Shown here in pieces: positions 1 through 64,000 of a stretch of DNA of 64,000 nucleotides. How positions within the stretch are numbered: the stretch's first letter is position 1; every line of letters begins with the position of its first letter. Both the position numbers and the translations under genes were made by a program. The stretch lies in assembly GCA_903851045.1 (NCBI GenBank), contig CAINNF010000015.1:32644-96643 (forward strand). The letters run 5' to 3'. The notes beneath the pieces were generated by a model that was given only the letters and a program-made list of their open reading frames with translations, was not told the DNA's origin and searched no databases. Origin of the DNA: Candidatus Adlerbacteria bacterium (GTDB lineage: Bacteria > Patescibacteriota > Minisyncoccia > Phycocordibacterales > SBAW01).

Positions 1-495
1 GAACGCGCGCAACAGTTGTTCGAGCGTCAGCCCCATCTCGGCGGCAAGCTTCGCTGCCGGATAGAAGTGGCGCTCATCATCGAAGATGCGGTACTTCGGG
101 TGATTGGTCTTAGGGACCCACCCGGGCAGCACACCGTTGCTCACCATCTTGCCGTCATGGGCGATGAGGGCGGCGTTATACTTGCGCATCCGACCGTCTT
201 CGCCGATCTTCGTCGCGTCCGCGACCACCGAACCCCAGACGGCCACGAGCCCGGTGCTCGCGCGACAGATCGTTTCGTTCGCTGCCTCGATCTCGTGGAT
301 GAACTCGTCGTGCTCCCACCGGTCGCCGAGCAGATAGCCGCTCGTCGCCAGCTCAGGAAACACCACGAACTTTGCACCGCTTGCGCGCGCCTCGTCCATA
401 TAGCCAAGTATGAGCCCCAGACGCTGTCGAATATTGCCGGACGCACCCTGCAACTGCACGACGGCGATGGGAGCATCGATGTCGATGTCTCGCAC
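1..495 (-). CDS. nadE: Glutamine-dependent NAD+ synthetase, N-terminal carbon-nitrogen hydrolase (glutaminase) domain; partial, C-terminus beyond window start
   Basis: Manual minus-strand translation from GTG at 495 (VRDIDIDAPIAVVQLQGASGN...FVVFPELATSGYLLGDRWEHDEF...) shows nitrilase-superfamily motifs. AGGAG SD lies 7 nt upstream. Absent from the ORF track because it runs off the window edge. Confidence 0.6.
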   Translation of the reverse strand, partial: MRDIDIDAPIAVVQLQGASGNIRQRLGLILGYMDEARASGAKFVVFPELATSGYLLGDRWEHDEFIHEIEAANETICRASTGLVAVWGSVVADATKIGEDGRMRKYNAALIAHDGKMVSNGVLPGWVPKTNHPKYRIFDDERHFYPAAKLAAEMGLTLEQLLRAF

Positions 496-651
496 GGATA
501 GTCTCCTGTGTCGTTGCTTCATGTTGGGAAAGAACGGATGGATAGCATCCCGTCTGGTGTATATGATACACTAAGTAATAGAAACCGCAAGCGGGTATAG
601 AAACTGCGCCGCGGGTATACCCGCGGCGCAGAAAACGGCCGCATGGACCGA

Positions 652-1548
652 TCACCAGTGTTCGAGCAGCAACCGCCCGAGCGGTCGGTGCCACGGCGTC
701 AGTTTTTCGAGCAGATCGGCAACACCAACCCAGTGGACCGAGTTGGCATCGTCGCCGGGCGACGGCTCCCCACCCAGATACTCGGCAACGAAGAAGGTCG
801 TCATGACACCGTCGTCGGTGCCGCGATAGCGCGGGTCGTCGATGGTCTTCGTCCCGACATACATCGCAGGGCCGAACCGAACTCCAAGAAGTTCTTCGCC
901 CCCTTCTCGCCCGGCGACCACGGCAGCATCCGTGTCGGTCTTCATTGCGTGACCGCCCGCGAACGACAGGTAGCCTCCGTAGGCGTTCTTGCCGATAAGC
1001 AAGACTCGACCATTCGGTCGATCGATGATGGCAAGATCGCTCGTCGCGTACATGAACGATGGGCGTTCACGCTGCGCGTAGATGAGCGCCGCTCGTCCCT
1101 CAGACGTCTTCGGAAAGGTGATGGATTCTCTGTTAGCGGTGCCGTTGTGCGGCAAAGAGGTAGGAACTTCCTCGACCGCATGCACACCCGTGTACAGAGG
1201 GATAAAGCTCTGGCGCGAGCCGTATAGCGTCACGGGTACCCCAGGGAACGCCACCTGGATGCCTGCATCCAAATCGCGCGACCACAGCTCATTGGAGAGC
1301 GGGTGATCACGCAACGGTACGATGGTCAGCTGGTCGCCTGGATACGCCTGACGCACCATATGCTCACGCTCCTGGAACGTCAACGGATACCGCGCGGTGC
1401 GGACTCCCCCACTCACGCCTAGCGCGATGAGCACGTGCGGGTGCCGCGCAAGCACATAGTCAATAAGGAATCGATGCCCCGGGTGCAACTCCGGCACCTG
1501 GAAGCGGGCGATGATGACGCCGACCGACGCTGGCATAGCTTGTATCAT
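652..1548 (-). CDS. NadM-like bifunctional NMN adenylyltransferase / Nudix (ADP-ribose pyrophosphatase) protein
   Basis: N-terminal nucleotidyltransferase (H/T)xGH motif (IARFQVPELHPGH) and C-terminal Nudix box (GGHAMKTDTDAAVVAGREGGEELLGV). Start moved to MIQAMP, which has a CAGGAG SD 8 nt upstream. Confidence 0.6.
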   Translation of the reverse strand: MIQAMPASVGVIIARFQVPELHPGHRFLIDYVLARHPHVLIALGVSGGVRTARYPLTFQEREHMVRQAYPGDQLTIVPLRDHPLSNELWSRDLDAGIQVAFPGVPVTLYGSRQSFIPLYTGVHAVEEVPTSLPHNGTANRESITFPKTSEGRAALIYAQRERPSFMYATSDLAIIDRPNGRVLLIGKNAYGGYLSFAGGHAMKTDTDAAVVAGREGGEELLGVRFGPAMYVGTKTIDDPRYRGTDDGVMTTFFVAEYLGGEPSPGDDANSVHWVGVADLLEKLTPWHRPLGRLLLEHW

Positions 1549-1711
1549 GGTCCGTACTCCTGTGTGCTGATAGTGAAAGAACAAACATAGCTAGTGTAGA
1601 TGTTACACTATCTAAAAATAAAAGCAAGAGCGACCATACCCGCGAGCATCATATACAAAGAAGAGCCGCCCAAAAGATGGGCGGCTGGGAGTCTAGGCTC
1701 GAATATACACG

Positions 1712-3031
1712 TTACACGACTGCGGCATGGATCGCCCGTATTGCGGTGTCGCACTCGGATGCATCGACGCCGATGGTCATGCTGATCTCGCTCGCGCCTT
1801 GTACGATGACGCGTGCACTAATACCTGCATAAGCGAGCGCACCCAACACGTGTGCTGCGACACCAGGTATCCCGGCCATACCACGCCCGACGACACAGAC
1901 GAGCGCGATACGCTCGAGCACTTGTATGTCGTCGGGTCGGCAGACGCGTTGGATCTCGTCCAAGACCTCCGAAAGGACGCCGTCGAGCAGCTTGCTTTCG
2001 ACCACGACGCTTACCACGTCTATGCCGCCGGGAATCTGTTCGACACCGATCCTCCTGCGAGCGAACACGCCAAGCAAGTTGTACAAGAAATCCCACTCTG
2101 GATTCATCAACAGCTTCTTGACCGTGATGATCGTGAAGCCGGGACGTCCTGCAACTCCCGCGATCGTTCCCGCTTTCGCGGGCTGTGCCATCGAGTCCGG
2201 GAGTATCAGCGTGCCGGGATCTTCCGGCCGGTTGGTATGCAACAACCGGATCGGGATACCCGCCAAAAACAACGGAGCGATTGTCGCATGATGCAACACC
2301 TGCGCACCACTATAGGCAAGCTCTCGCACCTCCTCGAATGTGATCTCGTCGAGCGGTCGAGCATCCGGGACGATGCGCGGGTCGGCCGTACAGACTCCCG
2401 AGACATCCGTCCAGTTTTTGTAGCACGCAGCACCAGCAAGCATTGCGACGATCGCACCCGAAACATCAGACCACCCGCGAGGGAACGTCTTGATGGTGCC
2501 ATCCGGCAGTGCTCCGTAGAAACCAGGGATGACACAGCAACTACTACCAAGGTCGAGTCCCGACCAGGCCACCTGCGTCGCTTCCCTGTCGAACAGACCA
2601 GCGGAGTCGAAGCGGATGAAGTCGGCGGCATCAAGAAACCGCCACCCGAGCAGCTTCGCCAATATCTTGGCGCTCAGGTATTCGCCCCGACTCTTGAGAA
2701 AGTCGAACTGGTCGGGATCGTTCGAAGCGAACGCTATCGCACGAAGGTGTACTTCGAGATCAAGAGGCAACCCCAGATCATCCACGATATGGTCGAACCT
2801 CTCGAAGATCGCCCGGCAGATATCTTCGACAGACATGTCGGGCATACCTCGCTGTAAGCCGATCAACAGATCGGTCACTTTCGGGTCACCTTTGTATCTC
2901 GCGCCCGGTGCAGAAACGACAACGAACCTGCAGCAGGGGTCGGCCCGCACGATGGCGGCGACCTTTTCGAATTGCGATGCGTCGGCGAGCGATGAGCCGC
3001 CAAACTTGGCGACAACAGTAGGTGTATCCAC
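1712..3031 (-). CDS. lysC: Aspartate kinase (aspartokinase)
   Basis: N-terminal KFGGSSL kinase signature and C-terminal ACT-like regulatory region. GTG start with GAGGAG SD. Confidence 0.8.
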   Translation of the reverse strand: MDTPTVVAKFGGSSLADASQFEKVAAIVRADPCCRFVVVSAPGARYKGDPKVTDLLIGLQRGMPDMSVEDICRAIFERFDHIVDDLGLPLDLEVHLRAIAFASNDPDQFDFLKSRGEYLSAKILAKLLGWRFLDAADFIRFDSAGLFDREATQVAWSGLDLGSSCCVIPGFYGALPDGTIKTFPRGWSDVSGAIVAMLAGAACYKNWTDVSGVCTADPRIVPDARPLDEITFEEVRELAYSGAQVLHHATIAPLFLAGIPIRLLHTNRPEDPGTLILPDSMAQPAKAGTIAGVAGRPGFTIITVKKLLMNPEWDFLYNLLGVFARRRIGVEQIPGGIDVVSVVVESKLLDGVLSEVLDEIQRVCRPDDIQVLERIALVCVVGRGMAGIPGVAAHVLGALAYAGISARVIVQGASEISMTIGVDASECDTAIRAIHAAVV

Positions 3032-3103
3032 AGCATGTTCTCCTCAAAGAGCGTTCGTGGCTCGTTTGAAACTACAGAAAAAGTGTGCGCGGCGCAAGGT
3101 CAC

Positions 3104-3133
3104 ATAAAAAGGCCCGGGATCTCTCCCGGGCCA
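3104..3133 (-). terminator. Rho-independent terminator downstream of the UPF0182 gene
   Basis: GGCCCGGGA-tctctc-CCGGGCC hairpin followed by a T-run on the minus strand. Confidence 0.55.
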
Positions 3134-3169
3134 GTGGTCAGTTGTCGAACGTCGTTCCGCACCGAGAGG

Positions 3170-6064
3170 CTATTGCCCCAGAACACCTTTCAGTTCCTGA
3201 AGCGCCTGCCCCGCTTTGGCGAACTCGCCGGCCCTGAAGTCTGCGAGCAGTCTCCCGAACACGGCACGCACTTGCGCGATGGTCCCCGTCTCGTCCGCAT
3301 CACCCGGTCGCGAAGCGACACTTTGAGGTGCCGCCCCCACGAACAACTGTTCGGCCTGTTCGAGCTGGGGCGCCCAGACAATCTGTTGATCGCCCGGCAG
3401 AAGCTGCCCGAACACGACTCGTGTCAGTTGTGGGATCTTCGTCTGAGACGCCTCGACATAGATAGGCTCGATAACGACCAGCTTGTCGTCCTTAAGCGGC
3501 AACACAAGCAAGTTGCCGCGGATGACCGTGGAACCGTGTTGGTCCCACAAGGTCAGGTCCTGAGACATCCGGTCGGTCGAACTGATGCGAGACTCGACCT
3601 GGGCCGGACCATCCACGAACACCCCCTTGGGGAGCTTGTAGACGATCAGTTTCCCATAGTTGTCACCATCGCACAGGCCAGCCATCCAGCCGGACATTTG
3701 GTTCTTGCCAGCCACCGACAACGGCAGCATGAGCATGAACTCCGGACGACTTGCCCCGGGGAGCTGTGCCGTCACATAGTACGGAGACATCTCTATCTCC
3801 TCGCTACGGAACAGCTCACGCGGCACCTGCCACCGATCTTCCCGATTATAGAACACCATCGGGTTGGTCATATGGAACGTACCGTACATCTCCGCCTGAG
3901 TCGTGAAGAGTGCCGCAGGATACCGGATATGACTCCGGACGAGCGGCGGCATTTCCTCGACACCCTTGAAGAGTCCAGGGAGCTGGGCACGATAGGCGTT
4001 GATGAGCGGGTCGTGCGGGTCCATCACATAGAACGCGACGGATCCGTCATACGCGTCGACCACCACCTTCACGGAGTTACGAACGTAGTTCTTATCCTTG
4101 AACGCTGCCACCGAACCGCGGTAGGCCTCGCTGTATGGGTAGGTGTCCGAACTCGTATAGGCATCGATGATCCAGAGGTACCGGTCGCCACCGGCGACCA
4201 CGTATGGATCATCGTCGAAGGTGAGGAACGGCGCGAGCGCCTTGACTCTCTCCAAGATATTTCGACGCCACAGGATCCGACTTTCATCGGTCAGGTAGTT
4301 CGAGGTGAAGAGCGTAATCCCATCGAACTTCCACGCATAGACCAACTTGCGCCAGAAATCGGACAGCTGGATGCCGCCCCGACCACCGTACACCGATTCG
4401 ACGTTCGAGTCCCCCTGCGGGAAGTCGAACTCTCGCTCGGTGCCATGTACGTAGACGTGTTCGTTCGTAAGTTCCCCGTAATAGATCTCGGGGTGCGTCA
4501 CGCTCAGCGCCGGTAGAGCGGTGACCGGTATGTTCCCCGCCCAGAAACGTGGATTGTTACCGTTCACCGTCTCGTTGGACGGTACCGATACCACACCAAA
4601 GCCATGGGTATACTTCAGTTGCGTATTCACCCACACTTGAGCTTGTGGAAGCAGCCGATCCACAGACAGTTCGCGTGCAGTGATCATGACCTGGCGCAAC
4701 TCGCCATCCACCTTATACCGGTCGATGTCGATGTCATGGAAGGTATAGTACTGACGCAGACCCTGGGTCTGGTGGATCTGCGGGTTTAACACTCGCCAAT
4801 CCCAGATCCGAGCATCCCGCAGTGTCGCTATGTTCGCCGCAAGATCTGCGGCGGTCAGCGGCTGGGCGGACACGGGGAATTCGTGCTCTTCGACCCGTGG
4901 GCCGGAGAGGTTGAACGCCTCGCGAGTACCTGCGATCGTGTGGACGATGAACGGCTCCTCGAGCGTGACCTGGTTGGGCACAACGAAGACGTTCTCGTAC
5001 AGCAACGCCAACGTTGGCGCACCCACAAAGAGCGCGACGAACGCCACACCCGGCATAAGCCACCGAGACTGGCGAGCGAGGAACCACGCATGCAAGCGTG
5101 GGATGAACGCAACCCCCAGAAACGCGAGTGCCGCGAGCAACCACGCAACGCCGATCAACGAGTATATTGTGCTCCACCAGTACACGTCGATGTAGGCGGC
5201 ACCAGACACGACACTTGAATGCCCGTCGACGACAAGCCCATACCGACCAAGGAACCGGTCCGCTGCGTTCGAAAGGAACAGCAGCCCGATAAGGCCGCAA
5301 CCTTGACGAACCCATCCGCGCCACACTTCTTGTACGGCACAGAAGTAGTCTTGGACCCCCTCAGTGGTCAGAGGAAAGCCCGCACGTTCGGATGCGTAGC
5401 GAAATCCGTACTCACCTCGGAGATGTTTCAGCGTATCGCCCGGTCTCCCGTGTTTTGGATTGATCATAAAGCCGATCACGAGCCAGAACACGATCATGAC
5501 GACCGTGAGCCAAGACAACTCCTGCGCGACCGACTGGAACAGCGGTAGCACATTGAGATAGAAGGACGTATCCAGACCATACACAGGATCAAGTGTCCCG
5601 GTCGGAGCGCTCCCAAGGAACAGGAAGATGTCGGACCAGTACCCTGTGAAGGAGTACGCCCACAGCAGAGCAAGCGCAAACCCCGCAAGAAACGGGATCC
5701 GAACGGGGATCAATGCGTATCGTCGCACGACCAGCTGCCCCAGGTTCGCACCCAGGAACAGACCGACCACCACGAGCGATACGGCGAAGATGCCGCATTC
5801 GTACGTCAACACTCGCCAGAACCGATCGCTCTGACCGAGCTCTTGGAACCAGTACGCGTCGGCAGAGATGTTGATGGCGCCGATGAGAGCGACGATGGCG
5901 CACAACAATACCGCTGTCTGCGTCGCGCTGACCCGCAGTTGGCGCATATACACACGACACTCGGCCTCATCGAACTCATCTTTGAGTCTGAGGCCCCGAA
6001 GCGCGGTGCGCGTAAGCGGCACTACCGACACGGTCAGTAGCGCCAGATATAGCAAGGTAAACAT
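3170..6064 (-). CDS. UPF0182-family large polytopic membrane protein
   Basis: 964 aa, with about 8 N-terminal TM helices followed by a large soluble domain. The architecture and overall sequence match UPF0182 proteins; family assignment is from memory. Confidence 0.5.
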   Translation of the reverse strand: MFTLLYLALLTVSVVPLTRTALRGLRLKDEFDEAECRVYMRQLRVSATQTAVLLCAIVALIGAINISADAYWFQELGQSDRFWRVLTYECGIFAVSLVVVGLFLGANLGQLVVRRYALIPVRIPFLAGFALALLWAYSFTGYWSDIFLFLGSAPTGTLDPVYGLDTSFYLNVLPLFQSVAQELSWLTVVMIVFWLVIGFMINPKHGRPGDTLKHLRGEYGFRYASERAGFPLTTEGVQDYFCAVQEVWRGWVRQGCGLIGLLFLSNAADRFLGRYGLVVDGHSSVVSGAAYIDVYWWSTIYSLIGVAWLLAALAFLGVAFIPRLHAWFLARQSRWLMPGVAFVALFVGAPTLALLYENVFVVPNQVTLEEPFIVHTIAGTREAFNLSGPRVEEHEFPVSAQPLTAADLAANIATLRDARIWDWRVLNPQIHQTQGLRQYYTFHDIDIDRYKVDGELRQVMITARELSVDRLLPQAQVWVNTQLKYTHGFGVVSVPSNETVNGNNPRFWAGNIPVTALPALSVTHPEIYYGELTNEHVYVHGTEREFDFPQGDSNVESVYGGRGGIQLSDFWRKLVYAWKFDGITLFTSNYLTDESRILWRRNILERVKALAPFLTFDDDPYVVAGGDRYLWIIDAYTSSDTYPYSEAYRGSVAAFKDKNYVRNSVKVVVDAYDGSVAFYVMDPHDPLINAYRAQLPGLFKGVEEMPPLVRSHIRYPAALFTTQAEMYGTFHMTNPMVFYNREDRWQVPRELFRSEEIEMSPYYVTAQLPGASRPEFMLMLPLSVAGKNQMSGWMAGLCDGDNYGKLIVYKLPKGVFVDGPAQVESRISSTDRMSQDLTLWDQHGSTVIRGNLLVLPLKDDKLVVIEPIYVEASQTKIPQLTRVVFGQLLPGDQQIVWAPQLEQAEQLFVGAAPQSVASRPGDADETGTIAQVRAVFGRLLADFRAGEFAKAGQALQELKGVLGQ

Positions 6065-6225
6065 TAGCCCTCCTTTCAGACGAAATCATGGGGCAATTCG
6101 AACCTTTTTGTGAAGGTGCCCGGAAGTATATTACATGAAAAAACTTGAATGTCAACCGACCAATCTGACGCTACTTACCGATAGGTCACCGCGATCGAAC
6201 CGTTGACCGTTCGTAAGTAAAACAA

Positions 6226-6262
6226 ATGAAAGGCCACCTAGCGGGCGGCCTTGTTTGGGTGT
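6226..6262 (-). terminator. Probable terminator for the small minus-strand gene 6272-6583
   Basis: GGCC-rich hairpin followed by a T-run on the minus strand. Confidence 0.35.
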
Positions 6263-6271
6263 GCACGTGCA

Positions 6272-6583
6272 CTATGATGCAGGACACTCGACGTCGGTGC
6301 CAGGGTGCGCTTCAAGGAACGTGTCCAGGACCGAGATGTTATGTCCCGCCTCATCGCCACCCTCGTCATCGGTGGGCAAGAACTGGGGGAAGGCGTTGGT
6401 GTCTTGCGTCCCCGTATCCACGGGGAGTTTGGACACGTCCGCTTCATAGAACCAAAAGATCACTCCTCCCCCACCGAACACCACTCGTTCGAACCATCGC
6501 ACTCCGCGACGACGTAGATTTGTTCGTATGTCCGGGAACTCACCCTCGTTACTGATCGGAAGGATCGTGCCGATTCTTCTCAT
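6272..6583 (-). CDS. Hypothetical protein (104 aa)
   Basis: Internal ATG (MRRIGT...) with GGAGG SD 6 nt upstream. The longer track ORF is probably an N-terminal over-extension. Confidence 0.45.
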   Translation of the reverse strand: MRRIGTILPISNEGEFPDIRTNLRRRGVRWFERVVFGGGGVIFWFYEADVSKLPVDTGTQDTNAFPQFLPTDDEGGDEAGHNISVLDTFLEAHPGTDVECPAS

Positions 6584-6785
6584 CAAGATACCTCCATACC
6601 TGCAGCACCGCACTGCTTTTCGCCAAATGATCTTCGTCCTTGGCGCATATGAGTACCGCGTCGATGTGCGGGTCAGCCGACATGCTTTGTACCATATATA
6701 CATACTCGTGTCTACACACAACAGCACCCAAGGAGCTGGGGTGTTGTTGTGGTTTTTTGCATCATTTCGTCTTAGAGTATAGGTA

Positions 6786-7649
6786 ATGAAAAGAAGGAAA
6801 GGCCGAAAGATCCTCCTCTATAGCGCTCTCTCGGTCGTGAGTATCCTTGGCGCATTCGTTGTCTGGCAAATGACCAAAACAGTGCCGACGAACGGCGACT
6901 GGCAGGATGTGTCAAGGGTGCAGTCGACCGCAACGTTCGATGGAAACTTCGTGACGGTGCACAATATACGCAACTTCCAATATGATGCGAACCGCACCCC
7001 GACTGTCGAAGCGTACTACGACAAGACGTACGATCTGCGCACGCTCAAGAAGGTGTGGTATATCACCGACCCCTTCAGCCCTGGGAGTCCATTCGCACAC
7101 ACCTTCATCTCGTTCGAATTCGCGGACGAGTCGTTCCTCGCTATCACGATCGAGGGTCGGCTCACCAAGGGGCAGGAATACAACCTGTTGAACGGTACCA
7201 TCCACACATTCCCGCTCATCTACATCGCGGCAGATGAGCGTGACGTCATCTACGTGCGCACGAACATCCACCACGACGGTGTGTATGTGTACCCCATGCG
7301 CGCGACTCCTGAGCAAGGGCGACTGCTGCTGACCGACATACTACACCGCATGAACGAGCTGGTGGCACGCCCCGACTGGTACAACTCGATATATGCGAAT
7401 TGCACCTCGAGCATCGCCAATCACATCAACCGGATCTGGCCCGGGGTGCTGCCCACGTTCGACTGGCAAGAACTGCTCACCAGCTATGCGGACGAACTCG
7501 CGCTACAAAAAGGACTCGTCGACACGACGCTCCCCCTCGACCAAGCACGACAAACATTCTACGTTACCGACCGCGCCCAACACGTTGGATATGTCGCAGA
7601 CTTCTCCACCTTGATACGGCAGACCGACACGCACACTCAAACCCAGTAG
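6786..7649 (+). CDS. Membrane-anchored protein, possibly DUF4105-like
   Basis: N-terminal TM helix and HTFISFEF / hydrophobic-aromatic motifs reminiscent of DUF4105. The family call is tentative. Confidence 0.4.
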   Translation: MKRRKGRKILLYSALSVVSILGAFVVWQMTKTVPTNGDWQDVSRVQSTATFDGNFVTVHNIRNFQYDANRTPTVEAYYDKTYDLRTLKKVWYITDPFSPGSPFAHTFISFEFADESFLAITIEGRLTKGQEYNLLNGTIHTFPLIYIAADERDVIYVRTNIHHDGVYVYPMRATPEQGRLLLTDILHRMNELVARPDWYNSIYANCTSSIANHINRIWPGVLPTFDWQELLTSYADELALQKGLVDTTLPLDQARQTFYVTDRAQHVGYVADFSTLIRQTDTHTQTQ

Positions 7650-8190
7650 TCGGTCGTGTCGAATCACTCTCTGTTGTCACGAAGATACAGAGGTGACATG
7701 GGTCACGCAAGGACGCCAACAACATTCGTACTCTTGCTCACATTCACTCCGACAAGGTAGTATAGCGACGGAGGTACCGAATGTTTGCCGACTGGGCCGA
7801 CTGCTAGGTTGGCAATATGAATGTCTGGGGTGGGGGATATCCAGCCACGTGGTCAACAACCACGCGGAGCCGTATGCAGTAGGGGGTCATTTTGAGACCA
7901 GCGCTTAGCATACGCCTAACCATGCTTGGAGAGGATGGGTAACACCGCATACCTCCCGAGGGAGAAAGACTTGCGTCGCCCTAGACCGGGCCTATCGGCA
8001 TCGCTTTGGAGCGTCTCCTATACTAATCCGTGGGGTAACGGCTCACGGTTGGAGGTGTGCCGATCTTCTGGAATGGATCTTTGATGCAGGGGTGCAACAA
8101 CCAACCTCACCAAGGACGCGAAGTTCCGAGGAGCCACTATGGGGGCCAGTACGCCAACGAGCGTACGGCCCCCATACCTATGTCTATCTA
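7650..8190. other. Gene-free 0.55-kb tract between convergent genes; candidate structured/non-coding RNA locus (unassigned)
   Basis: No credible ORF on either strand. Several GC-rich hairpins are present (e.g. GGGGGCCAGTACG...CGTACGGCCCCC). The tract ends in a strong bidirectional terminator. Confidence 0.2.
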
Positions 8191-8194
8191 TGTC

Positions 8195-8237
8195 AAAAAA
8201 GAGTGCCTGTTGTCGTCAGACCAACAGGCACTTTTAT
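8195..8237. terminator. Bidirectional rho-independent terminator
   Basis: A-run, then GTGCCTGTTG-loop-CAACAGGCAC, then TTTT. It works on both strands. Confidence 0.6.
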
Positions 8238-8244
8238 ACTGTAT

Positions 8245-8664
8245 CTATATGTGATATTTTCTCCCCCGGCATCGGCCCGCGATCCGTTTTGCCTCTATCA
8301 TAGCTTCTCCCTGAAACACAAATATGCTCAAGTCTTTCCTGTGTAACCGGGCTGCACTTCTGAAAGCCCCGATGGTCGCATCTACCGGAGGAATGCCAGC
8401 CGCACGCAAAGCGTCGACTGCATGCTGCACCGTAGGGGTGACCCACCGATGATCGACTGCAGCCTTGATGTGTCTCGCATCGTTCATGGTCGCCACCATA
8501 ACCGTACCAAGACGTTGGTAGTGTGCCGCGATGATATCTAAAATCTGATCACGGGTGAGGGTTGGTCGGGATGGACTGGACGGAAGTGGCAGCCGGCGAC
8601 CACCAACCACTTTCTTAAAGGCCCTCTTGTACGGCGCACTGCCCCGTACACTTGTTGAGATCAT
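8245..8664 (-). CDS. Hypothetical protein (139 aa)
   Basis: AGGAG SD upstream of the ATG. No recognisable domain. Confidence 0.5.
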   Translation of the reverse strand: MISTSVRGSAPYKRAFKKVVGGRRLPLPSSPSRPTLTRDQILDIIAAHYQRLGTVMVATMNDARHIKAAVDHRWVTPTVQHAVDALRAAGIPPVDATIGAFRSAARLHRKDLSIFVFQGEAMIEAKRIAGRCRGRKYHI

Positions 8665-8697
8665 CGAGACTCTCCTGTGCGATTCTAGCGTTCGACC

Positions 8698-8928
8698 TTA
8701 GACAGCAAACTTAGATCGATAGAACGGATCGTTCCTTATGGTTTGGAGTACGATCTCTAGGACCCCTTCAGCCTCGACGTGCAAACGCAACACGCCTCGC
8801 CTCCGATCATCCGCTTCTCGTGTGATCGTCGCAGTGACCTGAACCTTAGGGACCGTCCTGATGAGCGAGAGCACTCCCCTTTGGTCGATCTGCGCTACAT
8901 CACGAAACGGTATGCACATGTCAGGCAT
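8698..8928 (-). CDS. Hypothetical small protein (76 aa)
   Basis: ORF only; weak support. Confidence 0.2.
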   Translation of the reverse strand: MPDMCIPFRDVAQIDQRGVLSLIRTVPKVQVTATITREADDRRRGVLRLHVEAEGVLEIVLQTIRNDPFYRSKFAV

Positions 8929-9034
8929 TGCCGTGCCCTCTTGATGATTGGAACGTCCTCTATGGACATAATACCGTGCTTTGTATAAAAAATCCCGCTG
9001 CGCTCAGAAAGAGCCGCAGCGGGGATATCGGACA

Positions 9035-9229
9035 TCACGGAAACTTTGCCTCGGCAAGGCGTGCGGATCGTTTCGCAGCCCTACGACTCTCTTCAGAAAA
9101 CCCAGGGCACAGGGTTCTCGCAGCATCGGGATGTGGCGCGGGTTCAGGAGAAACCGCGAGAGCCGCAGGAAGCGGATATCTGCGCGCACGCGCGAGACCT
9201 CGCAAAGCATCGTCGAGCGATTCACTCAT
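9035..9229 (-). CDS. Hypothetical small protein (64 aa)
   Basis: ORF followed on the minus strand by hairpin CCCGCTGCG...CGCAGCGGG plus a T-run (8988-9027). Confidence 0.25.
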   Translation of the reverse strand: MSESLDDALRGLARARRYPLPAALAVSPEPAPHPDAARTLCPGFSEESRRAAKRSARLAEAKFP

Positions 9230-9333
9230 TATCGCACACCTTGCACTGCGTGTTATCGTCGTCTCGATAGAGACATCTAACCTTATTGTACATACTGCGC
9301 ATGGGTCATGTCAATACCACCACACACGATATA

Positions 9334-9391
9334 TAAAAAAGACCGCCTCACCACGAAGACCTGCTTGGTGAGAGCGAGTCTTCGTAGTGAG
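9334..9391 (-). terminator. Rho-independent terminator for gene 9409-9699
   Basis: CTCACCACGAAGAC / GTCTTCGTAGTGAG stem, with a T-run on the minus strand. Confidence 0.45.
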
Positions 9392-9408
9392 CGCGGTTCA
9401 AGACGTAA

Positions 9409-9699
9409 TCAGGCTGCGATTGCCCGCTGCTGCAGTCCAGTGATGGCCGCCTCGAAAGCAGCGTTCGCCTCATCCTCGGTATAGAGACCTTCCCCCAGCA
9501 GGGGAAGGAGGTACTGATACCAATATCCAGATGGGTGGTAGTACAAAATCACCGGACATGCCGCGTGCGGTGGCTTCCAGTTGCACGCGATGCAAAAGGT
9601 TGCCGGACGATCTTCCGTCGGATAATCGCGCATCTGGATTCGTGGTCCGTTGACGATGTCGTCGACGATATGGACACCAAAATACCTCCTATCAGCCAT
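9409..9699 (-). CDS. Hypothetical protein (96 aa)
   Basis: Start at MADRRYF, with AAAGGA SD 9 nt upstream. Confidence 0.45.
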   Translation of the reverse strand: MADRRYFGVHIVDDIVNGPRIQMRDYPTEDRPATFCIACNWKPPHAACPVILYYHPSGYWYQYLLPLLGEGLYTEDEANAAFEAAITGLQQRAIAA

Positions 9700-9925
9700 A
9701 GGTCGTGTTTTCCTTTTCGGGCATCTCAACAGTCTGAGTGGTTGTGGGATTGGGAAGAACGATACCTAAAGAAAAACGTAACAATATTTTTAATATAATG
9801 CAAGACTATACCAGCACACATATATGGGTTACCCTGGAGCTGCTGCAGACACGCCGACCTTTCGATAGTATCGAGGGACACGGTAGCAACCCCATGGTGG
9901 GGCTTCTGCATGGGAGAACCTTTAC

Positions 9926-10933
9926 ATGATACGTCTACTAATCGTGGCCGCACTGGTGGTCGCGGGTCTGCCTGCTGCCTATGCGCAGCAGATCACCGGC
10001 GCGGGTGCGACATTCCCCGCGCCAGTCTATGCCAAATGGGGCGAGGCTGCGAAGGCTGCCCTCGGCATCGAGCTGAACTATCAGTCGATCGGGTCGGGTG
10101 GCGGTCAGAACCAGATCATCAACCGCACGGTCGACTTTGGCGCCTCCGACGCACCCATGGATGCGGCGAAGCTGGAGCAGAACCACCTGCTGCAGTTCCC
10201 CACCGTCATGGGCGCAGTCGTACCAATCGTCAACCTGCCGAGCATCGAAGCGAACAAGCTGCGTCTCACGGGCGAATTGCTGGCCGAGATGTATCTCGGC
10301 AAGATCACCAAGTGGAACGACCCGAAGCTCGTCGAGGCCAACCGCGGCCTGACGCTGCCGAACGTACCGATCGCGGTCGTGTATCGCGCCGATGGCTCGG
10401 GCACGACCTTTGTGTTCACGTCCTACCTCTCAGCCGTGTCACCCGACTGGCAAGCACAGGTCGGTGCCGACAAGAGCGTTAGATGGGCGACAGGTAACGG
10501 TGCCAAGGGTAATGACGGCGTCGCTGCGACGGTCAAACAGGTTCGCGGTGCCATCGGCTACGTCGAGTACGCGTACGCCAGGCAAAGCGGACTCATCACG
10601 ACGCAGCTGCGCAACAAGGCAGGGCGTTTCGTTGCTCCGACGTCGGCCGCCTTCAATGCCGCAGCCGCCGCTGGCGACTGGAGGGGTGCTCGCAACTATG
10701 CCGTGAACCTGATCGACACCGCTTCGCCCGAAGCCTGGCCGATCGTGTCGGCCACCTTCATCTTGTTGCCGAAGGACCCGAGTGACGCGAGCCGCAGTGC
10801 CACTGTCATCCGATTCTTCGACTTCGCCTACCAACACGGTGGCGATATTGCCAGAAGCCTCGACTACGTCCCGCTGCCCGAAGCCGTGCAAGCTGCGGTT
10901 CGCTCCTCCTGGCACACCGAGGTGAAGAAGTAG
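9926..10933 (+). CDS. pstS: Phosphate ABC transporter substrate-binding protein PstS (orphan; no pstCAB nearby)
   Basis: Signal peptide, GAGATFPAPVYAKW and SIGSGGG motifs typical of PstS. GGGAGA SD. Confidence 0.85.
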   Translation: MIRLLIVAALVVAGLPAAYAQQITGAGATFPAPVYAKWGEAAKAALGIELNYQSIGSGGGQNQIINRTVDFGASDAPMDAAKLEQNHLLQFPTVMGAVVPIVNLPSIEANKLRLTGELLAEMYLGKITKWNDPKLVEANRGLTLPNVPIAVVYRADGSGTTFVFTSYLSAVSPDWQAQVGADKSVRWATGNGAKGNDGVAATVKQVRGAIGYVEYAYARQSGLITTQLRNKAGRFVAPTSAAFNAAAAAGDWRGARNYAVNLIDTASPEAWPIVSATFILLPKDPSDASRSATVIRFFDFAYQHGGDIARSLDYVPLPEAVQAAVRSSWHTEVKK

Positions 10934-10971
10934 GACAGCACCACGGTCTGTAACTGCCGACGAATAAGTAC

Positions 10972-11012
10972 AAAAAATGGGCTGCCTCTGGGAGGAGGCA
11001 GCCCTCTTTTAT
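10972..11012. terminator. Bidirectional rho-independent terminator after pstS
   Basis: A6, then GGGCTGCCTC-tgggag-GAGGCAGCCC, then TCTTTTATTT. Confidence 0.6.
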
Positions 11013-11036
11013 TTCTGTACACAACCCATGAGCTTG

Positions 11037-11327
11037 TTACACACCGACCTCGCGCCCGTTCTTGGAGTGCGGGTTGGTGGGGTCGAGCACGTTGCACAGT
11101 TCCATCAACGCAAGCGTCGGGCAACGACCCGAGCCGTTTCGCAGCGGAAAGTATGCTTCCAGATACGACTCGATGGGCGGGATGCCGAGCGCCCGGAGCA
11201 CCTCCACAGCATCCATCTCGTCGCACAAGCACGAGTCCTGGATGAGTGTCACCCACCGATTATTGACGCGTCTGCTGATAGCCCACCTCCCACGAGGTGC
11301 GGGGTACAAGTATGCGGTATCGTCCAT
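11037..11327 (-). CDS. Hypothetical Cys-containing small protein (97 aa)
   Basis: Internal ATG (MDDTAYLY...) with AAGGAGGA SD 6 nt upstream. Confidence 0.45.
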   Translation of the reverse strand: MDDTAYLYPAPRGRWAISRRVNNRWVTLIQDSCLCDEMDAVEVLRALGIPPIESYLEAYFPLRNGSGRCPTLALMELCNVLDPTNPHSKNGREVGV

Positions 11328-11601
11328 TGAGTCCTCCTTTCGGCACTGTCCTGAGACGAAAAGAGCCCGCTGTGGGCGGGCTCTGGTTTGGAAGTTTCGG
11401 GAGGAATCATCCAAAGCACAACCCACCGCGCGGGCTGCTAAGGAGGACGACGACATATTGTCGGGACGGCTGCATATAAAAACTATGCACGATACGAGAT
11501 ATTTTTGCAACATACAGAACGGGAACGATCCCCATACAACAGAAAACCGCCTCACCGAGAGCCGCATAGGCGGCTCCGCGGTGGGCGGCATTTTTCCAGC
11601 G

Positions 11602-11835
11602 TCACTCGCCATTTATGCTTTTAGCCAGCGCAAGGATGTCCTCGTCCGGGACATCCCCTTCTCCGTATCTGGTGTGGAGATCGTGCAGCGCCAGCACCAC
11701 CTCCACTCGCCCAGCCTGGTCGAGCTGTATATCAGCCCGCACCAGTACTACCAACCGCTCTACACTGGCTCGCTGCGGCGAACCTTGTGTAAAACGAAGA
11801 GCCAGCGTTCCCAGCCATTCCTTTGTCGTCACCAC
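11602..11835 (-). CDS. Hypothetical small acidic protein (77 aa)
   Basis: GTG start preceded by AAGAGG. Confidence 0.3.
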   Translation of the reverse strand: MVTTKEWLGTLALRFTQGSPQRASVERLVVLVRADIQLDQAGRVEVVLALHDLHTRYGEGDVPDEDILALAKSINGE

Positions 11836-11881
11836 TTACCTCTTATTTTACTGATTGCGGTCGCGCAACCGATACGGCCAC

Positions 11882-12172
11882 TCAGCGGATTGGTACCAAC
11901 TGCATATAAAGAGTGAGACCCGTCTCGTCCGGGAACGGCGTCACTTCCAGCGTGGCGAGGAAGCCTCGCTGTCGAAGTGCTAGAATGAGCGCGTCGAGAC
12001 GATCTCTCTGAAGCTTTTTGTCGGGGAACAAGTGTCGCTGGTAGAAGCAGCTCCAGCTTCCACTCATGCAGTAACCCGACGTGCGCATCACGTCACAGCT
12101 TGTGTTTACGTGTGCCGCCCATCGGACAACCCGACGAGCAATCTGACGAGCAATAGCGTCCTGACACATCAT
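11882..12172 (-). CDS. Hypothetical protein (96 aa)
   Basis: Start at MMCQDA, with AAAGGA SD 7 nt upstream. Confidence 0.4.
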   Translation of the reverse strand: MMCQDAIARQIARRVVRWAAHVNTSCDVMRTSGYCMSGSWSCFYQRHLFPDKKLQRDRLDALILALRQRGFLATLEVTPFPDETGLTLYMQLVPIR

Positions 12173-12600
12173 GTCACATTCCTTTATAACCAAATTCTTT
12201 TATATCATATTAACATACGTGTGTCAATAATATAAAACGATTCTCGAACGCCCGTGGTCCGAGAAGATACGCCGCGAACGTCTCGGCCACATCCTTGGGC
12301 TGCATACCCTCGGGTGGGTTAAAACGCAGATCTTCGTTCATGCATACTCCTTCCGGGAGTCTGTGACGGGTCGTATGACTCCCGACATATTAAACTACCA
12401 ATTATACATTTTGTCCACCGCTCTTGGAAATGTCATACAGTAGCACCACCTCAAAAAGTCCCAAACTTGTCCGCATCGCTCCCCTGCGTGACGGGTTCAA
12501 GATGGAGGGACGGACGCCGGTAAGTACACAAAGACAGCCTAGTTTACATAAAAAGAAACCGCCCACCAAGAGTCGATGAACGGTCTTTGCGATGAGCGGT

Positions 12601-13044
12601 TCAGGTGGTCGGCGAATCGTCCCACGAGAGATAGAGGACGAAGTGCGGCATGGTCTCGTACACTTCAATGCCTGCCGATTGGCAGCGTCTGACGAACTCT
12701 GCGATGAGCTCATCCCAATGCTGCCCTTCAGACCTCCACGCATCAACGACGTCCGAGCAGTTGCCTGGCGAGTCGGCCGAACTCGTGATGCCGTAGTGAG
12801 TCTTAATGACGAGCAACGGAACTTCCCACTGACCTCGGAACTTCGCCCTCTGATGGCCGCGAATGTAGTGCTCGACCGTCTCCAGCCCTTCAGGCACGCC
12901 CTCTGGATAGAGGTACTGGAGCAGCCCTTCGCCCCACGAAAGGGTGTCGGTCCTGAACCGCATCAGGTGGTCGGGAACGCAGCAATCGTCATTTTCCGCG
13001 AGGATAATGCCATATGCTACGTACCCGTATATCAAGTTGGACAT
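12601..13044 (-). CDS. Hypothetical protein (147 aa)
   Basis: Start at MSNLIYG, with GGGAG SD. A comparable-length ORF on the opposite strand lacks an SD. Confidence 0.4.
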   Translation of the reverse strand: MSNLIYGYVAYGIILAENDDCCVPDHLMRFRTDTLSWGEGLLQYLYPEGVPEGLETVEHYIRGHQRAKFRGQWEVPLLVIKTHYGITSSADSPGNCSDVVDAWRSEGQHWDELIAEFVRRCQSAGIEVYETMPHFVLYLSWDDSPTT

Positions 13045-13136
13045 TTCGGACTCCCAAAATTTCAAACTAACCCAAATAGATATATACCACCTTATAAAGC
13101 AATTGTCAAACTCCGCGTAACGGATCAATAATCGCC

Positions 13137-13445
13137 TTACGGAAGAGCGGTTTTAAGAAGGAATGCATCAGCAATGGGTGGCACCGGGTCAGCGAGTCGG
13201 GGAACACGCTCTCGTATCGTATAGTACGCCGGCACCGTACCCGTAGGCGTAAACTCCCACGCGTATGATTGATTCTTATGATCGTTCATGACACGAACGA
13301 GCACTACCCTATGCGTATCCAGCCCCTTAAAATCTCGCATAGCCATTCGCAGAAGCTTCAACAAGTGAGCAGCGGATCTTCCTTGCGAGTTGGTTCGCAC
13401 GAGGCATCTATGCTCCGCTGGGCAATACTCCCGTATGTAGTCCAT
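13137..13445 (-). CDS. Hypothetical protein (102 aa)
   Basis: CAGGAGAACGGG-ATG SD/start arrangement. Confidence 0.45.
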   Translation of the reverse strand: MDYIREYCPAEHRCLVRTNSQGRSAAHLLKLLRMAMRDFKGLDTHRVVLVRVMNDHKNQSYAWEFTPTGTVPAYYTIRERVPRLADPVPPIADAFLLKTALP

Positions 13446-14270
13446 CCCGTTCTCCTGTAGGATCTGAAATCTGAAAATACGATACCAGAATATTCAAACT
13501 TTGTCTTGCTACCCCGTATGGTCCGGTACAGAATGGTTGATTGAGCACACATAAGCATACAACTCCAAAACACCCGTACTGTGGCTTTTTCGACCATCAC
13601 CATTCATAATCGACACAACGAGTCGAACGTTACACACTTCGCACCCAACACGGACAGGCTCAGAACGATGGACAGACACTCTTTTTCTTATTTGGTGACG
13701 ATAAAGAAGAGCGAGTTGCTCTTGCCTCGGGCGTTAGACACCGACACGTCATACGTACCAGGGGCGGCACAAAAACTAACGTAGTCTGACTACGTTACTA
13801 TCCCTCCTCTAACTCTTCTTTCGTACACATGCCCTAACTATAGCAACTTCGAGTCCTACCTACAGGACCAAAGTAACACACCATTGCACTACACTTATTA
13901 CTGATTAATGACGCCTCCCCATTTCCTCCGGTATAACTACTTTCGTAGAAAGTTGTAGGCCATGAGCGGCGCCCAGATAAGGAAGCTCGCGAAGCCAATA
14001 ATAAAAAAGGTTGGTACCAGCTGTTGGGGTATACCATCGCCCGTCCAAACAAGTACCAGGGAATGGGGAGGCGTCCAATTGATTCAGAACTCGTGTGGTG
14101 TAGTAATTGGTACCTACCATGCGACGCTGATTCGTGTGGTGGATGGTGGCCAACATTAAACCATGCAAAATCGTCATTAATTGGACGCCCCACCTTTTTT
14201 CTTATAGTAAGAACACTGCTTGTACATAGGTAAAAAGTCCCCACAAAAGTTTTGTATAAAAACAGCTTAT

Positions 14271-15236
14271 TTACTGAGCCTTGGAGGTGGCTTCAGCATA
14301 GTCAAAAATCCGGTGAACGCCATTGTATTGCTCTGGAGTGTAACTACGCAGCAACAGATTCTCATCACTCGATGAGATTCCATCTACTAATATCGGAATA
14401 TGGTGCTCTTTTATGGTAGTGATAATTTCATTTACTTCCAAAAACGTTGGACTGCCTATTCCCAAACCTCCCCAAGCTTCATAGTTACCCTTTTTTGTTT
14501 CAAATTCTAAATGTGGTGCAAAATATGGACCTGAGCAACCACCTCGACCACGACATATGGTGTACTGAGATGAATATAATTCCGCTTGTTTAACTTCCGT
14601 CCATTGAATTTTTTTAGCACCAACAATATCATCTCCGACTACAATTCCATCAGTACGGATTATTGTGTATGTATTAAAGAAAAGTATTGCAAGTAACAAC
14701 AAGGACCAAAGAATAATCCCGAATTCTAAAATACAAAGTAGGTCTTCCTTTAAGAAAAGTTTTGGAGTTCTCTTCCCACTTAAAATATATCGTTTCATTT
14801 GATGATGAAACCTTTCACGAGAGTTTAAAAACTGGTCATATTTCTTAAAGAAAATCTGAATGCACAACCTCCCAATAAGCCATATGGTTAGAGTTACAAG
14901 CCCTCCCAAAATGTACCCGAGAAAAAGCTCTCCAGAATTATCTACAGAAAAAGCTATATAGTTATTCTGAGTATAGAAATACCTCTGGAAAGCTGCGACT
15001 GGACCAAGACTAAAGAAAGCAATAACAAAAAAACAACACACAAGGGCTATGGAGGAGGTTGTTGGAATGTATTTATAAAACCATTTAACTGACACTTTTA
15101 TAGCTTCTGGCTGTTCTGTAAGTTGTTTTTTGGTCTTCTTGTTACTTCTATAAAACGAAATTAGCCAAGCCTCCACAACTGCCCAAACAATAAGTGCAAA
15201 ATAGAATGCTGCGGTTTGTAAATTTAAAATAGGCAT
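14271..15236 (-). CDS. AT-rich polytopic membrane protein with a C-terminal soluble domain (hypothetical)
   Basis: 321 aa at about 33% GC against a 58-62% host background. Four or five TM helices. Lies immediately 3' of tRNA-Asn. Confidence 0.55.
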   Translation of the reverse strand: MPILNLQTAAFYFALIVWAVVEAWLISFYRSNKKTKKQLTEQPEAIKVSVKWFYKYIPTTSSIALVCCFFVIAFFSLGPVAAFQRYFYTQNNYIAFSVDNSGELFLGYILGGLVTLTIWLIGRLCIQIFFKKYDQFLNSRERFHHQMKRYILSGKRTPKLFLKEDLLCILEFGIILWSLLLLAILFFNTYTIIRTDGIVVGDDIVGAKKIQWTEVKQAELYSSQYTICRGRGGCSGPYFAPHLEFETKKGNYEAWGGLGIGSPTFLEVNEIITTIKEHHIPILVDGISSSDENLLLRSYTPEQYNGVHRIFDYAEATSKAQ

Positions 15237-15288
15237 ACCCGCACAACAGACATACTGTAAATATTTTTAAGTTATCTGTCAAACTTTG

Positions 15289-15360
15289 CTCCGGCGGTAG
15301 GACTCGAACCTACAACCAACTCCTTAACAGGGAGCTGCTCTACCATTGAGCTACACCGGA
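15289..15360 (-). tRNA. tRNA-Asn (anticodon GTT); CCA not encoded
   Basis: Manual cloverleaf of the minus strand: UCCGGUG acceptor stem, D-arm GCUC-AAUGGUA-GAGC, anticodon loop CUGUUAA, T-arm GUAGG-UUCGAGU-CCUAC, discriminator G. Confidence 0.85.
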
Positions 15361-15513
15361 ATGTTCTTTTGTGCACCCGAAAATCGGGCACTTCCATACT
15401 ATATCGAGTTTTAGAAAAAACTCCAGCAACCAGTACCCCACCACACGCTTGCTCGCCTTGCTTATACCCTACCCCAGCTGCACACACATCCGTTTACTTG
15501 TTATACTGGTGGC

Positions 15514-16008
15514 ATGGAAACCGTAAAACGAGTTGTCGCCGTCTCCGGCGGGTTCGATCCTATACACATTGGGCACGTGCGCATGTTGCAAGAGGCACGA
15601 GCGCTGGGCGACAAGCTCGTCGTCATCCTCAACAACAATGATTGGCTGATAGCAAAAAAAGGGTTTGCCTTTATGCCTCAGGAAGAGCGCGCCGAACTTT
15701 TGGCCGCATATGACTTCGTCGACGAGGTGGTGCTCACCTGCCACACACTCGAGGAGCTCACCCGCGAAGAGGACTGGGCATACCACCGAAGCGTCTCGCG
15801 CGAACTCGCAAAAATCAAACCGCACATCTTTGCCAACGGGGGCGACCGCGACGAGAACGATTCCAAGAACCCTAAATCTTCACTCTACTGGGATATCAAA
15901 ACATGCGAGGACCACGGCATCGATATGATCTTTGGCATCGGTCACGGCGGCAAGGTGCAGTCGAGCTCGTGGCTCATAGCGAAGGCGAAGGAGGCGCAGA
16001 AGGTATAG
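15514..16008 (+). CDS. Cytidylyltransferase-family nucleotidyltransferase (HldE/RfaE domain II- or TagD-like)
   Basis: SGGFDPIHIGHVRM HxGH motif, then ...VDEVV...ANGGDR, consistent with the adenylyl/cytidylyltransferase fold. Confidence 0.65.
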   Translation: METVKRVVAVSGGFDPIHIGHVRMLQEARALGDKLVVILNNNDWLIAKKGFAFMPQEERAELLAAYDFVDEVVLTCHTLEELTREEDWAYHRSVSRELAKIKPHIFANGGDRDENDSKNPKSSLYWDIKTCEDHGIDMIFGIGHGGKVQSSSWLIAKAKEAQKV

Positions 16009-16042
16009 TAGTACACTCCCTTTCTACATACATACAAAGAGA

Positions 16043-16069
16043 AAGCCACCTGGTTAGGTGGCTTTTTTG
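16043..16069. terminator. Bidirectional rho-independent terminator
   Basis: AAAGCCACC-tggtta-GGTGGCTTTTTTG. Confidence 0.7.
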
Positions 16070-17319
16070 TCGAGATGATCGATCCCCGGTAGAAAGTATG
16101 AGGCGACCCCCACGACGACGAGCACGCAGCCGCATATCGCGAGTTCGGCGGGACACCCGAGTCGGTTCGCGACGATACCCGCTCCCCATGAGCCGAGCAC
16201 CATCCCGCCACAGGAGAACGTGTAGCTGTAGCCAGTGACGATACCAACCAGGTCGTATCTCACCAGATGTGTGATGGACGACCGGATCGTGATAAGACTC
16301 ACCGTGAAGCCGTACCCCGCGAAGAACAGCAGTATCGCAGCCGAAGTAACATCCTTGGTGAGCGAGAGTAGCACGGACGCGATGCCCAAGGTCACCACAC
16401 CGCTCACGAACAGCACCTTGTGAGACAGGAACTTGTGGCAACAGGTGACCATGACCAGGGTAAGGATCGCTCCCGCACCCGACGACAGGGCCAAGTGACT
16501 GAACACCACCGGGTTGCCTCCGAGCATGTCGCGTACGATGACCGAAAGGAGCGACGTGTACGAGAATCCGAACGTACTCACGACGCCCGTGAGCACGATA
16601 CACGTCGCTATCTCTCGATGACGCAAGATGTAGACCGCCCCACGTACGAGACTCTCGCGTACTCCCGGTTGTGGCGCAGTGCGAGCCGGCAGGCTCCGGT
16701 GCGGAGCCAGACGTATCATCACGAGCGCCGACAGGAATACGACGAACGAGACACTGTTCACCATGAAGGTGATCGGATACCCGCAGTACCAGACGAGAAA
16801 CCCCGCGGCGCCTGGCCCGACCATCTGCGCGATGTTGCCGAGCGAGAGAAACACCATGGAGGCGTATCGCACCTGGTGCCTCCCGACGAGCTCTTTGACG
16901 AACACATTACGTCCCGGCGCGTCGATCACCGTGATGAGTCCGGTGCAAAGTACCAGGATGTTTATCGCGAAGATGCTTGCAAGATGTGCATACGTGAGGT
17001 ACGCGAGCGCCACCGCTTGTATAAACCCGAGCACGGTGGTCACGAACAGTATCCGTTTCGTGTCACATCGGTCCAAGAAGAGTCCTGCGAGCGGCGCGAG
17101 CAGTGTCGCGGGCCCGAGCATCAAACCCCCGATCACACCGACCCAATAGGCGGCGTCCACGGTGCCTGCCAAGTCGATGATCAACAGCGAGAGTACCGCC
17201 GATTGTAGGAGCGAACCGATCACAGACACGAACTGACCGGTAAAATACCAACGAAGATTCGTATCCGCGAACACACCCACGGTCGTCGTGCGTGATAGTG
17301 CCGATGTCTCGGCGTTCAT
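16054..17319 (-). CDS. MFS transporter (12-TM, EntS/macrolide-efflux-like)
   Basis: 421 aa, 12 predicted TM helices, MFS-like loop motifs. Confidence 0.8.
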   Translation of the reverse strand: MNAETSALSRTTTVGVFADTNLRWYFTGQFVSVIGSLLQSAVLSLLIIDLAGTVDAAYWVGVIGGLMLGPATLLAPLAGLFLDRCDTKRILFVTTVLGFIQAVALAYLTYAHLASIFAINILVLCTGLITVIDAPGRNVFVKELVGRHQVRYASMVFLSLGNIAQMVGPGAAGFLVWYCGYPITFMVNSVSFVVFLSALVMIRLAPHRSLPARTAPQPGVRESLVRGAVYILRHREIATCIVLTGVVSTFGFSYTSLLSVIVRDMLGGNPVVFSHLALSSGAGAILTLVMVTCCHKFLSHKVLFVSGVVTLGIASVLLSLTKDVTSAAILLFFAGYGFTVSLITIRSSITHLVRYDLVGIVTGYSYTFSCGGMVLGSWGAGIVANRLGCPAELAICGCVLVVVGVASYFLPGIDHLDKKAT

Positions 17320-17412
17320 GCAGTGTCCCCTTTCAGAGGCAAGATATGATGGAGAGCTTCTATACTAAGTAGTACAATACCGGCGAAAGCAGGTCAACCC
17401 GCCCATAACCAC

Positions 17413-17441
17413 TTGACCCGTCACATTGTGTGATCTATGGT
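17413..17441 (+). promoter_or_regulatory. Candidate sigma70-type promoter (TTGACC-N17-TATGGT)
   Basis: Spacing and hexamers fit the consensus, 35 nt upstream of the SD/ATG of gene 17477. Confidence 0.35.
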
Positions 17442-17476
17442 GTATGCGGTACGTATAGAAGAAAAGGAGACCAGCT

Positions 17477-17902
17477 ATGTCGTTTGACCCGTCTGCGACT
17501 CGCTATCGCCTGGGTCCATGGATCCTGTTCGGTGTCTGTAGTGTCGTGTTCTTTGTAGCGATCGGACACATGGTACAGACAACACTCGCCGAGACGATCA
17601 CGTGGATCATCGTGTTCCGTGTCGTAGAGATGTACGTCTTTCTCGCGGCCTATGCATGGATATGCGTCATCTTGATCCGTAAGGAGTCGCGCGCCACCGG
17701 ACAGTGGTTGCTCCGAGTCACCCACAGTGGCGGCGTCATGTCCGAACCCATGACCCACGAGTATCAGTTCGACTCGCTGGAACTTCTGGAGCGAGCATGG
17801 CGCACGTTGTATCTCCGATTTCGCAGTACCCGTACCGTGACTGGCACCGCCACAGCACCTGACGGCACGGTCAGGACACTGCAACTCGACCCGTTACAGT
17901 AG
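17477..17902 (+). CDS. Hypothetical 2-TM membrane protein (141 aa)
   Basis: GAAAAGGAG SD upstream of the ATG. Confidence 0.5.
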   Translation: MSFDPSATRYRLGPWILFGVCSVVFFVAIGHMVQTTLAETITWIIVFRVVEMYVFLAAYAWICVILIRKESRATGQWLLRVTHSGGVMSEPMTHEYQFDSLELLERAWRTLYLRFRSTRTVTGTATAPDGTVRTLQLDPLQ

Positions 17903-17974
17903 CACGCATGTTGCTATTAGGGAAAACGTGCGGTATGGTACGTTTCGGTACACAACACAAGAGGAGTGCTTGCC

Positions 17975-18310
17975 GTGTCGGACAAAGCGGCTGCTATCGT
18001 TCGTAACCTCACGACGTTCGTCGCCTGGGCACACAAACGGTTTCACCAAACTTGGGTGTTAACCGTTACCTACAGCGGGGGTAGCCTGCGCAAGCCGATA
18101 CCTGACGTCTCATACCCGTCAAGGTCACGCCGAAAGGCTCTGCGCCAATGGCGCGACCTGTGCCGCCAGTTCAGTGGCGGCGTCAACAAGATGCACATGG
18201 TCGGCACACTCACGTCTCCCGACGGTGTGGTGGAGCCGCTCGGCACTGTGGAGTCGGGGGTGATCACCCATCCCGACGGGACCACGCAACCCGTCACCTC
18301 GATGAAATAA
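17975..18310 (+). CDS. Hypothetical protein (111 aa)
   Basis: GAGGAG SD 8 nt before the second GTG. Its C-terminal PDG-T motif resembles the C-terminus of the preceding gene. Confidence 0.45.
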   Translation: MSDKAAAIVRNLTTFVAWAHKRFHQTWVLTVTYSGGSLRKPIPDVSYPSRSRRKALRQWRDLCRQFSGGVNKMHMVGTLTSPDGVVEPLGTVESGVITHPDGTTQPVTSMK

Positions 18311-18324
18311 CGCCACACCTCCCG

Positions 18325-18357
18325 GTCCTGTCGCACTTGTGCGACAGGACTTTTTTG
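18325..18357 (+). terminator. Rho-independent terminator
   Basis: GTCCTGTCGCAC-tt-GTGCGACAGGAC-TTTTTT. Confidence 0.65.
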
Positions 18358-18511
18358 TTACAGCATGAAAAAAGGGTGGTCGCGCATCACCTGCCAGCTA
18401 TACATAAAAACCGCCCCTCGTCGAAATGAGCGGACAGTAAAAATTGACACGTGTAGCACAAAGTCGTAATCTGCAATTTAGAAGACCTTCTTCCAGAAAA
18501 GGAGTCGGGAG

Positions 18512-18712
18512 ATGTTATGCTTCGAAGACGTACCGATCAATGAGACCTGCTTTGTCGCAGGACTGGGGATTCATCTGCGACGTATCCCCGACCGTATCGT
18601 CCCCGGGGTGACCACGGACGACGACCGGCCCGTCAACGCAGAGGTCGTCTCGAGCATGAGCGCTCGGGCCGTGTGTCTGGTCGACCCAGACACCTTCGTC
18701 GCTCGTTGCTGA
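18512..18712 (+). CDS. Hypothetical small protein (66 aa)
   Basis: AAAAGGAG SD upstream of the ATG. Confidence 0.4.
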   Translation: MLCFEDVPINETCFVAGLGIHLRRIPDRIVPGVTTDDDRPVNAEVVSSMSARAVCLVDPDTFVARC

Positions 18713-18733
18713 ACAGCGAGGACGGAGGCTCGT

Positions 18734-18907
18734 ATGACACACAACGGCGAAGGTCCCAAAGAACCACGGGTTGCGGAAACGTGCATGGTCACCGAAGAGG
18801 TCGAACTCGGACCGGACGGGAAGCTCGTGCGCGTGCTATACAAGTTCGGATTCCCCTACCACGAGATCCGATCGGATGACGCCCCACCCGCCGAGGTCGA
18901 AGCGTAA
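18734..18907 (+). CDS. Hypothetical small protein (57 aa; below the ORF-track cutoff)
   Basis: Manual translation (MTHNGEGPKEPRVAETCMVTEEVELGPDGKLVRVLYKFGFPYHEIRSDDAPPAEVEA). GGAGG SD 7 nt upstream. A terminator follows. Confidence 0.4.
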   Translation: MTHNGEGPKEPRVAETCMVTEEVELGPDGKLVRVLYKFGFPYHEIRSDDAPPAEVEA

Positions 18908-18919
18908 TCCGTCGACATA

Positions 18920-18954
18920 AGTCGCAGTACACCCATACTGCGACTTTTCTTTTG
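18920..18954 (+). terminator. Rho-independent terminator
   Basis: AGTCGCAGTA-caccca-TACTGCGACT-TTTCTTTT. Confidence 0.6.
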
Positions 18955-19006
18955 ATCGTACGAAAAGAAAATCCCACCCGCGGCACGCGAGTGGGTAGGC
19001 GCACAG

Positions 19007-19345
19007 TCAGACAAAGATCCGTTCGAGATACATGGCGGGAGCACATGCCCTCCCGTACTTCTCGCCAAAATCTATAGACGCCCACACCACCGAAATCGGT
19101 TCAAGCTGGTGCTGACGCGTCACAAAACCTCGAACCGGGGCGATCGCTTTCACCTCACCCACCGCTCCCGCTGGCACCAGTTTGCTCTTGTGGAACCGTG
19201 GTATCGGCAACAGCGTTTGCACCTTCTCACCGACCTCGGTCGGTGGATATTGTGCACGCACCACCTCGGGTGCGTGTATATCGAACGGCCCCGTGTCATC
19301 ATCATCGTCACTGTCTTCAGGAGCCAGAGGTTCGGTCGACACCAT
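19007..19345 (-). CDS. Hypothetical protein (112 aa)
   Basis: Internal ATG (MVSTEPLAPEDSDDDDD...) with GAAGGA SD. Confidence 0.45.
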   Translation of the reverse strand: MVSTEPLAPEDSDDDDDTGPFDIHAPEVVRAQYPPTEVGEKVQTLLPIPRFHKSKLVPAGAVGEVKAIAPVRGFVTRQHQLEPISVVWASIDFGEKYGRACAPAMYLERIFV

Positions 19346-19525
19346 GTCTTTTCCTTCTTTCCCGCGCGCTTCTGCAACAAGACTTACACGTAATACAAAC
19401 CATGTCAATCGTATTGCTGCCCGAGGGCTCGGGTGTAGAAAAAAGTCCTTGCAGGAGACAACACCCTTGCCGAACGAAACTCGTCTCGGTAGGATGGCTA
19501 TAGAAGAGCACATGAGGAGGACGTT

Positions 19526-19840
19526 GTGGCAGTACCACGATCGAAATACTCCCTACCCGACATCGAGACCCTCAGGGGGTTGGCGAGGCGAGACCCTCCG
19601 CTGACGGCCGCGCAGATCGGACGCACCCTGGTCGACCACCATGGATGGGGTGTCAAATATAAGTGGAGCGGGCTCGACAACCATGAGTTGCGGGGGCGCG
19701 TCAGAGGTATCTGCACATCGAACGGCATCGTCCTAAAGCATAGCGAGGTCATACAGCAAGAGCGCGGGAAGAAGCGGGACCCGCGATTCATCCGCGCGAA
19801 CACGCTGCCGCCGCTCCCCTCTGAGATCGGCAAGACATAG
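19526..19840 (+). CDS. Hypothetical protein (104 aa)
   Basis: GTG start with GAGGAGG SD 5 nt upstream. Confidence 0.45.
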   Translation: MAVPRSKYSLPDIETLRGLARRDPPLTAAQIGRTLVDHHGWGVKYKWSGLDNHELRGRVRGICTSNGIVLKHSEVIQQERGKKRDPRFIRANTLPPLPSEIGKT

Positions 19841-19855
19841 GCCTCACGAACACCA

Positions 19856-19885
19856 CGCCGCCCCGACGCAGGGCGGCGTTCTTTC
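19856..19885 (+). terminator. Probable terminator
   Basis: CGCCGCCCC-gacgca-GGGCGGCG then TTCTTTCG. Confidence 0.4.
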
Positions 19886-19925
19886 GTCAGATGCACACAC
19901 GACACCCCGTCTTGCATGCACGCAT

Positions 19926-19952
19926 AAAAAAGGTCGCCGAGTGTCGGCGACC
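19926..19952 (-). terminator. Rho-independent terminator for gene 19964-20194
   Basis: GGTCGCCGA-gtg-TCGGCGACC with a T-run on the minus strand. Confidence 0.55.
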
Positions 19953-19963
19953 AGGTAGCAGGC

Positions 19964-20194
19964 CTAGTGATGTAAGACTCGAACGATCAAGTCGGGCGAG
20001 ATGAAGGCTGCGGAGCCGGTCACCCGCACCCTGCCGTCTTTGATCTCCTCCACGTCGACGTGGGCACCATCACCGAGGACGACACGCATACCGACCTGGT
20101 GGAGCCCTAGCGCCTCGAGCTTGAGCCGACGATCCCGTAGCGCCATTCGAGGCAGCGGTGGCGTCTTGATCTTCCTGTCCTGCCAATCGAACAT
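19964..20194 (-). CDS. Hypothetical protein (76 aa)
   Basis: AAGGAGAGG SD upstream of the ATG. Confidence 0.45.
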   Translation of the reverse strand: MFDWQDRKIKTPPLPRMALRDRRLKLEALGLHQVGMRVVLGDGAHVDVEEIKDGRVRVTGSAAFISPDLIVRVLHH

Positions 20195-20253
20195 CGCACC
20201 TCTCCTTTCCTTCCCCGTTATACGCTAAAACGAAGACGAGCGCCACCGTGTAT

Positions 20254-20278
20254 AAAAACCGCCCCTGGGTCGGGGCGG
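20254..20278 (-). terminator. Rho-independent terminator for gene 20288-20863
   Basis: CCGCCCC-tgggtc-GGGGCGG with a T-run on the minus strand. Confidence 0.55.
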
Positions 20279-20287
20279 CGAAGACGA

Positions 20288-20863
20288 TCAAAAGGTCGGA
20301 AGGATGGTGTACGATCGCTCTCGACCCTTTCGCACCTTCACGTGTACGCAGCGCTCACTGGGCCTGATCTGTCGCAAAGATCGACGTAGTCGTGGGTACG
20401 CGAGCTTCTCGAGCGGATCCCCGGCAAGATCCCCCCACTCCGACACAAGCACGTACCCAAGCGTGATGGAGCGACACGACCCGTCCGTGTCCTCGAGGAC
20501 GGCGACGAAGATGAACTTCTCGTGTACCGTCGTGCCGTCAGGATAGTTGCATGCGAGGTCACGCACCCGGTCGAGCGTCGCCTGGCCGAAGGATCTGTTC
20601 ATGTAGCGAAGCGGGAGCACCGTCACGACACTCCCGACCCCACGATCGACGGCCGCGATGAAGTGCGCCTGATCCTGCACGCTGTAGAACAAAAGATAGA
20701 TGATCCTCGTGCCGGGCTTGCGACCGACAAAGACGAACTTATTCTCGTCGATCAACGCCCGCACCCGCTCCAACGGCAGGCGAAGCCGCTTCTGAGCATG
20801 CACTACCGCATGCCCCGTCGACACCGCTCTTTTCAACACGTCCTCCTGTCCCGTTTCGGGCAC
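20288..20863 (-). CDS. Hypothetical protein (191 aa); exact start uncertain (GTG or downstream TTG)
   Basis: ORF with CAGGAGGA near an alternative TTG start. No recognisable domain. Confidence 0.45.
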   Translation of the reverse strand: MPETGQEDVLKRAVSTGHAVVHAQKRLRLPLERVRALIDENKFVFVGRKPGTRIIYLLFYSVQDQAHFIAAVDRGVGSVVTVLPLRYMNRSFGQATLDRVRDLACNYPDGTTVHEKFIFVAVLEDTDGSCRSITLGYVLVSEWGDLAGDPLEKLAYPRLRRSLRQIRPSERCVHVKVRKGRERSYTILPTF

Positions 20864-20876
20864 GTCCCACTTTCAT

Positions 20877-20996
20877 TCAACCAAACAGCATTCTACACAA
20901 CATACCCAACTTGTGCACACGAGAAAGGCCTTCCGCGTTGTCGGATTCGACCAGCATAGGGTCTACATACTCGGCTCGTGTCACTGATTCGTTCAT
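20877..20996 (-). pseudogene. hsdR-derived relic: first 13 codons of hsdR fused to a segment matching hsdR near nt 22615-22642, then decayed
   Basis: Minus strand reads ATGAACGAATCAGTGACACGAGCCGAGTATGTAGACCCT. This is 36/40 nt identical to the hsdR 5' end at 24535-24574. It is followed by GTCGAATCCGACAACGCGGAAGGC, near-identical to hsdR 22615-22642. Its ATG sits 1 nt after the TAA stop of the upstream gene. Confidence 0.6.
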
Positions 20997-20997
20997 A

Positions 20998-22053
20998 TTA
21001 TGTTGCTATAGCCGCTTCGTGTCGTGCGCGCTCGACCATGAACCGCACCCCCTCGGACATGTTCTCTGCCTCGAGCTTGATGTCGGGATGCGCATGATGA
21101 AAGACTCGAAACACTTCGTCAGCGAATGCCTGCCCAACCGTTGGCACCTTGTCGAAGTCGAAGACGACATACTTGAACTTCTCCAGCCCCGTTAGCACAC
21201 GCCGCGCTTGGGAGCGAGAGATATGTACACCACCTATTGTATACAACTTCACGCGCACCTCGGTCTTGTCGAACCCATAGTCACTGGAGTCATCAAGGTT
21301 GGTGTACTTTTTAAATACGTCCTGCAAGTGTCGCTTGGACGTAGCCGAGAGCGTGAACGATACGCGCGTACCCCGCTTCATCTTCGACACCTTTTTCACG
21401 AACACATCTGGTGCTTTGTTGTCGACTATCAGCTGATATCCAAAACTGTCGAGGATGAACATATCAGCCACGCGCGAAGTAAAGAAGATACCTTCGCCCG
21501 AGTGCGACTTCGGCATCGTGGTTGTCTTACCTTTGAGAATATCTTGGATAGCCTCAAGTTCGGAGGCGAGGCCGCGCTGCCGCATCACGTTGCGAAACAC
21601 ACCGATGCCTGAATCTTGAATGACGAACGAGAGCGTCTTGTGGGGCACCGACACCTCGACCCCGATGCGCACTGACTGCGAGTGTTCGATAGCATTGTTG
21701 AACATCTCTGAAAACGCATACGTGAAGATACTCCGCACATTCTCAGGCAAATTCTCAAGCGTCGGGAATGCATGTTCTATCTGGTCGAGAACCTTGTGCT
21801 CTTCGAGCTGCTTGTTCGCAAAAGACTTAGCGTATCGAAGCGGCAAGATCTCTGGGTGCGCCCGAGCGTACTCGGGCAACACATAGAATGCATAGCGCGT
21901 CGCGCCAAACTTCATAAGCTGTCCATTGGCCACAAGCTCCTGGAGCAAAACGTGTATATATTGTCGCGACACGCCAAAGGAGTCTGAGAGTTCAGTCGAG
22001 GTTATCCTCCCCTTCTGCTTTGCCAAAGCAACTATATTTTCGGGTGTAATCAT
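20998..22053 (-). CDS. Winged-HTH - GHKL (histidine-kinase-like) ATPase - STAS-like (DUF4325) domain protein
   Basis: N-terminal wHTH (ITSTELSDSFGVSRQYIHVLLQEL). GHKL N-box EMFNNAIEHS, G1 IQDSGIGV, G2 SHSGEGIFF. C-terminal ...VFDFDKVPTVGQAFADEVF matches the STAS-like DUF4325 pattern. Confidence 0.7.
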   Translation of the reverse strand: MITPENIVALAKQKGRITSTELSDSFGVSRQYIHVLLQELVANGQLMKFGATRYAFYVLPEYARAHPEILPLRYAKSFANKQLEEHKVLDQIEHAFPTLENLPENVRSIFTYAFSEMFNNAIEHSQSVRIGVEVSVPHKTLSFVIQDSGIGVFRNVMRQRGLASELEAIQDILKGKTTTMPKSHSGEGIFFTSRVADMFILDSFGYQLIVDNKAPDVFVKKVSKMKRGTRVSFTLSATSKRHLQDVFKKYTNLDDSSDYGFDKTEVRVKLYTIGGVHISRSQARRVLTGLEKFKYVVFDFDKVPTVGQAFADEVFRVFHHAHPDIKLEAENMSEGVRFMVERARHEAAIAT

Positions 22054-22231
22054 AATGGTATCGACAAGTCATTGTCAACCAAAGTATATTCTATTGTCAA
22101 CCCATTGTCAACCAGCCACATCACACGCACCTGTGAATAAAAAGGGTACTCAGCACACTGCCAGACTCTACCCCTGCTCCGTCTCCCAAATTTTTATTTT
22201 CATAGAGTACTGTATATCCCCAGACTAGTAA

Positions 22232-24574
22232 CTATTTAGAATATAGCCCGATTTGAAAAGCGAAAAACTGCGAACGAATAGCGTCCACGTCCCCGAGTAC
22301 CTGTTCGGCGTCTGAGAGCGCATGATATTTAAGATTAAGAAGCACTGGCAACTTCTCCTCACCAAGTTCCATGTCGCCCCCCTCCTCGTACTTCTTGAGA
22401 ACAAACGACAGAAACTCTTTTTGTGCTCCGCTCACTGAATCAAGGATGGTGCTTTTGTTGCGCTCCACTCTGTCCTTTCGTGTTATTGGTCGTGTTGCGA
22501 ACGAGACATATGACAGCACATCAAACAGGTCGCTGTTTTCGGCATCAATCATTTTCTGCAACGTTTCCAACTCATCACGACCAAAACCAAGCTCGGCGAT
22601 ACGATCGAGAAATGCCTTCCGCGTTGTCGGATTTGACCAGATGTTTCGAAGCTCTTCTTCATTCTTAAAGAACTCGGGCATCGCACCAAACATATTTTGA
22701 ATAAACTCTTCGGCAGAGATTGGCTTACCGTCTGCACCCCAAAACGAAGTCGAGATCATGTACTGGATTTCTCGCTCCTTGCCGTCTCTGAGTTTGATTA
22801 TAATTTTCTTTTTCTGTTCAATAGGCTCTGGAGTTTGTTCAGGCTCTGTGTGCTCCCTGCGCTCTTTTGGCTTCTTGGGAGTACTGGGTTCCACATCCTC
22901 TGCCTCAATCGGCTCGCCATCCCACTCTGGGTCAGCGAAGTGTTTATACGCATCCACGAAATCGTAGATCGTAAAATACTCCTTACCGTCAAACAGTCGG
23001 GTGCCGCGACCGACAATCTGCTTGAACTCAATCATTGAGTTCACAGGACGCATCAAGACAATGTTTCGCACATTGCGAGCATCCACACCAGTCGACAACT
23101 TTTGCGAAGTGGTGAGAATGGTCGGAATACTCCGCTCGTTATCCTGGAATTCGCGCAAAAACTGCTCGCCGCGGGCTCCATCGTTCGCCGTGACACGGAC
23201 GCAGTAGTTCGGGTCGGTGCTGTCTTTCATCTGATTCACCAAATCGCGCACCGCGAGCGCGTGCGTCTGATTGGCACAAAAAATAATAGTCTTCTCGTCT
23301 TGGCGTATTTCATCAAGCACGATACGTACGCGCTTGGCCTCGCGCTCTTTGATCTCAATAATCCTATTAAAATCCGCTTCTTCGTATATCTTACCCTGCT
23401 CTACTTCACCCTCGACTACCTCGTCGTCCGACGTGTACACATAGTCGTCCAAGGTCGTCTGGATGCGCTTCACTTTAAACGGCGTCAGGAAGCCGTCATT
23501 GATACCCTGCTTGAGCGAGTAGGTATAGAGCGGATCACCGAAATACTTGTAGGTGTCTACATTGTCGACGCGCTTCGGGGTCGCCGTGAGACCTAGCTGT
23601 ACCGCTGGAGCAAAATAATCGAGGATGCTGCGCCAGTTGGATTCGTCGTTCGCTCCCCCACGGTGACATTCGTCGATAATAATCAAATCAAAAAAGTCTG
23701 CCGGATAATCGCCAAAATACGGCGTATTGTTTGACCCACCCTGCGGTGAGGTACTCGAACCCGTCATGAACGTCTGAAAAATAGTAAAGAATATGCTCCC
23801 GTTGGTCGGGATTGCGCCTCGCTTGCGGATCTCGAGCGGGTTAATACGTACAAGTGCATCCTCGGGAAAAGCGGCGAAAGCATTGTACGCTTGGTCTGCA
23901 AGAATATTTCGATCGGCCAAAAAGAGCACTCGCGGGCGACGCTTGCCATCGCGCTGAAGTGTCCAACGGGCTTGGAAGATCTTCCATGCGATCTGGAATG
24001 CGATAGTCGTCTTCCCCGTCCCGGTCGCGAGCGTGAGCAGGAGTCGCTTCTTGTTTTCGGCGATAGCATCGAGCGCGCGATTGATAGCAATCTCTTGGTA
24101 GTATCGCTTGCCATACTCACCCTCAAGAGGGATCGAAGCGAATGTCTCCTTCCACTGCGCCGTCTGTGACTCCTCGTGGCCAAACAGCTGCGCCCACAAC
24201 TCCTCAGGTGTTGGGAACTTCTCGACATATTCCTCCTTTCCACTCTTCATCGACACACAATAAATCTCTCGACCGTTGGTCGAATAGGTGTGCTCGATTT
24301 GGAGCTTCTCTGCGTACGCCTTCGCCTGGGCGACACCTTCGGTCGCAGGCAGGTCGAGCGCTTTCGCCTCCACCACAGCGAGCTTCTGGTTCTTGTACAC
24401 CAACACATAGTCCGCGATCTCGGGTTTGGCGCGCACGCCACCCGTCTGGATCTTGCCGTCCGTAATGCGAAACTCGCGCAACACGCGCGACCCTTCCACC
24501 TCACCCCAACCGGCTTCCTTGAGCTTAGGGTCTACGTACTCGGCTCGCGTCTCTGATTCGTTCATTAAAACCAT
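22232..24574 (-). CDS. hsdR: Type I restriction enzyme R subunit (compact, 780 aa)
   Basis: N-terminal PD-(D/E)xK nuclease motif (D...VVEAK), Walker A LATGTGKT, DECH box (IIDECHRG), helicase motif VI (QIVGRGTR). The true start may be the second ATG (MNESE). Confidence 0.9.
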   Translation of the reverse strand: MVLMNESETRAEYVDPKLKEAGWGEVEGSRVLREFRITDGKIQTGGVRAKPEIADYVLVYKNQKLAVVEAKALDLPATEGVAQAKAYAEKLQIEHTYSTNGREIYCVSMKSGKEEYVEKFPTPEELWAQLFGHEESQTAQWKETFASIPLEGEYGKRYYQEIAINRALDAIAENKKRLLLTLATGTGKTTIAFQIAWKIFQARWTLQRDGKRRPRVLFLADRNILADQAYNAFAAFPEDALVRINPLEIRKRGAIPTNGSIFFTIFQTFMTGSSTSPQGGSNNTPYFGDYPADFFDLIIIDECHRGGANDESNWRSILDYFAPAVQLGLTATPKRVDNVDTYKYFGDPLYTYSLKQGINDGFLTPFKVKRIQTTLDDYVYTSDDEVVEGEVEQGKIYEEADFNRIIEIKEREAKRVRIVLDEIRQDEKTIIFCANQTHALAVRDLVNQMKDSTDPNYCVRVTANDGARGEQFLREFQDNERSIPTILTTSQKLSTGVDARNVRNIVLMRPVNSMIEFKQIVGRGTRLFDGKEYFTIYDFVDAYKHFADPEWDGEPIEAEDVEPSTPKKPKERREHTEPEQTPEPIEQKKKIIIKLRDGKEREIQYMISTSFWGADGKPISAEEFIQNMFGAMPEFFKNEEELRNIWSNPTTRKAFLDRIAELGFGRDELETLQKMIDAENSDLFDVLSYVSFATRPITRKDRVERNKSTILDSVSGAQKEFLSFVLKKYEEGGDMELGEEKLPVLLNLKYHALSDAEQVLGDVDAIRSQFFAFQIGLYSK

Positions 24575-24629
24575 TATGCAACGCGGCAGATTTTATGTAA
24601 ATGACCCACAGGCGACACATGAACACCCC

Positions 24630-25022
24630 TTAAAAGAGATGTTTGTAGGCTGGGTAATTATTCTTAATGATCTGCTGCCACTCTGCTGTTTCGTTGTGCC
24701 CGCTGAGATCCGTCTTGGTATACACGAGCAGCACCGACACCGACTGCTGCTGCTTGTGCCACGCGACTATACAGCGATTCCCCGACGTCTTAGCAGACTC
24801 TTGTGTCCCAGCAACACGAAACTTCGTCTTGATGATCAATATATCACCAGCATCACACACCGTCTCAGCCCTGCTCGTTAAGATGAGTGCATCGATGCGC
24901 TCAAGCTCTGCCATAATCGCGAGCAACGTGACGTCCCATTTCGCCTTGTATTTCTTTGAAAAACTTTTGATAAAGTGACGCTCGGCAAACACCTCGATAT
25001 TAACAGCATTATTGCCTGGCAT
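24630..25022 (-). CDS. Putative toxin partner of the adjacent PanA-like antitoxin (130 aa; RelE/ParE-like fold suspected)
   Basis: Small basic protein 7 nt downstream of the HTH-DUF4065 gene. The ...RCIVAW...VSVLLVYTKTD pattern loosely resembles the RelE/HigB C-terminal strands. Confidence 0.4.
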   Translation of the reverse strand: MPGNNAVNIEVFAERHFIKSFSKKYKAKWDVTLLAIMAELERIDALILTSRAETVCDAGDILIIKTKFRVAGTQESAKTSGNRCIVAWHKQQQSVSVLLVYTKTDLSGHNETAEWQQIIKNNYPAYKHLF

Positions 25023-25029
25023 ATATGCG

Positions 25030-25722
25030 CTAGAACACCTCGTCGGGGTCCTCTTGGGTGATCAGTTCGTACGGAATAATTTCGTCCATGCGGCACAGCA
25101 CATAGGGCAGCTGATTGTGCGTAAACGTAACGATCTCCTGCGTCTTTTTATCTTTCCACTTCGCGGCGATCTTCTTGAGTAACGCTTGCTCTTTGGGTGA
25201 CACTGTTTGTATCTTTTCGTTCCTATTACTCTCTGACTCACCGACCAAGAACATCTCCTTTCCGTTCTCATTCTTGTGGTCGATCACGATCTTACCATCC
25301 TGCTCGAGCTCATCAAGCGCGCGAAAGAACGCATCCGGCACGGGGCCGTATGCGATCTTGCGATATGACATACCACTCATGCTCTCCATGTGCTCATAGA
25401 ACCAAGCGAAGTCCGCCAAATAGAGCAGCTTCGCGAGCTTGGTCTTGGGTATCTTACCGTCTTTCGACAGGTTCATGCGTAGATAGAGCAGCAACATCTG
25501 CTTGTACTTGGCGATGTTCGGAATATTCCCTGACAATAACTCGTCGACAGTGATACCAAACAAACTCGCCAGCTTCTGAGCTTCGTCAGTATCGAGCTTC
25601 TGCTTACCCACCTCGATGGCCGTATACGTGGGACGAGACACCCCAATAGCCTTCGCCACCTGCTCTTGGGAAAGCTTGTGGGCGACGCGAAGCTCCTTGA
25701 GCTTTCGCATATACGTATTCAT
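25030..25722 (-). CDS. HTH_XRE + DUF4065 (Panacea domain) protein; PanA/SocA/GepA-like antitoxin
   Basis: N-terminal Cro/C1 HTH (LRVAHKLSQEQVAKAIGVSRPTYTAIEVGKQ). C-terminal KTKLAKLLYLADF...AYGPVPD matches the DUF4065 signature (KLxKLLY...GPV). Start set at the internal ATG after a TM-less, low-complexity over-extension. Confidence 0.7.
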   Translation of the reverse strand: MNTYMRKLKELRVAHKLSQEQVAKAIGVSRPTYTAIEVGKQKLDTDEAQKLASLFGITVDELLSGNIPNIAKYKQMLLLYLRMNLSKDGKIPKTKLAKLLYLADFAWFYEHMESMSGMSYRKIAYGPVPDAFFRALDELEQDGKIVIDHKNENGKEMFLVGESESNRNEKIQTVSPKEQALLKKIAAKWKDKKTQEIVTFTHNQLPYVLCRMDEIIPYELITQEDPDEVF

Positions 25723-26053
25723 ACCCAAAAGTGTATACGAACCATGTAAAGAAGTCAAGCGATTTTGGTCGAAATATTGACGTACAGATTCTGAAGCGTA
25801 AAATATGTCTACTGGCATGGTCGAGCCAGGTAAGAACAAGTGATCAAATCGTAATAACATGAGTAAGACAAACGGAATCAGAAGCAGTAAGAATCTCGCT
25901 AGTAAAGCGGCGAAAGCTCTTAGTAGTGGTAGCACCAGCAAGAACACAAAGTCCCTTGCTGCAAACACCCTCGGCAACAGAGCAAAAAAGAGTCACTAGA
26001 CGGAATGAAACTATGCAAAAATCCACACTATGCCAAGTAGGGTGGATTTTACT

Positions 26054-27244
26054 TTACAACTCCCCTGCGAATGCCTGCTGCAAAATCGACTTCTTGAGCT
26101 CATCCAAACAAGCCAACTTCTTGGCATAGATCTCCTCCAGCTTTTTGGTCTCCCCCGCCAAAGCATCCAACTTTTTAACTATCGCTTTTTGTTCTGGAAA
26201 AGGCGGCAACAGAAACTCAAAGGCAAATAGATGCTCTCGATTTACCTTTGGCATACCGGCTCTATCCGAACCCAAAATTGCATACTTAGTGAAACCAGAT
26301 GTTAATAGTAGATAATACAAAAAATCTCTATTCAATGTTTTTTCGTCGGGCAATAGAGGATATATGTCCGCACTGCACAGTCCGTCAAAATCTGGCCTAA
26401 CTACTTTCATTAAGTATGGTCGTATTTTGCTGTATAACACCATATTCTTATCAAAAATAAACTTTCCAGAAATAAGTTTTTCTTCTTTTGCTGTCTTAAC
26501 ATCAATAAGCTCTCCTGTCTTTGCTTGAATATTTCCAGCTCCAACGTGCCGCATATTTAGAAACCGCTTCTCCCTCGGGTCGACCAGTTTTGAAGCAATC
26601 GCGCACACAGTATCTAGTCGAATTAATTTCCATCCCTCCCCCGGATTAGCAAAAACACCTTGTAAATAAGACTCAAAAAGCTCGCGGGAATTCTGCAAAT
26701 TCTTTTCTGTGTTCGCTTTCGCCTTTTCAATTTTCTCAAAAACTTCATCCAGAATTTTCACAATCCTCTTTTGCTCGGTTAGGGGTGGGAGTGGAATTTC
26801 TATTTCGCCCAAATTTTTACGACTAATTCTTGTTCTTGTCGTCCCACTAGTTTTTCCTGCAACTGCATCTAAGTAGAGATTTGATTGAGAATAGTAATTA
26901 AAATATCGGGGAATAATTTTTAGTGGATCAAAACGAGCAATACTACAATCAACCGCAGTTATCATTCTTTCCCCGGTATTTGGCAAAATACATGCACGAC
27001 CTACAGGGTCGGGCAGACGAGAGATCAGGCAGTCGCCTTTAAAAATTTCGGTGCACCTCAATCTGTTAAATGTCTTTTCCGAAATATAACGCGCCTTCTC
27101 TCCCCTGTCTTTGAAAACACCGACACCTACGTTGCCGGTCTGGATAAGACGAATTCCATCTCTCGATTGATCCTTACTCTCTATCCAATTACCATCCGTA
27201 AAGACCTTACAGACTTCACCTAGTTTCTTTGTTTGTAACATCAT
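26054..27244 (-). CDS. hsdS: Type I restriction-modification specificity subunit (two TRDs)
   Basis: Conserved central and C-terminal repeats (LPPLTEQKRIVKILDEVFEKIEKAK... / LPPFPEQKAIVKKLDALAGE...). The start overlaps the upstream gene's stop as ATGA. Confidence 0.9.
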   Translation of the reverse strand: MMLQTKKLGEVCKVFTDGNWIESKDQSRDGIRLIQTGNVGVGVFKDRGEKARYISEKTFNRLRCTEIFKGDCLISRLPDPVGRACILPNTGERMITAVDCSIARFDPLKIIPRYFNYYSQSNLYLDAVAGKTSGTTRTRISRKNLGEIEIPLPPLTEQKRIVKILDEVFEKIEKAKANTEKNLQNSRELFESYLQGVFANPGEGWKLIRLDTVCAIASKLVDPREKRFLNMRHVGAGNIQAKTGELIDVKTAKEEKLISGKFIFDKNMVLYSKIRPYLMKVVRPDFDGLCSADIYPLLPDEKTLNRDFLYYLLLTSGFTKYAILGSDRAGMPKVNREHLFAFEFLLPPFPEQKAIVKKLDALAGETKKLEEIYAKKLACLDELKKSILQQAFAGEL

Positions 27245-28218
27245 ACGTATTGAGCCTTGTTTTCTTCGCAATGTTTTTTTACAAAATTAAACCAGTTTTC
27301 GTACCAATACCATGTCTTTTCAATTTCTACCCCAAACCCTTTAGACAGATCTTTTGCATTTTCGCTTTTCCAAAGCTGTGTATGTTTATGTAATCCAAAC
27401 CGGGTATACCCAATCTTGTTCATTTCGCTAACTATTTTTTTGGGCAAATATTTTGGCTTTTCTTTATCTCTAAAAGCCCAATACTCTTTATTTAGGCCTT
27501 TTGCTATTTCAGAATTTGGATCCACAAACTCTATCACCTTATCAGCTTGACCTTTTCTATTTGCAGTCTTTGGGACAAACAAGACTCTATAAGAAAATCT
27601 ACTATTATTGAACTCATCCTCAGGCAGTCCTTCATCAAACGCCTCAATATATGTGGCAATATTACTAGGAAGATCTTTATAATCTGAGAGCTGATTAATT
27701 TGTTTCTCACTTAGTGAGGAGAATTGTAAACTGAATGAAAGGTGCTTTTCGATACTTTTTTCGTTCGGAAATAATTTTTTTAGATACTCATTATAATTCA
27801 AGCAGCAAGCCTGAAATCTTGCACTTAAAAGATCGTCTATTCTTGTAGTCATCTGATGTTCGATTTCGTGCCTAAGACCTATCAGAAAAAGCAGGTTGGA
27901 CACAGCAACCCTGTCGATTGGTGATTTTTTATCATTCAAGCACCGTTCAAGTTCCCAATATTTATAAGCACCATTCTTTGTAAAATCAAACTTCCTGTTT
28001 TTGCCTTTTTGCTCAAAATACCTATATTCAATTTTCTTGCTACGATAGTACGCATGCAACAGATATGTCCACGCAATAATTGCTAGCACTATAAAAGATT
28101 CGGATTTAAACTGAATATTTGGATTATTAAAAACTTGAACAGCTGTCAATATAGACTCTTTCGATTTTAAGATTAGTTCGTCTTTGACTGAGTGAAGCTT
28201 TCTCTTTCTCTTTGCCAT
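27241..28218 (-). CDS. AT-rich hypothetical protein embedded between hsdM and hsdS; candidate HEPN-motif (Rx4H) Abi-like protein
   Basis: 325 aa at about 33% GC, 6 nt downstream of hsdM, with ATGA coupling to hsdS. Contains LIGLRHEIEHQ (R-x4-H). The HEPN assignment rests on this one motif. Confidence 0.5.
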   Translation of the reverse strand: MAKRKRKLHSVKDELILKSKESILTAVQVFNNPNIQFKSESFIVLAIIAWTYLLHAYYRSKKIEYRYFEQKGKNRKFDFTKNGAYKYWELERCLNDKKSPIDRVAVSNLLFLIGLRHEIEHQMTTRIDDLLSARFQACCLNYNEYLKKLFPNEKSIEKHLSFSLQFSSLSEKQINQLSDYKDLPSNIATYIEAFDEGLPEDEFNNSRFSYRVLFVPKTANRKGQADKVIEFVDPNSEIAKGLNKEYWAFRDKEKPKYLPKKIVSEMNKIGYTRFGLHKHTQLWKSENAKDLSKGFGVEIEKTWYWYENWFNFVKKHCEENKAQYV

Positions 28219-28224
28219 ACGGTC

Positions 28225-29688
28225 TTATATTTTTCCTCCAAGCTTACCCGTGATTACGGAAATTTCTTTATCAAGCGCTTTCATTGCTTTTAAAATCTCC
28301 TTAGGGCTGCGCAGCGTCACTTCCCCGCCTTTGTTGGGGTTCTTGACTGAGAGGTCAAAGGTTTTTGGGTCTATGTCTTTAGCGTCCACGCTCCAGGAAT
28401 TTTCGGAGTCGGCTTTGGTTTTTTGGAGCTTCACGAAGTCGGCGAGGTCGGCTTCGCTCAGTGGATTTGTTTTACCGAGGTTGCGTGGGAGGTTGAGTTG
28501 GTAGAACCACACCTTGCGGGTTGGTTTGCCTTTTTCGAAAAAGAGGACGACTGTTTTGACTCCGGCACCTTGGAAGGTCCCGCTCGGGAGGTCGAGGATG
28601 GTGTGGAGGTTGCAGTTCTCCAGCAAAAGCTTGCGCAGGCTCACCGAGGCGTTGTCGGTGTTAGAGAGGAAGGTGTTTTTGATGACGATGCCAGCGCGGC
28701 CGCCAGCGCGGAGAATTTTGATGAAGTGTTGGAGAAAGAGGAAGGCCGTCTCGCCTGTTTTGATAGGGAAGTTTTGTTGGATCTCGCTGCGGATACCCGC
28801 GCCAAACGGCGGGTTGGCGAGGACGATGTCATAGCGGTCTTTCTCTTGGATGTCGGCGATATTTTGTGCGAGGGTGTTGCCGTGCACGATGTTGGGCGCT
28901 TCGACGCCGTGGAGGATCATGTTCATCGTGCCGATGATGTAGGCGAGCGATTTTATCTCTTTGCCATAAAAAGTCTTCTTTTGGAGCGTCACCCAGTCTT
29001 TTGGTTGCAGCTTCTCGGTGTCCCCTTTCATGTAGACGAACCCTTCGGCCAAGAAGCCCGCCGAGCCGACTGCCCCGTCGTAGACGGTCTCGCCAATTTT
29101 TGGATCAACGACTTTGATGATTGTGCGGATGAGCGAGCGCGGCGTATAAAACTCGCCACCGTTGCGTCCCGCGTTGCCCATGTTCTTTATCTTGTCTTCG
29201 TAGAGGTGCGAGAGCTCATGCTTTTCGGAGTCGGTGCGGAAATGCATCGTATCGACTATGTCGAGGATGTTGCGCAGCGTATAGCCGCTCTGGATCTTAT
29301 TCTTCAACTCGCTAAATATCTCCCCTATTTTATATTCGATAGTGTCAGGACTCTCGGCACTCGCTTTAAATTTCTTGAGGTATGGGAATAGGTCACGATC
29401 GACGAACGTGTTGAGGTCGTCGCCCGAGAGTGCTTTATTGTGGTCGAGTTTGCCCTGTGGCGTCTTGGGTGCTGCCCAGACCTCCCAGCGGTACTGTGGC
29501 GCGATGATTGGTTTGTAGGCTCGGCCGGAGAGCTTCGCCGCTTTCTTCTTTTCTTCCTCCAAGTCGTCGAGGTACTTGAGGAAGAGGATCCACGACGTCT
29601 GCTCGATATAGTCGAGCTCCGTCCCCACCCCCGCGTCGCGGTGGAGTATGTCGTCTATGTTCTTAAACGCCTGCTCAAACATGTTCAA
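28225..29688 (-). CDS. hsdM: Type I R-M N6-adenine DNA methyltransferase subunit
   Basis: NPPFG catalytic motif (VLANPPFGAG), an AdoMet-binding region, and the N-terminal HsdM helical domain. Confidence 0.9.
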   Translation of the reverse strand: MNMFEQAFKNIDDILHRDAGVGTELDYIEQTSWILFLKYLDDLEEEKKKAAKLSGRAYKPIIAPQYRWEVWAAPKTPQGKLDHNKALSGDDLNTFVDRDLFPYLKKFKASAESPDTIEYKIGEIFSELKNKIQSGYTLRNILDIVDTMHFRTDSEKHELSHLYEDKIKNMGNAGRNGGEFYTPRSLIRTIIKVVDPKIGETVYDGAVGSAGFLAEGFVYMKGDTEKLQPKDWVTLQKKTFYGKEIKSLAYIIGTMNMILHGVEAPNIVHGNTLAQNIADIQEKDRYDIVLANPPFGAGIRSEIQQNFPIKTGETAFLFLQHFIKILRAGGRAGIVIKNTFLSNTDNASVSLRKLLLENCNLHTILDLPSGTFQGAGVKTVVLFFEKGKPTRKVWFYQLNLPRNLGKTNPLSEADLADFVKLQKTKADSENSWSVDAKDIDPKTFDLSVKNPNKGGEVTLRSPKEILKAMKALDKEISVITGKLGGKI

Positions 29689-29713
29689 AGAGTACCACCC
29701 CTACCAATTTTCG

Positions 29714-30088
29714 CTATTCCCCCGCCAGTTCGGTGTACTTTTTGTGGTTGCCTTTGGATTTTTCTACCGGGTATTTTGCTTCGTTCTTTTGGAGTTTGTC
29801 GAGGAAGGCTTGGGAGACGTCGATGTGGAGGTCGTTGGCCATCAGGAGCACCCAGTAGAGGACGTCCGCTAACTCTTCGGCGATGTCTTTGGAGTTGGAG
29901 ATGACGTACTGCTCGATCTCCTGTGGGCTCTTCCACTGGAAGTGTTCGAGCACTTCGGCGGCCTCCAGCGTCAGCGAGATGGCGAGGTCTTTGGGGTTGT
30001 GAAACTGCTTCCAGTCTCGCGCGTCGCGAAACTCACGCACCTTCTTCGTAAGGTCTTTGATGTTCGACATATGCACATACTCTACCAA
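29714..30088 (-). CDS. MazG-like nucleotide pyrophosphohydrolase
   Basis: EAAEVLE...ELADVLYWVLLMA EExxE/D helices typical of the MazG/NTP-PPase all-alpha fold. 25 nt upstream of hsdM. Confidence 0.65.
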   Translation of the reverse strand: MVEYVHMSNIKDLTKKVREFRDARDWKQFHNPKDLAISLTLEAAEVLEHFQWKSPQEIEQYVISNSKDIAEELADVLYWVLLMANDLHIDVSQAFLDKLQKNEAKYPVEKSKGNHKKYTELAGE

Positions 30089-30191
30089 ATGTACCGACTT
30101 TGACTATGACGGCGTGCGTTGACACGATTCCATCATTTCTTGTATGAATAGTGCAGTGTTCTTTACGCAAACATCCGACAGGAGAGACCGC

Positions 30192-30542
30192 ATGGTCAAG
30201 GAAAGAGACGAACGGAGGATCATCCCGTTCCCCACTAGGCCGCCCGGCCCAAGCGAGCCCGTGCACTACGTGGGTATAGCAGTGATCGACTTCGCACAGC
30301 GAAAGGCTGGCGACGAGTTCTACCTATCGACCGCGCGCGGGTTTGGGTACCGGCTCACCATCACAAACACGCGAGCATACACCGCCACGCTCGTCGCCTG
30401 TACGCACAAAGGTCCGTTCGTCGAACGTGAGATCACCGTGAGGGACGGCAAGATCCACACTGGCCGCAAACTCGCATACGTGTTCGGCGGCGCGCTCGAG
30501 CACACGGCGGACGACATTACATTCATCTATCTTCTGCTGTGA
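30192..30542 (+). CDS. Hypothetical protein (116 aa)
   Basis: Internal ATG with ACAGGAGAG SD. A terminator follows. Confidence 0.45.
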   Translation: MVKERDERRIIPFPTRPPGPSEPVHYVGIAVIDFAQRKAGDEFYLSTARGFGYRLTITNTRAYTATLVACTHKGPFVEREITVRDGKIHTGRKLAYVFGGALEHTADDITFIYLLL

Positions 30543-30552
30543 CGCAGCACAA

Positions 30553-30586
30553 TAAAGACCCGGTCCAACGTCGGACCGGGTCTTAT
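30553..30586. terminator. Bidirectional rho-independent terminator
   Basis: GACCCGGTCC-aacgt-CGGACCGGGTC flanked by A/T runs. Confidence 0.65.
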
Positions 30587-30596
30587 GCAATGTGGT

Positions 30597-30812
30597 CTAT
30601 GGCAAACGTTGCGGCCGCACGGACGATGGTTCTCCGCGATCAGCCGGGTGTTGCAGGGCCGACTCGATCGACACGTACACATGATGCACGTAGTTCTGGA
30701 GCGCGTACCCCCAGACACCGCACACCGTAAGCGCAATGACCACGAACAGGCCGATGCCGAGCGGCCACGAGTCTTCAGGCACCGGTCTGAACTGGAACTT
30801 ATCTTCTGTCAT
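30597..30812 (-). CDS. Hypothetical small membrane protein (71 aa)
   Basis: Internal ATG with AAGGGG SD. One TM helix. Confidence 0.35.
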   Translation of the reverse strand: MTEDKFQFRPVPEDSWPLGIGLFVVIALTVCGVWGYALQNYVHHVYVSIESALQHPADRGEPSSVRPQRLP

Positions 30813-30950
30813 CACAGACCCCTTTTGTGAACATGTAGCCTTGTGCATTAAACACGAAATTGTACAAAACGCAACACTCCCGATCACGCACAAAAACACC
30901 CCAAATCGGGGTGTTTTTGTAAACATACAAGATGGCCTGTATATTTTTGC

Positions 30951-32609
<1,659 letters not shown>

Positions 32610-33020
32610 TTATTGAATAATCGCGAGGATGCTCGACTCGGGGAGGATAAGATATTCGACACCAGAGACCTTAATCTCGTCGAAGCCGTACTTGGAGAAC
32701 ATGACGCGGTCGCCGACCTGCACATTGAGCGCGATAAGCTCGCCCGTGTCGCTGCGCTTACCGGGGCCGACGGCGACGACAGTGCCCTGCTCCGGCTTCT
32801 CCTTCGAAGATTCAGGGATCACGATACCGAACAGGGTGACGGTCGCGAGATCCTCGGCCGAGAGCGCCTTCACGAGCACACGGTCACCAAGCGGGGTGAC
32901 GCCGACCGAATTCTTTGGTACCTGCACCGCGGCCTTTGGCGTGCTCACGTGAACCGTCTTACTTGGAGCCTTCTTGACTGGCTTCGAAACCTTCTTCACA
33001 CTCTTGGTCTTTTTCTTCAT
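32610..33020 (-). CDS. groES: Co-chaperonin GroES with a roughly 40-aa Lys-rich N-terminal extension
   Basis: The GroES core (VTPLGDRVLVKA...GTVVAVGPG...) is preceded by MKKKTKSVKKVSKPVKKAPSK.... Confidence 0.85.
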   Translation of the reverse strand: MKKKTKSVKKVSKPVKKAPSKTVHVSTPKAAVQVPKNSVGVTPLGDRVLVKALSAEDLATVTLFGIVIPESSKEKPEQGTVVAVGPGKRSDTGELIALNVQVGDRVMFSKYGFDEIKVSGVEYLILPESSILAIIQ

Positions 33021-33156
33021 AGCAAAATCGCGTTTATGACTTAGTAATTAATGGGTAATGTGAAGCGCCCAGATCGCACTGGTTTGTCGTGACAATAATA
33101 GACAACCCTCGCGAATAGTCAACGTCCGACCGCGTATCTATCCTGCCCAAGGAGGA

Positions 33157-33185
33157 TTGCACCCTTTTTGGGATTGTGGTAGATT
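33157..33185 (+). promoter_or_regulatory. Candidate promoter TTGCAC-N17-TAGATT for secG (possibly leaderless)
   Basis: The hexamers end about 7 nt before the secG ATG. No SD between them. Confidence 0.3.
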
Positions 33186-33192
33186 GGCAGTA

Positions 33193-33423
33193 ATGAACTT
33201 GCACGGCATATTGCCGTATATTCAGATAGTCCTCTCTGCCGCACTCATTGGGTGCGTCCTTTTGCAGCAGACTGGCGCATCGCTGGGTGGCGCATTCGGT
33301 GGGGACAACTTTAGCGCGGCATACCACACCCGTCGCGGCAGTGAGAAGTATCTGTTCTACGCCACGATCATCGTCGGCGTCCTGTTCGCGACTTCGTCGT
33401 TCGTATCGTTCATCGTGCACTAG
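33193..33423 (+). CDS. secG: Preprotein translocase subunit SecG
   Basis: Two TM helices flank a Gly-rich loop (LLQQTGASLGGAFGGDNFS), as in SecG. Confidence 0.7.
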   Translation: MNLHGILPYIQIVLSAALIGCVLLQQTGASLGGAFGGDNFSAAYHTRRGSEKYLFYATIIVGVLFATSSFVSFIVH

Positions 33424-33453
33424 GCTCTCACCACCAACTAACAACCGCTCCTT

Positions 33454-35205
33454 ATGCGCACACAGAGCTCGGCTTCATCTGCCTACTCCTCGCTTGTCAG
33501 CACCACGCAGGACACTATCCGCTCGTTCTCACCAGGCGGCAGGGTTTTGTTCTATTTCTTTTCACTGCTCCTGGTCGTGAGTTCGACCGCTTTGCTGTAT
33601 CTGTTGAACGCGAGACTGCTCGTCGAGATGCCGACCCGCGGCGGTTCGTTCACCGAAGGTGTGATCGGCGCGCCACGATTCATCAACCCGGTACTCGCCG
33701 TATCGGACGCCGACCGTGACCTCACCACGCTCGTCTATTCGGGACTTCTCAAGGCGTCTCCGCAGGGTGGGTACATTCCCGACCTCGCCTCGTCCTACAC
33801 CATCTCACCTGACGGGAAGACCTATACGTTCACCTTGCGCCCGAACGCGAAGTTCGAAGACGGCACGCTGGTCACTGCGGACGATGTCGTGTACACGATC
33901 CAGGAGACACAAGACCCGGTCCTCAAGAGTCCTGAGCAGGCGAACTGGAGCGGCATCGTCGTGCAGAAGGTCGACGAACACACCATCTCCTTCTCGCTCA
34001 AGCAGGCGTACGCACCGTTCATCGAAAATCTCACCATGGGCATACTGCCGAAGCATCTCTGGCAGAACGTGAGCGACGATGAGTTCCCCTATAGCGACCT
34101 GAACACCGAACCAGTCGGCTCCGGGCCCTTCAAGGTCGACTCACTGTCGCGCACATCCTCCGGTGTACCTTCGTCGTACAAACTGGTTGGCTCACACTAC
34201 TACGCGCTCCAGCGACCGTACCTTTCGGACATCACCTTCCACTTCTACCAGAACGAGGACGACCTTATCGACGGTCTGAAGAAGGGTGAGGTGTCCGCTG
34301 CGAGCGGCATATCTCCCTCTCGCCTCTCCGAAGTGTCTGGACATATGATCGACCGCGCGCCGCTCAACCGGGTCTTCGGCGTCTTCTTCAACCAAAATCA
34401 GTCGGCCGTACTGCGCGACAGTGCGGTGCGCAACGCGCTGAACGAAGCTATCAACCGCGACGAGCTCGTACAACAAGTGTTGGGCGGCTACGGCGCCCCG
34501 CTTGCAGGCCCGCTCCCGCCGAGCGTCTTGCCGTCGAATTTCATTACTACGACGAGCTCCGCGAACACCGCCGACCTGGTCGCACGAGCGAAGAGCGATC
34601 TGCTTGCCGCTGGCTGGCAGCCCGGCCCTGGCGGCATACTCCAAAAGACCACCGGCTCGGGTAAAAGTGTGACCACGCAACCGCTCACGTTTAGCATCTC
34701 GACCGGCAACGTGCCAGAGCTCCGCGCCGCCGCCGAGTACCTGCGAAAGACCTGGGGAGAGGTCGGCGCGCAAGTGAGCGTGCAAGTGTACGACCAGGGC
34801 GACCTCGCTCAGAACGTCATCCGTCCGCGCAAATATGACGCACTCCTCTTCGGCGAGGTCATCGGCCGCGAACCGGACCTCTTCGCCTTTTGGAGCTCCA
34901 GCGAGCGACTCGACCCGGGACTCAATATCGCCATGTACGCGAACGCGAGCATAGACAAATTGCTCTCCCAGTTGCGTGCTACGACGGACGAAACCCAAAA
35001 GAGCGCGCTCTATCAACAGTTTACGACCGCGGTGCTAAAGGACGACCCTGCCGTATTTCTCTATGCGCCGGATTTCGTGTATATTGTCCCTAAAGACATT
35101 GCGGGGCTCGACCTCGGATTCATTGAGACGCCAAGTGACCGTTTTTTGAGCGTCACGAACTGGCATCGGGAGACAGACAAAGTCTGGCCTCTGTTCGCGA
35201 GATAA
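33454..35205 (+). CDS. ABC transporter substrate-binding protein, family 5 (oligopeptide/dipeptide/nickel type)
   Basis: N-terminal TM anchor. SBP_bac_5-like motifs (SPDGKTYTFTLRPNAKFEDGTLVTADDVVYT). Confidence 0.8.
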   Translation: MRTQSSASSAYSSLVSTTQDTIRSFSPGGRVLFYFFSLLLVVSSTALLYLLNARLLVEMPTRGGSFTEGVIGAPRFINPVLAVSDADRDLTTLVYSGLLKASPQGGYIPDLASSYTISPDGKTYTFTLRPNAKFEDGTLVTADDVVYTIQETQDPVLKSPEQANWSGIVVQKVDEHTISFSLKQAYAPFIENLTMGILPKHLWQNVSDDEFPYSDLNTEPVGSGPFKVDSLSRTSSGVPSSYKLVGSHYYALQRPYLSDITFHFYQNEDDLIDGLKKGEVSAASGISPSRLSEVSGHMIDRAPLNRVFGVFFNQNQSAVLRDSAVRNALNEAINRDELVQQVLGGYGAPLAGPLPPSVLPSNFITTTSSANTADLVARAKSDLLAAGWQPGPGGILQKTTGSGKSVTTQPLTFSISTGNVPELRAAAEYLRKTWGEVGAQVSVQVYDQGDLAQNVIRPRKYDALLFGEVIGREPDLFAFWSSSERLDPGLNIAMYANASIDKLLSQLRATTDETQKSALYQQFTTAVLKDDPAVFLYAPDFVYIVPKDIAGLDLGFIETPSDRFLSVTNWHRETDKVWPLFAR

Positions 35206-35239
35206 CATGATCAAAAAAATTATTTAAGTAATTAATCGT

Positions 35240-37141
35240 ATGGAAGAACAAAACAAAAGACCGCAAGGAGGTCGCAGACCACAAGGTGCGCGGACCGGTG
35301 CCCCACGAAAGTTCGGTAAAGGTCGCCCGCTCAACCGCCGCGGCGGCCGCAACAACGGCCCACGCCCGCACCAGGCTCCCCCGCCTCGCCCAGCACTCGG
35401 AGGGACACGTGAGTTGAGCGACCAAGGTACCAATAGTCCGAACGAGGACAAGCCTATCCCGCCGTTGGAGATGGGTAACGTCCGCATCATCCCACTGGGT
35501 GGCGTCGAAGAGATCGGCCGCAATATGACCGCGGTCGAGTTCGGCGATGATATCGTCATCATCGACTGCGGATTCCAATTCAAAGAGGACGACACTCCCG
35601 GTATCGACTATATTTTGCCGAACACGAAGTATCTGGAGGACCGTGCCGGTAAGATCCGCGGCATGTTCATCACGCACGGCCACCTCGACCACATCGGCGG
35701 TATCCCGTACATCATCGACCGCATCGGCTACCCGCCGATCTTCACCCGCCGACTCACGAGCGTCATGATCCGCAAGCGACAGGAGGAGTTCCCCAATCTC
35801 CGACCCCTCGATATTCACGAGGTCGAGAGCACCGACTCTATCAAGGTTGGCAACCTGCGCGTACGCTTCTTCGCGGTGACGCACACGATCCCCGACTCCA
35901 TGGGAGTCGTCGTCGAGACGCCCTACGGCCACATGGTCTTTACCGGTGACCTCAAGCTCGACCATGTCGACGGTGTCCCGACCGAAGCGGAAGAAAAGGA
36001 GTTCAGCTTCTTCGATGACAAGAAGGTGCTCTTCCTCGCCGCGGACTCGACCAACGTCGAGCGTCCGGGATTCTCGCTGCCAGAAAGTGTCGTGCAAAAG
36101 AACATGGACGATATCATTCGCGACACGAACGGTCGCCTCATCATCGGCACCTTCTCCTCGCAACTCGAGCGTATCATGCGCATCGTCGAGTCAGCGGAGC
36201 GCTATGGCAAGAAGATCCTCGTCGAAGGTCGCAGCATGAAGGTCAACATCGAGATCGTGAAGCAGCTCGGCATGCTCAAGGTCTCGGAGAAGACGTTTAT
36301 CGGTCCAGAACAGTTAGAGTCGATACCTGACAGCAAGGTGATCGTGCTCGCCACTGGCGCCCAAGGCGACGAGTTCGCTGCCCTCATGCGCGTGGCTATC
36401 AAGACGCACAAGTACGTGAAGATCAAAAAAGGTGACACGGTCGTCCTGTCCTCGTCGGTCGTCCCTGGCAACGAGCGCTCGGTGCAGAAGCTCAAGGACA
36501 ACCTCTCTCGACAGGGCGCGCGCATCATCCACCGCGACACGATGGACGTCCACGCCTCCGGTCACGCTAACCGCGACGAGACCTTCTGGATCCACTCCAA
36601 GATCAATCCGCGATTCTTCATGCCGCTGCACGGCTACCACTACATGCTGCGCGTCCACGCCGACATCGCCAAGGCTTGCGGCCGCGCCGAGAGTGACATC
36701 ATCGTGCCCGACAACGGCGCGATACTGGAGATCCGCGACGAAGGTACCGTCTTCACGCGACTGAAAGAGACCGCGCCGAACAGTCTGCGCCTCGTCGACG
36801 GCTTTTCTATCGGCGACATCCAAGAGGTGGTCATTCGCGACCGCAACGTCCTCGCCCAAGAAGGTATGTTCGTCATCATCGCCACCGTCAACCCAAAGAC
36901 CGGGAAGCTCCGCAAGTCGCCCGACATCATCTCGCGCGGCTTCGTGTACCTGCGCGAGAACCAAGACCTCCTCTCGCAAACGCGCCTCATCATCAAGAAA
37001 ACGATCGAGGACACAACCCACAACATGCAGCCGGTCAACTTCGACTACGTCAAAAACAACGTCACCGACGCCGTCGCCCGCTTCCTCTTCGAGAAGACCA
37101 ACAAGCGCCCGATCGTGATCCCAGTTGTCTTGGGAGTATAA
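35240..37141 (+). CDS. rnj: Ribonuclease J (metallo-beta-lactamase / beta-CASP) with an Arg/Pro/Gly-rich N-terminal extension
   Basis: ITHGHLDHIGG motif plus the beta-CASP and C-terminal domains. The first roughly 65 aa are low-complexity R/P/G-rich. Confidence 0.85.
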   Translation: MEEQNKRPQGGRRPQGARTGAPRKFGKGRPLNRRGGRNNGPRPHQAPPPRPALGGTRELSDQGTNSPNEDKPIPPLEMGNVRIIPLGGVEEIGRNMTAVEFGDDIVIIDCGFQFKEDDTPGIDYILPNTKYLEDRAGKIRGMFITHGHLDHIGGIPYIIDRIGYPPIFTRRLTSVMIRKRQEEFPNLRPLDIHEVESTDSIKVGNLRVRFFAVTHTIPDSMGVVVETPYGHMVFTGDLKLDHVDGVPTEAEEKEFSFFDDKKVLFLAADSTNVERPGFSLPESVVQKNMDDIIRDTNGRLIIGTFSSQLERIMRIVESAERYGKKILVEGRSMKVNIEIVKQLGMLKVSEKTFIGPEQLESIPDSKVIVLATGAQGDEFAALMRVAIKTHKYVKIKKGDTVVLSSSVVPGNERSVQKLKDNLSRQGARIIHRDTMDVHASGHANRDETFWIHSKINPRFFMPLHGYHYMLRVHADIAKACGRAESDIIVPDNGAILEIRDEGTVFTRLKETAPNSLRLVDGFSIGDIQEVVIRDRNVLAQEGMFVIIATVNPKTGKLRKSPDIISRGFVYLRENQDLLSQTRLIIKKTIEDTTHNMQPVNFDYVKNNVTDAVARFLFEKTNKRPIVIPVVLGV

Positions 37142-37189
37142 AGTTGGTATAGTGCGCACGGCTTCGTAACAGATAGAAGGGAGCGTCGC

Positions 37190-37396
37190 GTGTCTAACCC
37201 ACAAAAAGATCATTACTTCGGTCTCGAGAGTGTCGGCGGCTTTGGGGTTGCTAATGTTCTTTCTGAAAAACTCAAAGAATGGCGGCGCGATAATCCGACA
37301 CTTCGAATCGTTGCTTGTAGCCACAGCGTACAGCCTCGGCAACAAGGAGGGGTCCGAGTAGTTGTGTGGATTATCACCGAGGAACAACGTGAGTAG
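37190..37396 (+). CDS. Hypothetical small protein (68 aa)
   Basis: GTG start with AAGGGA SD. A terminator follows. Confidence 0.4.
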   Translation: MSNPQKDHYFGLESVGGFGVANVLSEKLKEWRRDNPTLRIVACSHSVQPRQQGGVRVVVWIITEEQRE

Positions 37397-37434
37397 GCGT
37401 CCGGGCGATACAATCTGCAAAATCGAGTATATTC

Positions 37435-37476
37435 CCCCACCACCGACACGAGCGTCGGTGGTGGGGCTATTTTTTC
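37435..37476 (+). terminator. Rho-independent terminator
   Basis: CCCCCACCACCGAC-loop-GTCGGTGGTGGGG-TATTTTTT. Confidence 0.65.
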
Positions 37477-37493
37477 GAACACCTGCATCTAGC

Positions 37494-37522
37494 TTGATTT
37501 TGGTAAAGAACAGCGATAGCAT
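37494..37522 (+). promoter_or_regulatory. Candidate promoter TTGATT-N17-TAGCAT
   Basis: Consensus-like hexamers about 30 nt upstream of the ATG of gene 37551. Confidence 0.3.
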
Positions 37523-37550
37523 GTGTTTCGTGTCATAAAAGGATGGACAG

Positions 37551-37880
37551 ATGTCTCACAAAGCCCAGATGGTCTTTGATGATGAATCGTTTAGGATACT
37601 TCAAGAACTCAGGGAGATGTTGGAGGCCGATTCGTGGGGCGAGATCGTCCGCAGGGCCTTATTGGCCGAGGAGCAGCATGGTCGACTCTCCCCTCCTTTT
37701 GCCGATACTGCACGAAAATATAGGCGCATACAAGTGGTTCTACCCGATCGTTCGAAGAGCCGACTTGAGCGCTTGGCGACCACAGATATCTCACACGCAG
37801 GTGTAATCCGTAAAGCTCTGCGCACACTTGAGTGGTGCCTCAAAAGCCATGCTGAGGATATATCCAAACATCGTCTGTAG
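37551..37880 (+). CDS. Hypothetical protein, possibly ribbon-helix-helix-like DNA binding (109 aa)
   Basis: AAAGGATGG SD. The C-terminal RIQVVLPDRSKSRLERLA stretch resembles an RHH beta-strand/helix. Confidence 0.45.
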   Translation: MSHKAQMVFDDESFRILQELREMLEADSWGEIVRRALLAEEQHGRLSPPFADTARKYRRIQVVLPDRSKSRLERLATTDISHAGVIRKALRTLEWCLKSHAEDISKHRL

Positions 37881-37943
37881 GATCACACACCCGAAGCAGG
37901 AGAAACCAAACCCCTCATCGACACACGTGTTGGTAATGGGGTT

Positions 37944-38768
37944 TTACTTTTTTATTACGAACCCACTTCCCTTTTTCTCAATCAATTTTTCTTTTTGTAA
38001 TTTACTCAACTCATTTTTTATTTCATCCAATGTGCGGGCAGTGAGTTTTTGGAGTTCGTCAATTGTCTTTGGAGACTTCAGGAGCTCACGCAATATGGCG
38101 CCGCGCAGCTGGCGCGCGGAGCCTTCGAACTTCGACTGCTTGGTGTAGTGCTTGCTCTTGTTGTTGACGCGCACACCGCTCTTCTTAAGGAACGACCCGT
38201 AGTCCATCAGCGCCGCATAGAAATTTCTCGGCTGCATCTTCGACTCCCGAAGCGCTCGAGCCACCAGTGGCATGATCTCTGCATCGGTAATACGTGTCTC
38301 TTTCTTTATTCTAGTATTTTGCAAAAAACTAGAATATATGAAGATGGTACGGATGTTGGTTTCGATAAAGACGACCGGCTCGTTGTGGGCGAAGGCGGCT
38401 ATCGCACGCGCAGTGTACGGACCCACGCCGGGCAACTTTTGGAGTTCGTTCACTTCCTTAGGAAATTTTCCATCGTGGTTCGCGACGACCACCTTCGCTG
38501 CTTCGTGCAAGAATTTCGCACGGCGATTGTAGCCAAGGCCGCTCCAGTGTGTGAGCACATCCCTCAGCGACGCCTGTGCAAGTGAGTGCACCGTCGGGAA
38601 CGCTTTGAGAAACTCTGCATACTTGGGCAGCACCCGATCCACCTGCGTTTGTTGCAACATCACTTCGGACACTAAAATTTTGTACACATCGCGAGTCTTC
38701 CGCCACGGCAAATGACTCCGACCGTGCACCGCATAATATTTTGAAATAGTCGTAGTCAGTTCCGGCAT
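37944..38768 (-). CDS. HhH-GPD family DNA glycosylase (MutY/Nth-like core) lacking the Fe-S cysteine cluster
   Basis: Helix-hairpin-helix LPGVGPYTARAI followed by a conserved Asp. No C-X6-C-X2-C-X5-C cluster. The C-terminal portion is Lys-rich and helical. Confidence 0.6.
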   Translation of the reverse strand: MPELTTTISKYYAVHGRSHLPWRKTRDVYKILVSEVMLQQTQVDRVLPKYAEFLKAFPTVHSLAQASLRDVLTHWSGLGYNRRAKFLHEAAKVVVANHDGKFPKEVNELQKLPGVGPYTARAIAAFAHNEPVVFIETNIRTIFIYSSFLQNTRIKKETRITDAEIMPLVARALRESKMQPRNFYAALMDYGSFLKKSGVRVNNKSKHYTKQSKFEGSARQLRGAILRELLKSPKTIDELQKLTARTLDEIKNELSKLQKEKLIEKKGSGFVIKK

Positions 38769-38843
38769 GGCCTTTGGTATGGTATCAAAAAATCCCCCGG
38801 GTGGGGGATTTTTTGATTCTCTTGGGGAGAGATGTAGGGGAGA

Positions 38844-39104
38844 TTACTGCTGGCCCTCCTTTGGGCGCGCGTAGTCCACTTTGAGCATACGACCTCCGAA
38901 CTCCTTGCCATTCCACATAGCAATTGCGCTCTCAGCCGAAGCCTCATCTGCCATCTCGACGAAGCCGAATCCGCGAGACTCGCGGGTCTCACGATCCATA
39001 ACGATGGATGCGGAGACGACCTCACCTGCCTTGGCAAATGCATCGTGGAGTTCATCCTTCGTGGTCTTCCACGGGATGCCACCTACGAACAACTTTTGTA
39101 CCAT
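38844..39104 (-). CDS. RRM-domain RNA-binding protein
   Basis: RNP-2 LFVGGI and RNP-1 RGFGFVEM motifs. Confidence 0.8.
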   Translation of the reverse strand: MVQKLFVGGIPWKTTKDELHDAFAKAGEVVSASIVMDRETRESRGFGFVEMADEASAESAIAMWNGKEFGGRMLKVDYARPKEGQQ

Positions 39105-39250
39105 AGTACTGTACTTTGTTTGTTTAATTGGGTATAAACCCGTTCTTCCGTAAGGCGACCTCCCCTCTCACCGCACTGCGGACGCTGGAGAACTTACATC
39201 TAGAACACCGCCAGCATAGCACACTGGCTCATAAAATGCAAGCCGCTTCG

Positions 39251-39988
39251 TTAGTCTGCCAAAAGGCGTGCGAAGACGACGAGTCGCTTGTCGAACGAGT
39301 GCGCTTTCGCGTCCCAGTCGCCCGCGCACGTGATAAGGACCACTCCAGAGGCGGTAGCGTTGGAGAAGATATCGCCAAGCGGCGCGCCCTGGTCACTGTA
39401 GTCCTCGATGTCCTGTACGACATACGTCAGCGAGTTACCGCTCCCATCCGTCACGATGATACGGTCGTTCAAACTCACATCGGCGAGATGTTCGAACACT
39501 CCCGCTTTGGTGAGCGCATTGTTCACGTGCCCCGCAAACACCGCGTTGCCAGTATCACCCGGTTTGGTGCCGAGCGCATACCATGCAACATCCATAAAAT
39601 TCTTCGGCGTCGCCATGGCACCGCTTGCGGTATTGCCCACCTGTTCGACGGTTGCATCCACACCGATAGAGGGGATGCTGAGCTTCACAGGGGTGATGGC
39701 GGGTGCGCTTAGGCGCAAGCTCGGTGTCACGGAGACGCTTGCACTGTGCGAACTTCCTGGAGGTGTCGCGCCAGCGAACAGGTCGGTCGGATCTATTCCC
39801 ACCTGCGGCAGCCGCATACATATATCGTGTGCGCCATAGAACACTACCAAGGCACCGACCACACCGAAGAACACGCGCACGTATACCGAGCGCGTGTTGG
39901 TCGACGACACACTATACGATGGCAGCGAAAGTTTTTCGGACATAGGGAGCGACGAAGATACCCACAGCGATGAGTACCACGAGGGCAA
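39251..39988 (-). CDS. Sortase (class F-like); start uncertain (39988 or 39943)
   Basis: N-terminal TM anchor, LSIPSIGVDATV, the AGHV catalytic His region, and the LITCAG catalytic Cys. Confidence 0.75.
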   Translation of the reverse strand: MPSWYSSLWVSSSLPMSEKLSLPSYSVSSTNTRSVYVRVFFGVVGALVVFYGAHDICMRLPQVGIDPTDLFAGATPPGSSHSASVSVTPSLRLSAPAITPVKLSIPSIGVDATVEQVGNTASGAMATPKNFMDVAWYALGTKPGDTGNAVFAGHVNNALTKAGVFEHLADVSLNDRIIVTDGSGNSLTYVVQDIEDYSDQGAPLGDIFSNATASGVVLITCAGDWDAKAHSFDKRLVVFARLLAD

Positions 39989-40812
39989 ACGCGATCTGCG
40001 TTGCGCTTAACGGCTCGAAGCCGGTGTTCGGGAGCGCCGGAATGTACGTCGCGGTCAGCGCGGTCGCTGGCTGCTCGACCGAGATGACAGGAAGCACTGA
40101 CGAGGGGACAGTGTACGAGACGGGACCAAGGGCGGCGACCACATTGACGGTACAGGTCGCCGTTTGCGTACCCGAGGTCACGTTGACGGTTTGCACTCCC
40201 GAAACGCGCGGAGTCGAGTTGAACGCGGCACCTATCGCCGGGTATGTGGCATCGGGGGTAGACCAACTATACGGTGCGGAGCCTCCGACCGCGGTCAACG
40301 AGACCGACTGCCCAAGCACCACCGTCTGGTAGGCAGGCAAACAGGTAAGCACGCTGTTCGTGTATGGATACGAATAGGGGTACGGCTGCGGAGCATTGTA
40401 GTACGCGGTCGAAGCACTCTCGGTGATGACACAGGTCGCTTCTTGGCCTTGGGTGACGGTACCGGTACAACCGATCGAGTAGGTCGGGTTAAAGCCCTGT
40501 ATTTGAGCCACCTGGACCGAGTAGCTACCCGCGAGCGTGACGCTGACGCCGGACTGAGACCCAGGGAACGACGATATCGAAGGATTCTGGGCCTGGACCG
40601 ACACGGTAAAATCGGATGGCTGGCGCGTGTAGGAATACGTCGGATTATTGTTCACCAACATGTACACATGGAGCACTCCCGGATTGCAGGAGTTGTTCGA
40701 ATACCACGAGCCACAAGGGGTATACACCTGAGCGAACGAAAGCGCAGGCACAGCAACGAGGGCTACAATGAGCGCGAACACGGTCTTTCGCCCAAAAAGT
40801 GGAAGTTTCATG
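39912..40812 (-). CDS. Secreted surface protein with a C-terminal LPNTG sorting signal (putative sortase substrate)
   Basis: Signal peptide MKLPLFGRKTVFALIVALVAVPALSFA. The C-terminus reads ...ALPNTGFEPLSATQIAFALVVLIAVGIFVAPYVRKTF (motif, TM helix, basic tail). Confidence 0.6.
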
Positions 40813-40885
40813 ATGTGTTTAGTTAGTGAATAAGGCGCGAATAACTTCCGCCGTAACATACCACCTTTTTAGAATATTGCAAGGT

Positions 40886-41161
40886 CTAGAATCCGAGCGA
40901 GCCCGGCGAGCCTATCCCCTGGCTAGCTAAGAACGCTGGCACAAAGAGGGGTATGAGCAGGAGCGGAATGACGATAACCGCCGCTGTGATGATACCCGTC
41001 CACAACATGATCTTTCGCGTCTTCTCAGCCGACGCGAACGTCGCATCGATCTTCTTCTCTATCGCCTCCAACCGCGCCTCCAAACCTTCGACATTCTCCA
41101 TGCCTCTAGTGTACACCAAACTCTGTATCGATGACACGGGAGTCTCTGTGCCAGTTGACAA
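40886..41161 (-). CDS. Hypothetical small membrane protein
   Basis: TTG start. One TM helix. Weak support. Confidence 0.3.
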   Translation of the reverse strand: MSTGTETPVSSIQSLVYTRGMENVEGLEARLEAIEKKIDATFASAEKTRKIMLWTGIITAAVIVIPLLLIPLFVPAFLASQGIGSPGSLGF

Positions 41162-41205
41162 CCAGCCTCACCCGAGTATAATGTTTAGGTTAACTAAGTA
41201 TTAGT

Positions 41206-41616
41206 ATGTCAAACAAACGAACCGAGGCGTTCTCTCGACTGTTCGCGCTCGGCAAGCTCATTCGCTCCCAGGTGGACGCGAGCGGGTCGCTGCCGATGGC
41301 TCAGCTAGAGACCTTGCGCTTTATCATCGAGCACCAGTCCCCGACCATGCACGCAGTGGCCGAGTACCACCGTATCACCGCTCCGTCGGCCACGACCCAT
41401 GTGCAAGAGCTGGTGCGACTGAAATATGTGAAGCGCATCAGCGACACGAAGGACCGCCGGCAGGTTCGACTGGCTATCACGCCGCTGGGTGCACGTACCT
41501 ACACCAAAGCGATCGCCGAGCGAAAGCAGGTCATCGAAGCATTGTTCACCCACCTCACCGACCAAGATCTCGACACCTTTAATAGAATTCTCGATACCAT
41601 CATCGCCAAACACTAG
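41206..41616 (+). CDS. MarR family transcriptional regulator
   Basis: A winged helix of MarR type (LPMAQLETLRFIIEHQSPTMHAVAEYHRITAPSATTHVQELVRLKYVKRISDTKDRRQVRLAITPLG). Confidence 0.8.
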   Translation: MSNKRTEAFSRLFALGKLIRSQVDASGSLPMAQLETLRFIIEHQSPTMHAVAEYHRITAPSATTHVQELVRLKYVKRISDTKDRRQVRLAITPLGARTYTKAIAERKQVIEALFTHLTDQDLDTFNRILDTIIAKH

Positions 41617-41617
41617 T

Positions 41618-43198
41618 ATGCAGAACAAATCATTCCTCAGTCGTGAAGTGCTCGCTCACCCCCTCTCGTTCATCTCGTTTGGGGTGGTGGGACTTATCGC
41701 CGTTGGCGGGTTTGTATATTATGCGCTTGCCACACGTACACCCAACCAGTCGTGGGTCTCGCCCATCGTCAGACCCATCGTCGAAACGGTGACCGCCAGC
41801 GGTACCGTCGAACCTGCGCAGAATCCGAACCTCGCGTTCCAAAGCGGTGGTAAGGTCGCCGTGGTCAATGTGTCCGTCGGTCAGACCGTGTCGCAAGGGC
41901 AACGACTCGCTTCGCTCGACCTCAGTGCCCTGAGCGCCGCACGTGCGCAAGCGGTCGCGAACCTCAACGCGCAAAAAGCGCAGCTCGCGCAGCTCCAGGT
42001 CGGTCCTCGTACGGTCGACGTCACCGCCAAGCAGACCACGGTCGACCAAGCGAACGCCACGCTCACGAATCTCTACTCGAGCATCCCGGCGAACATCGCA
42101 CAGGCATACGACAAGTCCTTCAGCGGCGTCTCGGGTGCGACCGATGTGCTGTTTAGCCAGCCGAACACGACGAACCCGACGCTCGCCTTCTCGACCACGA
42201 ACAGTCAAACGGCGGTCGATGCGACGACCGCGCGCACAACCGTGAACACCGAACTCGCGACATGGGAGCATGAAACGAACACGCTTACCAATGCGAGCAC
42301 GCCACAAACGATCGAGGAGGCATTGGCACGCTCGATCACCCACCTCAGTGTCGTGCGCTCATATTGCGACACGCTCCTCAAGGCGCTGAGCAGCGCGACT
42401 CCGTCCGGCGCACTGAGCCAAAGTACGCTTACCGCCGCCCAGACGTCGGTCGGCGGACTACGCGACTCGGTGAACGGACAGATACTCTCGCTCCAAAGCC
42501 TGCAACAGCAGCTCACATCGTCGAAGCTTGCCGTGCGATCGGCAACGGATGCATTGAACCAGGTCACTGCCGGTGCGACCCCTGAAGCTATCGCGGCACA
42601 GCAAGCACAGGTGGCAGCGGCACAAGCGAACGTCGAGAACGTCGATGCCCAGATCGCGAACAGCACCGTCGTCGCACCGTTCACTGGCACTGTGACCAGT
42701 GTCGCCGTGAAGAGCGGCCAGATCGTCGGCCCGAACACGGTCGCCGTGTCTCTGACTCCCGAAAGTACGCTCCAAGTGGAAGTGTATGTGAGCGAGATAG
42801 ATATGGCGAAACTGAGCGTTGGTGCCAGTGCGGATGTCACGCTCGACGCCTATGGATCATCGCGCATCTTCCCCGCACACATCGTCACCATCGACCACTC
42901 GCGCTCGACCGCCAACGGTACGTCCGCATACAAAGTGACGCTCCAGTTCGCAAGCAATGACCCCGCGATAGCGACCGGTATGACAGCCAACGCGTCAATC
43001 CTTGCCGCGAGCAAGACTGGTGCGCTCACACTCCCCCGCAGTGCGATCATCGAGAACGGCACCAACACGTTCGTCCTCGTCTCGAGCGGCTCGGGTACGA
43101 CACAAAGACCAGTGACGCTCGGCATCGTCGGTACGAGTACCGTCGAGATCGTCTCGGGTGTCACGGCAGATGATAAGGTACTTATGCAAACGAACTAA
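41618..43198 (+). CDS. Efflux transporter periplasmic adaptor (HlyD/membrane-fusion family) with a long coiled coil
   Basis: N-terminal TM helix, lipoyl/beta-barrel-like segments (VVAPFTGTVTSVAVKSGQIV), and about 250 aa of Ala/Gln-rich coiled coil. Confidence 0.7.
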   Translation: MQNKSFLSREVLAHPLSFISFGVVGLIAVGGFVYYALATRTPNQSWVSPIVRPIVETVTASGTVEPAQNPNLAFQSGGKVAVVNVSVGQTVSQGQRLASLDLSALSAARAQAVANLNAQKAQLAQLQVGPRTVDVTAKQTTVDQANATLTNLYSSIPANIAQAYDKSFSGVSGATDVLFSQPNTTNPTLAFSTTNSQTAVDATTARTTVNTELATWEHETNTLTNASTPQTIEEALARSITHLSVVRSYCDTLLKALSSATPSGALSQSTLTAAQTSVGGLRDSVNGQILSLQSLQQQLTSSKLAVRSATDALNQVTAGATPEAIAAQQAQVAAAQANVENVDAQIANSTVVAPFTGTVTSVAVKSGQIVGPNTVAVSLTPESTLQVEVYVSEIDMAKLSVGASADVTLDAYGSSRIFPAHIVTIDHSRSTANGTSAYKVTLQFASNDPAIATGMTANASILAASKTGALTLPRSAIIENGTNTFVLVSSGSGTTQRPVTLGIVGTSTVEIVSGVTADDKVLMQTN

Positions 43199-43199
43199 C

Positions 43200-43844
43200 A
43201 TGACCACACACACTCCAGAAACGAAGAAAGGTCTCGATCGACGCGTACTGATACTTGCCGCGTTCATGATAGTGGTCGTCGGCGGTGCACTCGCCGCGCT
43301 CGCATACGTCGCCGTAAGCAGCAAGACCGTCTATATCGACAAGGCACAGATTACCGCCCCTACCGTGAACCTGGGGCCAACGAACCCAGGCACACTCACT
43401 GCGGTGTACGTCTCCGTGAACGACGTCCTACCACCAAACACCGTCGTCGCACAGGTCGGCACCGAACTTATCAAGTCATTGAACGGGGGGCTGGTCATAT
43501 CGGTGAACAACAATATCGGTAAAAGTATCGCGGCGAACGACACGGTCGTGACGGTCATCGACCCGACACAACTGCGTGTCGTCGGCCAAGTACAAGAAGA
43601 TAAGGGTTTGGTGGACATCAAGCCTGGACAGCGTGCGGTCTTTACCGTGGACGCGTTCGGGGGCGAGCAGTTCAGCGGCATCGTCGACGAGATCGCGCCG
43701 ACCGCCGAGAGTAGCGACGTCGTTTTCTCGGTCTCCGACCAGCGACAAGAACAGAACTTCGATGTGAAGATCCGTTTCGACCAGACCACACATCCCGAGC
43801 TCAAGAACGGCATGTCCGCGAAGGTGTGGGTGTACAAACAGTAA
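43200..43844 (+). CDS. Second, short HlyD-family adaptor-like protein (214 aa)
   Basis: The ATG lies 1 nt after the upstream stop. One TM helix plus biotinyl-lipoyl-like beta segments (VVGQVQEDKGLVDIKPGQRAVFTVDAFGGEQFSGIVDEI). Confidence 0.55.
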   Translation: MTTHTPETKKGLDRRVLILAAFMIVVVGGALAALAYVAVSSKTVYIDKAQITAPTVNLGPTNPGTLTAVYVSVNDVLPPNTVVAQVGTELIKSLNGGLVISVNNNIGKSIAANDTVVTVIDPTQLRVVGQVQEDKGLVDIKPGQRAVFTVDAFGGEQFSGIVDEIAPTAESSDVVFSVSDQRQEQNFDVKIRFDQTTHPELKNGMSAKVWVYKQ

Positions 43845-43851
43845 CACTCGA

Positions 43852-43960
43852 ACGCAAGAAACACTCTTTAAAAAGTCCAGGCGGGGGCGCGCCGCTTTTT
43901 AAGGAGCGAAGCGACTATAAAAAGTGGGGCTAAGGACTTTTTAAAGAGTGTTTCTTGCGT
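43852..43960. repeat. Perfect 27-bp inverted repeat pair (43852-43878 and 43934-43960) flanking a 55-bp spacer; MITE-like or large RNA hairpin
   Basis: CGCAAGAAACACTCTTTAAAAAGTCC and its exact reverse complement, extended by one A-T pair. The spacer contains GGCGCGCC and a T-run. The right arm ends 12 nt before the MFS ATG. Confidence 0.6.
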
Positions 43961-43972
43961 GAGTTACAGATT

Positions 43973-45460
43973 ATGACCGAAACCATAAAAGAAAACTCAA
44001 AGTGGCTCGTGCTCTTCACCGTGATGGTGGGGACGTTTTTAGGTCGTCTTGACCAGACAATAGTCAACCTCGCGCTCCCCAAGATAATCAACGACTTCTC
44101 TATCACCGTCTCTGCCGCGGGCTGGATAGCGACCGCCTATATCCTTGCCAACGCCGTGTTCGTCCCCGTGTGGGGCAAGCTCGGCGACACCGTGGGACGC
44201 AAGAAGGTGTATCTGCTGGGCTTCGGTATCTTCATCGTCGGCTCCGCGCTCGCAGGGTTCGCGTGGAACCTCAGCAGTATGATCGTCTTTCGCATCATCC
44301 AAGCGATCGCCAGCTCCGCCGACTACCCGACCGCCATGGCCATACTCGCCTTCACCTTCAAAGAAGGGCGTGAGCGTGCGCAGGCACTTGGCATCTGGTC
44401 GTCGGTGTTCGCTGCTTCGGCCGTCGTTGGTCCGTTGCTTGGTGGCCCGCTCATCGACACCCTTGGGTGGCGCTGGGTCTTTTTCATCAACATCCCGGTC
44501 GGCATCTTTGGCCTCCTGTTGGCGCTTATCGTCGTGCCAGAATCCAAGGGTCGCGACGCACACTCCTTCGACTGGTGGGGCGCAGGAACGCTCGGTGCGG
44601 CGCTTTCGGCGCTCGTACTCGTGCTCGACCAGGGCACCTCGTGGGGTTGGCTGTCGCAGGATAGCTTGCTCTGTTACGCAAGTGTCATCCTGTTCACAAG
44701 TATCTTCTATCACATCGAGAAGCATCATCGCGAACCGATCGTCGACCTCAAATTCTTTCAGAACGCGATATTCGTCAATACACTATTCAACAACTTCATC
44801 GTCTTCATGGGGCTGATGGGGAGCGTCTTCCTCATCCCCATCTTCGCTCAGACCTTCCTCGGCTATGACGCGACGCAGACCGGATACCTCTTCATACCGA
44901 TGGCGGTGGCGCTCATGTTCGCCTCGCCGTTGGGAGGTGCGCTCACGGGCCGCATCAAAGCGAAATATATCATCGCAACCTCGACCGCGGTCGCCGCACT
45001 CGGACTCTTCCTCTTTTCGTACTTCATCGACGTGCGAGCGACCGCGGTCGATATCATGTTCCCGCTGTTCGTGATGGCATTCGGACTAGGCTTCGGGATG
45101 GCACAGCGTACCGCCGCCGTCGCGGCGGCGGTGCCACAGCACGAGATTGGTGTCGCCTCTTCCATCCTCGCGCTGGCACGCAACATCGCTGGCGCCTTTG
45201 GTATAGCCCTTTTCGGTACCATCCTCAACAGCGCCACGAAACACAATGTCCTTACGATTGCAAGCAACTCGCACCTCTACGCGCACACCGCGGTCGCCAC
45301 ACAGACCTACATCGGTCTTATAGAGCTCAAGGCCCAGGTCGATGCATACCACACCATCTTCCTCGTTGGCATGAGCATCTTATTGACCGCAGCGATCATC
45401 GCCCTCCTGTTCGACATACCCGAGAAGAAACTCAAAGAGCCAATAGTAATCGAGGGATAG
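43973..45460 (+). CDS. MFS transporter, DHA2 family (14-TM, EmrB/QacA-like)
   Basis: Classic DHA2 N-terminus (LVLFTVMVGTFLGRLDQTIVNLALPKI...) and G-x-x-x-D-R/K motifs. About 14 TM helices. Confidence 0.8.
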   Translation: MTETIKENSKWLVLFTVMVGTFLGRLDQTIVNLALPKIINDFSITVSAAGWIATAYILANAVFVPVWGKLGDTVGRKKVYLLGFGIFIVGSALAGFAWNLSSMIVFRIIQAIASSADYPTAMAILAFTFKEGRERAQALGIWSSVFAASAVVGPLLGGPLIDTLGWRWVFFINIPVGIFGLLLALIVVPESKGRDAHSFDWWGAGTLGAALSALVLVLDQGTSWGWLSQDSLLCYASVILFTSIFYHIEKHHREPIVDLKFFQNAIFVNTLFNNFIVFMGLMGSVFLIPIFAQTFLGYDATQTGYLFIPMAVALMFASPLGGALTGRIKAKYIIATSTAVAALGLFLFSYFIDVRATAVDIMFPLFVMAFGLGFGMAQRTAAVAAAVPQHEIGVASSILALARNIAGAFGIALFGTILNSATKHNVLTIASNSHLYAHTAVATQTYIGLIELKAQVDAYHTIFLVGMSILLTAAIIALLFDIPEKKLKEPIVIEG

Positions 45461-45551
45461 ACGGCGCGAAATGTCACTATATGAATAAGCGGTCACCCTG
45501 CTACAGGCGACCGCATTGCCGACGAAAGAGGCACTGTGTTAGCCAATCCGA

Positions 45552-45944
45552 CTATGGGGCTTCCTGGTACCAATCACGAACCTTAACAATTCGCCTGATT
45601 GGTCTTATGTGTCTTCCGTTGTAATAGTTGAGCTCACATACATAATACTCCCTATCAAGACGACCCACTCGGTCACCGTAGTGTGTAAAAACATGGTCAG
45701 GAATGCTTCGATCATCCATGTTTTCAATTGACATCTGATTTCCTCCAGCATCGTAGAATCGTTCGATGCGCACCAGACCCCTTGCCAGTTCTCTGGAGAA
45801 GACGGCATAAATTGCCGAGGCAACTGCAGCAGCATTGTGCGAGCCCAGAGATACAACAACATATCCACACCTCCCCATCAAAGTAGGCAGACGATATACC
45901 GACTCAGGGTAACCGTCGACCATAACCTCCTCCACCTGCTCCAT
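45552..45944 (-). CDS. Hypothetical protein (130 aa)
   Basis: AAAAGGA SD 9 nt upstream of the ATG. No family recognised. Confidence 0.45.
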   Translation of the reverse strand: MEQVEEVMVDGYPESVYRLPTLMGRCGYVVVSLGSHNAAAVASAIYAVFSRELARGLVRIERFYDAGGNQMSIENMDDRSIPDHVFTHYGDRVGRLDREYYVCELNYYNGRHIRPIRRIVKVRDWYQEAP

Positions 45945-45991
45945 ATTTTCTATCCTTTTGTTTGATGCGAGGCCAAACCCCCACATGCGGT

Positions 45992-46633
45992 TCAGACGGT
46001 TGGCTGGGACAGGTCGAGGACGGCAGTAAAAGATTTACGATTTCCTATTGGAGACAAGCCCCAATCCCACCTGTTTTGATCGACGTACATACTCAAGAAG
46101 CCAACATGGCGAGAGAGGTCTATGATTGCTGTCCTTTCGAACAGTATAATTCCTCCATCATCGTTGCCATGGGGTCGAATCGGGTTAGTCACGAACGGCA
46201 TTTCAAGCAACTTATTCCTGTTGCGCCAGAGCCATAGGAAATCTCTCAGACCAAGAAGGACAATCCCTGCTTCTTTTGCACAGGAACTCTCTCGACCACT
46301 CTGAATGAGTCGCATATTCCGATAGTTCCCTTCATTAAGCAGCTGAGGGATCTCGTCGTCGGAGATAATGCTCCACCCATTGCGAACCCATGTTATCGGG
46401 TCAGTATGTCGCTCATTCGTGAGGTCAAAATCCGGCTCCGGATCGAGCCCGAGACTAGCGCGGAACACCTCTGGAGATGGCAACGCCCTACCACCTGCAA
46501 TTGCCTCAGCAAGTGTGGAGACGTATGCATGGAGTTGCACCATTTGCGCATCCGCCAAATCATGTCGAGCAACAGCGCTCAGCAGGGGCTCACCACGATG
46601 CCAGCCTGTCACACGAGTATTGTTCACGTCCAC
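45992..46633 (-). CDS. Hypothetical protein (213 aa)
   Basis: GTG start near AAAGGAG. No family recognised. Confidence 0.45.
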   Translation of the reverse strand: MDVNNTRVTGWHRGEPLLSAVARHDLADAQMVQLHAYVSTLAEAIAGGRALPSPEVFRASLGLDPEPDFDLTNERHTDPITWVRNGWSIISDDEIPQLLNEGNYRNMRLIQSGRESSCAKEAGIVLLGLRDFLWLWRNRNKLLEMPFVTNPIRPHGNDDGGIILFERTAIIDLSRHVGFLSMYVDQNRWDWGLSPIGNRKSFTAVLDLSQPTV

Positions 46634-46754
46634 GACTCCTTTGCCTTTGGTTTACGTTTTGATGCGAGACGCACTGCGCGCCATCGCTGCATCTGTCATT
46701 AGCATAGCGAAGTTGCAGTGGATAGCCATATGTGTTTATATTAATTCATAAACT

Positions 46755-47528
46755 ATGTCAGCAATTACCAGCACACTCACTGCTATCGGGCTCTCTGCAA
46801 AAGAGGCGGCGCTCTACGAAGCGGGGCTCAAAAATGGCGAGAGCGACGTACCAACGCTCGCGCGCTTGCTCGGCATGAACCGCGCGACAGTCTATCACCA
46901 CCTACACACACTTGAGCGTCACGGACTCCTCTACAAACGTATTGAAAACGGGCGCATGGTCGTCACCATGGCTCGCGAAGAAGGATTACGCGCATTATTC
47001 GCCTACGAAGAGCACGCGTTGCAAGAGCACAAGGAGCGCTTGGAGACACTGCTCCATAAGTTACCAAAAGCAACCCGAGTTGCAGCTCGCCCCGACGTGC
47101 AGTACTTCTCGGGGCTGGAGGGTATTCGCATGGCGCTGGAGATCGCCTTTCGCACCAAGACCAAACACTGGGACATTATCGCGCCAAAGAAAAACTTTTT
47201 CTCGGACATCGACGAGGAGTATGCGGCATACTACCTCTCGGAGCGAAAGCGCCGAAAGATCACCTCACGCTCGCTGTGGGAAAAAACCTTCGAGAATATT
47301 CGCCTGAACCAAGACGTGATACGCGAGCGACAGCCGCGCTACCTACCCAAAGAGCACCTCATCCCCTTTCGCTCAGTGCTCATCCTGTTCGACACTCGCG
47401 CACTGTTCATCTCGTCAACCAATGAGATGCAGGCGGTACTTATCAACTCGTCGGACATCCACTCGACACTGCAGATGCAGTTCTCGGTTTTGTGGTACCT
47501 CTCCGAACCATATTCGTCATCAACATGA
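46755..47528 (+). CDS. TrmB-family transcriptional regulator
   Basis: N-terminal TrmB-type wHTH (LSAKEAALYEAGLKNGESDVPTLARLLGMNRATVYHHLHTLERHGLL) plus the TrmB C-terminal domain. Confidence 0.7.
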   Translation: MSAITSTLTAIGLSAKEAALYEAGLKNGESDVPTLARLLGMNRATVYHHLHTLERHGLLYKRIENGRMVVTMAREEGLRALFAYEEHALQEHKERLETLLHKLPKATRVAARPDVQYFSGLEGIRMALEIAFRTKTKHWDIIAPKKNFFSDIDEEYAAYYLSERKRRKITSRSLWEKTFENIRLNQDVIRERQPRYLPKEHLIPFRSVLILFDTRALFISSTNEMQAVLINSSDIHSTLQMQFSVLWYLSEPYSSST

Positions 47529-47541
47529 GTGCTGATATACA

Positions 47542-47575
47542 TAAAAACACCCCGTGCTTGTGGGGTGTTTTTTAT
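47542..47575. terminator. Bidirectional rho-independent terminator
   Basis: AAAAACACCCC-gtgcttg-GGGGTGTTTTTT. Confidence 0.65.
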
Positions 47576-47588
47576 ATGTGACCCTGGT

Positions 47589-48452
47589 CTACTGTGTGGT
47601 CGTAGTGGTCGACGGAGCGGTCGAACTTGCGGAGACCGTCGGTGTCGGAAGAGACTTGAGACCTTTTACAATAGTATCGGCATCCTTACGCGCCGCAAGA
47701 AGGTCCTTCTGCGCGGCGAGGAGGTCGGCGCGCGCGGTCTTCATCGCAGCGGCGTTCTGCGCTTGCTTGGTCGCGTCCCCGTTGTCGGGAGAGAGGCCTG
47801 CGCTCACCGAGACCGATGCCTGTGACTGCGCGCTCGCATCACTCAGTTTACTGCTCATGTCGGTCAACGCCACCAGGAGCTTGCTCACATCCGCTCCTGC
47901 GCTCTGGGCTGCGGACACACGTGCCTGGAGCTTCGCGCCGAGCTGGTTCATCATAGTGACCAGCGTGACCTCTCGGTCCGCTGATGCGGCGACGCGCGCC
48001 TGTGGGATGACAAGCATGTAGACACGGTACGAGTCAGTGATCATCTTCACATCGGCTTTAAGCGTCGTCATGTCCGTGTCAGTGTCAATCTTTGCCTTCA
48101 ATTGCGTGAGTCCAGTAATTTGATTACTGATGTTCGTCGTGAGCGTCTGTTTGAAGTTCGCGGTGACACGCTGCATAGCGTCGATGCGCGCTTGGAGGTC
48201 GTTGAGCGCTGAGATCCGTCGATCTATCTCCTTATCCGCCTTATCTATCGCTGTCTGCACTTTTGGCGTGACCGCTGCAGACGTTGGCCTCGGAGCAGAA
48301 GAAGGAGTCGCTGCCGACACCGCGGGCGGAGTCGCCGCATCGGGAGTAGGCATCGTGACGGTCTGAGCTGAAGCAAGGAGCGGCACAGCCATTGAAACGG
48401 TCATCGCTACTGCCGCAAGCATCGTATATTTCATGTGTGTATTCATGTTCAT
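47589..48452 (-). CDS. Secreted Ala/Thr-rich coiled-coil protein (hypothetical)
   Basis: Signal peptide, then long heptad-like, low-complexity A/T/Q-rich sequence. Confidence 0.5.
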   Translation of the reverse strand: MNMNTHMKYTMLAAVAMTVSMAVPLLASAQTVTMPTPDAATPPAVSAATPSSAPRPTSAAVTPKVQTAIDKADKEIDRRISALNDLQARIDAMQRVTANFKQTLTTNISNQITGLTQLKAKIDTDTDMTTLKADVKMITDSYRVYMLVIPQARVAASADREVTLVTMMNQLGAKLQARVSAAQSAGADVSKLLVALTDMSSKLSDASAQSQASVSVSAGLSPDNGDATKQAQNAAAMKTARADLLAAQKDLLAARKDADTIVKGLKSLPTPTVSASSTAPSTTTTTQ

Positions 48453-48464
48453 ATAACCTCTAGA

Positions 48465-48794
48465 TTAGTTAGCCTGCGGAAGCGGCTTATCGGTAATGGC
48501 TGCGTCGAGACTTGCACTATCGGTCGTGAGTCCCTGCAGCTGCGTGTCGATAGCTGCGGTATCCTGCACCAGAGCCGCATCGCTTGCATCCTTCGCATCG
48601 CTCATGCCGTTCATGTTGACTGGCTGCGGCGCGGGTGCAGCAGGAGGAGTCGTCGTGGCGACAGGAGGAGGCGTAACCGTGTTCGAAGCTGTCTTGGGGC
48701 CTGTGAGCGCTGTGATCCACCCACTGTACCAAAGGAGCCAACCACCACCCGCGACCACGATGAGCACTAGTATCCATTTAATTACACTAGACAT
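48465..48794 (-). CDS. Small membrane-anchored Pro/Thr-rich protein (hypothetical)
   Basis: One TM helix followed by a PT-rich linker. Confidence 0.4.
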   Translation of the reverse strand: MSSVIKWILVLIVVAGGGWLLWYSGWITALTGPKTASNTVTPPPVATTTPPAAPAPQPVNMNGMSDAKDASDAALVQDTAAIDTQLQGLTTDSASLDAAITDKPLPQAN

Positions 48795-48869
48795 ACGTTA
48801 TTCTATTATTGGTAACTTGCCCATACAGTATACCCTCCCTCTTTTGGAATATCCACACGAACGAGCTCC

Positions 48870-49619
48870 TTATTCGTTGATGAAATATATCGTCTCGACC
48901 TTCGGACCGACCCAGGTGGTACTTCCGTCACCGGTCACGAAGAATGTCGGTCCAAGATACTGCGGTGTACGATGCGTCAACAGGTCGAACACCGCCTTCA
49001 TCGTCGCCGGTATCTCACGCAGCGCGTTCAAAAGATACGAATCGGTTGGACCGGATGCATCGAGTCCGACCGCCGACACGCCGAGCACGTCGGCAATGAA
49101 CAACGCACGCGGTAAATGGAAGCGTTGCGAGGTTATGATCATCGAACGCACGCCAAAGATCGTCTTCGCACGATACAGACTGCTATAGGTATCGAATCCG
49201 GCATAGTCAAGAAAGACGTCCGCCACCGGGACCCCCCTACTGATGAGATACTTTCCTACCGGATACACTTCATCATAGGCGAGCGTTGAATTGTCCCCAC
49301 TGACCAATATCTTGGAGACTTTGTGTGCCTCATAGAGCGCAATAGCTGCGTCCGCTCGCTCTTTCAGTACTAACGAAAGTGCGCCGTTGGAACGTATCGA
49401 GGCGCCAAGCACCAGCGCCACCTGCTCGCTCGGCACGTCAAGGATCGTCGCATAGATGCGATGCGTGGTTACGCCAACTACCCACAGGACGATACACAAC
49501 ATCACCGCGATGACCACGACGAAACAAAGGACACCGGCTTGCAACAGGGTACGCAGCATATATCTACACCGTTCAGTATATATGGTCTCTCGGCGGCCAC
49601 ATACCGCGCAACTATCCAC
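48870..49619 (-). CDS. SanA/YdcF (DUF218) family membrane protein
   Basis: N-terminal TM helix and a DUF218-like core (VALVLGAS...ILVSGDNSTLAYDEVYPVGKYL...MIITSQRFHLPRA). Confidence 0.65.
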   Translation of the reverse strand: MDSCAVCGRRETIYTERCRYMLRTLLQAGVLCFVVVIAVMLCIVLWVVGVTTHRIYATILDVPSEQVALVLGASIRSNGALSLVLKERADAAIALYEAHKVSKILVSGDNSTLAYDEVYPVGKYLISRGVPVADVFLDYAGFDTYSSLYRAKTIFGVRSMIITSQRFHLPRALFIADVLGVSAVGLDASGPTDSYLLNALREIPATMKAVFDLLTHRTPQYLGPTFFVTGDGSTTWVGPKVETIYFINE

Positions 49620-49711
49620 AAACGATTCGTTGACGTGACCCTCCGTTGTTGCTACGGTTATGAGTGGACGTACATCGATAGCCCCTCGTCCGGGCGTTGA
49701 AAAGGAGGTAG

Positions 49712-50335
49712 GTGTTGAGACGTTTTCGTTGGATCGCCATGACGGCGATTTTTATCGTTATATGCAGTGCGCTCGCTCCACCAGCTACAGCTCGGAGCGA
49801 TCCGCACACGTTCTTCGTGCACTCCGTATCGGGAGAACAAGGGGATAAAGAAAGATTCCTCATCTTCTTGGAGCAAGAACTTAGGGACCCACTGTTGACC
49901 GTTGAGACCTTCAACCGATACTTTGGGACTTACCTTGGGTTCACGGTCACCTCGGTGACAGACCTCATAGAGCACTTGCGCGGGCAAGACTTCCACATGG
50001 TGCGCTGCGAAGGCGCAGCACACGACTACGGCATCACCGACGGCGGGTTCCTCACGATCGTTGAACGTGATTGTTATCGTGGCGAGTATATGCTCGTGCA
50101 CGTGCCGACAGGATTGCGAGTGTTTTTCGGCACATGTGGGAATGTGCAGGTAGCACCGCTTCCGCTCCCCCCACCTTCGCCATCACGGCGACCGACCAGG
50201 GTAAGTAGGACCACCATCATTACGTGCGGGTTCCGTGTCTTGTTCGGTTGTCATGAAGGGCGATTGGTCGACTATTGGGACGCGGGTCCTGACGACCAAG
50301 AACTGCGCGTGGCAACTTCACGACCTCTCGACTGA
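49712..50335 (+). CDS. Secreted hypothetical protein (207 aa)
   Basis: GTG start with AAAGGAGG SD. Signal peptide. Pro-rich C-terminal region. Confidence 0.45.
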   Translation: MLRRFRWIAMTAIFIVICSALAPPATARSDPHTFFVHSVSGEQGDKERFLIFLEQELRDPLLTVETFNRYFGTYLGFTVTSVTDLIEHLRGQDFHMVRCEGAAHDYGITDGGFLTIVERDCYRGEYMLVHVPTGLRVFFGTCGNVQVAPLPLPPPSPSRRPTRVSRTTIITCGFRVLFGCHEGRLVDYWDAGPDDQELRVATSRPLD

Positions 50336-50358
50336 CGCATAGCAAAGGATATAGAGAC

Positions 50359-50868
50359 GTGTGTACGACAAAGCTTCTCAGGCTGGTCTCAGCCCTGAGC
50401 CTGGCAGTGACATTGGCCGCTTGTGCGACCGATCAAACACAAGTCGTTGCCGATGCACCAGATGGCAGCAGAACGGTCATCAACTTCGTTCAACGGGTGA
50501 ACCCGGTGGCGCAGGACCTTTCGGTGATCACCGTTCAGCATTGTGGTAAGCCGCCGTTCGAAAGATGTTCTCTGGTGAGCGTCGACAACAGCACAGAACG
50601 CGGGTTCGCTGGTGCTGTGTTCGAAGGTACCGGACCGGCCGCCGCTTTGGCGCTCGGAGGTGCAATCGGGCTGTCGAACTTGCGTCCGGCTCGTACGAAC
50701 ATCCAACAGAGCGGGTCTATCACCGGCGGCAACACTTCTTCTGCCGCAGAAGCAAGGTCTGCCTCGAGTTCTAACTCGTCGGTGACGTCGGGGTCCGACC
50801 CCACCCTGAGCGCGGGTTCTGGGGGTGGATCGGGTGCTTCATCAGGGGTGCAAGTCTACCAGCCGTGA
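50359..50868 (+). CDS. Putative lipoprotein with a Ser/Gly-rich tail
   Basis: LAAC lipobox after the signal peptide. Low-complexity C-terminus. Confidence 0.45.
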   Translation: MCTTKLLRLVSALSLAVTLAACATDQTQVVADAPDGSRTVINFVQRVNPVAQDLSVITVQHCGKPPFERCSLVSVDNSTERGFAGAVFEGTGPAAALALGGAIGLSNLRPARTNIQQSGSITGGNTSSAAEARSASSSNSSVTSGSDPTLSAGSGGGSGASSGVQVYQP

Positions 50869-51004
50869 ATAACGGGATCACGGCAGGTGGTACGAGTGTG
50901 TGGTTAGTATAGGCATACCAGCCTTCTAACAACAGGGCGGGCCGCAACAAGCGACTCGCCCTTTCTACTACCCCACCCATGGCGTATCGAACGACTTGCG
51001 CGTT

Positions 51005-51679
51005 TTAATACTCGTCCAGAGGGATGACTTCTGTAAGCTCGGTTTGTGGTGCAGGAATGACACACAACACTCTTCCCGCGATCTTAAAATCCTCTTTCAA
51101 GATGATGGGCTTGAATCGTGGGTCTCGAGACTCGGGCCACAGGATGGTCATACCGTCTCTGCGTTCAAGCCGCTTGACGGTCACCATGTCGTTGACTATC
51201 GCGGCGACGCGGTCACCGTTCTGCGCCTGGTCGGTGAAGCGAATGAGCACATAGTCGCCCGTGTTGATACCGGCATCGTTCATCGAGTCGCCTATGGCGC
51301 GCACGGCGACGATGCCACCGTCCTCCTCATCGACGATACGCTTGTCGACCTCGATATATTCATCGCACTTCTCCTGCGCGAAGACGGAAAGGTCGTCGCA
51401 GCCGACGTTGGCGAGCACCGGGATGGACACCGTGCCCCACGCGCCGTCGACGTTTCGGAGTTCGATATTGCGTTTGAACCCGCGATGACGAACGATGTAT
51501 CCCTTTTCCTCGAGCGTCTCGAGATACTGTGTGACCGTGCGAAGCGAAGCAAAGCCCAAGGTCGTACGAAGCTGCTCAAGCGTCGGCGAAACCTCTTTTA
51601 CTGCTAAATGGTCCTTCACAGCGTCAAGCACACGCTGCTGTTTGTATGTTAGTGCTCTATTCATATGTGTATGATACAC
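51005..51679 (-). CDS. lexA: LexA repressor
   Basis: N-terminal wHTH and a C-terminal S24 peptidase domain (GDSM...K dyad, AIVNDMVTVKRL). The start may be the internal MNRALT. Confidence 0.85.
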   Translation of the reverse strand: MYHTHMNRALTYKQQRVLDAVKDHLAVKEVSPTLEQLRTTLGFASLRTVTQYLETLEEKGYIVRHRGFKRNIELRNVDGAWGTVSIPVLANVGCDDLSVFAQEKCDEYIEVDKRIVDEEDGGIVAVRAIGDSMNDAGINTGDYVLIRFTDQAQNGDRVAAIVNDMVTVKRLERRDGMTILWPESRDPRFKPIILKEDFKIAGRVLCVIPAPQTELTEVIPLDEY

Positions 51680-51721
51680 CCACCTTTTTGTGTATCAATA
51701 CACACGATACACACATTGTGT
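51667..51721. promoter_or_regulatory. Cluster of GTGTAT-N1-2-ATACAC / ACACA-T-TGTGT palindromes at the lexA 5' end; candidate LexA operators
   Basis: GTGTATgATACAC (51667-51679), GTGTATcaATACAC (51690-51703), ACACAtTGTGT (51711-51721), all immediately upstream of or overlapping the lexA start. Confidence 0.35.
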
Positions 51722-51749
51722 GGATAACCACATTTGGCGGCTCTTGTGC

Positions 51750-52040
51750 TCACACCTCCTCGTCGTCCTCTTCATCCTCCTCATCGTCGGACATGATCAG
51801 GTCCTTCGTTTGGATCGGGCTTTGGATGAACGGGGACCATTCGGCGTTGATGGTGCCGAAATTCTTCTCGTACTCCCCTACTTGGTGGGCGAGGTACTGC
51901 GAAAGCCGCTTCATGTGCTGCGGCGTGAGCGCGAAGAAGGATGCTCCGTCGCCGTTGAGCATGCCCATGACGAACAGCTCCTGCGAAAGCCCGATGACGA
52001 CGTTTTCACAAAATTGCTTGGTGACCTTGTTGAGATCCAT
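51750..52040 (-). CDS. Hypothetical protein with a poly-acidic C-terminal tail (96 aa)
   Basis: ORF between the ygjP-like gene and lexA. Ends ...MSDDEEDEEDDEEV. Confidence 0.4.
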   Translation of the reverse strand: MDLNKVTKQFCENVVIGLSQELFVMGMLNGDGASFFALTPQHMKRLSQYLAHQVGEYEKNFGTINAEWSPFIQSPIQTKDLIMSDDEEDEEDDEEV

Positions 52041-52056
52041 AGATAGTGGCGTGAGA

Positions 52057-52455
52057 CTAATAATCGTTCATAAGACTACCAAATATGGAGCGTACGACAA
52101 CCGGTCGACGTCGCTCGATCGTACGCAGCGCTTGACGAAGCGACCGGTGGTTCGGTAGCACTTCGGCGACCGCGCACCAGAACTTCGGTGAGTGATTGAA
52201 CTCACGCAGGTGACACAGTTCGTGCACGATGACGTAGTCGACAAGTTCCGACGGCAGGAACACAAGTTTGTAGTTGAAATTGAGATTCCCCCGCTCCGAA
52301 CAGCTCCCCCAGCGAGACTTCAGGTTTTTGATGAAGACCTTGCGGATGGGTAGTTGGTAGTATTGGTTGTGTTGAGCGAGACGTGCATGCACGAGTGCAC
52401 GCGCCGCTTCTTTATGTGCGAGATACTGTCGCCGATCGCGTCGTCGAAAGAACAT
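52057..52455 (-). CDS. M48/YgjP-family (DUF45) zinc metallohydrolase
   Basis: WGSCS...VIVHELCHL (HExxH) signature of the YgjP/SprT-like family. Confidence 0.7.
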   Translation of the reverse strand: MFFRRRDRRQYLAHKEAARALVHARLAQHNQYYQLPIRKVFIKNLKSRWGSCSERGNLNFNYKLVFLPSELVDYVIVHELCHLREFNHSPKFWCAVAEVLPNHRSLRQALRTIERRRPVVVRSIFGSLMNDY

Positions 52456-52463
52456 GGTGCAGG

Positions 52464-53453
52464 TTACAGTCCGAGCACAATCGACTCACGAATCTTATCG
52501 AACTGCGCAAGGAGCGCTGCCTTGTCGAATTCCTTCACGGTGCCCGACGTGTAATTACCGATGTTGGTCGAGTGGATAAAGTACCGTACCGCGGTGCAGA
52601 CGGACGACCCCTGGATCGCATACACGGTCTCATCGTAGAAGTTCCCTGCCCCGGCGTCGCTGAGATGCGCGACCTGGTAGGTCACCCCACCATCGGTCAC
52701 TGTCTTCTCGGTCGAGGATGCGGAAAGAAAATCGTTCGGGGAACAGGTGGTGTTCTGGGGCAGTTGTTCGATCGACACGCCCGTATCGAAGCCGGAGAGG
52801 TTCGTCCCCTGGTAGAGCGCAGAGGGAATGGTGAACTTCACCCCAGAGATTGGTGCCTGATCAGGGCCGCGCTGTGTGTACGTATACCCAAGTTGCACGC
52901 CGTACTCGCTTGGGTAGCGTACCGATATACCCATCGTCGAGGAGGCGAACGTACCCCAATTCTCGACGCCCGGTAGAGCACTCGCGCTGATACAACCCGT
53001 GTATGTCTGGTTCTGCGACGCTCCCTCTTCGATGAAAGCAGTGTTGCCTTTATTCCAAAAAACAAGCGATTCGTCCGCGTTGGCATACCGGACACCTGAA
53101 CCCGAGATGGTCTGTGGCAGTGTCATCGAGCGCCCATCGCTCAGCACGAGAAAGATACTCCCCGTCGGGGTCGGCATGACATCGGGCAATTGTGTCGGAG
53201 GATTCTTCAGGTCGAAAAAGGTGGCCGTAATCGTCTTCCCTCCATCGCAGGTGTACGTCGCCTGGCCGACCTGTTTTGTCCCACCGTTGGAAGTCGTCGT
53301 CGCCACGTTCGACCCCAAGAATGTGGCAACGTACGGCGAGTTCCGTCCATCCCACAGAAGCACCCCCACAAGAACCAGAATGACCAGCACGATACCGACG
53401 AGTAGTGTCGTGCGTTGTGTGCGTCCGCTCGTTGTTCTGTTCGTTGGTGACAT
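52464..53453 (-). CDS. Membrane-anchored secreted protein with an MliC-like N-terminal domain (hypothetical)
   Basis: TM anchor. The ATYTCDGGKTITATF segment resembles the MliC/lysozyme-inhibitor fold. The rest is unknown. Confidence 0.45.
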   Translation of the reverse strand: MSPTNRTTSGRTQRTTLLVGIVLVILVLVGVLLWDGRNSPYVATFLGSNVATTTSNGGTKQVGQATYTCDGGKTITATFFDLKNPPTQLPDVMPTPTGSIFLVLSDGRSMTLPQTISGSGVRYANADESLVFWNKGNTAFIEEGASQNQTYTGCISASALPGVENWGTFASSTMGISVRYPSEYGVQLGYTYTQRGPDQAPISGVKFTIPSALYQGTNLSGFDTGVSIEQLPQNTTCSPNDFLSASSTEKTVTDGGVTYQVAHLSDAGAGNFYDETVYAIQGSSVCTAVRYFIHSTNIGNYTSGTVKEFDKAALLAQFDKIRESIVLGL

Positions 53454-53462
53454 GGTGAAGTT

Positions 53463-53729
53463 TTATTGTACCACCGGAGTCGTCGTTCCTGCAGGTATGT
53501 CTGTTGTGCTCGTAGCTGCTCGACTTGGTTGATAGTCCGGACCGTTCGGGTCGGTATTCACTTGTGTCTGTCCACTTGGCACCACGGACGTGTCGGCGGA
53601 GCTTGTTGTCGGAGAGATCACCGGAGTGGCATATTCGCTTGAGGAAATGCTTTGCGCCCACACGTACCATCCCAGACCAAGGAGCACGAGCACGAGCACC
53701 AAGATCCAAACCATAGAGGATGTTCTCAT
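53463..53729 (-). CDS. Small membrane protein with a Ser/Thr/Pro-rich tail
   Basis: A single TM helix. Confidence 0.35.
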   Translation of the reverse strand: MRTSSMVWILVLVLVLLGLGWYVWAQSISSSEYATPVISPTTSSADTSVVPSGQTQVNTDPNGPDYQPSRAATSTTDIPAGTTTPVVQ

Positions 53730-53774
53730 AGCATATCGAGAGGTGGGTGAATATACCCTGAGTATACCACGCGA

Positions 53775-54401
53775 CTACTGGAGCGTGGCGTACACCACCA
53801 GACGGTGATCATATGTCTTTTTACCAGAGATCCACACACCATCACAGGTAATGATGACAAGGTGTGCTGCGTCGTCTGAGTGAAAGATGGTGTCGGTCGG
53901 CACCGCATCATACGGATACGCTTCTGTCCGATCGACACCATAGGTGTACGTGGTGCCGTCTTTCGTCGTAACGAGTATATGCGCACCTATGGCGATATCT
54001 CCCAAATGCTTGAAGACACCATCAAGACCGAACCCGTTGTCGACATGACCGTCGAAGACCGCGCTCCCGATGTGACCGGGACTCGTCCCACCCTTATACC
54101 ACGCCACGTCTGTGTAGTTGGTCGGCACGGCCATGTTGCCGGTCTTCCCGACCCCGACCGCCTGCACGTTCGCTGCAACACCAAGCGACGGGATCGAGAG
54201 TCGTACCGGCCACGAATCAGGTGTCGACACAGCTTTCGTTGTGGATGAGAAAGGCGAGAAAAAGGTCGGCACTGAAAAGACCCCTTCCTCAGGGGCATAC
54301 CATACCGCGCGAACGAGCGTTACCGAGAATACGATACATCCCGCTACGATAGCGAGGATCGCGAGCGTGTGTTTGATGATAGGTGACATACGTAGATACA
54401 A
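53775..54401 (-). CDS. Sortase (class F-like), second copy
   Basis: TM anchor, LSIPSLGVAANV, SAVFDGHV His region, LVIITCDG catalytic Cys. Confidence 0.75.
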   Translation of the reverse strand: MYLRMSPIIKHTLAILAIVAGCIVFSVTLVRAVWYAPEEGVFSVPTFFSPFSSTTKAVSTPDSWPVRLSIPSLGVAANVQAVGVGKTGNMAVPTNYTDVAWYKGGTSPGHIGSAVFDGHVDNGFGLDGVFKHLGDIAIGAHILVTTKDGTTYTYGVDRTEAYPYDAVPTDTIFHSDDAAHLVIITCDGVWISGKKTYDHRLVVYATLQ

Positions 54402-54458
54402 GATACGAAAACGGCCTCGCCACAGTATACGTGAACGAGACCGTTCTCTGAAAGTCCG

Positions 54459-54797
54459 CTAGCGAGTAACTCGTTGGCGGAACAGGTAGGTTGCGCCCAA
54501 GGCGACGCAAAGCGCTGATGCGACGAGCAGAAGCTCGTTCGTTGTCGCTTCACCGCCGGCACCCGTGTTCGGCGTGTTCGGCGTGACGACGGTACTCTTC
54601 GTACCAGTCGCCGCGGTCGTCGTCACCGACGCGACAGGCGCTGCTGAGACGACAGCCGCCGTAGAGGTAGCTCCGGTACCTGCGGTCGTACCGGTGGTGG
54701 TACTCGTTTGTGCGAACGCAAGACTCGCGCCGCTCAAAAGGAGCGCGGTCGCAACGATCGCAGAAGCACTGATCCGTGTTGTGTGCATATGAATCAA
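54459..54797 (-). CDS. Secreted Thr/Ala-rich protein with a C-terminal TPNTG sorting signal (putative substrate of the adjacent sortase)
   Basis: Signal peptide. The C-terminus reads ...VVTPNTPNTGAGGEATTNELLLVASALCVALGATYLFRQRVTR (motif, TM helix, basic tail). Confidence 0.55.
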   Translation of the reverse strand: MIHMHTTRISASAIVATALLLSGASLAFAQTSTTTGTTAGTGATSTAAVVSAAPVASVTTTAATGTKSTVVTPNTPNTGAGGEATTNELLLVASALCVALGATYLFRQRVTR

Positions 54798-54871
54798 TTC
54801 AGATTAGCTGCTCATACTCGACCCAAAAAGACTATAGAGGGTTCGGTCGGAAATGGCAATAGCCGAGACGG

Positions 54872-55078
54872 CTAGCGAGCGAGAGAAAGACACCGTAGGC
54901 ATTTTGCCTGGTTTCGGCGAGTCTTGAGATATCGATTGCCGCACTCGCATATCAAAATGGCTGTTTTATTGGGTTTTTCGATCCAATGGCCGTCCTGTTG
55001 GAAGGTCTTTCGAGGCTCGCGCAGAGGCGAATGCCGCTTTTCAGCCGGAGCATCTTGCTTTGCGTTGTTCTTAGGCAT
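54872..55078 (-). CDS. Possible small zinc-ribbon protein
   Basis: CxC-x14-CxxC (AILICECGNRYLKTRRNQAKCLRC). No SD. Confidence 0.2.
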   Translation of the reverse strand: MPKNNAKQDAPAEKRHSPLREPRKTFQQDGHWIEKPNKTAILICECGNRYLKTRRNQAKCLRCLSLAR

Positions 55079-55204
55079 GGGGCACAATACTAGCAAACAA
55101 TTGCACCATTGTCAAACCGTCGCGGTGCGCGGTTTTTACCGTATCTGCGGGCACGAGCGGACACCAGAGTTGCCCTTTCAGGCATTTTGGTCGATACTCT
55201 ACAC

Positions 55205-55603
55205 ATGGTCAGTGAACAACTGCTCTCGTACATAAAAGAGAATCTACAGGCTGGATTCTCGCGACACGACATAGAAGCTACGTTGCATACGGCCGGATGG
55301 ACTGACGCTGATGTGGCTGCAACGTTCGAAATGATCAAGCAAGCCAAGACCCTTACAGGAGCGGCACAAACGCCCGCCGTTTCACACGCTCAATCGATCG
55401 CGGACGCGGAAGTCGCTCGTATCCAAGAAGAGCTCCGGGTTGCGAATGCAAACAAACACACTCCCGGCACCACCGACGAAACAGGGATTGTCGGTTTTAT
55501 CATCAAAACGAACATGGCGACGACCAAGCAGGGAGCGCAGATACTGTTGGGCGTACTCGGTGTGGTCGTCCTCGCACTTCTGTATATGCTCTTTTTGCGC
55601 TAA
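55205..55603 (+). CDS. Hypothetical C-terminally anchored membrane protein
   Basis: Internal ATG (MVSEQLLSY...). C-terminal TM helix. Confidence 0.4.
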   Translation: MVSEQLLSYIKENLQAGFSRHDIEATLHTAGWTDADVAATFEMIKQAKTLTGAAQTPAVSHAQSIADAEVARIQEELRVANANKHTPGTTDETGIVGFIIKTNMATTKQGAQILLGVLGVVVLALLYMLFLR

Positions 55604-55609
55604 TCGGAG

Positions 55610-56224
55610 ATGTATGCCAAAGTGGCTACTATGAGCTCGCTACTTCCGTTGGTGCTTTCGTTCGGCTATGTAGGCCTGTGCCTACTCGTTTTCGCCGAAT
55701 CGGGGCTTTTTTTTGGTTTCTTCCTACCAGGAGACAGCGTGCTCTTTAGTGCAGGATTGCTTGCTGCGCACGGTACGCTCGATATCTGGGTACTGGTTCC
55801 GCTCATATGTGTCGCTGCGATACTCGGCGATAGCGTCGGCTACTGGTTCGGCGCTACGGTCGGACCCTCGCTGTTCACACGCGAAGATTCGTTCTTCTTT
55901 AAGAAAAGATACGTGCACGAGACCCATACGTTCTATGAAGCGTACGGGCCACAGGCGATTATACTTGCCCGTTTTATCCCAGTTGTCCGCACCTTCGCAC
56001 CGATACTCGCCGGTGTGGGCCGGATGCGATATACGACCTTTCTGCGATACAACATCGTCGGCGGGCTACTGTGGGGCGGGGGTGTCACGCTCCTTGGATA
56101 CTTCCTCGGCAACACGATCCCTCACATAGATGAGTATCTCTACCCCATCATCGCGGGTATCATCGTCGTCTCGGCCCTTCCGGTACTTATCTCGTTCGTC
56201 CGCGGCCGTCGGCGAACTACTTAG
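55610..56224 (+). CDS. DedA/SNARE-associated (VTT domain) membrane protein
   Basis: FLPGDSVLFSAG...ARFIPVVRTFAPILAGVGRMRY are DedA signature motifs. Confidence 0.8.
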   Translation: MYAKVATMSSLLPLVLSFGYVGLCLLVFAESGLFFGFFLPGDSVLFSAGLLAAHGTLDIWVLVPLICVAAILGDSVGYWFGATVGPSLFTREDSFFFKKRYVHETHTFYEAYGPQAIILARFIPVVRTFAPILAGVGRMRYTTFLRYNIVGGLLWGGGVTLLGYFLGNTIPHIDEYLYPIIAGIIVVSALPVLISFVRGRRRTT

Positions 56225-56939
56225 TGGTGTTTGGGTAGCCGGAAAACTCTTCAAACCGTACGTCGTCGCCACTCACACCGGCACTTTGGAGCATGGCGCG
56301 CATAGCGGTCACCATCGGCTCCGGGCCGGCGAGGTAGAACACGGGGCGCGTGTTGCCCACCACGTACTTTTGGAGCATCGACGCGGTGATATAGCCCGTC
56401 TCTCCGGTCCACACCTCCTGAGATTCCCCCGCATTCGTCATGGTCGGGACAAAAACGAACGTCGACGTGCGTAGCTCGCTCAATTCACGCAAAAAGGCCG
56501 CATCCTCAGGACGACGGTTCGAATAGAAGAGGTATATAGTATGCGGGAGACCACGTTCACGGGCGTCGAGGACCATCGAACGGAACGGCGTCACCCCGAT
56601 TCCGCCAGCCAAGAACACCGCCGGCCGGGTCGTATCTTCATGCAAACAGAACGACCCGAACGGTCCTTCGATCCGCACGGCGGCGCCGACAGGGAGACTT
56701 CCCAGCACTCGTTTGAACGCTGTGTCGCGCATGCGCATGGCGACCTGCAGATCCGCTTCGTGTGGTGCCGAGCACAGTGAATAGGCACGGGTGTTACCTT
56801 CGGCATCGGTCTCCGGCGGGTCCACAAGCGTCATATCTATCGATTGTCCGGCGGTGAACACAAACCCTTCGGGCTTCGTGAAGGAGAAGAGCATCGTCCC
56901 TTCGGCGATCGTTTGCTTTCCATGATAGATCGTTTGCAT
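56217..56939 (-). CDS. FNR-family FAD/NAD(P)-binding oxidoreductase
   Basis: RAYSL (RxYS FAD-binding motif) and GGIGVTP NAD(P)-binding motif. Confidence 0.7.
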   Translation of the reverse strand: MQTIYHGKQTIAEGTMLFSFTKPEGFVFTAGQSIDMTLVDPPETDAEGNTRAYSLCSAPHEADLQVAMRMRDTAFKRVLGSLPVGAAVRIEGPFGSFCLHEDTTRPAVFLAGGIGVTPFRSMVLDARERGLPHTIYLFYSNRRPEDAAFLRELSELRTSTFVFVPTMTNAGESQEVWTGETGYITASMLQKYVVGNTRPVFYLAGPEPMVTAMRAMLQSAGVSGDDVRFEEFSGYPNTTK

Positions 56940-56951
56940 GGCAGCTTTAGT

Positions 56952-57368
56952 TTACCAACCGTAATATGTATAGCCAGTGTTCGGATATACCGACGGTGGA
57001 TACTGCAGGTAGCCGTTGTTGTAGTATGGGTAGCCTTGTGCCGGACCATAGTAACTACTCTGATAGGTGTATGTCGATGCGTAATAGTACGACGTCGGCA
57101 CATACTGATATGGTACCGGCTGATACGATACGGGCTGTTGGTAGGTAGTATAGAACGGCTGATACTGCAGATAGTTCTGATACTGCGGGTTCACCGGATA
57201 TGGCTGGCAAGGATACGACGAGTAGTACGACCCACACCAATACGGCGCGGTCACATACTGTCGCTGTTCCATCCCCTGGTGCCCCCACGCGAACGAGACC
57301 GCCGGCACACACCCCACACCCAGTATAAGTAAAGAGATCGCCCACCGTTTCATATACGTTCTTTTCAT
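56952..57368 (-). CDS. Secreted Tyr/Gln/Pro-rich low-complexity protein
   Basis: Signal peptide MKRTYMKRWAISLLILGVGCVPAVSFA, then YQ/YP repeats. Ends ...VYPNTGYTYYGW. Confidence 0.45.
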   Translation of the reverse strand: MKRTYMKRWAISLLILGVGCVPAVSFAWGHQGMEQRQYVTAPYWCGSYYSSYPCQPYPVNPQYQNYLQYQPFYTTYQQPVSYQPVPYQYVPTSYYYASTYTYQSSYYGPAQGYPYYNNGYLQYPPSVYPNTGYTYYGW

Positions 57369-57426
57369 GCCCCCATAATGCTCCTTTTCGCTAAAAAAGC
57401 CAGTGAGGCCGCGAGCGAGCGCAGAG

Positions 57427-57936
57427 CTACTGCGGATCAACAATGACCACGCCGGTGTATGACGGATTGCCCACCAAGTTATAGTAGCCCCAGGTACCGG
57501 GATTATTGAACAAAAAATCGTAGGTACCACCCTTCCCAACCACCTGCTGTTGATCAAGTCCTACGTATTCGCTCGGTCCTTGTGTGAGCGTGTGTACACG
57601 CAGACCAAGATTCGAGGTGTTCACGAAATGCACCACCTGCCCTGCCTTGATATGCACGACTGCAGGCGAGAAGCCTTTCGACGTGTACTGTACCACAGCG
57701 GCATAGGCGGTCTTCGTCCTGTTCTGTACGGGTATCTTGGTGCTTTTGGTCGCACCGTTCGTCGCAGTGTCGGATGTCGTCCCCACCGTCGAACCCCCGC
57801 TCGAGGTGGCGGTTCCGTTCGTCGGCACAGGGGCAACGAGCACCTGGCTTGCCGAGCCTTGTAACAACCACACCACCGCCAAAACGATAACAATGAGTAT
57901 ACCGACAGCTATGTATGTAATCAGACGCTTGTTCAT
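57427..57936 (-). CDS. Membrane-anchored protein with a cupredoxin-like beta-sandwich domain (hypothetical)
   Basis: TM anchor, Thr/Ser linker, and a C-terminal all-beta segment (VVHIKAGQVVHFVNTSNLGLRVHT). Confidence 0.4.
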   Translation of the reverse strand: MNKRLITYIAVGILIVIVLAVVWLLQGSASQVLVAPVPTNGTATSSGGSTVGTTSDTATNGATKSTKIPVQNRTKTAYAAVVQYTSKGFSPAVVHIKAGQVVHFVNTSNLGLRVHTLTQGPSEYVGLDQQQVVGKGGTYDFLFNNPGTWGYYNLVGNPSYTGVVIVDPQ

Positions 57937-58036
57937 TCAAGTGATCCTTCGCGCACCGAGCGCATCGGTTCACGCATAGGCAGCATAACTCTCACGCGCC
58001 CTTAAGGCAATGGCGCGCCACACTCCTCGCGTACAC

Positions 58037-58624
58037 TTACTCGCAACCGTTAGAGAGACTTGTAGAGGTAGTGCTCGTAACGCTTATAAGCCCCGGACCA
58101 ACGGTACCGCTGATAGACGGCGTCTCAAGGAACGTACAGATCTGAAAATCCAAGATCGTGGGATATCCATACCCATAAGAACCCGTTGTTGCTCGCGAGA
58201 TTGAATACTGGCACGAACTAACTGATTTTGCTCCGCCTGCGGCATTTCCTTGGCAAGCCGTGGATGAATTGTATGCATCGATATAATTAGCGAACCCTGT
58301 CTGATATGCGCCGTTCACCGCACCTATACCCAAACAGCCAGTGACGTTTGTGTATGAAACCGCACCGTTCGTGCCACACTGGGTCGTGCCTCCGTTGCCT
58401 GCTGTATAGAAATTCCACGTCGCGCCAGTATTAACCAACTCGATACTTTTAGCCATCTCCTGTAGGGAGGCGACCCGATGTGCATCACGCCCTTTCACCC
58501 GAGCACTAAGCAAAGACACCAACACAATCGAGGACAGAATGCCAATAATAGCCACAACAACTAATAGCTCTATCAAAGTGAACCCAGCCTGACGATGAGC
58601 GGGACCTCGAGGGTGTAAGTACAT
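58037..58624 (-). CDS. Type IV pilin/pseudopilin-like protein
   Basis: Prepilin leader then GFTLIELLVVVAIIGIL (class III signal, N-methylation motif). Confidence 0.65.
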   Translation of the reverse strand: MYLHPRGPAHRQAGFTLIELLVVVAIIGILSSIVLVSLLSARVKGRDAHRVASLQEMAKSIELVNTGATWNFYTAGNGGTTQCGTNGAVSYTNVTGCLGIGAVNGAYQTGFANYIDAYNSSTACQGNAAGGAKSVSSCQYSISRATTGSYGYGYPTILDFQICTFLETPSISGTVGPGLISVTSTTSTSLSNGCE

Positions 58625-58683
58625 ACTATGGATATTACCGCACAACACACGATGGCGAAAGCGCTCTCTGTGCATAAAATGTC

Positions 58684-59859
58684 TTATAGCTTCTTTAACA
58701 GATATTCGGCGGTGATCGTCGACGCGCTCAATGCCGTCGGTATGGCGAGTCGCCGCTGCATCTCATCGGCTATTTCATGGTCGAAGATGCGCAGTACGAG
58801 CGGTACGCTCGGCTGTATCGAACGGGCGATAAGCCCGATCTCTAGGTTCTTCAGGTCGTTTTGGATGACCGACAAGAGCGACTTAGCTTGCGCTATGTTC
58901 GCGCGACGCAGATTGCGTGAAAGGCTCGCGTCGGCGATGAACACGTGCCCGCCGCTCGCACGGATATGTTCGGCGAACCTGTTGTCCGGGTTACTCTCCA
59001 GCACGAGCACCGTATACCCACGCCGAAGGAGTTCATACGCCACTTGATACCCCAACCGCCCAAGCCCGCACAGGATGATGTGGTCACGCAACGTGTACTG
59101 TTTGCGACCAAGCGCGAGCTCGGCACGCCGATTCAAGAGCCATTCGACGATGAGCGTGAACGCAATGGAGCTGAACGACACCCCGATGAACATCAGCACG
59201 ATACCGAACAGCTTGGTCGCGAGCGGCGCGTTCAAAAGAGTGATATCACCGAACCCCGTCGTCGTTATGACCGCCGCAGTGAAGTAGAGCGCGTTGATCC
59301 AGGACAAAGCGTATTCAAAATGGAACATACACGCCGACACCGCAACGATCACGAAGAAGCATGCCGCTATCATGATGATCGGCGTGAACAAAGGAGAACG
59401 ACTAGACTCGTCCACGTCCGAGATCCCCGCAACCTGTGTCTGAGATTTCTTCGGTTTCTTCAATGCCGCATCAGCGAACTTGGCGGCTGCGATAGCGGCA
59501 GGGTTGAACACTTCGAGCGACTTATGCCCAGACCGAAGGTGCGGCGCAAGGTGGTCGTTGAAGAGCGACACGATAAGACGTGCGTTGGGGTTGAGCTTCG
59601 ACGCGATGAGGAAGAATTGGATATTGAACCGGTCTTCGTCGTCGATAAGATAGACCACGTCCGCCGTCCCTATGCCCGCAAGCTCGAACTTTTCTTGATA
59701 CTGCTCATAGATCGAATGCTCGCCGTTGGCGGCAAGCGACTTCTCCGTCGAGTCGGACACGACACGGGTCGCATTTACCCCCTTCTCTTTGAGCTTGCGG
59801 TACACCTGAAAGCTCAGATGCCCTTCGCCAGCGATAAGTACTCGTAGGTCCTTCTTCAT
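58684..59859 (-). CDS. Potassium channel protein with RCK/TrkA-N domains
   Basis: TTTGFGDI selectivity filter between two TM helices. N- and C-terminal Rossmann-like RCK segments (GLGRLGYQV). Confidence 0.75.
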   Translation of the reverse strand: MKKDLRVLIAGEGHLSFQVYRKLKEKGVNATRVVSDSTEKSLAANGEHSIYEQYQEKFELAGIGTADVVYLIDDEDRFNIQFFLIASKLNPNARLIVSLFNDHLAPHLRSGHKSLEVFNPAAIAAAKFADAALKKPKKSQTQVAGISDVDESSRSPLFTPIIMIAACFFVIVAVSACMFHFEYALSWINALYFTAAVITTTGFGDITLLNAPLATKLFGIVLMFIGVSFSSIAFTLIVEWLLNRRAELALGRKQYTLRDHIILCGLGRLGYQVAYELLRRGYTVLVLESNPDNRFAEHIRASGGHVFIADASLSRNLRRANIAQAKSLLSVIQNDLKNLEIGLIARSIQPSVPLVLRIFDHEIADEMQRRLAIPTALSASTITAEYLLKKL

Positions 59860-59952
59860 ATCTGCACATAAGTATATCAGAAGTCCTTATACACAACCCA
59901 CGTACCGTCGTATAAAAAGGGCAAGACAACTTGTGTCTTGCCCTGCGATTAT

Positions 59953-60399
59953 TCATCCCTCTGATTCGACATGCGCGTCAATCCTTCTGTTGAGAGCCCA
60001 CAACAGGGCACGAAAATGTGCCATGTTCTGGAGTATCTGGGTGAGCAGGAGTTGCGCCATCGCATCCCGCACATCCTTGACGGTCTGTGCGTTCGTAAAC
60101 AACTTCGTATACCCTGACACGCCTCCCGTGAGCGGGTCCACCAGACTACCAATAAGTCGCAAGGTTTCGGCTATAGCACTCAGCTGTATAAAGTCTCTGC
60201 GACACGCCGTACAATGCCGTTCCTTGGCGCGCGCGAAATCATGCATCAACCTATCATACTCAGCCTGAATTACCTTTGGATCGGTAATATGCTCGCCGAG
60301 CACCATTCTTTGGTACTCCCGCCCCGCCTGCACCTCTACCATTGCAGTGAAGGTCGGGTTCGCTCTCCTATCCTGCATCACCGCAGACGACGCAGACAC
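59953..60399 (-). CDS. Hypothetical protein
   Basis: ORF only. Confidence 0.35.
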   Translation of the reverse strand: MSASSAVMQDRRANPTFTAMVEVQAGREYQRMVLGEHITDPKVIQAEYDRLMHDFARAKERHCTACRRDFIQLSAIAETLRLIGSLVDPLTGGVSGYTKLFTNAQTVKDVRDAMAQLLLTQILQNMAHFRALLWALNRRIDAHVESEG

Positions 60400-60503
60400 T
60401 TTACCCTCCCTTTATACAAAGAGCTTCTCCCCAGCCATCATGGCAGAGATGGCAGTAATCGTATACCTACCGCTTATTTCGTCAATCTGGTTGTGCACTC
60501 GGC

Positions 60504-61364
60504 TTATCTCGGAAAGATATCGGTCAGTTCATCGGACTTGTAGAAATCTACCCCAAGCTCGCCGTACGTATAAGTGTTGCCCCCTGTCGTGATCGCCGCA
60601 CCACCCACACCCGGGTCGCCGTTTGGGTGTGATGCCTGATAGCCGATATTGAAAAGGGTCACGATGATACCGGGATCCCTCGACGCATCGAACCCCTGAC
60701 TCTGCCATTGCGCCTCTATCTCTTTGATGAACAGGGCGGTATAGAGATACGAGTAGTAATGATTGGTCGGGTCCGTGAGCCGCGCATAGAGCTCCGCATC
60801 ATGGTTAGCGCCCGGGTCATAGGCTATGAGTTCTTGCATCCCCGCACCCGGGTAAAATGGCGAGGTCGTGCTCGCTGCATACTCTTCGATCCTGTTGGCG
60901 GTCTCTTGTTTGATACCCGACACGCCGAGCGAGAACTGCGACAACGAACCGAGGATCTTCAACGGCTCGAAATACCGCTTGAACACCTCTCTCTCGGCAG
61001 TAAAGAAGCGGATCTGCTCCGGTACGACCGCCGCGACTATCATACGTTCTGGTATGCCTGTCTTGAGGCTCACGTCGTTCAAGATCGGTGTATCCTTCTC
61101 GATACCAACCTTGATGACCGACCATTCCGGTGTTTGGCTCCATGAGCACGCTCGAGCAGCCGGGTCGGTACACACGAGCGTCGTACTCGCGGTCGAGGTG
61201 TTTGGCGCGCTCGGCAAGAAGAATTGGTCACGCTCCTTGCTGGAGCCGCGGACGTTGAGCAGTCCGAATTGCATAGCGACAAAGACACCCGTAAAGAGCA
61301 TCCCTATGAGCGCGAACGCGCCCACCACGACGAAAAAAATATACTTCAGCACCGTCTTCAGCAT
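60504..61364 (-). CDS. Membrane-anchored hypothetical protein (286 aa)
   Basis: N-terminal TM helix. Large soluble domain with no recognised motifs. Confidence 0.45.
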   Translation of the reverse strand: MLKTVLKYIFFVVVGAFALIGMLFTGVFVAMQFGLLNVRGSSKERDQFFLPSAPNTSTASTTLVCTDPAARACSWSQTPEWSVIKVGIEKDTPILNDVSLKTGIPERMIVAAVVPEQIRFFTAEREVFKRYFEPLKILGSLSQFSLGVSGIKQETANRIEEYAASTTSPFYPGAGMQELIAYDPGANHDAELYARLTDPTNHYYSYLYTALFIKEIEAQWQSQGFDASRDPGIIVTLFNIGYQASHPNGDPGVGGAAITTGGNTYTYGELGVDFYKSDELTDIFPR

Positions 61365-62129
61365 TTATATTCTGGACAAGGTGGTCGAACTCGCCGCCCG
61401 GGCACTTTCGGCATCCAAGCGAACGAGCGCGAGACGAGTCTTGTCACCCACCATACCATATCCGGTCGTTTTTTCGCTACCACCACAGGCGATATGATGG
61501 TCGCATTGGAATCGTTGCACCGCCTCGCGCGTCTTTTGACCGAAGCGACCAGTTTCGTGTCCCGGCGAACCGTCCCCGTCTTGGGCGACGATGTACCCAT
61601 TGCTGTTGAGCAACCGCTGCAGCACTCTCACCTGTGTCCCTGTCGAGCCGACCCGCAGCGTCGACCTGATGGGCATCGGGTCCCAACACGCAACCGACCC
61701 AAGCCACGGTGCGGTACCTTGTGTCTCGTATAGATAGCGCGCGTAGCCCAAGTTCCCGTCGAGCGTGTTTATATTAAACCCGAGTGCGGCGGCGCTGTCG
61801 CCGTGAATAGCGGCCGCTTCTTGAAAGACACCCACCATACCACCAGTCCCGCCGAAAAGTGGGTTACCGTACGGGTCGAACTGACGAAAACCCGATTCGC
61901 ATTTCGCGATCCGGATCATCACGGGGACATCAGCAAAGTCCTGTCGAACTTTCGCTTCGACATCGTCCGAGTTGAAAGGGTCAAGGGATATGTTCGTTGT
62001 CGTCGTGGTTGCGGGAATGTCCGGCGTCGTAGTCGCGGTCTGTGCGTGAGCGGTCTGAGTCAGTATAACTACCGAAAGCAGCACTCCAACCAATATCAGG
62101 CGGTGCACCCCTTTAGTGTAGCATAGCAA
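61365..62129 (-). CDS. Secreted protein with an Rpf-like transglycosylase motif and a C-terminal peptidoglycan-binding (PG_binding_1-like) domain
   Basis: Signal peptide. IAKCESGFRQFDP...GGMVGVFQ resembles the Rpf/transglycosylase-like domain. C-terminal LRVGSTGTQVRVLQRLLNSNGY...FGQKTREAVQRFQ. Confidence 0.5.
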   Translation of the reverse strand: MLCYTKGVHRLILVGVLLSVVILTQTAHAQTATTTPDIPATTTTTNISLDPFNSDDVEAKVRQDFADVPVMIRIAKCESGFRQFDPYGNPLFGGTGGMVGVFQEAAAIHGDSAAALGFNINTLDGNLGYARYLYETQGTAPWLGSVACWDPMPIRSTLRVGSTGTQVRVLQRLLNSNGYIVAQDGDGSPGHETGRFGQKTREAVQRFQCDHHIACGGSEKTTGYGMVGDKTRLALVRLDAESARAASSTTLSRI

Positions 62130-62152
62130 AACGCACCCCTGGCAAGCCCCTC

Positions 62153-62560
62153 TTACTGCAACACGACCGTGTCGCCATCCTTAAGCAAAAGCTCCGTCAC
62201 GACGAAAAGCTGCGGAAACACCTCTCGCACGATCTCCTTCGCTTTCGCCAACTCTTCCTCATGGAATCGGATCTCATCCTCTCGTGATGGAAAGTTCGCG
62301 CTCCCGCCGTACGCTCCGCAGTCTATGTGATTGGTGAGGATGATCTGGTGCGGATCATGGAGCTTGATCGATATGCCGATATTTTCGAGCAGCGACGTCT
62401 TGTCCTCGGCCTCCAGCGGCGACGTGAGGTTCTTGCATGATCCTGCGACCTCTATGAGATCGAAATCGCCGTATTTCTTCTGCAACAGTGGCAACGCCTG
62501 CGGCCAGAACCGGTAATCGATGCATGACACGACGATCGATAACTTTTTTGGATGAGACAT
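62153..62560 (-). CDS. Small beta-carbonic-anhydrase-like protein (135 aa)
   Basis: CIDYR and HIDCGAYGG resemble the beta-CA zinc-ligand motifs (CxDxR ... HxxCG). Shorter than typical beta-CAs. Confidence 0.4.
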   Translation of the reverse strand: MSHPKKLSIVVSCIDYRFWPQALPLLQKKYGDFDLIEVAGSCKNLTSPLEAEDKTSLLENIGISIKLHDPHQIILTNHIDCGAYGGSANFPSREDEIRFHEEELAKAKEIVREVFPQLFVVTELLLKDGDTVVLQ

Positions 62561-62610
62561 TCGTATAGTATAATGCACATATATACAGTTTAATAAAGAC
62601 ACATCGATAC

Positions 62611-63657
62611 ATGGACACTTTTTTCGTCGGGTTGCTTGCGTTCGTCCCCATCGCCATCGGCGCACACCTGCTGGGTGTCTCACCTTCGATCGTCTTCTTT
62701 CTCTCCGCACTCGCTATCGTACCCCTCGCCAAGTTCATCGGTGAGTCGACCGAGGAGCTCGCTTCGCGCACCTCACCTGCGGTCGGCGGACTCCTGAGCG
62801 CCACGTTCGGTAACGCGACCGAACTCATCATCGGCATCTTCGCTTTGAAAGCCGGACTGATCGAGGTCGTGAAGGCGTCCATCACCGGCTCCATTATCGG
62901 CAATCTCCTGCTCGTCCTTGGACTTTCCATGTTCGTGGGCGGTATGAAGAGAGAGAAGCAGACCTTCAACCGCACCGGGGTCCTTGCGAGCGGCTCGACG
63001 CTCTTTCTTGCACTCATCGCGCTCGTTATGCCGGCGATATTCCTCCAAACCGCACCGACCGTAGATGGTGCGATCGTCGAGCACCTCAGCGTGCTCGTAT
63101 CGATCGCACTACTCATCATGTACGCCGCAAGCCTCTTCTTTTCCTTGCATACACACAAACACCTCTACACCGAAGAGGCTGGGGAGTTCGAGTCGAAGTG
63201 GAGCGTCACGCGTAGCCTCCTCACTCTGCTCGCAGCGACGCTCGCGGTGACCTGGGTCAGCGAGATTCTGGTCGGCTCGATAGAACCCGTGGTCGCAAGC
63301 TTCGGATGGACACAGCTGTTCGTCGGCGTCATCTTCGTCGCCATCATCGGTAACGCCGCGGAACACTTCTCTGCCGTAAGCGCTGCCCTGAAGAACCGCA
63401 TGGACCTCTCCCTCCAGATCGCCGTGGGCTCAGCGACACAGATCGTGCTTGCGGTCGCTCCCGTGCTCGTGCTCGTGAGCCTGCTCTTTAGCCAACAGAT
63501 GAGCTTGGTGTTCAACCTATTCGAACTCGTCTCGATCGTGCTCTCGGTGATCATCGTCAACTTCATCGTCGCCGATGGCGAGAGCAACTGGCTCGAAGGT
63601 GCGCAACTGCTCATGGCGTACGCGATCATCGCTATCGCCTTCTTCTTTCATCCCTAA
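62611..63657 (+). CDS. Ca2+/H+ antiporter (CaCA family)
   Basis: Duplicated alpha-repeat motifs GNATELIIG and GNAAEHFSA. About 11 TM helices. Confidence 0.8.
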   Translation: MDTFFVGLLAFVPIAIGAHLLGVSPSIVFFLSALAIVPLAKFIGESTEELASRTSPAVGGLLSATFGNATELIIGIFALKAGLIEVVKASITGSIIGNLLLVLGLSMFVGGMKREKQTFNRTGVLASGSTLFLALIALVMPAIFLQTAPTVDGAIVEHLSVLVSIALLIMYAASLFFSLHTHKHLYTEEAGEFESKWSVTRSLLTLLAATLAVTWVSEILVGSIEPVVASFGWTQLFVGVIFVAIIGNAAEHFSAVSAALKNRMDLSLQIAVGSATQIVLAVAPVLVLVSLLFSQQMSLVFNLFELVSIVLSVIIVNFIVADGESNWLEGAQLLMAYAIIAIAFFFHP

Positions 63658-64000
63658 CACACGACGACCCGGCAACGTACCCGGTCGACCAACATAGCTG
63701 GAGCGAATAGCCGCCGGAGGGACGGTTGATGTGCAAAAGGTCGCCCGTGAGATAGAGGTTGGGTACGATCCGCGAGCGCATCGTGCGCATATCGAGTTCG
63801 GTCAACGGCACACCACCGTCGGCAACGACCGCTCGGTCGAACCCCATCAACCCCGTGACGGTAAGTGGGAGCGCCTTGAGCATGCGCGCGATGACCTTAC
63901 GATCTTCTTTCGTGACCGAATGCACCTTTATCTCCGTGTCCAGGCGAGTCTCCAGCAACATGAGCACTCCTTTCGCCACACCACCCGTCACGAACTCCCC
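63632..64000 (-). CDS. HI0933/BaiN-family flavoprotein, C-terminal part (N-terminus beyond window end)
   Basis: ...PLTELDMRTMRSRIVPNLYLTGDLLHINRPSGGYSLQLCWSTGYVAG matches the conserved C-terminus of HI0933-like FAD enzymes. Confidence 0.5.
   Translation of the reverse strand, partial: GEFVTGGVAKGVLMLLETRLDTEIKVHSVTKEDRKVIARMLKALPLTVTGLMGFDRAVVADGGVPLTELDMRTMRSRIVPNLYLTGDLLHINRPSGGYSLQLCWSTGYVAGSSCVRDERRRR

Follow-up and report, generated by a model that had tools for sequence, protein, structure and literature searches.

In the EcoprrI locus, the prrC gene lies between hsdS and hsdR. The EC042_2821 family has been classed as HEPN and was found in restriction-modification (R-M) operons (Anantharaman et al. 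2013, PMC3710099). HEC-08, another HEPN protein, was experimentally validated as a defence protein under the label 'DUF3644', and mutation of its motif histidine abolished the defence (Payne et al., 10.1101/2024.01.29.577857). For the Ishtar proteins, the phenotype shown was plasmid loss (Poire et al., 10.64898/2026.07.06.735840). The label 'DUF3644' covered two lineages that were unconnected by sequence searches, namely the HEC-08 type and the type described by Pfam PF12358. Here we analysed a gene of the latter type (gene X) that was located inside a Type I R-M operon.

In the window (the whole stretch of 64,000 nucleotides from Candidatus Adlerbacteria that was analysed), gene X was an ORF of 325 codons with an ATG start on the minus strand at 27241..28218, including the stop codon. 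Its ATG (28216-28218) was located 6 nt downstream of the hsdM stop codon TAA (28225-28227), and its TGA (27241-27243) overlapped with the hsdS ATG (27242-27244) to form the ATGA sequence. Thus, the 325-aa AT-rich ORF and its coupling to the neighbours on both sides, as given in a preliminary description of the locus, were found as described, with a GC content of 34.4% in place of about 33%. That description did not mention that the gene was on the minus strand. The window as a whole had a GC content of 54.6%, hsdM one of 52.7% and hsdR one of 51.4%. Promoter and terminator scans did not indicate independent transcription of gene X, and terminator-like sites occurred at the chance level (10 found, 8.7 expected). 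The public gene call at this locus (P0001) was 297 aa long and truncated at its 5' end: its start was placed 28 codons too late, and residues 10-28 of gene X were conserved in homologues. The possibility that gene X was a chance ORF was ruled out by its 6,011 homologues and their strong conservation.

All genes of the surrounding operon were located on the minus strand as well. The hsdM gene (28225..29688) encoded a Type I methyltransferase (Pfam N6_Mtase, 2.5e-61, and HsdM_N) and was followed by gene X and by hsdS (26054..27244), whose specificity subunit matched Methylase_S in two stretches (7.3e-29). Further downstream there were two embedded cargo genes. One of them (25030..25722) encoded a 230-aa protein with HTH_3 (1.5e-16) and SocA_Panacea (1.8e-13) matches that resembled SocA/Panacea antitoxins, and the other was a 130-aa ORF (24630..25022), a candidate partner toxin that had no match in Pfam, NCBIfam, PADLOC or PDB. 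The last gene was hsdR (22232..24574), which encoded a restriction subunit of the EcoEI type (ResIII 6.3e-37, EcoEI_R_C 5e-24, HSDR_N_2). The GC3 values were 0.33 for gene X and 0.39 for hsdS versus 0.71 for hsdM, 0.61 for hsdR and 0.81 for groEL. Gene X and hsdS appeared to have been imported together recently into this operon, probably by a swap of the specificity subunit. On average, the genes of the family had a GC content 7 points below that of their flanks, and the window copy was the extreme case. Selection for AT-richness of the family everywhere was rejected because its gene GC tracked that of the host (r = 0.87).

The protein encoded by gene X matched the Pfam family DUF3644 (PF12358) with E 4.8e-56 and 189.7 bits (cutoff 27.6), and the match of residues 14-197 covered model positions 1-182 of 183. 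It also matched the PADLOC model PDLC04948 of PDC-S19 (E 2.8e-162), where residues 1-323 aligned with positions 1-323 of the 325 in the model, as well as seven further PDC-S19 sub-models. PDC-S19 is a single-gene system that PADLOC treats as a candidate defence family. No family was found in the NCBIfam scan; in the NCBI annotation, relatives of gene X carried the name 'DUF3644 domain-containing protein'. A BLASTP alignment with the 437-aa protein WP_001222856.1 of E. coli 042 extended over 268 residues (E 6e-12, 23% identity) and paired RHEIEH with RDQAVH. WP_001222856.1 itself matched PF12358 (5.4e-47) and PDC-S19 (2.5e-68, sub-model PDLC04952) and is likely to be EC042_2821, an identification based on protein length, annotation and location in the genome rather than on the old locus tag. 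The family comprised 6,011 homologues and was present in 465 species genomes of bacteria and archaea, with identities across phyla of 59-82%, and some of the relatives (P0143, P0219) had an additional N-terminal wHTH. By these sequence matches, gene X is an ordinary member of a large and already catalogued family. The preliminary description had suggested that the protein lacked other recognisable features and might be a new variant; this suggestion did not survive the full-length matches to PF12358 and PDC-S19, the homology to the likely EC042_2821 protein and the NCBI naming. In the literature searched, we found neither published experimental evidence for any member of the gene X subfamily nor any mention of PDC-S19.

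We identified three R-x4-6-H strings in the protein, at residues 4, 116 and 273. The R-x4-H string alone was not significant because 32% of the composition-matched shuffles contained at least one of them (68% for R-x4-6-H). The motif at residue 116 was meaningful because it was conserved in the relatives. Namely, R116, E118, I119, E120 and H121 were invariant in an alignment of 77 close relatives, and in 41 relatives with 27-73% identity R116 and H121 were two of only five invariant residues, together with N31, W50 and N108. The predicted catalytic motif R116-H-E-I-E-H121 was encoded at 27856..27873 of the minus strand, within the LIGLRHEIEHQ string that had been pointed out from the sequence. 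The residue after the arginine was H117 in gene X, N in P0042 and several others, and D in P0143 and the E. coli 042 protein; a polar N, D or H directly after the arginine is the usual HEPN pattern (PMC3710099).

The HEPN domain was assigned to approximately residues 10-165 (27724..28191, minus strand) according to the AlphaFold2 model, its fold matches and its topology. The model (pLDDT about 85-93) contained a four-helix bundle with helices 11-31, 38-60, 103-119 and 127-149 and an insert at residues 61-102, and the motif at 116-121 closed the third helix. The same topology, with the motif ending a helix and an insert separating the second helix from the third, has been described for HEPN domains (PMC3710099). 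The top Foldseek match was the HEPN protein 2hsb (probability 0.80, TM 0.61 on the target, but E 0.96), and five more HEPN chains, including HepT 7bxo/6m6u/6m6w and 1wol, had TM of 0.52-0.59 with all E values above 1e-3. HEPN proteins were the only consistent fold matches of the model, though statistically weak ones. Profile searches with the whole protein and with its C-terminal half against PDB sequences returned only noise (5b71 E 0.43; ArgR wHTH E 0.3). The proposal of a HEPN-like protein tightly coupled into a Type I R-M operon was supported by the invariant R/H pair and the predicted four-helix core; moreover, homologues located outside R-M loci retained the motif. On the basis of the conserved motif and the modelled fold, gene X almost certainly encodes a predicted HEPN-type RNase.

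The middle region (residues 166-255; 27454..27723, minus strand) contained the conserved YRVLFVPK...KGQADKVIEF sequence and was poorly modelled, with pLDDT of 30-65 in both models. Its conserved columns were Y210, K217, N220, Q224, A225, D226, F231, E253 and K256. The last 70 residues (256-325; 27244..27453, minus strand) formed a strand-helix-helix-hairpin-helix module with pLDDT of 90-96 that was rich in aromatic residues (W283, W303-Y-W-Y306, W309) and was present as a tandem duplicate in P0092 and P0124. In the model this module looks winged-helix-like. A Foldseek search of the C-terminal model against PDB produced no significant match, with winged-helix proteins recurring at the noise level only and no REase among the fold matches, and a firm assignment of the C-terminus as wHTH or REase was therefore rejected.

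Genomic contexts were studied for 79 reference loci, taken from the best 80 of the 465 genome loci, and the neighbours were called by Pfam scans of the flanking ORFs and iterative HMMs. These replaced tblastn with the HsdM, HsdS and HsdR of the window, which under-detected the neighbours (29, 19 and 13 loci). The commonest slot was hsdS-X-hsdR: the M-S-X-R order fitted 41 of the 79 loci, HsdS was the upstream neighbour in 26/68 loci and HsdR the downstream neighbour in about 22/66, and the gap from S to X was from -8 to +11 nt in 26 loci. The hsdM-X-hsdS order was resolved in none of the 79; it was rare but common to gene X and its closest relative. The preliminary description had regarded the slot between hsdM and hsdS as a recurring theme, which for this family turned out to be the atypical position.

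The family was not limited to Type I operons. There were about 10 candidate BREX loci, where three downstream ORFs had weak PglZ matches below the Pfam threshold, and the neighbour matches suggest that family members are probably also present in BREX loci, between pglX and pglZ. Other neighbours included RhuM, Fic, AbiEii-type ATPases, SIR2-STAND and GmrSD, and defence genes were strongly enriched around the family members. No Type I gene was found in at least 11 reference loci that had 3 kb or more on each side. Standalone relatives had 72-75% identity to gene X, and a 60.6%-identical copy was alone on a 14-kb plasmid. Additionally, proteins with 60-82% identity occurred with different HsdR families (the 780-aa EcoEI type and a type of about 1,040 aa), and relatives were found on plasmids and near conjugation genes. 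An origin of gene X as a phage gene was rejected, as phage genomes gave only two weak partial matches.

We consider it probable (about 0.6) that gene X encodes a single-polypeptide HEPN RNase of the DUF3644/EC042_2821/PDC-S19 family and represents an autonomous, self-restrained defence cargo of the Type I operon. The HEPN domain would probably dimerise, and R116 and H121 would probably cut RNA without metal ions by analogy with other HEPN RNases. The C-terminal half (about residues 166-325) may keep the nuclease inactive and/or sense a cue of infection or invasion; since the middle region was poorly modelled, this autoinhibitory or sensing role is one that we purely infer. Activation would stop translation and result in abortive infection or growth arrest, so that gene X could back up restriction as a further defence. 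Autonomy of the module is the likeliest arrangement because near-identical proteins were present alongside Type I systems of different families, probably in BREX loci, and by themselves on plasmids. Therefore, its embedding in the operon would provide co-expression and co-transfer rather than reflect an obligatory physical partnership.

An unlikely alternative to such autonomy is a guard of the PrrC type, where gene X would be latent on the methyltransferase complex of Type I (or BREX) and would be freed when a phage anti-restriction protein disables this complex. The hsdS-X-hsdR slot, the commonest in the family, is the slot of prrC. Stop/start overlaps with the hsd genes suggest co-production. 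PrrC/RloC have been grouped with the R-M-embedded HEPN proteins (PMC3710099). However, gene X lacks the ABC-ATPase domain of PrrC, and proteins sharing 60-82% identity are found with more than one HsdR family, with candidate BREX or, as on the 14-kb plasmid, with no R-M at all. It seems very unlikely that gene X is a dedicated sensor of anti-restriction proteins and thus the counterpart of PARIS or PrrC in one compact protein. Here, the basic, aromatic-rich C-terminal half would bind DNA mimics or detect a stalled methyltransferase complex and then activate the HEPN RNase. Type I R-M and BREX are both inhibited by DNA-mimic proteins, for example by T7 Ocr. We also doubt strongly that gene X is a selfish addiction or toxin module that stabilises its operon or plasmid and has no role in defence. 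The closest solved folds were indeed HEPN toxins of HepT-MNT toxin-antitoxin pairs, relatives occur on plasmids, and the same operon of the window contained a separate module of the Panacea antitoxin type. On the other hand, a cognate antitoxin was not evident, with a Polbeta-type nucleotidyltransferase upstream in only 2/68 loci, the gene was often entirely alone, and its neighbourhoods were those strongly enriched for defence genes.

The remaining alternatives concern the target of the protein. A role against incoming conjugative plasmids, instead of or besides an anti-phage one, is quite unlikely, although gene X has the same layout as Ishtar (one gene, with HEPN at the N-terminus of its product and an alpha/beta domain at the C-terminus), one Ishtar protein was described with DUF3644 (10.64898/2026.07.06.735840), and relatives of gene X were on plasmids and near conjugation genes. 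The hhalign comparison with two Acinetobacter homologues from the Ishtar table detected no similarity beyond the motif, the signature strings of the family (WYWY, RHEIEH and KGQAD) were absent from the homologue table of the Ishtar authors, two scanned homologues from this table missed PF12358, and the one tested missed PDC-S19. It is likewise highly improbable that the C-terminal half is an active DNase with the restriction-endonuclease fold, so that the protein would also or mainly attack DNA. A 'Novel REase (EC042_2821_CTD) ~180 aa' fused to HEPN was listed in PMC3710099, and PF18740 ('EC042_2821-like') was the only recurrent Pfam match of the C-terminal segments, found in 5/39 relatives (best 9.9e-6; 0.0033 for the E. 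coli 042 protein). However, the C-terminus of the window copy did not match PF18740, its model had no REase fold match and its confidently modelled part looked winged-helix-like, and the only residues conserved at 90% or more in diverse C-terminal segments were G, F, W, W and Y, without an acidic/lysine catalytic set.

Gene X is already labelled by standard annotation (Pfam, PADLOC and the NCBI pipeline) and can be considered as a well-behaved example of a very widespread and very conserved candidate defence gene. Its trigger and RNA target, once shown, would give a function to thousands of genes. The same knowledge would help to explain the build-up of cargo at the hsdS-hsdR and pglX-pglZ junctions.

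Among the known systems, HEC-08 resembled gene X as a single-gene HEPN inside another defence system, with an R-x4-H motif whose histidine was needed for the HEC-08 defence (10.1101/2024.01.29.577857). However, HEC-08 missed PF12358.13 and matched a separate PADLOC 'DUF3644' model (PDLC01688) that gene X missed, and its C-terminus consisted of Cys-rich zinc ribbons whereas gene X had 4 Cys in total. As a control, HEC-08 was recovered by its own models (1e-173 and 2.8e-71), and gene X matched the PDC-S19 models only; comparison of the family profile with HEC-08 in hhalign revealed no similarity. Ishtar Ist1/Ist2 shared with gene X the monogenic organisation of HEPN and a C-terminal alpha/beta domain, the patchy distribution and the location in defence islands (10.64898/2026.07.06.735840), but the proteins of that family were 164-278 aa long and DUF4145-like (RNxxEH), unlike the 325-aa product of gene X. 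Gene X could not be filed under HEC-08 or Ishtar because hhalign found no relationship with either of them.

PrrC and RloC were also similar as HEPN RNases of Type I R-M operons in the hsdS-X-hsdR slot, and they provided a model for a back-up to restriction. Unlike gene X, for which no NTPase family was found in Pfam or NCBIfam, they had an ABC-ATPase domain at the N-terminus. PrrC also requires EcoprrI, whereas relatives of gene X occurred without R-M. HepT and minimal HEPN proteins (7bxo, 6m6u, 2hsb and 1wol) were the best structural matches to residues of about 10-150 (TM 0.52-0.61). In contrast to HepT, a single domain of about 125 aa with a nucleotidyltransferase antitoxin, gene X had a 40-residue insert and a C-terminal half of 160 residues, and an MNT partner was absent from its locus, where its neighbours were hsdM and hsdS. 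The closest likeness was to the EC042_2821/DUF3644/PDC-S19 proteins themselves, in which HEPN with the conserved R-x4-H was followed by a C-terminal domain of ~180 aa and which were found in R-M operons. Compared with the E. coli 042 protein, gene X was the short 325-aa form (PDLC04948), with no essential difference from the family.

The gene under study, here X, occupied positions 27241..28218 on the minus strand as an ORF of 325 codons with an ATG start, between hsdM (28225..29688) and hsdS (26054..27244). Its ATG (28216-28218) began 6 nt past the hsdM stop codon TAA (28225-28227), and its TGA was overlapped by the hsdS start codon (27242-27244) as ATGA, so that X was coupled to the hsd genes on both sides. 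The preliminary description had reported this ORF, its length and both junctions, and all of them were borne out on reading the sequence, as were the string LIGLRHEIEHQ (R116-H121 codons at 27856-27873) and the AT-richness, put there at about 33% GC and measured at 34.4%; hsdM had 52.7% GC and the window as a whole 54.6%. The exact protein was already public from a metagenome (P0001, ENA ERZ18630235 scaffold_12), but the gene call there had missed its first 28 codons and gave 297 aa. This annotation left out window positions 28135-28218, and residues 10-28 of X were conserved in all homologues.

X was a real gene and had been described correctly, but it was not featureless as the same description had supposed. 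Pfam DUF3644 (PF12358) was matched across the entire model (E 4.8e-56), and PDC-S19, a PADLOC candidate single-gene defence family, across the full length of the protein (E 2.8e-162). Thus, the suggested new variant was an ordinary, automatically recognised member of a family that was described in 2013 and has been listed among defence candidates since 2023; we found no experimental report on PDC-S19 in the literature searched. A word-indexed search returned 6,011 homologues. Almost every one of the best 120 had a length near 325 aa and an identity to X of 61-82%; those with named sources came from Paceibacterota, Moranbacteria, Dysgonamonadaceae, Ratteibacteria and Thiodiazotropha. An exhaustive search of 50%-identity representatives gave 1,291 related clusters. 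One homologue of 390 aa (P0126) had the first ~90 HsdM residues (HsdM_N) fused straight to the DUF3644 domain; this is either an artefact of assembly or frameshift or has arisen by recombination of an hsdM-X junction such as that of the window.

DUF3644 was listed among new HEPN families by Anantharaman et al. 2013 (PMC3710099), where the EC042_2821 family was described as HEPN fused to a C-terminal domain of ~180 aa ('novel REase'), in some cases with an N-terminal wHTH, in R-M operons. The X family probably has its E. coli prototype in the 437-aa 'DUF3644 domain-containing protein' of E. coli 042 (WP_001222856.1), which matched PF12358 (5.4e-47), PF18740 'EC042_2821-like' (0.0033) and PDC-S19 (2.5e-68) and aligned to X at E 6e-12 with RDQAVH opposite RHEIEH. 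At its locus (L089:16914-19502 on the E. coli 042 chromosome), an island had inserted at the tmRNA gene ssrA, and the prototype gene was the first cargo after the integrase; behind it lay a DNA methyltransferase as well as genes for conjugation and mobilisation. This copy offers an experimentally tractable host. In longer relatives of X, 80-110 extra residues at the N-terminus included a conserved 'FTRPxRxINHARIxEIR' signature, and a few carried an additional wHTH-like domain, in agreement with the 2013 description of EC042_2821. Taken together, the shared PF12358 and PDC-S19 matches, the alignment and the N-terminal forms indicated that X, EC042_2821, PF12358 and PDC-S19 were one family.

The R-x4-H motif alone was no evidence for HEPN, since X contained three R-x4-6-H strings and 32% of its composition-matched shuffles had at least one R-x4-H. 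The HEPN assignment was nevertheless well supported by conservation and modelling, short of structural proof, and the preliminary idea appears right. R116, E118, I119, E120 and H121 were invariant across 77 close relatives, and the putative catalytic pair R116 and H121, with N31, W50 and N108, made up the sole invariant residues across 41 relatives of 27-73% identity. The residue following the motif Arg was H, N or D, a reported HEPN pattern (PMC3710099). The AlphaFold2 model (mean pLDDT 72.7, ~85-93 over residues 10-150) predicted the four-helix core around the motif that had been proposed as a check, with helices at 11-31, 38-60, 103-119 and 127-149, a 40-residue insert between the second and third, and the motif at the end of helix 3, continuing into a loop. 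In a Foldseek comparison with the PDB the top match was the HEPN protein 2hsb (probability 0.80, TM 0.61 on target), followed by HepT toxins and 1wol (TM 0.52-0.59); unrelated matches had far lower TM, and no E-value was significant. A sequence-profile search against the PDB found nothing.

The hsd genes around X were assigned by Pfam as HsdM directly 5' (N6_Mtase, 2.5e-61), HsdS directly 3' (Methylase_S, 7.3e-29) and, farther downstream, an EcoEI-type HsdR. A minus-strand gene for a MazG-like nucleotide pyrophosphohydrolase (29714-30088; PF12643, E 1.1e-19) lay directly upstream of hsdM, with groES-groEL on its other side. Directly after hsdR, a 351-aa protein (20998-22053, minus) combined an N-terminal winged-helix region and a histidine-kinase-like ATPase domain (HATPase_c) with STAS-like DUF4325 at the C-terminus, and may belong to the same defence island as the R-M operon. 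The hsdS-hsdR gap held a second cargo (24630-25722, minus) of two genes. The first (25030-25722) was HTH_3 and SocA/Panacea antitoxin-like; the second, an ORF of 130 aa (24630-25022), had no match in Pfam, NCBIfam, PADLOC or the PDB and is a candidate for a novel toxin neutralised by Panacea. In the locus of the closest relative (L082), a Fic gene took the place of this cargo. The operon there was likewise of EcoEI type and shared the hsdM-X-hsdS order of the window, as hsdM-X-hsdS(ATGA)-Fic-hsdR, with X as its best conserved protein (82% identical, against 75% for HsdM, 71% for HsdR and 35% for HsdS).

GC3 was low in X (0.33) and hsdS (0.39) compared with hsdM (0.71), hsdR (0.61), the Panacea gene (0.70) and groEL (0.81), with composition breaks at the hsdM 3' end and the hsdS end. 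Therefore, X and hsdS (26054-28218) looked like a recently imported, compositionally foreign block, acquired most simply by exchange of the specificity subunit with X carried along. Across 75 loci, the GC of X-family genes tracked the host (r = 0.87) and was below the flanks in 73, with a mean difference of about 7 points; the 20-point gap of the window was larger than that of any of them.

The insertion between hsdM and hsdS, presented earlier as a recurring theme, was correct for this locus and rare for the family. When one genome per species was scanned, 465 genomes had a relative; the best 80 (59-75% identity) came from many bacterial phyla and methanogenic archaea. The immediate upstream neighbour was HsdS (Methylase_S) in 26 of 68 loci and HsdM (N6_Mtase) in one, and the immediate downstream neighbour was HsdR (HSDR_N, ResIII or SWI2_SNF2) in about 22 of 66. 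Iterative HMMs applied to 79 loci resolved M-S-X-R, complete or in a compatibly truncated form, in 41, and in 26 M-S-X-R loci the S-to-X gap was -8 to +11 nt. No locus was resolved as hsdM-X-hsdS (L053 was ambiguous). Type I genes lay only on the opposite strand in two loci (L005, L030) and were undetected in 26, at least 11 of which had at least 3 kb on each side. In ten others a methyltransferase-like gene lay 1-3 kb upstream, with HsdS and HsdR undetected. All three such loci that were scanned had a downstream ORF of 774-804 aa with a weak PglZ match, below the Pfam threshold, which points to X in the pglX-pglZ slot of BREX; one of them had GmrSD just upstream of X. In seven apparent BREX loci (L035, L042, L043, L047, L051, L058, L066) a recurrent ORF preceded X, overlapping it in most cases by 4 nt and in L058 by 8 nt; it measured 509 aa in L047 and 431-432 aa in the other six loci (e.g., L043:6709-8004). 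The L043 copy had no Pfam match, and the upstream neighbours had no recurring Pfam family to explain the rest; this ORF may be a partner gene specific to the apparent BREX context. Other neighbours included RhuM, Fic, AbiEii-type ATPases, Schlafen, SIR2-STAND, Abi_C and reverse transcriptase. Relatives at 72-75% identity were standalone, one of 60.6% identity was alone on a 14-kb Flavobacterium plasmid, and others were likewise alone on Phaeobacter plasmids. The family was essentially absent from phage genomes. The family was mobile, with a defence-island lifestyle.

We consider it probable (about 0.6 for the account as a whole, mechanism included) that X is an autonomous module for which embedding in the hsd operon brings co-expression and co-transfer. 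From HEPN biology (PMC3710099; PrrC, RloC, HepT), X would cleave RNA through a dimeric, metal-independent active site, its conserved C-terminal half would impose latency and sense an activating cue, and activation would lead to translation arrest. Autonomy was favoured because the same protein neighboured different Type I families, probably occupied BREX loci as well, and also occurred alone. A guard of the PrrC type, with X physically masked by the methyltransferase complex, would suit the coupling to hsdM and hsdS and seems unlikely given these varied settings. An anti-plasmid role like that of Ishtar, a tested HEPN system, is compatible with an autonomous module and somewhat less likely still. 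There is little to recommend a purely selfish toxin. It is equally improbable that X acts as a one-protein sensor for DNA mimics that counter restriction, a more novel idea suggested, with no specific support, by the occurrence of the family in Type I operons as well as apparent BREX loci.

The 2013 label 'novel REase' raised the further possibility that the C-terminal domain is an active REase-type DNase. PF18740 was the sole recurring Pfam family in diverse C-terminal segments (5/39, best E 9.9e-6), and the C-terminus of X itself fell below its match level. An active restriction-endonuclease site appeared unlikely since only G, F, W, W and Y were at least 90% conserved in these segments, and we regard such a DNase as quite doubtful. 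Residues 166-255 contained the strongly conserved YRVLFVPK...KGQADKVIEF and were poorly modelled. Residues 256-325 were predicted to form a compact strand-helix-helix-hairpin-helix module (pLDDT 90-96) with an invariant aromatic cluster, tandemly duplicated in two relatives. This module had no significant match in the PDB, where winged-helix proteins and phage excisionases recurred at noise level only.

Among tested systems, Ishtar proteins combine HEPN with a C-terminal domain of no known role and act against RP4 (10.64898/2026.07.06.735840). They were 164-278 aa long in the parts of the homologue table covered, compared with 325 aa for X, had nothing in common with X past the motif by hhalign, and the signature strings of the X family were not found in that table. 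HEC-08 is a validated 'DUF3644' HEPN defence protein in which mutation of H128 abolishes defence (10.1101/2024.01.29.577857). However, it had no match to PF12358.13 and matched a separate PADLOC model also named DUF3644 (PDLC01688), which in turn missed the X family. Its C-terminus consisted of zinc ribbons, unlike that of X, and hhalign found no similarity between it and the X family. Judged by these comparisons, HEC-08 belonged to a different lineage, and the label 'DUF3644' in the literature covered two lineages, unconnectable by sequence search, of which X represents one and HEC-08 the other.
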